Of a stretch of 64,000 nt of DNA, positions 1 to 64,000 are shown in pieces. The translations under genes were made by a program, and so were the position numbers. The notes beneath the pieces were generated by a model that was not told where the DNA came from, did not search any database, and saw nothing but the letters and a program-made list of their open reading frames with translations. The stretch lies in assembly GCA_964035545.1 (NCBI GenBank), contig OZ037771.1:8425408-8489407 (forward strand), in the 5' to 3' direction. Each line of letters starts with the position of its first letter. Within the stretch, counting starts at the first letter, position 1. Source of the stretch: Bugula neritina (taxonomy: Eukaryota; Animalia; Bryozoa).

Positions 1-221
1 GGAGCCTACATTCTTTGCTTACTGTAAGTCAGCATTACTGGTATGTTACTGCACGTTATATGATAATACAATATACAATAGTATAGCAGGCTAGCAATAT
101 ACTTTGTTACCCATAATATGTAATATAGTTGAATAGTAATATACATATTACATAATATGACATGGTAAACTAGTAATATATGATAATATAATAGCAAGCT
201 AAAAACATATTGTGTTTGCAG

Positions 222-3200
222 GCACGAACGCAAAGTATATCAATACAGAGTGCTGACAGATAAAAACAAGAAGCTTTTTATTGAGGTAAGAGGATATAAC
301 TACCAATAGATATTCTATAAGTACCAAAATTATTATAGCTGTAGTGATAAACCTAATTGTCTTGCCTTAGTATGATTGTATATTAGCTGACTTGAGTACA
401 AAGTTACCTGGTGGCAGTGGGTACACCTATTACGTGTCAGTTTGTTAACCTTGCAGTTGGCTGCTCTAGCTCTTGCTGCTGTATAATATTTTTTAGTCAG
501 TAACGAACCGTTCGGCTCGCCAGATGAGCACCCTGAATGAACTGGTGGAGTTTTACCTCTCCAAAGGCATTAGCAACGGCTTGAAAACGTCCTTGGTTAG
601 GGGGGTGCGACGAGAAGGGATGGAGTTATCTGACAGTGATGACACAGGTGTGTGTTACTCTGTATTGTACTGTATCATACATATTACATAGTGTGTACTA
701 TATTGTATAATACATATTACATAGTATGCACTATATCGTATAATACATATTACATAGTATGCACTATATCGTATAATACATATTACATAGTATGCACTAT
801 ATCGTATAATACATATTACATAGTATGTATTATATCGTATAATACATATTGCATAGTGTGTACTATATTATATATTACATATTACATAGTGTGCACTATA
901 TTTTACCATAGGTATTACATAGTGTGTATAGATAATAGAGAGAACAAATATTCCTCCTAATGCAATCACTACCTGGTCTATTTATCACAGAAAGGATGTG
1001 AACAAGGGTTATCCAGACATACCTTATATAATATCATTCTAATGCCTGGTTCACTAATGATACTTTTTATTCATTCTATTTATTATCTCTGTTGGTGTGA
1101 AAGCTATTGAAACCCTTTTGATGTTTCACATAAATAATTATTGTCTGATTCACTCCATGGTTACTTTATTCTATTCTTCAATATAGCACTTGATTTACTA
1201 CAGGGTAGCATCTCAACTTAATGACTGTTTAACATTTCCCGTATGTTCTGCGAGTCTGCGTAAATGGCTGCAATCATCAGACAGACAGACAGACACCAAT
1301 CTTCGACAAGATATTTTCTTCTATTTTGCAGAAGATGACGAAGCCTATGTGGACACAAAATATATATTCGGATCAGAAAAGGACCAACCAGATTTCATCA
1401 TGTCCACCGCCCACCAGTCCCGACAAAAGAGTGTTCATATATACTCGGAGCCAACCATTGACCAGGCGGCTCCTTTGAGTCGTTCTCCTCACCTTCAGCT
1501 CATTCGTACTTATCACGATCAGCTGGCTCAAGCTGATAGGTCCAGGTAAGTCACCATTTATTCTCAACTACTGCATTTTGTGTTATAGTACAAGCTGATA
1601 GGTCCAGGTAAGTCACCATTTATTCTCAACTACTGCATTTTGTGTTATAGTACATAGCGTCATCTTCCCAGTCTTCATGTTAGCTGTTTTACGACTTTAG
1701 ATCAGTTTATAATGGTTGTCATACGAGTTGTATTCATAGGAAGTCTGACTCATTCCACATCTGGTTAGTTGCTGGTTTAAATTATGTTGTACTGTGTTTA
1801 ATATGGAAATTAAAGATTTGGGAAGGTTTGCTGCACTTGAACTTTGTTTTACGTAGCTTATTACTGTTCTAGTTTGAAACATACATATCTATTTTTAGCT
1901 CGTTGCTAGATTACTACATAGTTTCTATAAGCCTGGTAAATCTTTGGTTTGAAAGTTTATGCTGTCCGTAATTTTGCAGTAAAATTGTTTTCAATGCTGT
2001 GAGTTTGAGAGAAATGAAAGCAAGTGTTGCGTGCTTGCTAACTCTAGTGCGTGCAGGTAACACATTTGATGTAGACTGTTGTATTTGTGTGTGTGGATAT
2101 AAACTTGGTGCTAGCTGGTTTGGTGCTATAGTATGGTACTGCAGTGTGTTGCGTTGCTCTTCTACAGGGTGAGTCCCGAGTTTGTGCGGAGAGTACAAAA
2201 CTACATAGACCGAGATCTCTTAACGGATGTTACAGACATATCTAAAGGGGAGTCCAAGCTCTCCTCCAACCACATTCCTAAATTGAAATCTCTTGTTGTT
2301 GAAGAGTCTGCATCATTGCAAAGGCTAGTACTGGTTGTTCTGCTTATTTTTATATCAAATATTAAGAGATGACATCCTTGTGAGAAGTAGAATTTAGCTA
2401 AGTTATGTTAAAAGTTGTTTGTACAGTATTAGACATTTAACAATTTATATCAGATTTCTTATTTATCTAATAAATTTAAAGTATGCTGTAGAAGTTTACT
2501 AAGCTCTTGTCTTGAACAAAGTTGTGGGTTTTCTACATGAAAAAGACGTTGTTGGCCTTATTCTTTTTCTGCCAAATGGAACAGCTGGTTTCTATCAATT
2601 GCTGTACAGGCTTCATCAGAGATACAAATATATACTATCCGTGCAAAATTCAATCTATTCGAATTATTTTGAGGACAAGAATTTTTTGTTTTTCAAGAAT
2701 GAAATGGAAGCAAGTGTTGTATGTCTGAATACATATATAGGAAGTAGGTACACACGCATATGTTCATTAGTTTCTTATTGTTTTGGTCTGTAGGCAGTTG
2801 ATGGACTTTCAAGAGAAAGTAACTTTGCTCCGAGAGGTTTTGGCGAAACCTGGGGCAGATGTAAAGCAAAAGGTGTATATCCTGATTTTGTTACCATAAT
2901 TTCCTCCTTGTTACCAGTGCTGTAGAATACTTCATATGCTGAGCACCCTGTGTTGCTCCTCTCTAACCATCTCACGTTCTCTGTAACAGGCAAAAGTGGA
3001 TAGTAAAAGTCAGTTCAGCAATCTGATTGGTCAACTTTCTCAAATGAAGCAGGAGATCTGTACTTTGGAGATGGAGGCAGTAAGCTCATACACAGAAGCT
3101 GTTGTAAGAAAGAGTAAAGAGTGTGCAGCTGCTGGAAGTCATGCTGAAATCCCACCCACCACGTTCAAAGTGAGTTCTTCACTGAGTTTTGCTCTGAATA

Positions 3201-6200
3201 TTTTCTGGGAGTATAAAACAGATATGAAGTACATTATAGGCAATAAAAACCGGTGCTGATTAGCTTTGTTATGTAATAGCCAAAGTAAGAGCATCACAAA
3301 GTAATGGTGACCCAGACTATTATTTTCTTGGCACAAAATATACATGTATTTTATATGCATCTCCTTCTCTTCCCTGCTGTGTATGTCACGTGATACACAC
3401 ACATGTATGTCACATGGTACACATACATGTATGTCACATGGTACACACACATGTATGTCACATGATACACACACATGTATGTCACATGATACACACACAT
3501 GTATGTCACATGGTACACATGTATGTCACATGATACACCCACATGTATGTCACATGATACACACACATGTATGTCACATGATACACACATACATGTATGT
3601 CACATGGTACACATACATGTATGTCACATGGTACACACACATGTATGTCACATGGTACACACACATGTATGTCACATGATACACACACATGTATGTCACA
3701 TGATACACATACATGTATGTCACATGGTACACACACATGTATGTCACATGATGCACACACATGTATGTCACATGGTACACACACATGTATGTCACATGAT
3801 ACACACATGTATGTCACATGATACACATACATGTATGTCACATGGTACACACACATGTATGTCACATGATACACACACATGTATGTCACATGATACACAC
3901 ACATGTATGTCACATGATACACACACATGTATGTCACGTGATACACACACACATGTATGTCACATGGTACACACACCTGTATATCACATGATACACATAC
4001 ATGTATGTCACATGGTACACACACATGTATGTCACATGGTACACACACATGTATGTCACATGGTACACATGTATGTCACATGGTACACATGTATGTCACA
4101 TGATACACCCACATGTATGTCACATGATACACACACACATGTATGTCACATGATACACACACATGTATGTCACATGATACACACACATGTATGTCATATG
4201 GTACACACACCTGTAGATCACATGATACACATACATGTATGTCACATGATACACACACATGTATGTCACATGATACACAGCTGTGACTGTGCTGCAGGTT
4301 ACATCTGCAGTTAAAGCGTTGCTGAGTGGACCATCCAATTTATCACTTATAGTAGACGTAAATAAAGGTTTTCTGCACATTATCAAGGACTCTTCTCAAT
4401 CAGCTGAAGTTGGAAATAAATTTTCTTCTGAAAAAAGTAAGGAACAGCAAATCCTTTTTTTATTTTTGGTGTATCTGGTTTAATTAGCACACCTAATAGT
4501 GGTTCATATATAATAGCAGTTTATGTTTATGCCTGATATTAATTTCTTGGATGCATTCTTTGATCATATCAAACTGTTGACCATGTTACCAAAAGGGAGG
4601 AAAGTTTAGCTACTTGAGATACATGCGCACACACACCCACACGCACAAAACACACACACACACACACACACACACATCTGTAGTTAAATGCCCCGTATTT
4701 TGCTAGTTTTACAGATTATCAAATCCACTACTAACTCTTGTCTCTTGGAGCTGCTGATAGAAGGTCGCAAGAAAGATGCCTTCTGCTTTGAGAACATCAG
4801 GGAGAGAGAGCATTTCTGTCAGTTGGTGCAGCAGTTGAAGAAAGTTCACAACAAGGAGGTGGATGTTGATAGCATATCAATATTCTGTGGAACCTGGAAT
4901 ATGGGTGAGTTTGTCTGTCTGTCTGTCTGTCCACTGCCTGTGTCATGTGCGGGTGGTGAGTTTCTGCGTGAGTGATCCTCAGTTCTATCAAACTTATCTA
5001 TCTCTCCTTGTCTCCTGTTATATTGGTTATGGTTAAAAGTGAAAGGCAAAACTTACATATAACAACATCATCATTATGATAAGGCTCTATGGCGCAATAG
5101 TGCTGCAGTTAGTTGAGGCAATGTGTCTGTAGCAATGAGACTGAGTTATTTAATGTCGACCTATTTGGTGTCACACCATATTTGTTTTGGTCTTCCTCTA
5201 GCTTATTTCCCTTCCGTTCTCTTTTCTGATATTATTCTAATGTCCTCTTTGCTTTCTTTTATGTCTAACATCACCATACCACTCTATTCTCTTTCTCATT
5301 AGATCTTTTATTAGCATCACTCCAGCCTTCTGCTCTGGTATTCTTACCTTTGTTATAGCTTATTCACAGGCAGTACCTTGACATTCACATCTCACAAGAA
5401 GTCCTCTTGTTAGCCAGATGTCCTGTGATCAGCCGTGTCCGTTTCCATACAAAATAACAGGTTTTATTACCATTATGTTATAGCTTAGTAGGCATCTTTT
5501 TTTCACATAGTACCTCAGTCTTTTTCTATTTGTTCCACACTCAAAACATTTTCACTTCTATCTCTTTACCACAACCTCCATCTTGGTAGATTGAGAAGTT
5601 CTGATGGCTTTGCAGTTTTTTAATTTATTTAAACTTTCCCTCCTAATCTTCATGTAGTCAGTCACTTACTATATTATACTATATCCTATATACTTTTACT
5701 ATAATTATTATACTATAGTTACTACACAAACTGTAAATTCTATATACTTGTACTATATATGCTATGCATACTATACTATGCATATTATACTGTCCATGTC
5801 GTACATACTATACTTACCATACATACTCTAATACTGTACCTACCATACATTGAGGCGTTTTCTCTCCTTTTTTTGTAAAACAACAGGTTATTTATGACAT
5901 GCAATTTGCATTTTAATGCTAACTAGTTCTCCAGTTTGAACTAATGCATTATAAATTGTTTTAAGCAGCTACTTCAGTATGTACACCTATGTACAAGTGA
6001 GTAGTTTTATCGTCAAGTAGTTATCCACCCCCTTGTGTAGAGAATGCAACTACTTTCTTTCAGTTACTCCTGTCTACTACAATCTTAGTTTATACCTTTT
6101 TTGGTTCATTATTGCCCATGCGTTAAATACACATTATATTGTATTAACTATATTGTAATATTATTCTTATTATGTTATATTTTGTATAATTGCTGATACA

Positions 6201-9200
6201 GCAACATATCAACTCAACAGCTTTTAGTTATGAGATGCCTGCATGATTGGAATGTTATCAATTGTTTATTTTATGTTGTAAAAACTATTTTTATTTTTAT
6301 CGATTAACATGATTCTATTGTTTTTATTTTTATCGATTGATGATATCCATTTATTGGTTCTTGATTTTGTTATTAGTTTATAACTGTTATGTTTCAAATA
6401 GGTAAAAAAATAGCACTAAGATTTCTCTACAAATAGCACTTTAAAAGCAGCAAGGTGAATGATTTTTCACTTCATAAGTATTTTAATTTTTGATTTTGAA
6501 GGTAATGAATTGCCACCACAACTTGGCCTTCAACCCTGGCTGAAATCTCAGGGGTCAGGCAAGACAAGGGTAACATCGTTAGCCCCAGAGCCTCATGATC
6601 TCTACGCTATCGGTACACAGGAAGCTAAAGTTAGCGAGAGAGATTGGGTTAACAGAGTGAAGCGACTTTTACACAATCAGTTCAACGTCCTTTTCCACCT
6701 GGTTAGTGCCATTTTATGCGTATTTATTTTTTGCTTTTCTTTATAGAATTATTTCTGAAAAAAAACAATAGGTTTTAAGTTTTGTTAAAACTAAAGGTAA
6801 TCAAGCTTGGTGGGTTTTTTGAGCCTCTGACTCCAATTTCTTGGAACTTAAGCTAACAGCTGGTAAAAAATGCACAGCTGTAGTTCTTAGACTGTTTTTG
6901 TAAGGATTGTTAGCTGCCCTAACGTGATATTGTGTCTGTAAATAATCAGTTTGAGTGGAGCAGCACTCAAGTCAGTATATAATGCTGCTACATTGTAAAG
7001 TTACAAATAACTTGACCCAAACAATTATAATATTTGACAATTAAAAACCATAATCGCTTTAAAGTAAAAGACTATATCAAAGCATGGCTGGGTTGCATGT
7101 CATTGTACTCCCTTGTTAGTAGCTGCCCAATCATTAACTAGGTTCTTAGAGTTTAGGTCATGGCTTTTATAAGGAATGAGACTTTCTTACTTTTTAAGTT
7201 ATGAGAACTAATTAGTTTTATAAATGATTAGTCATATATATATATATATATATAACATCAACCTCCTGCTATTTTGATATTGTGATAAACAAAATGAAGA
7301 AGTAATAGCAAAAGGATGTAGAGTTGCTAATTTAACCTATTGAAAAACAATAGATTGAATTCCTGAGTTACTGTATTGAACAATACACTAGCTGTCAGGG
7401 CAGACAGTGTAGTGCAGGTGCTATTGGTAGGTGGACGTATGCACACTCTGGCAGATTCGACTGGTAGTGTTTGTTAAACCTGAACATAAAAACAGAGTGA
7501 GTGCCGTGCAGAATGCTGTTGTTCGTACCGGCATCGCTAATGCTCTGGGTAAGTCCTCCTTGATGTGTTTTCATGTGTCAGATTTAATACAAAGCAAATC
7601 CTCATTTTTACATAGTCAAGAATAATTAAATTGATGGAGTCAAGCAAAATTTCACTGTGCCGGTCCGGTACATTGAATTTGACCATACTAAGTTAAATGT
7701 CGCGCAAAATTGCCAGATTTTCAAGTATCTACATAATTGTGTATGTCGATGTACAGTGCTCCCTCCGTATCTCACCAAGCTGCAGGTCTCGAAACCCTAA
7801 CATTTCATGACGCAGTAGAATACCAGATTTAACTCACAGATCCATTAAATTCAGCCATTTGTCTCTATACACGCATATATAAGCTGCAACATGTGGTCCA
7901 AGCCCTTCTCGTGACCTATGCAATTTCTTGAGAGCTGGATCCGTGAGATATGGAGGGAGCACTGTATTTGCATGCCAATCAGTCCAACAAGTTATTAGTT
8001 GAAGCCACTTGTTGCTACATAAGTCACTCTGATTACCGTACACCCTACATGTGTATCTCCTATATGGTGTGCATCTGTACATAGGGTGACCAAGTATATG
8101 CACCACTTACTGTAAGTGGTGCATATACTTGGTCACCCTATGTACAGATGCACATCATATAGGAGATACACATGTAGGGTGTACAGTAATCAGAGTGACT
8201 TATGTAGCAAAAAGTGGTTCCAACTAATAACTTGTTGGACTAATTGGCATGCAAATACAGTGCTCCCTCCATATCTCACGGAGTGTATATACACAGTGGT
8301 GTATATACTTGGGCACGTGCATACACAAAGTGTCAATGTATATAACCTACTTGCTATACAGTAGATATGCATACATGAAGTGTGCCTTAGCCACATGAAC
8401 AATACACTCAATTTCCACGTACCATGTTACAGGGAACAAAGGTGCTGCCACTATATCACTCAGCTTTGATGGCACCTCTCTCTGCTTCATGTGCTGCCAT
8501 TTAGCTGCCAACAGAGAACGTGTGGCCAGGTGTGTGTCTACTTGAAGAGGGCGTCAGTCTGGTTTGATTTGTATTTCATGTGATAAATACCAATACCTGT
8601 ATTGCTATGCTTCGCTGGTGTATTTCTCATAACTGCATGCCAGTACATATATATCATTTTGACATTGACATAGCCCTGTTCTCTTGTGTAGGAGGAATCA
8701 GAACTCAAGGGACATAGTCAAGAACCTCTCCAACTCTATTGGTAACAAAAACTTTGCTGATTTTGATGTCTCCAACCAGTTCAACCATGTGTTTTTCTTT
8801 GGTGATCTGAACTATAGAGTTGATGGAGAAATCAAGGTAACACGGTAGAGCCTGTTGTATAATGACCAATCCCAACTGGTTCTGTATATTTTGTGGTTGT
8901 ATACTCTTTGTTGAAATGTTTTGGGGAGGTAATTCCATTCTTTGGTAAAACAGGAAGTGCTGGAGATGGCAAGCAAGGAGCAGTATACAGAAATGTTGAA
9001 GTTGGATCAGTTGATCAACACTATCAATGAAAGGACGGCTTTCTATGGATACAGTAAGTCTTTGAGTTTACGCTCCTGTGTAATGCCATAAGCATTTATA
9101 TTAGAAGTAAACCTACCTAACTGTAAACAGTGCGGCTTATGAGTTGTCTGTCCAATACGTGACAGATTTCTCTGAGTCATTCCATCTTACCTGCTGTACC

Positions 9201-12200
9201 CATGTTAATATAATATTATAGAGTTGAATCAGATCACAAAAATTTTTTATTCTACACAATGTATCTTTAGTTTATGAAACTCTCAAAGCTGGCTGAAACC
9301 TCATTGCTTGTCATAGTATAAAATAATCACAGTCAGCTCTTCATGGAAACTTTAAGCATTTCTGTCAACATGTTGAAGTTGCTTCCTTTTTAATGAGCAG
9401 AAGTGAAGCTGCATAGCCTGTGTGTATAGTACAATTGTAATACTTTAGATGAGGAGGTGATCACATTCCCACCCACCTACAGGTACAGGAAACACGACTC
9501 TACCAACCAGTTCAACTGGAGGAAAGTGAAGAAATCAGGGGTTTGTTATTTTTGGTGCATTTATTTGAGCAAAACCTCATTAACATGTTTACTAAGGCAG
9601 ACATCTAAGGGTATTTCAGATATGAAGAGCTTGTTGAAAGGGAAATGGGAACACAGTCTGTGTTTGCTATTCTATGGCCAGCACACTGCAGTTTAAACAA
9701 GCTATGTTCATATTGTGTGAGTGAAACGATAAGAAACGGTAGCCATGCTATGTGCGTGCGGTAATGCTGCAAAGTTTGTAGGCATTTCATATGTGCTTAA
9801 TCCTTAAAGTAAAATATGCCATTTAACAAATAATACATATTTAGATAAAGATAAATGCACCATCTTGGTGTGACAGGGTCCTGTGGAAGTCTCTTCCAAA
9901 CTCTGCTATTACCAACACGTCATATGGTGAGTGATATCTCATGTAATATATATAGCATGTAACATATACCCTATGCAATATATATCCTATGTAATATATA
10001 TCCTATGTAATATATATCCTATGTAATATATATTCTATGTGTTATATATTCTATGTAATATATATCCTATGTAATATATATTCTATGTGTTATATATTCT
10101 ATGTAATATATATCCTATGTAATATATATCCTATGTATGATATATCCTATGTATGATATATCATATGTATTATATATCATATGTATTATATGTCCTATGT
10201 ATTATATATCCTATGTAATATATATTCCATGTTAAGTGTAAGACATCTAGTTGACTTTTTTCTAAGTTTTTAGATCAATGAATTGTAAAATCCACAACCT
10301 ACGGGTATAATAAGCATTTATTTGATTCATTTGTATTTTTAAACTTGTTCAAGTTTTAAAGTTTCTGCAATAAAAGCAGAATGATGCTATTTTGGTTGAC
10401 ATTGAATAACAATTTACTACTATGTATGCACAGTTTCTGCATAGTGTCTACATGGTGTCTGTTTACAAACATGCACTCATCTGTTTCATCTGTCAGGCGT
10501 CGTTCAGGACATCACCACAAGTGACCACAAGCCTGTCTTCTCATCTTTCACAGTAGGAATACTACCACAAAACATATCACGAAATGTCCATTCTATCACA
10601 ACTCCTATTGTTATTACTCTTTACGACATATCTTGTGAGGTTAGTGGTACACCTCGCATGCAGTGTGTTTCTATATTTATTGTCAAAAATTGTCTTTTAG
10701 AATTTAATAAAAGCCTCTAGTTGACTAAACTTTGGTCGCAAATAATGTAATAGCTGGTTACTTTGTTTAAAATAGTCTTACTCTTGGGTATCAGCAGATG
10801 CTAGATTTAAACTAAAAGTTTAACTTAGCTTTTCAAACACATTGTTTGCTGCTTTGAGCGATTGTATAACTTGGCTTACACTTTATTTAGAAAATGTTTG
10901 AAGAGACAAGTGAAAAAATGCCTGATTACTGTGTGACAGTGATGAGCTCCTGTATAGAAGGTTGGTTATTATAAAAATTATAGATGTGTTGTAGAGTTGT
11001 CCTTCCTATTCTCTTTCATGTTTATTGGTTGACTTTTTTATTCCTCCTATAGTTTGTCATGAAAGTGAGCCTTCTGCTTTTCATTCTCGTTCTGATGGAA
11101 ATGAAGCTATAAAATGGAGTAGCAGATTTGAGGTGAGCATGACTGGTGATACAATAGTTTCTATCTGGTAGTATTATGACATTATACAGTAGTTACTATC
11201 TGGTAGTATTATGACATCATACAGTAGTTTCTATTTGGTAGTATTATGACATCATACAGTAGTTTCTATCTGGTAATATTATGACATCATACAATAGTTT
11301 CTATCTGGTAATATTATGACATCACACAGTAGTTTCTATCTGGTAGTATTATGACATTATACAGTAGTTACTATCCGGTAGTATTATGACATTATACAAT
11401 AGTTTCGGTAATACTATGATATCATACAGTAGTTTCTATCTAGTAGTACTATGACATCATACAATAGTTTCTATCTGGTAATATTATGATATCATACAAT
11501 AGTTTCTATCTAGTAGTACTATGGTATCACTCAATAGTTTCTATCTAGTAGTACTATGACATCACACAATAGTTTCTATCTGGTAATATTATGACATCAT
11601 ACAGTAGTTTCTATCCGGTAGTATTATGACATCACACAGTAGTTACTATCTAGTAGTATTATTTAATATCTAAAATCTGAACTTTTCAGAGCTAAAAATA
11701 TATTTCATAAGTTCCAAATAATAATTTACTCAGTTTATAAAATTTACATGTTACTTGAAGGTCTTTCTCTACTTTGGACTTGTATGCATTAGATGGTTGA
11801 ACTTTGCTTACTCCGCATTCTGTAAATGTATGTGTATCAGAATACTCTGTATGATATAATAGTTAGTGGCCAAATTATCTGGTAAACTCTCTTGTTTTTG
11901 GTTCTCAATTATAAGATATATTGAATAATCCTAAACTCCTTCAATTTAATTTTTATTTTTGGCTTTAATACTCAACTGTAGTTTTATGTTACTACTATAT
12001 AGTTTATATATTTTCTGAGATACTGAACGTATATCTGTTTGTATTCAAGTTGAAGCCCTCGTTCAGTGACGCCAGCTACTTACAGACCCAGCACGTTCTC
12101 TTAGCTGTCAAAACATTCCCAGATGGCATGGTGATTGGTGACTCAGCAGTTTCCTTGTTTGAAGTTTTCCAGAGCAGAAATGAGTGCAGCTTTGAGTGTG

Positions 12201-15200
12201 ATCTCACTTACCTGGGCAGTCAGACCGGCATCATCAGGTTCAACCAATCATTTCAAGTATTCTTGTTATAAACAAAGTAGGGAGCAGCCGTGGTCTAGGG
12301 GTTAGAGCGCTTACCTAGTAAGCACGAAGGACAAAGGCCATTGGTGATGTTAGAAAGAGCATCCAGTCATAATTGCTACTGTGCATCATCTGAATAAGTC
12401 CTTAGCCCAATTTGACATTGCATAAAAATTGCTAGGTGTTACTGTAGATTACTATAGAATACACCTACTTGCTATAAAATGCACTTACTCTACTGTAGAA
12501 TACACCTACTATACTGCAGAATACACCTACTATACTGCAAAATACACCTACTATGCTGTATAGTAGGTGTATTAACATATCTTTTAATACACTTGCTATG
12601 TGTATTAAGAAGTATATTTTCTATATATTATCCAGAGGCTGTATGAAGGCTCTAATGGCGGACACTGTGGACAGCTCTGTACCTGTAAAACGTCTCAGCA
12701 ACAGTAAGTTATGTTTCTACACTTAGTAGCAACAGCCAAGAGGTGATGTGTTACAAATCACAATAATATTTTCAATACTTGTGAGTTGAAAATGCTGCAA
12801 TAAGTTGCAATATGTTACTAGATATATGCACTATATAGTATTATATTATGATGATTCAGCTATTGCACATGGCGTTCATATACTCTAGTATACTGTGGTG
12901 TACTGCTGTATGTTGTACATATAGTAGTGTCACTTGTAAATATATATACTGTAGATATACATACTGTAGATATATACAGTATAGATATATACTGTAGACA
13001 TATACACCGTAGACACACATACACTATAGATATATACTGTAGATATAGTGGTGGTAGACGACACATACGCTGCTCCCCTCTCAGCACTCTCCTGGGATAA
13101 TGAAGAGACTCGCTCCACTCTCAAAGTACCAGATTCTCAGCCTCGAGTCAGAGGTAGACCCATGTCCTTCGTGTCATCTTCTAGACCACAGAGGGGACTG
13201 CCACCCTTGCCCTCTCATTATGATGTACCTCATGAGGGTGGGGCTAAGGCTTTGTCCCCTGTCAGACCTCACAGCAGTGTGCATTCCAGCTCAGAGTACT
13301 ACAACGAGGTGAAGGGTGCAGAAGGAGGTTAGCTTATATGCCTTCTATATATACCAACAGTAGCATTGGTCTCATTGCATCTGCAGCTTTAATAACTGTA
13401 TTGTATACAGATACATTCAATTATATTCTATGTAGCTTACTATAACACTGGTGTACTCAAGCCATTTCCATCTAAACATGTCCCATTGTTGAGGGTTGGA
13501 GAGACAGCTAATAATGAATATGAAGAGTGTGAGGTGAATATATTTACTATACAATGTGTATACTCTACTCTACAATGTGTATACTCTACTCTACAATGTG
13601 TATACTCTACTCTACATACTCTACTCTACAATGTGTATACTCTACTCTACAATGTGTATACTCTACTCTACAACGTGTATACTCTACTCTACAATGCGTA
13701 TACTCTACTCTACAATGTGTATACTCTACTCTACAGTGTGTATACTCTACTCTACAATGTGTATACTCTGCTCTACAATGTGTATACTCTACTCTACAAT
13801 GTGTATACTCTACTCTACAATGTGTATACTCTACTCTACAATGTGTATACTCTACTCTACAACATGTATACTCTACTCTACAATGTGTATACTCTACTCT
13901 ACATACTCTGCTCTACAATGTGTATACTCTACTCTACAATGTGTATACTCTACTCTACAATGTGTATACTCTACTCTACAATGTGTATACTCTACTCTAC
14001 ATACTCTACTCTACAATGTGTATACTCTACTCTACAATGTGTATACTCTACTCTACAATGTGTATACTCTACTCTACATACTCTACTCTACATACTCTAC
14101 TCTACAATGTGTATACTCTACTCTACATACTCTACTCTACAATGTGTATACTCTACTCTACAATGTGTATACTCTACTCTACAATGTGTATACTCTACTC
14201 TACAATGTGTATACTCTACTCTACAATGTGTATACTCTACTCTAAAATGTGTATACTCTACTCTACAATGTGTATACTCTACTCTACATACTCTACTCTA
14301 CATACTCTACTCTACAATGTGTATACTCTACTCTACATACTCTACTCTACATACTCTACTTTACAATGTGTATACTCTACTCTACATACTCTACTCTACA
14401 TACTCTACTCTACAATGTGTATACTCTACTCTACAATGTGTATACTCTACTCTAAAATGTGTATACTCTACTCTAAAATGTGTATACTCTACTCTACAAT
14501 GTGTATACTCTACTCTACATACTCTACTCTACATACTCTACTCTACAATGTGTATACTCTACTCTACATACTCTACTCTACAATGTGTATACTCTATTCT
14601 ACAATGTGTATACTCTACTCTACAATGTGTATACTCTACTCTACATACTCTACTTTATGTTGTCTGATTTCTCTCGAGTTTCCTAGCGAGCTACTCTGTG
14701 AATCCTGTACTACTTTAGCAGGAGGAAGAACTTTACGAGTCTGCGGAACCTGTACAGCCTGAGGTTACAGCCCCTAAAGCTGCTGCTCGACCTGATGTGG
14801 AATCCAAAGCTAAGCTTGCTATGGAGGTTTCACCTTCACCTAAAGAAAGAATCATTCCACCAGCTGGCCAGGTTTGTACTAATTGGTTGTTGAGATAGAA
14901 TATAGCGGGCAATCTTGGTCTAGGGGTTTGACCGTTTGCCTAGTAAACATGAAATCATGGGTTCGAACCTCAGAAAAGCTCATTGGTGATGTTAAGAAGA
15001 GCATCCAGTCATAATTGCTCCTGTGCACATCTTAATAAGTCCTTAGCCGCTTTAAGAAGCCTCTTTTCATCAGGGTTTCACACAGGAATGGCGACTATAA
15101 ACTTGCGCAAGTGTGATAGAATATAGAAGTTGTATGTGTTAGTAACAAATAGGTGAGAGCAATGGAGGACACTCCTGTTAAGCTGTTAGAAAGAATTTGA

Positions 15201-17616
15201 GGTGGCAGCCAGTATTCCCATACAAATCACAGACATGCTGACCTGTAACTTATATTAAGAGAAGCTAAAACATTTAGCACTTGATAAACTTTATGGTTTA
15301 AGATGCGAAACCATGCATTGAGCACATTTATAACATATAACAGATATTCTACTGTGTTTGTCTATTTGCTTCATTCAATTTATTTCAGCGCAGCTCACTG
15401 CCTGATGTGGAAAGGTAAACTGTTTTCTGACTTTAGTTGACTTGTCTTCTAACTCAGAGTCTGTCAGCGTTAGATTGAGTCTCTACCTGGCTTGCTTGAG
15501 TTCCGGGAATTATTAGCCTTGATTGTAAAATGCTCCAATGCATTAGCATATCAACTCTCTACCACTAAAACACTATTCATGATAGATATCGTGAATAACA
15601 AAGTCTTGAATCATATCTACAGTTCAACAATCAATAGCTCAATAGTCAATATATAGGAAGTGTCTGCCTTTGCTATCAAATCTCATCTTCATTGATTTTT
15701 GATTTGGGTAGTGTTTCTGGAACTCAAGTGTGCTAGACTTCAGCTATACTTATCGAGATAGTGTCTGTAGTGTTAGTGACCCATCAATTTTATTTCGCTA
15801 GAAAATTAAATAGTTATAGATACCTATTCTTTTCTTTAAAAAATTCTTTATAATTTAAAAATACTACATGAGTTCTATTTTTCTACAAAACTTTAAATCC
15901 TAAACTGATATTTTTTGTAAAATTATGTTTACAATAATATCGAGCAAAGTTGGAATTCTCTGTGATCTACTCGTAGTTAATTTGCTTACACTTTTCACTT
16001 TTCATTACTTTCGGTCATTCAACTTGTGACACTGTGTCGGCAGCTTGTGACACTATGGCAACACGATTGACCTTGCATCAACTACGCCATCTCATTCACT
16101 CTCTCACAGTCTCGCATATTGTTTACTATTGTGCTGCATTACTTACACCAAATTCCCAGTGATACCATGCTTCATCTTAATAGTTTTGCAGTCCCTAGCA
16201 GCTGTTACAGTTAGATGCTCTTTACTTAACATGTTTATGTATGCTTTATGTAAATTTCATGTTTCTGCATACCAGTCTTTGTTGAAAGTCCTGTCATGTT
16301 TGCTGCTCTTTATTTTTATGACTCATGTTGTGCCACTTACTAGCACGTGGACTACTAAGTCACTTACTAGCACATGGACTACTAAGTCACTTACTAGCAC
16401 GTGGACTACTAAGTCACTTACTAGCACTGTGACTACTAAGTCACTTACTAGCACGTGGACTACTAAGTCACTTACTAGCACTGTGACTACTATGTCACTT
16501 AGTAGCACTGTGACTACTATGTCACTTAGTGTTATTAAGAGTTATTTTGCTACCTACTAAAAGTATCACAGCCATTCCACTGCAAGAAAGAATATTGTTT
16601 CATCACTATAGCTAACAGGTCTGGCTAATTTCTTTAGCTTTTCCAGTTTTAACCAAGACCCTAATATCTCATTAAATTTGCATTTTATTAACTAGCATCT
16701 TGATTTCCTGACAGCCTGTATTCAAGACTCCGTCCAAGAAAGCGTTTTACGTAAGCAGCAGTGTGTGGCAGGCAGCATGTTTGTATTCATGTGCTTGTTG
16801 CTAATCCCTCCTCCCATAATCCTTTGTTAGCCACCACTTGGATGGTTTAATAAGCCCTCCGTGTTATCATATGTCTGTCTGTATACCAGTGAACACTTGG
16901 TTTTGTGTGTAATATAGTTTAGTATCTTGTGTATGTATACTCTCTGTATATTAGCAATTAAGTAGTTGTAGCAGCGTTACAAGACTGAAAGTATGTATTT
17001 TGCTGGAAAATTGCGTCCCTTATGCTATCAATTGTTTATTTTTTAGAACTATTTTAAAATATTCAGCTTTCCCATCTCTTCCAAGACTTATTGCATAGCA
17101 ATTAGTGTTTTCGTACACATTTTCGTCAGACTCGTGAACTTGCTGTCGTATACAGAAATGGATGCTTAAAAGTTGGAAAAACCCCCGTGTTTTACATGGA
17201 CAACTTTACTCAATAATTTCTATTATGGTGATAGATTATTAAGGGATTTTCAAACCAAAATTCTAAATCATTACTAAGAACTTTGGCTAATGGGATTCTT
17301 TCAATACTGAGCCCCAATGTCTATCTACCAGGCTGGTGCCAACAGCCAGGCCTAGCGGTTTACTCTAAACCTCCTTGTCTGCTCAGCTCTACCTTATATT
17401 TGTATGCTTTAGTGCGTCAAGTCAGCACTTGAAAGGTCCAGTGCCGTTGCCACGTGGCTCCTAGCTCTTTCTATGCCGCAGTACGTCAGTATTTTCAATC
17501 GCAACAACTGGAAAACACTGAGGCAAGTCTCCAAGCTTTCGAGAGAAGAGTTGTTAGAAGGAGGAATAAAATCACAGCACCTGTTTAGACTTACAGATGC
17601 TATAGCCAAGCTCTGA
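222..17616 (+). CDS. INPPL1: SH2-containing inositol 5-phosphatase, SHIP2/INPPL1-like (5' end outside window, multi-exon)
   Basis: Inferred exons: 222-285, 497-647, 1332-1545, 2168-2323, 2794-2872, 2990-3169, 4298-4436, 4707-4904, 6502-6701, 7431-7548, 8433-8529, 8692-8836, 8954-9053, 9449-9540, 9845-9926, 10497-10639, 10891-10960, 11053-11132, 12050-12237, 12636-12703, 13043(or 13049)-13327, 13436-13533, 14719-14871, 15389-15414, 16715-16750, 17332-17357, 17413/17426-17616. SH2 C-half (VYQYRVL, LNELVEFY). 5-phosphatase motifs ISIFCGTWNMG, GNKGA, CHL, FFGDLNYRV, FPPTYR, PSWCDRVLWK, SDHKPV. C-terminal SAM (VATWLLALSMPQYVSIF...HLFRLTDAIAKL*) points to SHIP2 type. Junctions of the last small exons are uncertain. 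Confidence 0.93.
670..930. repeat. Intronic minisatellite, ~33-bp unit (tacatattacatagtatgcactatatcgtataa)
   Basis: Tandem copies visible; explains ORF 652-960. Confidence 0.9.
1529..1652 (+). repeat. Exact 62-bp tandem duplication spanning an exon end and 5' splice site
   Basis: caagctgataggtccag|gtaagtcacc...gttatagta occurs at 1529 and 1591. Confidence 0.95.
3379..4278. repeat. Intronic minisatellite, ~22-bp unit (acacacatgtatgtcacatg(a/g)t)
   Basis: About 40 tandem copies; source of the CMSHDTHT/VCHMIH ORFs. Confidence 0.95.
5060..5640 (-). mobile_element. Degenerate 3' fragment of an RTE-like non-LTR retrotransposon
   Basis: Minus-strand remnants IYQDGGCGKEIEVK, IKPVILYG, CEM and RGRPKQIWCD resemble RTE C-terminal motifs; interrupted by stops and frameshifts; short (ATG)n-like tail near 5065. 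Confidence 0.6.
7754..7964. mobile_element. Tc1/mariner(pogo)-type MITE
   Basis: 22-bp terminal inverted repeats cagtgctccctcc(g/a)tatctcac with 1 mismatch; TA flanks at 7752-7753 and 7965-7966; no coding capacity. Confidence 0.7.
7940..8282. repeat. Long near-perfect palindrome (171-bp arms, 1-nt spacer)
   Basis: 7940-8110 is the reverse complement of 8112-8282 with about 6 mismatches; explains the mirrored ORFs 7834-8106(-) and 8116-8364(+). Confidence 0.95.
9960..10230. repeat. Intronic minisatellite, ~15-17-bp unit (atatatcctatgta core)
   Basis: Tandem copies visible. Confidence 0.9.
11150..11660. repeat. Intronic minisatellite, 35-bp unit (acagtagtttctatctggtagtattatgacatcat)
   Basis: About 14 diverged tandem copies starting just after the donor at 11133. 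Confidence 0.9.
12281..12408 (+). mobile_element. tRNA-derived SINE, internally deleted copy
   Basis: A-box-like tggtctagggg and anticodon-loop-like cctAGTaa; body (cattggtgatgtta..gagcatccagtcataattgct..aataagtccttagcc) shared with 14906-15105; B box missing. Confidence 0.75.
13548..14657. repeat. Intronic minisatellite, 21-bp unit (tactctactctacaatgtgta) with 14-bp variants
   Basis: More than 50 units filling nearly the whole intron; explains the long YSTLQCV ORFs. Confidence 0.95.
14906..15105 (+). mobile_element. tRNA-Thr(AGT)-derived SINE
   Basis: A box tggtctagggg, cctAGTaa loop, B box ggttcgaacc, then a non-tRNA body shared with 12281-12408. Confidence 0.8.
16334..16530. repeat. Intronic minisatellite, 27-bp unit (cacttactagcacgtggactactaagt)
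   Basis: About 7 copies. Confidence 0.9.
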
Positions 17617-18882
17617 ATTTATATACCGACATCTATTTTTCTTTGCCTTATCTTGAACTCGTTTTGAGTTATCATAAGTTACCTTGTATAGCCATAGCTA
17701 TCTATTGGTGCACCTTCATTGAATCTGTTACCTTTGACTTTACTTAACCAACAAACATTGTTATCGAGAGAAACTTGTTCTATTTACACTGACGCACTTG
17801 GCAACTGTAGTACCTATTATGATTGACCAGCACTTTAGAAAATGATATAATATTACTTTTACTCTGCAAATGTGTACCTCTGTCTATGAAATTTTTACTA
17901 TGGTAATCAAAATATTGAATCAGCTATGGTATTATCAGCATGGTTAATTGCATAAAATTCCATGCCACAACTGTTATATTTTTTGTAATATTATTTATAT
18001 ATATTAATTAAGTGCAAGTATATTGATATTTAGTAGATGACTATGTTTTACAAAGCTTTATTATATTAGAAAAATTGAAGAAGTATCGTATTGAATCATT
18101 GTAGATAACCTGCAGTTATTGTATTTTACATTCCTTTATTAAATTATTATGCACATTATGCTCAGTTTTTGAAGATTGTACCATATTTTACTTTGATATT
18201 TGATTATAGTTTTTTTTAAATAAAAAGTTATCATTTTAATTAGTATTTCAACTGTTTATTTACTATTAGGATATTTTTTCAGAGCAAATTCCTAAATTGT
18301 GTCTTTCAGGTTGGGTGTTGGTAATTATTGCAAGCTGCATTAAGAAAGTATCAAATTGGGTAGCTATTTCTTCAAACTTTGACCACAACTTATAAAATTT
18401 TCTTTGTAGGTTTCACATCAGCTAAACATTTGTTGTCAAAGAGGTATTTATTAGTAATACCTTTTAAAAAGTAATTGCTCAATAATAGAAAGTTATTAAA
18501 TATAACATGCATAGAATCAATAGATTTTAGTTATAAGGATATTGTCCGCTACCTTGCTAGGGACACTAGTCTGGCGTCTTCCCACAAAAATGAGTTGAAA
18601 AAACATGCAGATTAACTGCAGAAAAATGATGTTAACTACATGCTTGCTAAAAATTATTGAAAAGAAATGTTTTTCATATGACACCATTGAAACATAATGA
18701 TTTTAATTTACTATCATTAGTATGTTAGCATTCTAACTGTTATGGCGATCTTTATACAACACAAGATCAATATTAAAGCATACTATTACTATATAAGAAT
18801 ACTATATGTGTGTGTGCGTGCGTGCATGCGTGTGTGTGTGTGTGTGTTGTAAAAGTGGTTAATAGACATCAACCACTAATCG

Positions 18883-18890
18883 TATCGATA
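18883..18890. promoter_or_regulatory. DRE-like palindrome TATCGATA
   Basis: Exact match to the DREF-binding element, about 150 bp upstream of the smORF at 19041 and next to a (TG)n tract. Confidence 0.4.
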
Positions 18891-19040
18891 GAGAAAAGTA
18901 ACTGTTTGAGACGAGCAAAAGTAAAGCAGTGGCAGATCTATGAAACATAAAAAATTGTTTTTTCATTTTCTGTTCGAATCGTGCAGTTCCACTTCTTTGC
19001 AAGATTTAGTTTATTTAATTACATGCAGAAACTTAGCACC

Positions 19041-19121
19041 ATGAAGAAAGTCGGTATTGTAGTCACAGCTGGGTTAACTGTCACTGCCTTAGGGTATGCA
19101 GTTTATAAGAAACTATTTTAA
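19041..19121 (+). CDS. Candidate 26-aa single-TM micropeptide or tail-anchor exon MKKVGIVVTAGLTVTALGYAVYKKLF
   Basis: Strong start context (gcaccATGa); in-frame upstream ATG at 19023; acceptor-like acatgcag ending 19028; paralog ending 19351 differs at many synonymous sites. Confidence 0.6.
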   Translation: MKKVGIVVTAGLTVTALGYAVYKKLF

Positions 19122-19216
19122 GCAACATTTTCACTCTTCTCAGCCAATAAGATCTTGGCCACTTGTAGACAGACTACTTCTGCTGGCATTCTCCACCGCA
19201 GGATATATTATTATAC

Positions 19217-19351
19217 ATGTTCTTTGTTATCTTATTTTTCAGTTTTTGTAATTACATAAATCTTTGTGTTTCTAAGAGCTTCAGCATAATAGCTATATCA
19301 GGACTGACCGCCACTGCCTTGGGGTATGCTGCTTATGAAAAGATCTTCTAA
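19217..19351 (+). CDS. Second paralogous hydrophobic smORF or exon ...SKSFSIIAISGLTATALGYAAYEKIF
   Basis: Open from ATG 19217 (weak context) to TAA 19349-19351; last 22 codons align without gaps to copy 1; possible phase-0 acceptor ttgtgtttctaag ending 19276. Confidence 0.5.
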   Translation: MFFVILFFSFCNYINLCVSKSFSIIAISGLTATALGYAAYEKIF

Positions 19352-20330
19352 CATGCAGGAGAACTCATCTGTTTGACTCAATCAGGTTTTAAAATGCAGC
19401 AGCTTGCGAAGTGTCTACAGCAGCTTCACTTCTGAATTATGGCTGCCTACAAAATATTTAGCTGTTAAAAATATCATTAAATAAATGTTTCTTTTTTAAA
19501 AAGCAAAGAAAACAAATATAACAAAAATCAATTTAAAAATTTCAAACTCGGTTTTAAGATTATGGTGTAATTACTTTTTGTGTATCCACTGTTTATATCA
19601 TATTTCAGTAAAATTGATATTTAATCTATAACTTACACAAAATATACAGTATGTAAATAAGCTCTAATAGTTGGAGAAAATATTGCAGTATTTATTTCCC
19701 AAGCACGAATACTTTGCAGTTTTAATAATATTGTATAGCATTATTGTCATGCCAGGTAAATATAACTAACTATTGGTTGTACTATTGTCTAGATAATATA
19801 ACATAAAAAGCATCTAACCTTGATTAGTTCTGCTTTGTGGTTGATTTCAGAAGCTGCAAAAACTTTACGAGATGTGAAATTGACAAATATTTATATCAAT
19901 TTCAGTTTCGAAAAGAGCGAAAACTTCCAGTACATGGCAAACATAATGGAAATGTTTATACTTACAAGCAACAACACTGTTTAAGCAGAAAGTTAACAAA
20001 TATTGAGTCAAATGATTCAAGAAATTATTAATGCCCATGCAAATGTTTCAGTTTATAACCTAACAATGGCTTCAATTATCCGATTGTGATGTCATTATTT
20101 TGTGTGAAGATTTTTTTAATTAATTTAATGTTGGTAAATTTGAGAAACAAATAACATAAATACCTATTATTATAAAGAATAGGTGACTGATTTATGTTCT
20201 GATTTTAGTTTATATAAATAGCTCATGCAACAACAAAAATTTAAAAATGTTAAATGGCTGTAAGGGCATCTACTTACCTGACCCCATAGCATATTGCTAG
20301 ATCTACCATGTAGAGACAGCAATAATTATA

Positions 20331-20682
<352 letters not shown>

Positions 20683-21668
20683 GTATATATATAATCATAT
20701 AGCAAGAGTCTAATTATAACAATATTATACTGATATTATTACCATATAGCAAGAGTATAGATATACTGATATTATTACCATATAGCAAGAGTGTAGATAT
20801 ACTGGCATTATTATTATATATAGTCTGGATATATAGGAATTAACACAATATTGTCTCTCTCTCTCCATTGGTCAGCATAAGCATTCTAATAATATATCCA
20901 TGTGTTGTATACTGTGTTGTGCATTGTGTGCCCTGCTGCATAGCATGTTGTATAGTACTGTCTGTGATGTATGTATACTGTAGAGCGCGTAGTGTATACT
21001 GTTGTGTATATTGTATTGTTCATGTATATTGCATTTTACTGCTACAGATGAGGTGTATATTTCCATACAGTTTAATAGCTGAGAGATACTGCGCCGTTTC
21101 CCCAGGTCTGGTTACTCTCCCACGAGGAGGTAGGAAGAAGTGAATTTATTCTCATCTAACTGCTGCCAGCTTGTGAGAAAGTGAGTTGCACTAAATATGT
21201 TCAGCTCATTCAGTAGGTTGAGTGTTAATATTCAGATTATTTGTAGAGATGAAGCATCATCACTTGTAAACTTCATATATTTGTAAAGTTGATAATAACG
21301 CTTATTTTATACATTTCCTAACAGAATATATGATTTTCCTGTAAAAAATCACTGTTATGAATAGGAAGACTGAAAGAAATAACAGCAAAAGTTGGAGCTT
21401 TTCTTAAAGACATTATATATTTCTAAACTCATATCCCAAATAAATAGTGTAAAAATGGCCAATTATATACATTTGCTAGTTACATTGTCATTCTACTAGG
21501 TAGAAAACTAAAGATCTTATTATATAAAATGTGCATACAAATACATTTGTATATCAAATAATAGCTCATTATAAAATGATCTTCAATTTATTATAACTGC
21601 ATATTCTGGGATGAAAATTTAATTCCTGTTTCCACTGTATTCCTGGCACAGATCCTATAACCAGCCAG

Positions 21669-24600
21669 TCATGACTCTGTATCTACTTCACCACTAGCCT
21701 TGTCAATCGTGTGCCAGTGGGATTTCCCATCAGTAGTATCCTGTAATACATCAGAACAAGCTTCAGCATTCAGTCAGCTGAGACCAGGTAAACATGTGCT
21801 TATATTCTCAAAAAAAGTATTTGAAAATGATAAGGATGTAGAGTTTCAAAGTTAGCTACACTTCTGGCTTGTGTGCCAGCTGCAGTGCAATTTCGCCACA
21901 GGGCCTAGTAATCATTATTTTGCTTTTTGACTAAATATAAAACAAGACTTGTAAACCAAACTTTTTAAAAAAAAAGGTAAGCCCACCTACATGAAAGTAT
22001 AGATAAGCTTGCACAACATACACCATATTGGATATTCACACAGTCATACCTTTATGATGATGCCAGCTAGAGTAGCAAGTTCGTCTCTCAACTGGTCACT
22101 AGAGTCTAGCAACACTGAATGAGACTTCCTGTGATTTCTTATTCGAGATTTCTCTTCCACTGTAAAATATACATCTTACTGTACTACATCCAGCTGCAGT
22201 ACTATCTGGACAGACAACTCCCAACAGTTGATGTACACATATAAAGTTATATAGTAACAGATACTAGCAAGCACACCTGGAGGTTACTTGGCGTACTCGG
22301 TGTTTGTGAAACAACTTCTGCAATAGTACATTGAGAGCAAACAATTCCCATTTAATCACCTTATACTAAAGATACTCAGTTACTGCAACACTAATACAAA
22401 TAATGATACAAAAGTAAGCTGTTTTATAATATTGATAAGAAAGAGTCTTTATAAAACAAAATTGCTTTGATTTTACAATTAGATGTTCAACAGTTAATGC
22501 ATAGTGAATCATTACTAGTTGTAGTTTGAAGCATGTTATTCATGTCATGATGTTAAATTAGATTTGATCTTCTAGGAATTTAGAGCTGAATATGGATCTG
22601 AAGAACTCATATGTTTGTCTCTGTAACCTCTAAGCAGATGCTAAAATATGTTAAACCATAGGTTTACAATAAAGCTGTTTGAATTGCTGCAGCAATCTGT
22701 TTTCAGTGATGTTTGCAATACAACAACTTTTCTGATCTCCTAGATTATAATATAGGAATTGCCCCCCCTATTTTGACAACTCGGGGCACCTCACCGCTTG
22801 CATTAGCAGTGTTTCCTCCCAAAGAGAAATTTCGAACCTTCTCTCTGAAATGTGTAACAGAATTCATGATGTCCTCCAGAGACTGTGAGCTGGCAGCAGA
22901 GTCAGCGTGATCAGCCTGTAATAATGAAACATACTGTGAGTCATCATATTAGTGGTACATCAGTGGATTAGTGGTACATCAGTAGATTAGTGGTACATCA
23001 GTATATTAGTAGTACATCAGTATATTAGTGGTACATCAGTATATTAGTGGTACATCAGTATATTAGTGGTACATCAGTATATTAGTGGTACATCAGTATA
23101 TTAGTGGTACATCAGTATATTAGTGGTACATCAGTATATTAGTGGTACATCAGTAGATTAGTGGTACATCAGTATATTAGTAGTACATCAGTATATTAGT
23201 GGTACATCAGTAGATTAGTGGTACATCAGTAGATTAGTGGTACATCAGTATATTAGTGGTACATCAGTAGATTAGTGGTACATCAGTAGATTAGTGGTAC
23301 ATCAGTATATTAGTGGTACATCAGTATATTAGTGGTACATCAGTAGATTAGTGGTACATCAGTAGATTAGTGGTACATCAGTATATTAGTGGTATATCAG
23401 TAGATTAGTGGTACATCAGTAGAACTGTTTATCGACTATGTGAAATTATGTAATATTTCAATAAGTTGTTATTGGAAGAGTTCGTCCAGTCAGTTATAGA
23501 ATTAATAGCAAACATCAGAGAGAAAATTGATATCCATAGACTTAATAGCAAAAATAATCGAATAAAATGATCAGGTTTTTACTTTCTTAACGCAGTTCAT
23601 ATTAATAAAATAGTGTATTTATAAATCTGAATGATTATTCATCAATAAAGGAGAAGGAAGAATACATAAAAATATTTATAGCATAAAAATTTACTATTGC
23701 ATTACACAGGTGGAGATGATTAGATAAGGAAACCGAGAGAGGCACATGTCACAACTATAGTCAGCTATTAACATAACAGGAAGTTGTCAACAGAATGAAA
23801 ACCTGGCCACATTGTTTTATATAAGAAACGAATAGGGAAATAATGGTAGTGTATTTACAAGCTGTGAGGTATGATTGACACCAAGCTGGGACATCAGTGT
23901 GTCTATATAACTGGTAACAGCAGCAATAGAGTAGACCTCTCTGGCTTTCACCTCATTCTGTAAATACAGAAATAAACAAACTGAAGAGAGTCGAAGTTGG
24001 TTCCTCTTTAAACAATAATATGTACTAGTGCATAACAAACATTTGGTGATATACTGTTGCTAAGCGACCTACTTTGTTGCTAAGCAACCTACTTTGTTGC
24101 TAAGCGACCTACCTTGTTGCTAAACAACCTACCTTGTTGCTAGGTTTACACAGCTCTATGTTGCAGACATGCACTAGACTCATGATTGCAGACATCATCT
24201 GCTGAGTATCAAAGTTGTCCGCCAAGGCTGACCTAACAACTTTCTGGGTGGACATCAAACTACAAATTATGGTTGCTATAGTAACAAAAACAATTACACT
24301 ACAGAGCATTCTTATTTTATAGATAGAAGTAATTGGGGCAAACAGCTTTGTAAAGAAACCTCAGAACTTTCATATCAACTTTTGACTGTTCTACCTTCAC
24401 AAGGTAAACACAATAAGTACCAGAAAGGAGCTTTGGAACACAAAATACTATCCAATATTGGTTAATCCTCATCTATAACATCAGGTTAATAATAATGCAG
24501 GCAACACATTTACCTCTGCATGAGCATCTCATTATTGACCATAGCTGAGGTTCCTTCACCCTGTATGTGCAGCTGAGCCATACTTCTGAGGGAAGACAAC

Positions 24601-27600
24601 TTCTTCAGTATCTTGACAGGCTTCCTCATCACTTGATCACTGTACTCTGTTACTATTGAATCACATGACAATGAGTCACTGTACTCTGTTACTATTGAAT
24701 CACATGACAATGAGTCACTGTACTCTGTTACTATTGAATCACGTGACAATGAGTCACTGTACTCGGTTACTATTGAATCACATGACAATGAGTCACTGTA
24801 CTCTGTTACTACTGAATCACATGACAATGAGTCACTGTACTCTGTTACTATTGAATCACATGACAATGAGTCACTGTACTCTGTTACTATTGAATCACAT
24901 GACAATGAGTCACTGTACTCTGTTACTATTGAATCACATGACAATGAGCCACTGTACTCTGTTACTATTGAATCACATGACAATGAGTCACTGTACTCTG
25001 TTACTATTGAATCACGTGACAATGAGTCACTGTACTCGGTTACTATTGAATCACATGACAATGAGTCACTGTACTCTGTTACTATTGAATCACATGACAA
25101 TGAGTCACTGTACTCTGTTACTATTGAATCACATGACAATGAGTCACTGTACTCTGTTACTATTGAATCACATGACAATGAGTCACTGTACTCTGTTACT
25201 ATTGAATCACATGACAATGAGTCACTGTACTCTGTTACTATTGAATCACATGACAATGAGTCACTGTACTCTGTTACTATTGAATCACATGACAATGAGT
25301 CACTATAGTAGCATTGACAGGGCGAAGTGATACTCATGGGAGCTATACAAGTGGGAAGACAGGAACTAGATGGATTATGGCTACTACTCTTAAATCATAG
25401 GTTAGCACCACAACTCTTACTACGTCCCCACAGCGAAGTACCACACTGGGTAAACTATTGGTAACCTACGTCCCTTCCTACCATAAACCTGTACACGACA
25501 GAACTTAGCTTGCAATGTGCCACAGTCACAGTGTACAACAAGTGGCTTCAGCAGTTGCAGCAGAAACCGAGTGACTCACCCATAGCATATGGCGTCAATA
25601 AACAGAACATACGGAACTGATTGGAAGTGTATTTCTTCAGCAAGTCGGGTATAGTTATGATATTGCCGAGTGATTTGGACATTTTCTCATTGTCGCCTTC
25701 TTTAGAGAGCAGACCTGAATGTATCCAGTAGTTGACCCACTGGTTGGTGTGGTGGTAGCAGTTAGACTGAGCTAACTCGTTCTCATGGTGGGGGAATATG
25801 AGATCGCTCCCTCCGCTGTGTATGTCTATGTTCTCACCAAACACTTTGCTATAACATGCAGCATGATACAGTAACATCAGTTTCTCAGGGGTACAGGTAT
25901 ACTTAGCAGGTTATGAAATTCTAGGTACAATAACAATAATCTTCTCCTGAAACTTTGGAGTTGTGTTCTACAATACTTTGTAAGAGAACTCATTAATAGT
26001 TGAACTACTTTCACACCAAGTCATTAGTAATCTGATATGCAGAAAGCTTCAATTTTTAAATTTCATTAGCTACCATTCTCTGTTGCCACTTTTCTGCTGC
26101 CAACTTTACAGATTAATTTACATTTTCAAAAGACATCAAATTTTTTAAGCAAATCATATTTTATCATTAAAAAGTGAGCTTCGGCATCAATGTAATTTCA
26201 ACAAGTCTCAGTAAAACTATAAAAGGGTACTCAGACTAGTGACATTAACTGAAACGGGTATTTCTTTCAGCAAAAGTACAAATGCACCCCTAAAGTTGTC
26301 AGGTGAAGTCACTCCAGGCGTCTAAAGGGAGCTGGCAAGAGTCCAACCCTCCACTACCAACGTATTGTGTTCTATATATCGTTTTGAGAAGCTGACAATA
26401 ATAGCAGAACATGACTGTATTTAGATGTAGTTCTAAGGTTTTACCTGGCCAAGACAGAGCAACCAATATGCCAGCCAGGACGACCTTCACCCCACGGAGA
26501 ATCCCAAAACGGCTCATCAGGTTTCCGAGGTTTCCACAACACAAAGTCCTGTGGCTTCATCTTCTGATCTACCAGTAAAAAATTACTTGATGTGTATTGA
26601 GATTACTAAACTATATATAGTCTGAGGTGTATATATAGTCTGAGGTGTAGGTCTAGTCTGAGGTGTATGTATATAGTCTGAGGTGTATATATAGTCTGAG
26701 GTGTATATATAGTCTGAGACATATATATAGTCTGAGGTGTATGTATATAGTCTGAGGTGTATGTATAGTCTGAGACGTATATATATAGTCTGAGGTGTAT
26801 GTATATAGTCTGAGACATATATATAGTCTGAGGTGTATGTATATAGTCTGAGGTGTATATATAGTCTGAGGTGTATGTATATAGTCCGAGGTGTATATAT
26901 AGTCTGAAAGGTATATATGTATATATATAGTCTGAGACGTATATATAGTCTGAGGTGTATGTATAGTCTGAGGTGTATGTATAGTCTGAGATTCATATAT
27001 AGTCTGAGGTGCGTAAACTAACCGTAGTCCACTGTCTTTTCTGAGGGCAGCACTTTCATCCGTGACAGATTACCATAGCTGCTGTATGAGTCACACCGAA
27101 AGAATACACTTCCTGCAAAATTTAGCAGACATACACATTTCTTTCACCACAGGGTTTGCAACAAAGAGATGTGAGTAGAAGGGGGACATGACTCTCAACA
27201 GATGAATTGTCTCATTGCTTGAAAGGATAAACATTATAGAACACTTCACACTGTACTAGAAAGCATGCAGTACTATAGAGTTAGGAAGGAGGAGCAAACC
27301 TTGGTCAGTGACGTATGCGTGTCCAGACTCAACGAGCTTCTGTATAAAGTGTATCACATTCTGGATGTTATCTGTTACTCTGTGTACAACTGTAGGCTTC
27401 AACACGTTAAGTCTGTGCATATTTTGAAGGAATCTGCTTTCGTAGTGAGAAGACAACTGCTCGGTTGTCTGTCCCACCTGAAATTAACCAACTTTGGCAT
27501 CGAATAACTAGCTTTTCCAGTTTTATGAAAAACAACATGTATTCAAAATGCAAATGATTAATGATAATCTTCCCAACAGCATAATTGTAGTCTCTAAACC

Positions 27601-28187
27601 AATAACAGATATCACTATTAAAGTTGAAAGGTTGACATGAATTCAAATGCCAGAAACATTGTCTAAGATTATCCAGATAATAAGAGCATTGCTTACTTGC
27701 AGTTATTTGTATGTACTGTACTAACCCTTTTGGCTTTTTCTATAATTTTATCATCTATATTTGTGATGTTCATCATATAAACAACATTAATGCCAAATAT
27801 ATTGGTGAGAATTCGTCTGATCACATCAAATCTGACATAACAGCTATGAGAAAGAGAAGAGACAATGTGTTATAAACTTTCCTTACAAACAATTAGAAAA
27901 CTAAAATATTCAATGTTAAATGAGAAAAACCTGTGATATGACTAGGATAAGGGGATAACGTGTATACAAGTTACTTTATATGACTGCTATTAATATAATA
28001 TATATTATATATATATATATAATAGTTGTAGCATGATATATATATTTTAAAAGAAATGAAATAAATTTTGATTAATAAAATGACGTTTATTACCAATAGT
28101 TTCGTACAGTAAAATATTGCGCACTCGTCAGATAAAATTGTCATTATGATTGCTCTCAACTATATAATATGGTTTTACCGTATTAGT

Positions 28188-28276
<89 letters not shown>

Positions 28277-28806
28277 GTTACCATTTCATCAGTAGTGAAC
28301 ATGGGACTTACCAGGCATGTCCTATATGAGGCTCATCATATACAGTTGGTCCACACACATACCTAACAAAATTATCACAGATTAACTCTGTATCTGACTA
28401 ACTAAAACGATGAGTTGGGGAGGGATATGCTAAAATAATAATACATACATAAAATAAACAATAAAAATAAATAATAGCAATACATAAAATCTACAAACCA
28501 GTAGACTATATCCTTACAAGAAGATATAAACTAGTGAAAAACAAGTTACTGTTATTCCTAACTTCCCATCAACGTAATGTTAAGTAGTACTACAAGTCAC
28601 ATCAGAAAATATACTCACCACTTTAAATTTCCTTCATTTGAGAGAATAAGAGGCAGCTTTGATCTGGTGTGAAAGTTATATATTGATATACCAGTTTCAC
28701 CACCAGGTGGAGCTGTCCACGCAAACTCTCTTCCTAACTGGGAGCAAAATCTCACATTTCTTACAACACTCAGAGACTGTATAATCCTGCACCTTGTCCC
28801 CAGCAT
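21669..28806 (-). CDS. CARS2: Cysteinyl-tRNA synthetase, mitochondrial
   Basis: Exons (minus): 28806-28619, 28362-28312, 27843-27726, 27477-27300, 27112-27023, 26568-26445, 25848-25580, 24652-24514, 24259-24133, 23957-23859, 22915-22795, 22159-22050, 21740-21669. Arg-rich presequence [20 protein letters not shown]. Motifs [82 protein letters not shown]. Phases consistent throughout. Confidence 0.95.
22948..23422. repeat. Intronic minisatellite, 19-bp unit (attagtggtacatcagta(t/g))
   Basis: About 25 tandem copies. Confidence 0.95.
24055..24142 (-). repeat. 20-bp tandem repeat (~4.4 copies) duplicating a CARS2 5' splice site
   Basis: Minus-strand unit agcaacaa(g/a)|gtaggt repeated. Confidence 0.9.
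24637..25304 (-). repeat. 39-bp x17 minisatellite spanning a CARS2 3' splice site
   Basis: Minus unit ctcattgtcatgtgattcaatag|taacagagtacagtga; 17 copies at 39-bp spacing (24651 to 25275). Confidence 0.95.
26611..27010. repeat. Intronic minisatellite, 18-22-bp unit (atatatagtctgaggtgt)
   Basis: Fills almost all of CARS2 intron 26569-27022. Confidence 0.92.
28192..28272. repeat. (TA)n microsatellite
   Basis: Direct reading. Confidence 0.97.
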
Positions 28807-29279
28807 TCCTATAACTGTAACAGTAAGAAGTGAGAGCCACCAGGTTTTTGTGGAATTGACGCAAAAATTATTTATTGGATTTTATTTGCGCAGAAATAAA
28901 AGGTTCATTAATTGAGAAATTGTCAATTATGTGCGTTTGCAATTTGTTGGACATAAATGTTGATTTGGTGCATATGCTGTAAATTTTAAAATACTAATGA
29001 CAAAGTCATAGTGACTATAGAGTAATACTAATAGTAATACTACAAGTACAACTACATGTACTTGTAGGTCTAATGGTTATAGTAATACTAATACTCAGTC
29101 TCATTAGTCATCACTAATAGTAATAATATTAATTATATTTTTAACGTCTAATAATGTGCTATAATCACCCAATCAGTTTCCCTATTACTAGTAGTATTAT
29201 TACTATTACTATTAATAATACTAATACTAATAGTATTAGACTTAGTATTACTCTATTACTCAAACTTACTCAAAGTAAT

Positions 29280-30200
29280 CATCACACTGGACCGCCCTAG
29301 AGTGAGGCAGGAATGTGCCGCATATGGGTAATATGTTGGACAGTCATTGGTCAATAGTCATACAGTTAGTACTGGTTGGGCTGTATTTACTGAACAGGAA
29401 CTTAATACTGTCTATGTGGAGATCTCTGAATTATTACTTCGGTTGTGACAAATTTTCAGGTCCCTGATAGTCCTTGGGAGAAAACTGTTTAGGTACTTGG
29501 TACTGTTAGCACAAACTGATCGGGGCTGTCCCCTCGCTTGAGAGCAAGTCTGTATAGTGCTGTTTGTTGGTTTGTTCAGCAGGTCATCAGAGACAGAGCT
29601 GAGAGCCAGATGTTGTTCTTCTTTTGTCAAAATCTTCACAAGGAGATCAACACGTTTGATTCTCCTTCGTTGTTCGAGGGGCTGTAGGCAGAGTTTCTTC
29701 ATGGCACTTTCGACATCTTCGTGGTCTTTAATATTGGCTATAAATCGTACTGCATCTACTAGTATCTTTTCTGAACCAGAAATATCCTTCTTCCAGGTTG
29801 GGTCTCAAGTTGCGCTAGCATACTCAAGGTATGGTAAACACAAGGCTTTGTATGCAATCAATCGACCTATGTTAATCATACCCAATTGTCTTCCAGCATT
29901 TAGTATTTTATTTGACATATGATTGTTGGACCTGCAATCTGATTGCAGTGTAACACCCAGGTATTCTGTAGAATCTACATGATCTAGCACTGACCTATTC
30001 AATGTGTAATTGGGAGTATCGCCTACAGAGTCAGAGTGAAACCTATTATTTTGCTCTTAGAGATGTTGAATGACATACCCCACTTGTCTGACCAAGCACC
30101 AAGAGAATGTTGATTTTGCTGGAATCTGCTGCAGTCACTTTATGAGGCTATCTCCTGGTATACAAGGGTGTCATCAGCAAACAAGGCACATGAGCAGTAC
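29280..30200 (-). mobile_element. 5'-truncated degenerate CR1/L2-like LINE reverse-transcriptase fragment
   Basis: Minus-strand remnants LFADDTLVY (~30160-30190), EYLGVTL, LPYLEYASA, LQPLEQRR, NSFLPRTIRD; broken by stops and frameshifts. Confidence 0.85.
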
Positions 30201-30679
30201 AACTAGATTAGTACAAGTTAGCATTATTATTATTATTATTAGACTTAGTATTACTAGGCTATTAGTAATACTCTGTTCTTACAGAAGCTTTGCCTTTAGT
30301 ATAACTTCAACTGACTATTACTATTACTATTGGTATTAGACTTAAAGTTAATTATACTAAAGCTACGCCTAGTGTTATTGTAAGAGAAATTTCTATTTTA
30401 ATTTAAATTAGAGTAATTAAAACTATTGAAATATGATACTGTATGTATTAAATAATTAAAAAAACTACTAATATGACAACTTTGTATTATACTACTAATT
30501 AAATTTTATATTATACTACTAATATGATAACTATATAATATAATAATTTAATATTATTAATTACAATTTTACACATTTGGCGTGCATGCGACATGCATTA
30601 ACTTGAACAGGTTTATTGACGTGTTGATCGTCGTGAATTCTATCGGTTAATTAGGTTTATGAGTCTCAATCTGCGTGTG

Positions 30680-30840
30680 CGCCAATGCTCGGTTCAATTC
30701 ACCTGAAGTTTCGATTGGCCGCATAAAGCTTCGATTCGCTGAAATTCAAACTTTGGCCACGTGGTGAGCACATGATAAGACGCTTTCTTTTTCGACAACG
30801 TGCCACTTTTGTCCTAGAGCCAACTTGGATTTTATAAATG
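30680..30840 (+). promoter_or_regulatory. Putative KLF5 core promoter
   Basis: CCAAT (~30682), ATTGG (~30714), E-box CACGTG (~30758), TATA-like tttataaa (~30831); locally CpG-rich and upstream of ATG 30963. Confidence 0.45.
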
Positions 30841-30962
30841 ACAATGAAACTAGATCTCTCAACTACACAGTCTAAAAGCCGTCCTTGAGACTCGTCAATG
30901 TTTTCTAACATGATATAGCTAAAAATACACTCTGGACAATCTAGAAGTTTCGCAAATTCATC

Positions 30963-33337
30963 ATGAACCAGCATGCAGCACTGGGATATGGTAAACAAGA
31001 CCAGATCGTTCCAGAATATGACAGTATGAGCCCTGATAGTTTTTCATCCTTCAACACAAGTCCACCTATGTATTCACAGGTAATATAGCAATCATACATT
31101 TTTTTTCAAAAACTGCTCAATGAGTAATTTTTTGCTGTAAAGGCATTCTTTAATTAGCTGTTGACGCAATTTGACACTATGCCTTCTCATCAAATATGCA
31201 CTAAATAGTTATTTATTTATTTTAAATTTAGTGCTGTAACTATTTAACTACAGCACGTGATTTATTTTTATTCAAACTTCTAATTTTTTTAGGAAATGCA
31301 TATCCATAACAAATAGAAACTACGGGAAATATTATTTTTATGAGGAAGGAAAAATATCTTTCAGCACTAACTCATATGTAAATAAAATTAGTTGAATATC
31401 TATTAGTAATTTAAAATTAAGGACAGTTACTTAAGAAGATTTAATGTAACATTAGTTTCTTTATTGGATTTAATCTATAAAAAATTTTATTTAGGTTTCA
31501 TTGCCTGACATATTTAAAATTATAGATAACCGCTTTCTTTTGATCAAATTTTTTTAGCATCATATTTAATGCCATTCATTGTCATTTTTCTTTTATATCA
31601 ACAACATGGCTGAAACCAAATTTTTAAGGGAACTGCTGTTAATTGACATTTGAATAAAAACATTCTATGCAAAGCAGCGTCAAAGTAGCAACAAGTCTTA
31701 AGTCAATGGCTAACTATGTAAAGTCATGCTCCAGGCAATTCCTTCAACTCAAATCTTGCAATCAATGACTTTAGCTATAGCCCAGAAATATTGACCTGGG
31801 GATTTAGAAGTCATGCAGTCAATTGACTCACAAATTATAAATCAAATTGATAGTTATATTACAAAGTTGACATTCGAATTTTTGGCACATCTTCAGCCGC
31901 TTGAGGTGCCCATAATAATTAGTCTCTTTTTATGTAGCTACTCACTAATTTATGGCATACCATAAATTAGTGAGTAGCTACTCAACACTCAGCACTCAAC
32001 AGTTGAAATAAAAATAATAAATCTGTAGCTTCAGTTATATTTTGAAATATAAATATTTATATGCAGTTAATGTACAACAAATAAAAAACATCTACTGTTA
32101 CATTTGTTTCAGAGCCATTAACTTTAAAATAGCTATTAAATATTTCAACAGTATATAAATTATTTTGCAAAAATCTTCCTAATAAAACACTAATACTATT
32201 TAAAAGTTTTCCTATTAACTAATGCATGGTTGTAAATATTGTAAGCTGAATTTCAGCAGTTTAGGACATGGTCTCCTTACAAAAAGTGATCAAAGCTGTT
32301 AAGTCAAAAATAGTTAAGTTCTCAAGTTTGTATAACTTGTACACAGCTTTAGTTACATGATAGAAATTATTTGGTTAACATGTAACTTTTTCTTTATTTG
32401 CTGTAAACAACACGATGGTAAACTACATAAAAAGCATTTGACTAAATATCTTATTTTGTTTTTATCTTATAATTTTATTTAAAAAAATATTTTTTAAGAG
32501 TAAAAAATAGGTCAATGATAATTGGTGTCATTAGGTTGAAAAGTTAAACAGTGCAAGGTTATAACTTTGGTAGTTTGGCATTTAGTGCATGGGAACATAT
32601 AGTACATATTACAATTTCATTATTATAAAACAAGCATTATTGTTGTCTAGAGTAGTATAATAGATATGAATAAAGTATAAGGTTGACAGATTCCAGAGAA
32701 CTCAGACAGTGTCGAGCTGCACTCGACTGGCCAGGGTCATGGCACAATGCAGTCAGGTGATTCACAATGCCCCCTCTTAGGTCTAACCTATGACTTACTT
32801 TAACAAAACACTCACTAGCATCATGACTTTAGGTGCAAGTAAAATATCTCAATGATAGTAAATTGATGCCTATTGTTGTACTGTATTTTACAACTCATTA
32901 TGCTATTTCTTTACACAATCACACTAAATGTTTATATGGCGATCATACATAATGGTTCACCACACATTTACAATACAATTCATGCACTGGAACTGAAACA
33001 CTGAACCGACACATGTTTATAACACATTTTCAGCTCTTAGACAATAAATAGTGTCAAGAAAAAATAGAATAATTAGCAACACTATGCATTTGACAAAATC
33101 CGTTGGCTGCAAAAGACACACTACCATTTTAGTCTGCAGAAGTACAATAAGCATACTTATGATATTCTCAGTGAGGAAGTGGTTATGCATATTAGAACAA
33201 AGGATTTAATATGCACATAAACATACAAGCATTATCAATTTCTGATGACAAGTATAACTCATTTTCAAAAATCTAATGCATATTATAATATGCTGGCAAA
33301 ACATCCTAATATTTTAATAAATAATATAACCTACATG

Positions 33338-33369
<32 letters not shown>

Positions 33370-36300
33370 TAATAAAAATTGATCACTGTTTATTGGACGG
33401 CGTGTATTACTTAGTCAGCAGAAATCGCATGCAACATCTTCTGTATAAATTATGTTATAAAAACATCACTTTTTGGCCAAAAAACATAGGGAGGGTCACT
33501 ACATGCACCTGCACAAAATCAATTTTTGTAATACTTCGCCCGCCTGCATTGTTTTTCAATAAAAAGTTTGAATGAAAAATTTTCTTTTAAAATGAAGCTA
33601 ATCTCCAAATTGCAAAGTTAAATTGGTGTATGTGGTGATGCTGTGATTCGAGTGCAAAAGCCGCATTCATAATTATACAAAAATCATTTTCATTGCACGG
33701 AAATCAAGTTCAATTGTGTAAATGTTGTGACTATCTAGTAAAAGAAATGGCCACCAACAATTCCATCTCTCATTTATTGTTAGGCAAGCATCAAGTGCAA
33801 AGCATTGTGCTTCTCCTCTTTCAACTATAGGTTGAGTAAATATTCGTGAACAAAAACAATTGACTGCTAGCTAACCATTCAGCAGTGTATTCAATTCCGG
33901 CAGACGTGATGATTATTATATTTGCTAATATAATGTCTATTCATTTAATAATTTTTATGTTTATTTAAGTTGGAATTAGACGGATTTCTTGGGTCACATT
34001 CAGTACAGGGCATCTTATTTACTTGACTTGATTATAACCACATCTTACAGACTGAAGCATGCTTGCACTGGTCACACCTGATATCTTTAGTACTTGCTCA
34101 ATGAATGTCTCATATGTGTTTAATTTTTGACTTTTAGGGACCAGAATGTTGGAAGCTGTCTACAGAAGACTACGATGACCAGACAAACAGCATATCTGAC
34201 CTAGATGATCTGTTTGACCTACCAGAAGTGCAGAAGGTCATGCTCACTGATCAAGGTCAAGATGAGGTCAAGGTTGAGCCCATTGAGCTTGCCAGGAGCA
34301 TTTCGTGTCCGCTCCAAGATGCCACAATACACCATTCTGACCACTGGCAGTGGAACAATGAGAATAGCGCGTCCGCCTATTACTGCGGCAGCCATCAAAC
34401 ATCTGTAGTAAAGCAGGAACCAAGGCTTTGCCACACCCCCTACCCAAATCCAGGCATCTACCCATGCTACCACATCGGCCAGTCCAAGTACGCTGAACGA
34501 CCTTGTCATCTTCCTCTGACTCCAAGTTACAACTTCAAGGAGCTGCCAGGCCGTGACAGCACCTACTCTTGCCAAACACCTGTGAGCAACAGCAACAATG
34601 TACATTACTGGCTACCGACACCTGGTATTCTCACTCCTCCGGAGACACCCACTGCTTATGTACCAAACCAAATGTATAGCAATCAGTTTTTACCTCCCCC
34701 TTCTTCAGTAAGTTTAGCACACTTGAATTTTTTCTTAGCATTCTTAGTTGTAGTGACATGTACCAACAGATATGAATCTGTAATAACCATATGGGTGTCA
34801 GTGTTTTAAACATTGAACTGCACATGTTGGTAGAACTATGCAGCACATTGGAAGTATTTTCTATTAAAACTTTTTATAGTATTACAATCAACGCAATATA
34901 AACAACAGCTTTTTATTTAAATTTCAATAAGGATGAAAAGGAATTTAATCATATTTCTTAGAATGAAAACTATGTTTTCATAATTGGCAGGGCGGTGCTG
35001 TTACCCACCCTCCTTTAGACCATACAAGTATTCAAGCGCTTAAAGTTGATGCTTTCCTGGACAAAGCAGCTCCAAAACTGAGTTCCACGCCGGGGATAAA
35101 GAAGTTTCCCCCACAGATGCCAAGCAAGAGGAGAGGTACTCAGCCTAACCCAAGGAACACCTACCCAGGCTGCTCCACCATAAGATACAATAGGAAGAGT
35201 AACCCTGACCTTGAGAAGCGAAGGACCCATAGATGTGATGCACCAAGTGAGTATTTGTTAGTCATTGTGAAGACAACTCCTTACTGATTATTGTACGAGG
35301 ATTCCAACGCTTCAGATAGAAGTTGATACCAAAAAAATACATATAAGAATGAATAAATGATAATCCAATCTATCAGAAAAATGAATATCAATTATGCAGT
35401 CATATTTTTTTCTCCTTTAATTGATAGTTGTAAGTTGAACGAACATGGCGTTACCTGATGTGCTAAGCTCTCAATTAATTTGTTTGGTTGCATCAGATCC
35501 CATGACATCATTTATACAGGCAGTGCGTATTAAAGGAGGTGCTGCATACCCCAAGAGAACTAATAGCCATCAAAGTTATTATGTAATAGAATTCTCCTCA
35601 TTTGTTGGGATGCAGTTGACACACTATCTAACATGCAACATAGAAAAAAATAAATTCCCTATTTTTCATGCATAAAATAAAAATAAGCATAGAATGTAAA
35701 TAATTTTGAGTTGTAGCATATACAGACCTTGCAGGTAAAATAATTTATATAGTGTTTGATGAATGCAGGTAAAACACATTATATGGTGCTTGACAAGTTA
35801 AGTCTTAAACACAAGTTTTATGAGAATCAATTAACTCTCACACTTGAATCAATGCTCAAACATACCGCTAACATTTGAAATAGTCTAGTGATGTGTCAAA
35901 TACAAGCGAGAAGTGTCGTATTTTATAAGACTATCTTAATGCCACTTGCCCTTATCAAGTAGTAGTAGTAATAGCAGAGGTTACTCGTGAAGCCCGCCAA
36001 ATATTGAACAAAGTTGTTGTGTAATATACTCTCAGTTGATAAGAGTGCCTACTTATCTTTTGTGTACAGAATAAAACTTCTGGTTTTAGGTTACTGTGTT
36101 GAACATACATCCGGAATATTTGTAACTGCTAGTTGTAGAATTTATATAATAAAGTGGCTCTCAAAAGTATTACTTAAAAAATACACCGAGTTTCTCCTCA
36201 TGTTCCCTCTTCTGCTTGTAACAATTTGATTGGTTGATCAGTTGGTCCTGATGAATACAACTCGCTGTATTTTGTAGATTGTCGGAAGGCGTACACTAAA

Positions 36301-38948
36301 AGCTCACATCTTAAAGCCCATCAGAGGTTGCACACAGGTATTACCACCGAGTTTTCTGTATACAATATATACAATCTGTAAATTTTCAATATGAATATGT
36401 CAGATTGAACTGGGGTCTATTTTTTATGGGCCAAAAATTGGTCAGTCAGAAGCAATTTTGTAACGGTAAAGTTTGCATAATGGTTAGTTGGAAATTATGA
36501 AAAGTATATTGAATTTTGCTAGCGCAGGTAAAAAATAAAGCTTTTTTTAATAAATGGATTTATATCAGACCCTGACCCGCAATGCCATGCTATAATTTGA
36601 TTAGCAGTTGTGTCCTCTTAGCAGACTAGGAAAGTTTTAAAAACACTGCCAGATAATGAAAGCTACTGAGGCAGACTTTGTCTAACGCCTGCAGTCATCT
36701 TTGAAGTTTTCCTTTTCAAATTATAAAACAGTGAAGCTTGTGTTTAATTGTTAAGTTGCATTCTTTTAATAGAATGGCCATGCATTGTAACCTCATTAGC
36801 AGAGGCAAGCTGGTGCATAAAGTTACTCATGCAGCTAAAAACTAACAATTTGTTTTCTATAATGTAGTCATGTAGGAGCATTTGAAATCTACCTTCATTT
36901 GATTGCAGTGATTTGTGCATATTTGTATCTAAGAGTTGTTACACGTATAGAGAAACGTTGGCTTTCACACAACTAATGCACTCAGTGTGATCATGGAAAT
37001 GAGTAAACACAATATACTCACATTCAAGTGCAAATCAAAACTCATACATTTTAGTTTGCAAAATATAAAACAACTAAGAAAATATTTAACCCTCTTCTAA
37101 GAACAATACTATGGGGAGTATAAAAATTTATCGAATATTTCATTTCATAAAACAAGTCTGTTCCGGTAATCTCTAATAAATAACTAACTTATAGTAAACT
37201 GAAGGAGCCAACAAGCAGATATTCAAGTCATTAAGGTTTGATAAATTTAAAAAGTAGCTTATCTTTGTTTTGTCATCCCCCAGCTCAAGTACAAGAAATA
37301 GCGACTGTGAACTTATCTACTGTATTTTATTGTCAGTACATTTAATATTAGAGTGATGAAAACATGGTTATTCAACCTATTATTTTATAGATGATAAGAT
37401 ATATGAGAAATTATGAGAAAATTATAAAGAAAGACTGGGCCAATATTTGCTAAGAAGATATTATTAATGCTCTTATCAGTCAAGATGGATTTTGTTTGCT
37501 TAGCATAGTGTGCTTTTCCATGAAATTATCTGTAAAGTTAGAATAGTTGAAGTGTGAGATGGGGGATTTACCTTTTCTTGTCCAAAGGTCCTACTTCAAG
37601 TGAAAAACCTTTGCACCATGTCACTAAAAGTCACACACCCCTGTATTACATACAAACCAACATACATATTTCATAAAACAATTTACCAATAATTGGGTTT
37701 TATCACTTCCAATAAGTTCAGTTGAAAAAACAAATTGAATAGATGAGAAGTTACTGTAATATGAATCAGTATTGGTTGGTAATAAAACTCGGTAGCTAGA
37801 GTACACAATATATGTAGCTACAGTATATACAGTATATGTAGCTACAGTATATACAGTATATGTAGCTACAGTATACAGTATATGTAGCTACAGTATATAC
37901 AATATACTGTAGCTACAGTATATTGTATATGTAGCTACAGTATATACAGTATATGTAGCTACAGTATATACAGATGGGAATGTAAATATTCATATTCATA
38001 TTGGAGTTTGACTTTTAGAAAAATATTTTAGACCAGAAAAGCAGGTAGCTAGGTGACCTCTTAATAGAGCCAATTTGCCCATCCTTTGTGTAGATATTAG
38101 ATACTTCCCTTTTCCTCCATCTATAATCTATCTCTTGTCCTTATTGTTAGTGTCACACAGAGCAAACACACAGCTTATAGACATACTTGGTTACTTCCTA
38201 CCTTCATGCAAATATCAGCATGTAGCATAGTTGTGAATATTCATTCAAGTGAAAGCTTATATACATATTGCCTTAACTATAATTATATAATAATTATTAT
38301 TTACATGATAAATTGGAAATAACATTAATATATAATATGCAAGCATGTGTTATGTATAATGATCGTTATATAATATTTATTTAAGTTTCAAAATACCACT
38401 AAACAGGTATCACTCTATTGTTATAATTTGCAACGTGAGACAAGCAAGGTTAAGGTTAATGGAGCAAACATGCTAGCAACACCATCACTGAGTTTTATTA
38501 TTCCTTTTGTTTTGTAAGTTTATAGGTAGACGTTAAGCTAGTATAACTATTCCATAATAAACTTCTCTGTTAAATTATTATTTTATGTGTTGGTCAGATT
38601 TGCTTCATGTAATAATTTCTCTATTTGCTATTCACTATTTGCTAAAGAATATGATCAAGAGTTCCACCACTGATAGGTCTCTCATTTGTAGGTGAAAAGC
38701 CGTATCTATGTTCGTTTCCTGACTGCGACTGGAGGTTTGCCAGAAGTGATGAGCTCACTCGCCACACTCGAAAGCACACAGGAGCCAAACCATTTTGTTG
38801 CAACATCTGTGAGAGAAGGTTTGCTCGGTCTGACCACCTGGCCCTTCACATGAAGCGTCATGGGCCCAAATCACAGAAAATGAGTAACCAGACGGCTACA
38901 CCCCAGTCTGAGTGTGACATTAAGCAAGAGTTATTCTCCATGCACTGA
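30963..38948 (+). CDS. KLF5: Kruppel-like factor, KLF5-like
   Basis: Exons 30963-31079, 34138-34707, 34991-35246, 36278-36337, 38692-38948. Pre-finger motif [17 protein letters not shown] typical of KLF5. Three C2H2 fingers ([44 protein letters not shown]). First exon less certain. Confidence 0.93.
37808..37973. repeat. Intronic minisatellite, ~24-bp unit, with an internal 36-bp palindrome
   Basis: tatatgtagctacagtatatacag tandem copies. Confidence 0.85.
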
Positions 38949-40453
38949 GTAGTTAGAATCATGTATGATGACATAGTTAGTGGAAGGTGAATCAACATCT
39001 TATCTCCTTAGTGATGATGTATGCACCTTATTTTCTTAACATAATATATTTCTATGATACAATCAAACTGCCTACAATGTATATATTTTCTCATTACTTC
39101 TGTTCCCCATCTTTATATTCTCACATTATTTACATGATGGCCCATATATTTTACTAACCCATGATTTATTAATTTTGATGTAAAGAGCACAAAACCATAT
39201 ATTTAGCATGTCTACATTTAATTATATTTTTACAGTTAATTTTGATAGAATTATCGTTTTATAAAGTTTAGTTTTGGGATTTATGCATTTAGTAGGTATG
39301 CATGTATATATTTTGTATATAAGCTTTGCTATGAATATATAATATAATAATATTATAATCATGTCACTAATATTTCTCTATGCAAAAATTTTGTAAATAA
39401 TTGTAATTTTATTTTTATCAAATTGCACATTTTCATAAGCTACTTACTCTATGCTGTATTACTAAAGAGATGGTATAATCAACCTATCAATATTTTTACT
39501 AAATTGCATCAGCTCCTTATTTTACTCATGATGTAACATTTCGCAAGGAGTGAGTAGACTAGACTACGTGTTACGACTACATTTATGATCAATAAACACA
39601 ATAACTAAAACCAGCTCCTTTAACTTTTACCGTTTTTACTATTTATCAGCATTTCTATTCATGATGAATTTTCAATTTTGATGAGAATTTCAAATAAATT
39701 TCCATTTCAAGTGTTAGAAGCTCAGAAAGTTAATGCAGTTTTAAGTCTGACCAAACTTGTACGAACTTCTTGGATTTAGCGCCAGTTTCTTAGCCTTCTA
39801 TTGGGACTACCTCTACTTAAACAGCATTAAAAGTTTCACCAACTAATTTGCCTAGTGTAAATAGGCAAATTACAATAGGCAATTTGTATTTATTGGCTAA
39901 ATTTTATTTATTTAGCGCTTCTGTAACCTAAGATGCTGTTTTATTATTATTATTGAGACTATTGGGTGTTTTTACTAACTCTATACTCTCTCTCTCCAAG
40001 AAAAATTCCAACAACTATTACTATAAGCTATACAATAATGTCTATATTGGCTTGACATAAAATGATGCTAAGCAAATCAACAAACCTTTAGTTTTATTGT
40101 TTATTTTCAAAGGACTCAATTAAACAAATTTAAAAATAACATAGCAACTTGATCAACACACGAAGTTATTAGCAAAAAATATTTTGTAAAAACCTGAATA
40201 TATACATAACATCAACTGCATTACTAAAGACCAAGTGTAACATTTATTACATAATTTGCTTTCACCAATCAATGTACAGTCATAATACATAATTGTGAAT
40301 GTGCTCCAACACTGACTTTACAGTTTTCTTCCACAGTTTAGTGATTCGTGAAATGAATGTACAAATACGGGTATGCTGATGATAAGATAACTCCAGTCTA
40401 GTCAAGTCACATGTACATGCTGTAAGTTCCAAGTTATCTTGTATATACACAAC

Positions 40454-55212
<14,759 letters not shown>

Positions 55213-58200
55213 TTTATGTGTCAATTCAGCAATAATTCCTAACAGATTATATCATCTAAAAATAAAAATACAGAATTCGGTTGTAGGAAAATCACAACCC
55301 ATTGCTTCTACCCACTGAACAAACTAGATAGAATTAAGTTTTTGGTTATACAACAATGTAAATAACACAATAAGCCAACATAAAATAATTTTCTTCCCCT
55401 ACCTGAATCAACATTCAATAGATATTTTATCACTCATATTATGTAAATGTTAGGAAAATAAAAAGAAAATATTTTCTACATTTCAACAGATAATACTTCT
55501 AATGCCAATCATTCAAGTTAGAAAATATGATAATTGATGAAGTATACAGGTTTCTATGTTGAATCTCACAATAACAGATTTTGTAGAAACTAATTACAGA
55601 AGCATTTGTAACAAATTTACATTAGAACCAAAAGTAAAACTTCGAATCACGCAGTACAGGTAGATTGAAATTTTAGAACTCAAACGGCTCGATTGTGTTG
55701 AGGAATAAGCAATTTAATAAGAGACTTTTAGTCAATTGTTACAGTTTATGCTTCAGTTCCAGTTACATATTTGAAAGTATGAAAAATAAACAGATGACAC
55801 AGATAAGAAAATCATTGGATTGCAATTGATTTAGGCTGCCAAAGCAGTGTTGTAAGCAGTGTTGTAAGCAGTCTCGTACAGTCGCACATTGGTATAGTGA
55901 TACTAATACTGATAGTCATACGGCGTCTGCTAAGCCACATGAAAATAGGAACACGCGATTGTTATTCCGCATCTAAATTCAGTGGTCATGGTTTAACTTA
56001 ATGTTATAATTATGAAGTGATTCTGATAGTGATGGCAATCAATGATGTTCATATTCATATTAATTTTGATTGTCATACTGATACTCATACTGAAAGTGAC
56101 CTCCAGGCTCCATGTGGGAGCAGTAGTGGAGAAATTGAGATAACTTAAGTTCTTTAGTTCTAAGTTCTTTCTACTTCTGATAGTGATATTCATAGTGACT
56201 ATTCATATTTTAATCATAATGATAATCACTCAAACTTAAAGTTAATGACGTAGCAATACTAAACTTGTCTAATGTTAAAATTAATAATCATAATGATTAT
56301 ATATTTATAAATACCAATATCAAATTCAATAGTAGTACTAGTACTAATCTACTAATAGACAAATAGTAATACTAATCGAATTACTATTACTATTAGACAT
56401 TAGTATTACTATTAGTATTAGTATAAGTGTTACTATTAACTTAATTAATTAATTAAGTATTAAGTATAAATATTAGTTGTAAATCTTAATCTAATTTTTA
56501 AAATACTAAAACATCAACTTAAACTGCTAATTTTAAATTTATTATTTGAAATTAATCATCCCGGTCAGTCACAGTGAGTGTCACCAGTCTGAGTCTCAGC
56601 CACCACCGAAATAGACTCTCAGTCTCACTAGTCACTCGCTCTCGGACTCTCAAACTCAAAGTCAATCTCACTTTGGCACCGAGTGCACTGACGTCTGGAA
56701 CGCAATGCTATAACTAATCTTAGTGCAGTAAACTTTGACTTGAATGAATCCTAAAACTGAAAGAACTGTAAGCAATACGACTGGAACATCAGGACCCAAG
56801 CTGAAGTACTGAGTAGTGAAGTCGCAGTACTAGTTCAGTAGTACTAGTTGCCGTTATTCTCTAAGAACTCCATTAACAAATCATAGTCCAAAAAAGTACG
56901 TAGCTTTCGAGTTTTTTAACCCTGCATAAACCGAAAACAGTGCTTTACCCGCTCTTCAAGCATATGACTGACGTACGACAACTCCGTAGAAAGTTTGCAA
57001 AGCGTTTACAAAAGGTAAGGTGTGAGATAGTCTTTAGTGACAATAGAAGCTTTCATGGAGCATTTATATTTTATAATGTTCGTGAGTATAGTTGCTATAG
57101 TATGAATTGTAACACAGCCTCACACACGCAAATATAACTGTTGTATAGGATAACTGAAATTTCTAACAAACAATTCTAAGGTTGAAAACTTCTAGCAAGC
57201 TATTGCAGCAAAATGACATGTTGAGGTTATTTAAAACAGTTGCAGCACTTGGCTATTGTGGCAAATAATTTATGCCTGAAGTCTATCACGTTTAGGGTGC
57301 AGATAGAAGAATAATAAATTATCTAGCAATTAATCACAATTCAGAATGGATAATCAATCTTTTGATTTCTTGGTTGTAAACCTGCTTACATCAAGCACAG
57401 CATTTAAGCCAAAGCATAAGCAAGCACTTTCATTGTATACTATAAGTACTAAAGCAGTTTTCAATTGTTCATCGGTGTTAATTTTATTCCATCTAAAAAT
57501 ATATACATTAAAAACAAAATAGTAAACTTAATCAAATAATATAGATTGGTATTTACAAAAAAAAAATAACATTTTAAATCATACACTAGCAGTTTCTTGA
57601 AGCTTGCTGGCTTTCTTTACTACATACAAGTGGCCATGTGATGCCATCATGAGGTAGCAGAAGTCATTGTAGTTCACTGTAAACAATAGAAGGTGGGTTA
57701 ACCAGCATTATATGAACGAGTTACTAAACAACAAAGACAAACTTTACAAGAAAGCATTGAATTGGAATCAAATCTCTATCAGTAAAAATGAATCCAAAGT
57801 GTAAAATTTGAAAACTTCTCCAATACTTGCAAAAAAACTTACAAAATTCTACAAATAAAATTATATACTATAAATTGACAAAGTCACAAATCACTAGTGC
57901 TGAGCAAGGTTGGCATAACTTGCAAGCTAATTTTATTGCATAATTTTGGCACCCACCACAGAAATTACACAAAGCAAATTAGTGATTTACCAGAAACTCT
58001 GCGAAGGTCATCCTTATTGTCGAGAGGAAATTCTACGCACTTGGTAAACAGGTTATATAATCTAGTAGCAAGTTCTTCTTGATACTCCAGATCGCCACCT
58101 GACTGTCAGATGCGAATAAACTGGCGATGAAACAACATATACTGGGCACACAAATGTTGCGGAAATGTGCATAGTCATCTATATTCTGGGTCATATTGAA

Positions 58201-61177
58201 AAATATTTCACCACTTAGCAATTTTTTTATTTGCAAATATATTTTTATATATATTTTATTTTTAAATTTTTTACATTAAAAAAGATTGAGACTCACGACT
58301 AACCAGCTGATTACCCTGTACACTATGACACTGTACCCTAATAGATTAGTATTATTAAAGTATCATTCAACTTATATCAGAAATCTAAGTCAGATTCATT
58401 TAAAAACCTGTTGGTAAGTTTGTTACTGATCTGCTAAAAACAAATTAAATTTCAACTGAAACACTTAGATGGCAATACTCTAAGCAAAAAGTTTCGCCTG
58501 GAAAAATTGCGGCTCTTAGTAGAAAATTTACAGCAATTTGTTAGTAAATGCTTAAAACTATCTATAATAAACAGGTGGGCAACTCAGTTTAAAACTTAAA
58601 TCAATACCATAAGTTACAGAATTCAATTGTTGATTACAAAACTACGAACTTACTTTAAGTATATTTCCATCCCCATCTATCTCCAAATGTCCCAAACAAC
58701 CACTAATTTGTTCCAACTGTGCCATAGCTCAGGTTAACTTTGATGTGTTTCTTATATATTTGAGTATTTTTATTCTGCATTGATCCTTGAATCTGAATGC
58801 TAATATAAATAATCACAATATCATCAAACACGTACACAATTTCGCATAACTATAGAAGTTTTTCATTTTATTTTCATTGTGTCCCATGAGTAGAATACAG
58901 TGAACTTCAAGACCAGCTTCTTATTTGCAAACAAATAGGCTAATACTTTTGCTCCAGATACTACCTTGACATGAACATCTACAGTCTACACTAATCAGAT
59001 ACTTTTATACTAACTGACTTGATCAATCTATTCTGATATTAGTTCAATTTTCAAAGACCAGCAAACTAAGTGAAAATGAATAAAGCTAGTGTTGCAGAAA
59101 AACAAGCGTTTAGGCATCTGTTGAAGAAATTAATTATTGCAATTGCCTGGTCAATCACAGAGATGTATGGTGACAGATAACTCTATGTTAGCAGTTTTAC
59201 CGTACAAAATGAAAATTTTCTTATAGTATTTGAGTCACTTGCATTCCATGTTTTTATGATTTAGCATTTTATTTTTTTGCTGACACCATCTAAGCATTTT
59301 GATCTAAATAATCATTAAGGAATTATTACTTTTAAAAACACTTTTAACATTTAGCTAAGAATTTTTTAATCCATCAATTTTAGACAAACATGACTATAAT
59401 GAGCTATGCATATAATGATGTGCAATAAAATACAGTGCTATCACCCTTAGTATTACAACCACTGCTTATAACATATTTCACCAAATTAGCAAATTTATTG
59501 CCCCATTCAAAATTGAAAAAAAATCAAAACATGATTAAACACCATAGCAAAATCGTAATACCATACTAAACAGGAAAAATGAAAATTTGAATTGTTTTTT
59601 AAAATTTATAGTAAACACATCGAAGACACGCTAATAACATTGTTATTTATTTATTTGTTTTATCACATTTACTTATAGTAATTTACTAATTCAAGTAACC
59701 ACAACCTTAGAGCATTTCTACAGTTCTATGTGGTTTTACCTTCAACATGATTTTACATATATGTAGTACTAGCAGTAGTACTAGCAGCAGTACTAGCAGC
59801 AGTACTAGAAGTAGCAGTAGCCGCAGCAGCAGTAGTAGTACAAGTACATTAAGTTTAACATATGTTTTTTGTACTTGTACTCAACTTGCAGTACTAGTAG
59901 TACTAGTAATAACGCTATTACCAGCACCAATACTGCAATAGTAATAGTACTACTACTACTAGTAGTAGTAGTAGCAGTAGTAATAGTACTACTATTACTA
60001 TTACTAGTGGTACTACTACTAGTACTGCAAATTGAAATATAAGTTGAAAATTAACTCTAAGGTATGAGCCAAAACGAAAGTTCAATTTTCAATCACTATG
60101 AGTAAGGCCATCACTTTGAGTTTATTACTATCACTATCAGCATGGCTATTAGTTAGAATATCAGCATGATGATGAGTATCACCATCATCATAACGATCAG
60201 TATCACTATCAGTATCACACTCACTGAGACTGAGTCAGTGTGAGTGTCACTGTCAGACCCAGTCAGTGTCACTACAACTACAAGTACAACTATTGTCTAT
60301 TGGTATAACATTAACTATTACTAGTAGTATTAGCTATGAGTTTGTAAGCTATGAGCATGACTATCACTACATCGTGATCACCATACATAAAATTTAGACC
60401 AAAGTGAACGGAAAGTAAAGTAAAATAATAAACATTTGGCTTTGCAATTAGAATTCTACTTAATTGCGAACACTACATCTAATAATTATAAACTGAAACT
60501 AAAAGTGAAACGAAATCATGTGATGGGACCGATTTTGCGACTTTTTATAGATGAGATAACTCTGTAAGTGTGTTTACGCGCGTATATTCTTATAGTACTC
60601 AGGTGGGGTTGTAGCAGCCGACTCCGTGAGAAACCCTGGTAGAAAAGTTTTTTGAAAACGGCTGCCTTTAATTTAATGAATATGCTTCATATTTATTAAA
60701 TTATTATAATTATAGTAACATGATAATTATTGAGCTAAAATGCGTTTCATTCCAGTAATGGTAATTATGTTAGTAGAAATTAGGGACAAAAATTTTTACT
60801 TGGGTTCATTGTAATTTGTAGAAAGCATTGAAAGAGTTTCAGTTCAGTGGTAGAAAGCCCCATTGCGATTTTTTTTGAGAGAAGATAACTCAATAACAGC
60901 AGACAAACGCAAGTGAACTGAAACTATAGACTTATAGTCATTGAACTCTTATAGTTTCAGTTCAGTGCTTATAGTTCAATGATACCTATCTTTATTCAAA
61001 AAGCGAGTTAAAATTTATAGCACTACAACAAATTAAATTTAAATTTTTTTCATTCAAATTAATTTAAAATGATATTGTAATATATATACATTTATAATGC
61101 TTTGGTTAGACTTATTTAGAGCTAGGCTATTGCTGAAAACGGAAATGAATACATTTATAATATCCGGTATCGAACAA

Positions 61178-61187
61178 GTCATGTGAC
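61178..61187. promoter_or_regulatory. M-box/CLEAR-like element GTCATGTGAC upstream of ATP6AP2
   Basis: One mismatch to the CLEAR consensus GTCACGTGAC, 240 bp upstream of the ATG of a V-ATPase accessory gene. Confidence 0.55.
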
Positions 61188-61427
61188 ATGCATGTATAAT
61201 AATCGTTATGTATGCTATATTAATATTGTAATATTTTTTCTACGAGCACTAGTAGAATCCTTAGCCGAACAGATAGTGACGACTGGTGATAGGCAGTGAC
61301 TTCATCGGCTTGACTAGAACTAAGATTAATGTCAACGTAATAAGCTTTGCAGTTAAAATATTATAACGTAGTTATACTTAAGTAAACCTAAAACTTGAAG
61401 TAAACAATTGAACATCAACAAGTGAAC

Positions 61428-64000
61428 ATGGGCTTAGAGTTTCAGTTTGTCAAACTCAAACTGAACATAGTTGCCATCGCAGTTTTTATAACTTGTACGA
61501 CTCTATGCAGCAGCACAGCTCAAGGTTTGTTTCATTTCAACTGCAATTTAAACTCATACTGATCGCTGAAAACTCTAGTTTTTAATTTTATTTACCTAAT
61601 TTGATATTATTATTAGTTGTTCATTTGTTATTTGTTTATTAATAATATTAATAATTATTATAAATTACCAATACAATTATAATAATATCAATAGTAATAA
61701 TATCAATAAAAATATTAAAAATTCATAACATCAAGTTAGTTGCAGTTAAACTTAATACTAATGGTTAGTGTTGTTAACTTTGAGAAGAGGTTTAACTGAA
61801 GTTTAAGATACTCAGTCTTAAACTACCCACTGCCAGTAACCAGTAAATGTAATTGTATATGTATCTGAGCTGGTAATAGTAATACTATTAGTATTACTAA
61901 CATTAACTCTATCAATAGGAATATGAATATCAGTCTAACTCAAGAGTAGGAGTTAAACTCTGAGCGACAGAATATAATTCAAGTATTTATAATTATAATC
62001 TAGTTTTACCATTTTATTTTATAGTAATACTAATACTTATAGTTATATTTATACTAATAGTGATACTAATAGTAATATGGTTAAATAGTTTACACAATTC
62101 ATTAGAGTTTAGACATTCACATTGGTACTACTACTAATACTACTAAATACGTTCAGTGGTTCACTGTTAATGTTAGTATTATTATTAGTTCATACCTGTA
62201 GGTACCAGCTACTAGTACTCATTTCTGATTAGTATCAATACATTATATTTATTATGTTTGTTAAATATTTAACTTTAATTGGTAAATTCACTAATAGTAA
62301 TTGTAATATTTTTTTATTTCAACTTCATTTTCAAGACTTCTAGTCTAGTATTGATGTTATTGAGTAATTGATATTGAATCGGGCAAGTCATAGTCTCATA
62401 CTAAAGATTGCTTTTCATGTTTGATTCATTTCACTGATTATTTCTGCACAGGTACTTGTGCGTGCAGGCATTATTTGTATGCATAGGATTTCACTATACA
62501 TTTTCAAAATGCCTAAACTTCTGAAATTGTTGGCAGCACTTATAAACACAATCTATTCAAAGAATATATATGTAACTTGTTAAGTAATTGAATAATTATT
62601 TTCTGGCTGACAGTTTATAATTCATAATTGTTTGTATATAAGCTAATGAGTAAATAAGTTACAGGCTTTTAAAATTAAATGCTTGTTTGACAGAAAATTA
62701 TCTTAACGTCCTTGGGAATGTAGTTTTATCATAACTTCTTAAAATTGATATTGAAAGGTTTTCATTATTATGTTGATTTTTTATGTTTCAGGGGAGAATG
62801 TAGCAATAGTTCACAAACCATCTTATATTAATATAGTTAACCAAGGTGGTAGCATTCCTCTTACAGATTTACAGCATATTTTGTTGTCTATTCATGGGTT
62901 TACACTTCACAAGGTTGGTGGCTCACTTAAAAGTATTAAGTGTGCATCTATGCATCTTAAGCCATGATTGTCAGATAAAACATGTAATATCTTTTGTCTT
63001 GAAAATCACTAAGTTATTTTTAAAGTTTTATAGGTAATTAATTGTATGACATGAACTTTTTATGATATATGTTTTTTATATATTGGTGAAAGTTTTGGGA
63101 AAAGAATTCATTATAAAAAAAGTTTTTTTTAGGAGTTGCAGTTCCAGGGTTTGTATGCCCTGTCACCATTCCAGCATCCAAAATCTAGTGTTGTAGTCTC
63201 ACTTTATGGGGGAGAAAAGTTTGTTAAACAGCTGAATTACATGAAGATAGGTTCAAAAGTGGTAAGAATAAAGTAAATGCTTTAATGTTTTGTTAGAGTG
63301 ATTTGGAATTATGGGTCTGTGTGAGTTATCAGTATTTTCTTTAATACTCACAAAATTAGCTAGCTATGGGAAATTTTGTTGTTGGATTGTTGCATTTCTT
63401 AGCGCCAGATTATAAGTTTCCTGTTTTATCCAGGATGATGTGCATGTGCCAACTCATGCCTTGAGACATCATTTACATCACTTGTATGGGGAGGAGAGCA
63501 ACAGCGTTGAGATTAACCATGATAGTAAAGTGAGTATATACAATATGTGTGCATTGCAGTGTTGGTCATGTTTTACAGGCATTTAATAAAGTTGATTGTT
63601 TACAATCGCTCTTGGCAACTTTATTTTTCTCATTGAATAGTAGCTTATATGAAGCTTTTTATTAAGTTAATAATATCACTTTTAACCCATGATAAACTGA
63701 TAATCGAAGTATAGTAACATAAAGTGTGTGTTGGTGGAAATACATTATAGATACTAAACAAGATATATGCTGTGTCCATAGTTCTTGGAAATCAATGAAA
63801 GCAAGCAAATTTATCTTTGAATAAAGAGCTAGTTATTACCAACAAAGTTTAGTTGATCAATTGTTGTTATAAATACTTGTTGTAATTGTTGCGGTATTGA
63901 CCTGTTGCCATGACGACTCATTGCCGTGGTGACTTGTCATCATGTGTGCTGTAGGTAAATGACTTTAGCGGTGCACTGGAGGGAATGAGTGATAGTCTGA
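61428..64000 (+). CDS. ATP6AP2: V-ATPase accessory protein 2 / (pro)renin receptor (3' end outside window)
   Basis: Exons 61428-61524 (signal-peptide-like IVAIAVFITCTTLCSSTAQG), 62792-62913 (GENVAIVHKPSYI..IPLTDLQHILLSIHGFTLHK), 63133-63261 (LQFQGLYALSPFQHPKSSVVVSLYG), 63434-63529, 63955-64000. Pattern resembles the ATP6AP2 N-terminus as recalled (SMGFSV..LSWPGL..NLFHRPRATVMV). Confidence 0.75.

What the first reader, a model, noticed from the sequence alone, without database searches (positions are those of the whole stretch)
19023..19351. Tandem pair of paralogous membrane-anchor smORFs with a synonymous-substitution signature
Seen: two ungapped 22-codon segments 230 bp apart, GIVVTAGLTVTALGYAVYKKLF* and SIIAISGLTATALGYAAYEKIF*. 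Of the 13 identical residues, 8 use different synonymous codons (att/ata, ggg/gga, tta/ctg, act/acc, tta/ttg, gca/gct, aaa/aag, ttt/ttc). The TAA is aligned, the amino-acid changes are mostly conservative, and the flanks do not align. Both are too short for the ORF track. Copy 1 has an ACC-ATG context and a TATCGATA element about 150 bp upstream. Knowledge: a moderately hydrophobic helix followed by a few basic residues is the tail/signal-anchor pattern of mitochondrial outer membrane proteins such as Miro and SYNJ2BP/OMP25. Inference: an unannotated micropeptide locus encoding two peptides, either bicistronic or by alternative splicing (e.g. ATG AAG AAA|gtcggt joined to the acceptor ending 19276 gives MKKSFSIIAISG...).
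Basis: partly seen in the sequence, partly recalled or inferred. Interest (0 to 1): 0.8.

Follow-up and report, generated by a model that had tools for sequence, protein, structure and literature searches.

The report
Orphaned tail-anchor exons in a bryozoan
The two short membrane-anchor frames are real but are most likely leftover copies of the last exon of a moss-animal-specific gene that is intact on another chromosome; the surprise is that parent gene, whose spliced messenger RNA is predicted to fold into an unusually stable 450-base structure.

Summary
The pair is real (46/69 nt; dN/dS about 0.14). The genome is Bugula neritina. Both segments are copies of exon 5, the tail-anchor exon, of a five-exon, 187-189-aa gene family intact on chromosome 3 and under purifying selection. 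The window holds only a 5'-truncated relic: part of exon 3, exon 4 without its splice sites, exon 5, and a duplicate of exon 5. The TATCGATA lies inside dead exon 4. Other copies of this module are frameshifted, fused or drifting. Copy 2 has no ATG, lost its acceptor and evolves neutrally. Copy 1 keeps frame, acceptor and stop, with a weak synonymous excess on its own branch (about 5:2, P about 0.03), so a stand-alone 26-aa peptide stays possible (20%). No RNA evidence could be obtained. Unexpected: the spliced parent RNA (exons 3-5 plus 85 nt of UTR) folds at z -13 to -22 (29 controls: +2.6 to -5.9). One helix spans a splice junction, three pairs show compensatory change, and the window copy has lost the fold. 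The scan's notes held no earlier finding of this.

The parts
17413..17616 (+). Neighbour, not part of the relic: last coding exon (SAM domain, stop TGA) of a SHIP/INPPL1-like inositol 5-phosphatase gene
   Evidence: Pfam SAM; best PDB sequence match SHIP2 SAM E 4.5e-6; upstream exon 10499-10639 matches SHIP2 phosphatase E 9e-4
18559..18593 (+). 3' stump of parent exon 3: only the right arm of the exon-3 hairpin; splice donor removed by a deletion shared with the zinc-finger-cluster copies. 5' limit of homology to the family.
   Evidence: no exon 1-3 homology in 17620-18545 above shuffles; no chromosome-7 hit for exons 1 or 3
18853..18944 (+). Remnant of parent exon 4: frame still open, but acceptor AG changed to AA (18851-18852) and donor GT changed to AC (18945-18946)
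18883..18890 (.). TATCGATA, inside the exon-4 remnant (Val-Ser-Ile codons); absent from all paralogous exon-4 copies
   Evidence: 0.87 expected per 64 kb; 2135 genome-wide against 1230-1820 from Markov models
18945..19028 (+). Remnant of intron 4, ending in an intact CAG acceptor (19026-19028, phase 0)
19029..19121 (+). Copy 1: parent exon 5 (tail anchor), frame, acceptor and stop intact; in-frame ATGs at 19023 and 19041 (26-aa ORF from 19041)
   Evidence: best 19-residue hydropathy 1.72, tail KKLF
19122..19200 (+). Remnant of the parent 3' UTR; in intact genes it carries the arms that pair with exons 3, 4 and 5; pairing eroded here
19238..19351 (+). Copy 2: old tandem duplicate of the intron-4 end plus exon 5; ancestral acceptor CAG changed to CAT (19255-19257), one base inserted, no ATG; a possible AG at 19275-19276
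19476..19485 (+). Overlapping ATTAAA/AATAAA, possible poly(A) signal of the module
   Evidence: sequence only

Best explanation
The locus is a 5'-truncated, decaying paralog of a Bugula-specific five-exon gene. The parent (chromosome 3) encodes a 187-189-aa protein whose last exon gives a C-terminal tail anchor. In one subfamily exon 5 with its acceptor was duplicated in tandem long ago, and the two copies diverged while still coding, which wrote the synonymous signature. That module (exon-3 end, exon 4, exon 5, duplicate exon 5) was then spread by segmental duplication; in this window it lies between SHIP and a cysteinyl-tRNA synthetase gene, without exons 1-2, most of exon 3, the TATA promoter or the splice sites of exon 4. 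It therefore makes no parent protein, copy 2 is dead, and copy 1 is most likely the last part to have lost function. Shown: homology, exon structure, lost sites, substitution counts, predicted fold and its erosion. Inferred: order of events, absence of expression, membrane targeting. For the parent I infer post-translational insertion into the mitochondrial outer membrane or peroxisome, with the folded mRNA acting in cis on translation, stability or localisation.
For: Intact GT-AG five-exon models without internal stops: L021, 187 aa; L020; L018, 189 aa, same intron phases, 104/185 residues identical; TATA at -95/-104 and AATAAA about 120 nt after the stop in both. Purifying selection on the parent: against a contig from another Bugula sample (L042) dN/dS 0.28, P 0.004, introns 10% diverged against 3.7% at replacement sites; L021 v L018 exons 1-3 0.39, P 7e-5. 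Met is not conserved in intact genes while the acceptor is, and the stop varies among TAA, TAG and TGA at one position. Five genomic copies carry a near-exact exon 4/exon 5 junction, and one 13-bp helix exists only after exon 3/exon 4 splicing: both support the splice model. The same tandem pair occurs on chromosome 5 with copy 1 frameshifted and copy 2 deleted, or collapsed into chimeras. The eight ATG-bearing sister copies show 1 synonymous and 11 replacement changes, including Ile to Arg and Gly to Glu in or next to the helix. Copy 1 is no more conserved than the non-coding spacer against paralogs (76-81% v 80-84%). Copy 2 branch neutral. An open 26-codon frame survives neutral drift of this depth in 17-47% of simulations.
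Against: Copy 1's own branch shows about 5 synonymous to 2 replacement changes (P 0.004-0.15 depending on outgroup, typically 0.03, uncorrected). It is the only member of its subfamily that keeps acceptor, frame and stop together. A TATCGATA specific to this copy lies 158 bp upstream of the ATG. No transcript data were available. Caveat on the first point: dead exon-4 copies on chromosome 5 show equally low P values on their branches, so such a signal can be historical.
Confidence: 0.62

Rival explanations
1. Copy 1 alone has been re-born as a stand-alone 26-aa (or 32-aa) membrane micropeptide: after truncation the lineage gained an ATG, and a TATCGATA element arose inside dead exon 4 to serve as promoter. 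Copy 2 is only 3' UTR.
For: Synonymous excess confined to the copy-1 branch, after the split from sisters that share the exon-3 donor deletion; A at -3 of the ATG; conservative replacements only; TATCGATA occurs once per 100 kb and is unique to this copy; poly(A)-like signal at 19476-19485.
Against: About seven changes carry the whole signal; the ATG is inherited and is also kept by neutrally drifting sisters; TATCGATA was picked after the fact and is only 1.2-1.7 times above Markov expectation genome-wide; no evidence here that it is a promoter element in bryozoans; no expression data.
Confidence: 0.2
2. Copy 1 (or copy 2) has been captured as an alternative last exon of the upstream SHIP-like gene, giving a tail-anchored phosphatase isoform in place of the SAM domain.
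For: Same strand, 1.4 kb after the SHIP stop; the copy-1 acceptor is intact and phase 0, and the SHIP exon ending at 14871 has a phase-0 donor by direct reading; it would explain selection on copy 1 without a new promoter.
Against: Phase agreement is expected one time in three; AATAAA signals at 18138 and 18219 would end the SHIP transcript first; no reads.
Confidence: 0.08
3. One reading: one locus making two paralogous peptides, bicistronic or by splicing from 19049 to 19277.
For: Both frames are open to an aligned TAA; a pyrimidine-rich AG exists at 19275-19276.
Against: Copy 2 has no ATG and is neutral since its split from the nearest paralog (2 synonymous, 7 replacement); that AG is the old Lys codon and is also present in the deleted chromosome-5 copy; donor GTCGGT is far from consensus and not conserved in paralogs.
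Confidence: 0.04
4. The family is a transposable element or a structured non-coding RNA and the frames are incidental.
For: Many dispersed, rearranged copies; strong inverted repeats; a weak language-model neighbour carrying an integrase zinc-binding family in 20% of members.
Against: Five in-phase GT-AG exons conserved between two divergent subfamilies; dN/dS below 1 also in unstructured exons 1-2; no Pfam match for exons 1-4; no credible Rfam match.
Confidence: 0.04

Closest known systems
Mitochondrial outer membrane tail-anchored proteins (MAVS, OMP25/SYNJ2BP; mitoNEET anchor by sequence likeness)
   Same: Moderately hydrophobic helix (mean hydropathy 1.6-1.7) with basic residues around it and a 4-residue tail; this is the pattern described for MAVS and OMP25 (PMC9264363). 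Pfam MitoNEET_N matches the helix weakly (E 0.09-0.19, below cut-off).
   Different: No homology to any of these families; in mitoNEET the anchor is N-terminal; the parent's soluble part matches nothing outside Bugula; localisation untested.
Unprocessed (duplicated) pseudogene fragments
   Same: Retained introns, 5' truncation, lost splice sites, neutral drift in sister copies, historical dN/dS below 1.
   Different: Copy 1 retains acceptor, frame and stop with a weak branch-specific synonymous excess.
Drosophila hairpin RNAs (hp-pncr009 family with 825-Oak targets; hp-tHMG cluster; PMC10317233)
   Same: Spliced fold-back transcripts in young, rapidly rearranging multi-copy families with full, truncated and fused paralogs side by side.
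   Different: The Bugula parent still encodes a selected protein; its fold is branched with perfect helices of at most 15 bp, not a long continuous duplex; the arms pair different exons and UTR rather than an inverted gene copy; no small-RNA data.
C2 domain of synaptotagmin XIII (PDB 1wfm)
   Same: 30-position match to the exon-3 profile, E 0.14.
   Different: Not significant; not reproduced with a single sequence or exon 4; no Pfam C2 hit; the low-confidence model of exon 3 is helical (pLDDT 57). A lead only.

Membership tests
Stand-alone micropeptide gene (smORF) | Own start codon conserved among functional homologs | tested here: not met
   Position is Leu, Ala or Ile in intact genes; ATG only in copy 1, drifting sisters and broken copies; copy 2 has TCT
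Stand-alone micropeptide gene (smORF) | Ongoing purifying selection on the ORF | tested here: inconclusive
   Copy 1 branch about 5:2, P about 0.03; copy 2 branch neutral; dead exon-4 copies give similar P values
Stand-alone micropeptide gene (smORF) | Transcribed and translated | not testable with these tools
Stand-alone micropeptide gene (smORF) | Conserved at the orthologous locus in relatives | tested here: inconclusive
Duplicated pseudogene fragment | Homology to an intact multi-exon parent with introns retained | tested here: met
Duplicated pseudogene fragment | Disabling lesions (lost exons, promoter, splice sites) | tested here: met
   Exons 1-2 and most of 3 absent; exon-3 donor, both exon-4 sites and copy-2 acceptor lost
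Duplicated pseudogene fragment | No functional product from any part | not testable with these tools
   needs RNA and ribosome data
Tail-anchored membrane protein (parent gene) | Single hydrophobic helix at the C-terminus with a very short tail | tested here: met
Tail-anchored membrane protein (parent gene) | Insertion into mitochondrial outer membrane or peroxisome | not testable with these tools
   inferred from the basic, moderately hydrophobic tail only
Hairpin RNA / endo-siRNA locus (parent gene) | Long near-continuous duplex (well over 21 bp) | tested here: not met
   longest perfect helix 15 bp; exon-3 hairpin about 30 bp with internal loops
Hairpin RNA / endo-siRNA locus (parent gene) | Dicer-dependent small RNAs | not testable with these tools
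   no small-RNA data
Known Rfam RNA family | Covariance-model match at gathering score | tested here: not met
   on unspliced DNA only; a family split by introns could be missed
C2 domain or Bcl-2 family (parent protein) | Profile match above cut-off | tested here: inconclusive
   exon-by-exon scans blank or E 0.14; the joined protein was not searched

The most novel reading that the evidence does not exclude
The parent family is a dual-code gene: a lineage-restricted tail-anchored protein whose mature mRNA carries a selected, splice-dependent, about 450-nt branched RNA structure that pairs coding exons 3-5 with the 3' UTR and puts the stop codon in a hairpin loop, acting as a regulatory switch or small-RNA precursor of a kind not described. 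The window copy would then be a truncated offshoot that shed the fold; its copy 1 may have become a free micropeptide (that extra step about 20%).
Probability: 0.4. Interest if true: 0.75.

Novelty: new variant of a known kind. Interest (0 to 1): 0.45.

Why it matters
As flagged, the locus is mostly a cautionary case: a synonymous-substitution signature between two short frames can be a fossil of a terminal exon, not proof of micropeptides. The interest lies one step away. A spliced animal mRNA with two-thirds of 450 bases paired, frozen synonymous sites in paired regions and a helix that needs splicing is rare, and it sits in a young, unstable gene family with no detected relatives outside Bugula. 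If functional, it gives a compact, testable case of protein and RNA structure written in the same bases, and the window copy offers a natural control that lost the fold.

Tried and rejected
iqtree2 does not offer ancestral sequences here; I used pairwise and three-point counts instead and built none. Word search with the exon-3 frame was blank, but its length ceiling (185 aa) is just under the parent's length. The full HMMER search with the exon-3 profile found only three Bugula-like gene calls and three repeat translations. Atlas searches gave unnamed clusters only. Rejected: mitoNEET membership (stop follows the helix), Bcl-2 (motif spacing recalled from memory, no profile match), selenoprotein or read-through (stop varies; post-stop frame dN/dS 0.52, P 0.12, and its conservation is explained by base pairing), sigma-70 scan (irrelevant to an animal). 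The first folding script timed out; the L016 exon-2 boundary was not verified.

Full report
Setting. The genome has 216,009,554 bases in 321 pieces, with C3 at 32.42 Mb and C5 at 17.72 Mb. This matches the Bugula neritina assembly tzBugNeri2.1 (216.00 Mb, 320 scaffolds plus mitochondrion, same chromosome lengths; PMC11480708). The finding lies between the 3' end of a SHIP-like gene on + (stop at 17616) and a cysteinyl-tRNA synthetase gene on -.

The observation. The two segments are as described: 46 of 69 bases identical, 13 identical residues, 8 with different codons, aligned TAA; dN/dS 0.14 over 26 codons. One detail is wrong. The 5' flanks align over about 45 bases, so the duplicated unit is the end of an intron plus the exon.

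What they are. The copy-1 peptide has 24 matches in the genome, clustered on C3, at C5:10.3 Mb and at C5:14.6 Mb. On C3 the segment follows a TTACAG acceptor and is the fifth exon of a gene: L021 exons 6763-6910, 7137-7187, 7340-7519, 7726-7817, 7935-8027, all GT-AG, 187 aa, no internal stop. L020 is a near twin; L018 is a divergent paralog of 189 aa with the same intron phases; L022 has a stop in exon 4. Both subfamilies have CCAAT and TATA boxes about 100 bases before the ATG and AATAAA about 120 bases after the stop. The parent is under purifying selection: against L042, a genomic contig from another Bugula sample, dN/dS is 0.28 (P 0.004) with introns 10% apart; exons 1-3 of L021 v L018 give 0.39 (P 7e-5). 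The residue where copy 1 has Met is Leu, Ala or Ile in intact or acceptor-bearing copies, and the stop alternates TGA, TAA, TAG at one position. Five chromosome-5 copies carry exon 4 joined to exon 5 within a base or two of the predicted junction.

What the window holds. Homology starts at 18559. It runs through a stump of exon 3 whose donor was deleted, intron 3, exon 4 (18853-18944; frame open, acceptor AG to AA, donor GT to AC), intron 4, exon 5 (copy 1), the old UTR, and the duplicate (copy 2). Exons 1-2, most of exon 3 and the promoter are absent. The TATCGATA is three codons of exon 4. The same tandem pair recurs at C5:10,306,760-10,307,350 with copy 1 frameshifted and copy 2 partly deleted, as five collapsed chimeras nearby, and eight times beside C2H2 zinc-finger genes at C5:14.6 Mb with acceptor and stop lost.

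Is selection still acting? Among the eight ATG-bearing sisters there are 1 synonymous and 11 replacement changes. Copy 2 differs from its nearest paralog by 2 and 7, and three-point counts put the synonymous excess on the deep branch, not on copy 2's own. Against paralogs, copy 1 is no more conserved than the spacer. The exception is copy 1's own branch: about 5 synonymous to 2 replacement changes, P near 0.03 uncorrected. Dead exon-4 copies give similar values on their branches, and an open frame survives this much neutral drift 17-47% of the time. I read this as recent loss of function, with a 20% chance that copy 1 is still translated from its ATG and 8% that it is spliced onto SHIP. No RNA data could be obtained.

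The parent protein. Exon 5 gives a 19-residue helix of mean hydropathy 1.64 with lysines on both sides and a four-residue tail, the pattern reported for outer-membrane tail anchors such as MAVS and OMP25 (PMC9264363). Exons 1-4 match no Pfam family. A full HMMER search with an exon-3 profile found only Bugula-like gene calls and repeat artefacts. A synaptotagmin XIII C2 match at E 0.14 is an unconfirmed lead. The joined protein was not searched.

The unexpected part. The intact genes carry nested inverted repeats linking exon 3, exon 4, exon 5 and the first 85 bases after the stop. The spliced 448-base stretch folds at about -236 kcal/mol with two-thirds of bases paired: z -19.6 (L021) and -12.8 (L018) against dinucleotide shuffles, about -10.6 against synonymous-codon shuffles, and -16 and -22 for L016 and L042, while 29 coding and GC-rich controls range from +2.6 to -5.9. 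Exons 1-2 are unstructured (z -0.3). Ten core helices are shared: a 15-bp stem closing exon 3 with the UTR, two exon-3 hairpins, a 13-bp helix that crosses the exon 3/4 junction and so needs splicing, two exon 4-UTR helices, an exon 4-exon 5 stem that uses the helix-coding bases, and a hairpin with the stop codon in its loop. Intact copies keep 121-124 of 124 pairs; paired sites diverge two to three times more slowly than unpaired ones (0.03 v 0.10 in L042; 0.09 v 0.22 in L018); three pairs changed on both sides between the subfamilies. Covariation is thin because the copies are few and related, and all of this is prediction. No Rfam family fits the unspliced DNA. In the window the fold is gone (z -0.2, +0.8, +2.1) and 23 of the 80 pairs still present are broken, a second sign of decay. 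The pairing also explains why the spacer between the two copies is conserved.

Mechanism, shown and inferred. Shown: exon identity, lesions, counts, predicted fold. Inferred: tandem duplication of exon 5 in a then-functional gene, spread by segmental duplication, truncation, decay. For the parent I think cis control of translation, stability or localisation is most likely, since the closing stem ends about 35 bases before the poly(A) signal and the helices are too short for a classic hairpin RNA; the Drosophila hairpin-RNA clusters (PMC10317233) are the nearest analogy in family behaviour, not in structure.

Verdict. Observation real; two-peptide reading not supported; most likely a pseudogene fragment (0.62). 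The flagged locus alone would score about 0.25. The structured parent mRNA raises the overall interest to 0.45.

Noticed in passing
L021:7342-8112, L018:7735-8542, L016, L020, L042 (G000:C3 about 4.93, 5.01, 6.31, 6.35 Mb): Intact parent genes whose spliced RNA folds at z -13 to -22 with a junction-spanning helix and three compensatory changes; deserves its own follow-up.
   Followed up: partly
L024:6688, L025:6379, L027, L028 (G000:C5 10.30-10.37 Mb): Five copies with an intron-less exon 4/exon 5 junction that then jump back into exon 4; may reflect reverse transcription with template switching on the structured RNA.
   Followed up: partly
L031, L033-L036, L038, L039 (G000:C5 14.56-14.71 Mb): Eight relic modules alternate with C2H2 zinc-finger genes; they keep both arms of the exon-3 hairpin while the loop between them is replaced.
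   Followed up: partly
window:15390-15415, 16716-16752, 17413-17616: By direct reading, two small candidate SHIP exons would shift the last exon into a frame that stops before the SAM domain, while skipping them keeps SAM; possible SAM-less isoform.
   Followed up: no
L038:1039-2364 and 4568-5869: Two tandem intron-less P2X receptor ORFs (Pfam PF00864, E 1e-39 for the first) next to the zinc-finger cluster.
   Followed up: no
G000:C5:11907562-11907636, C5:11986085-11986165, C5:10624034-10624153: Weak exon-3 and exon-1 hits that may be more distant family members; could not be fetched.
   Followed up: no
L016:4731-4811 and L018:7360-7402: A broken extra exon-5-like copy lies inside intron 1 of the L016/L018 subfamily.
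   Followed up: no
L029:2701-3148: GC-rich control window with folding z -5.9, the most structured control; not examined.
   Followed up: no
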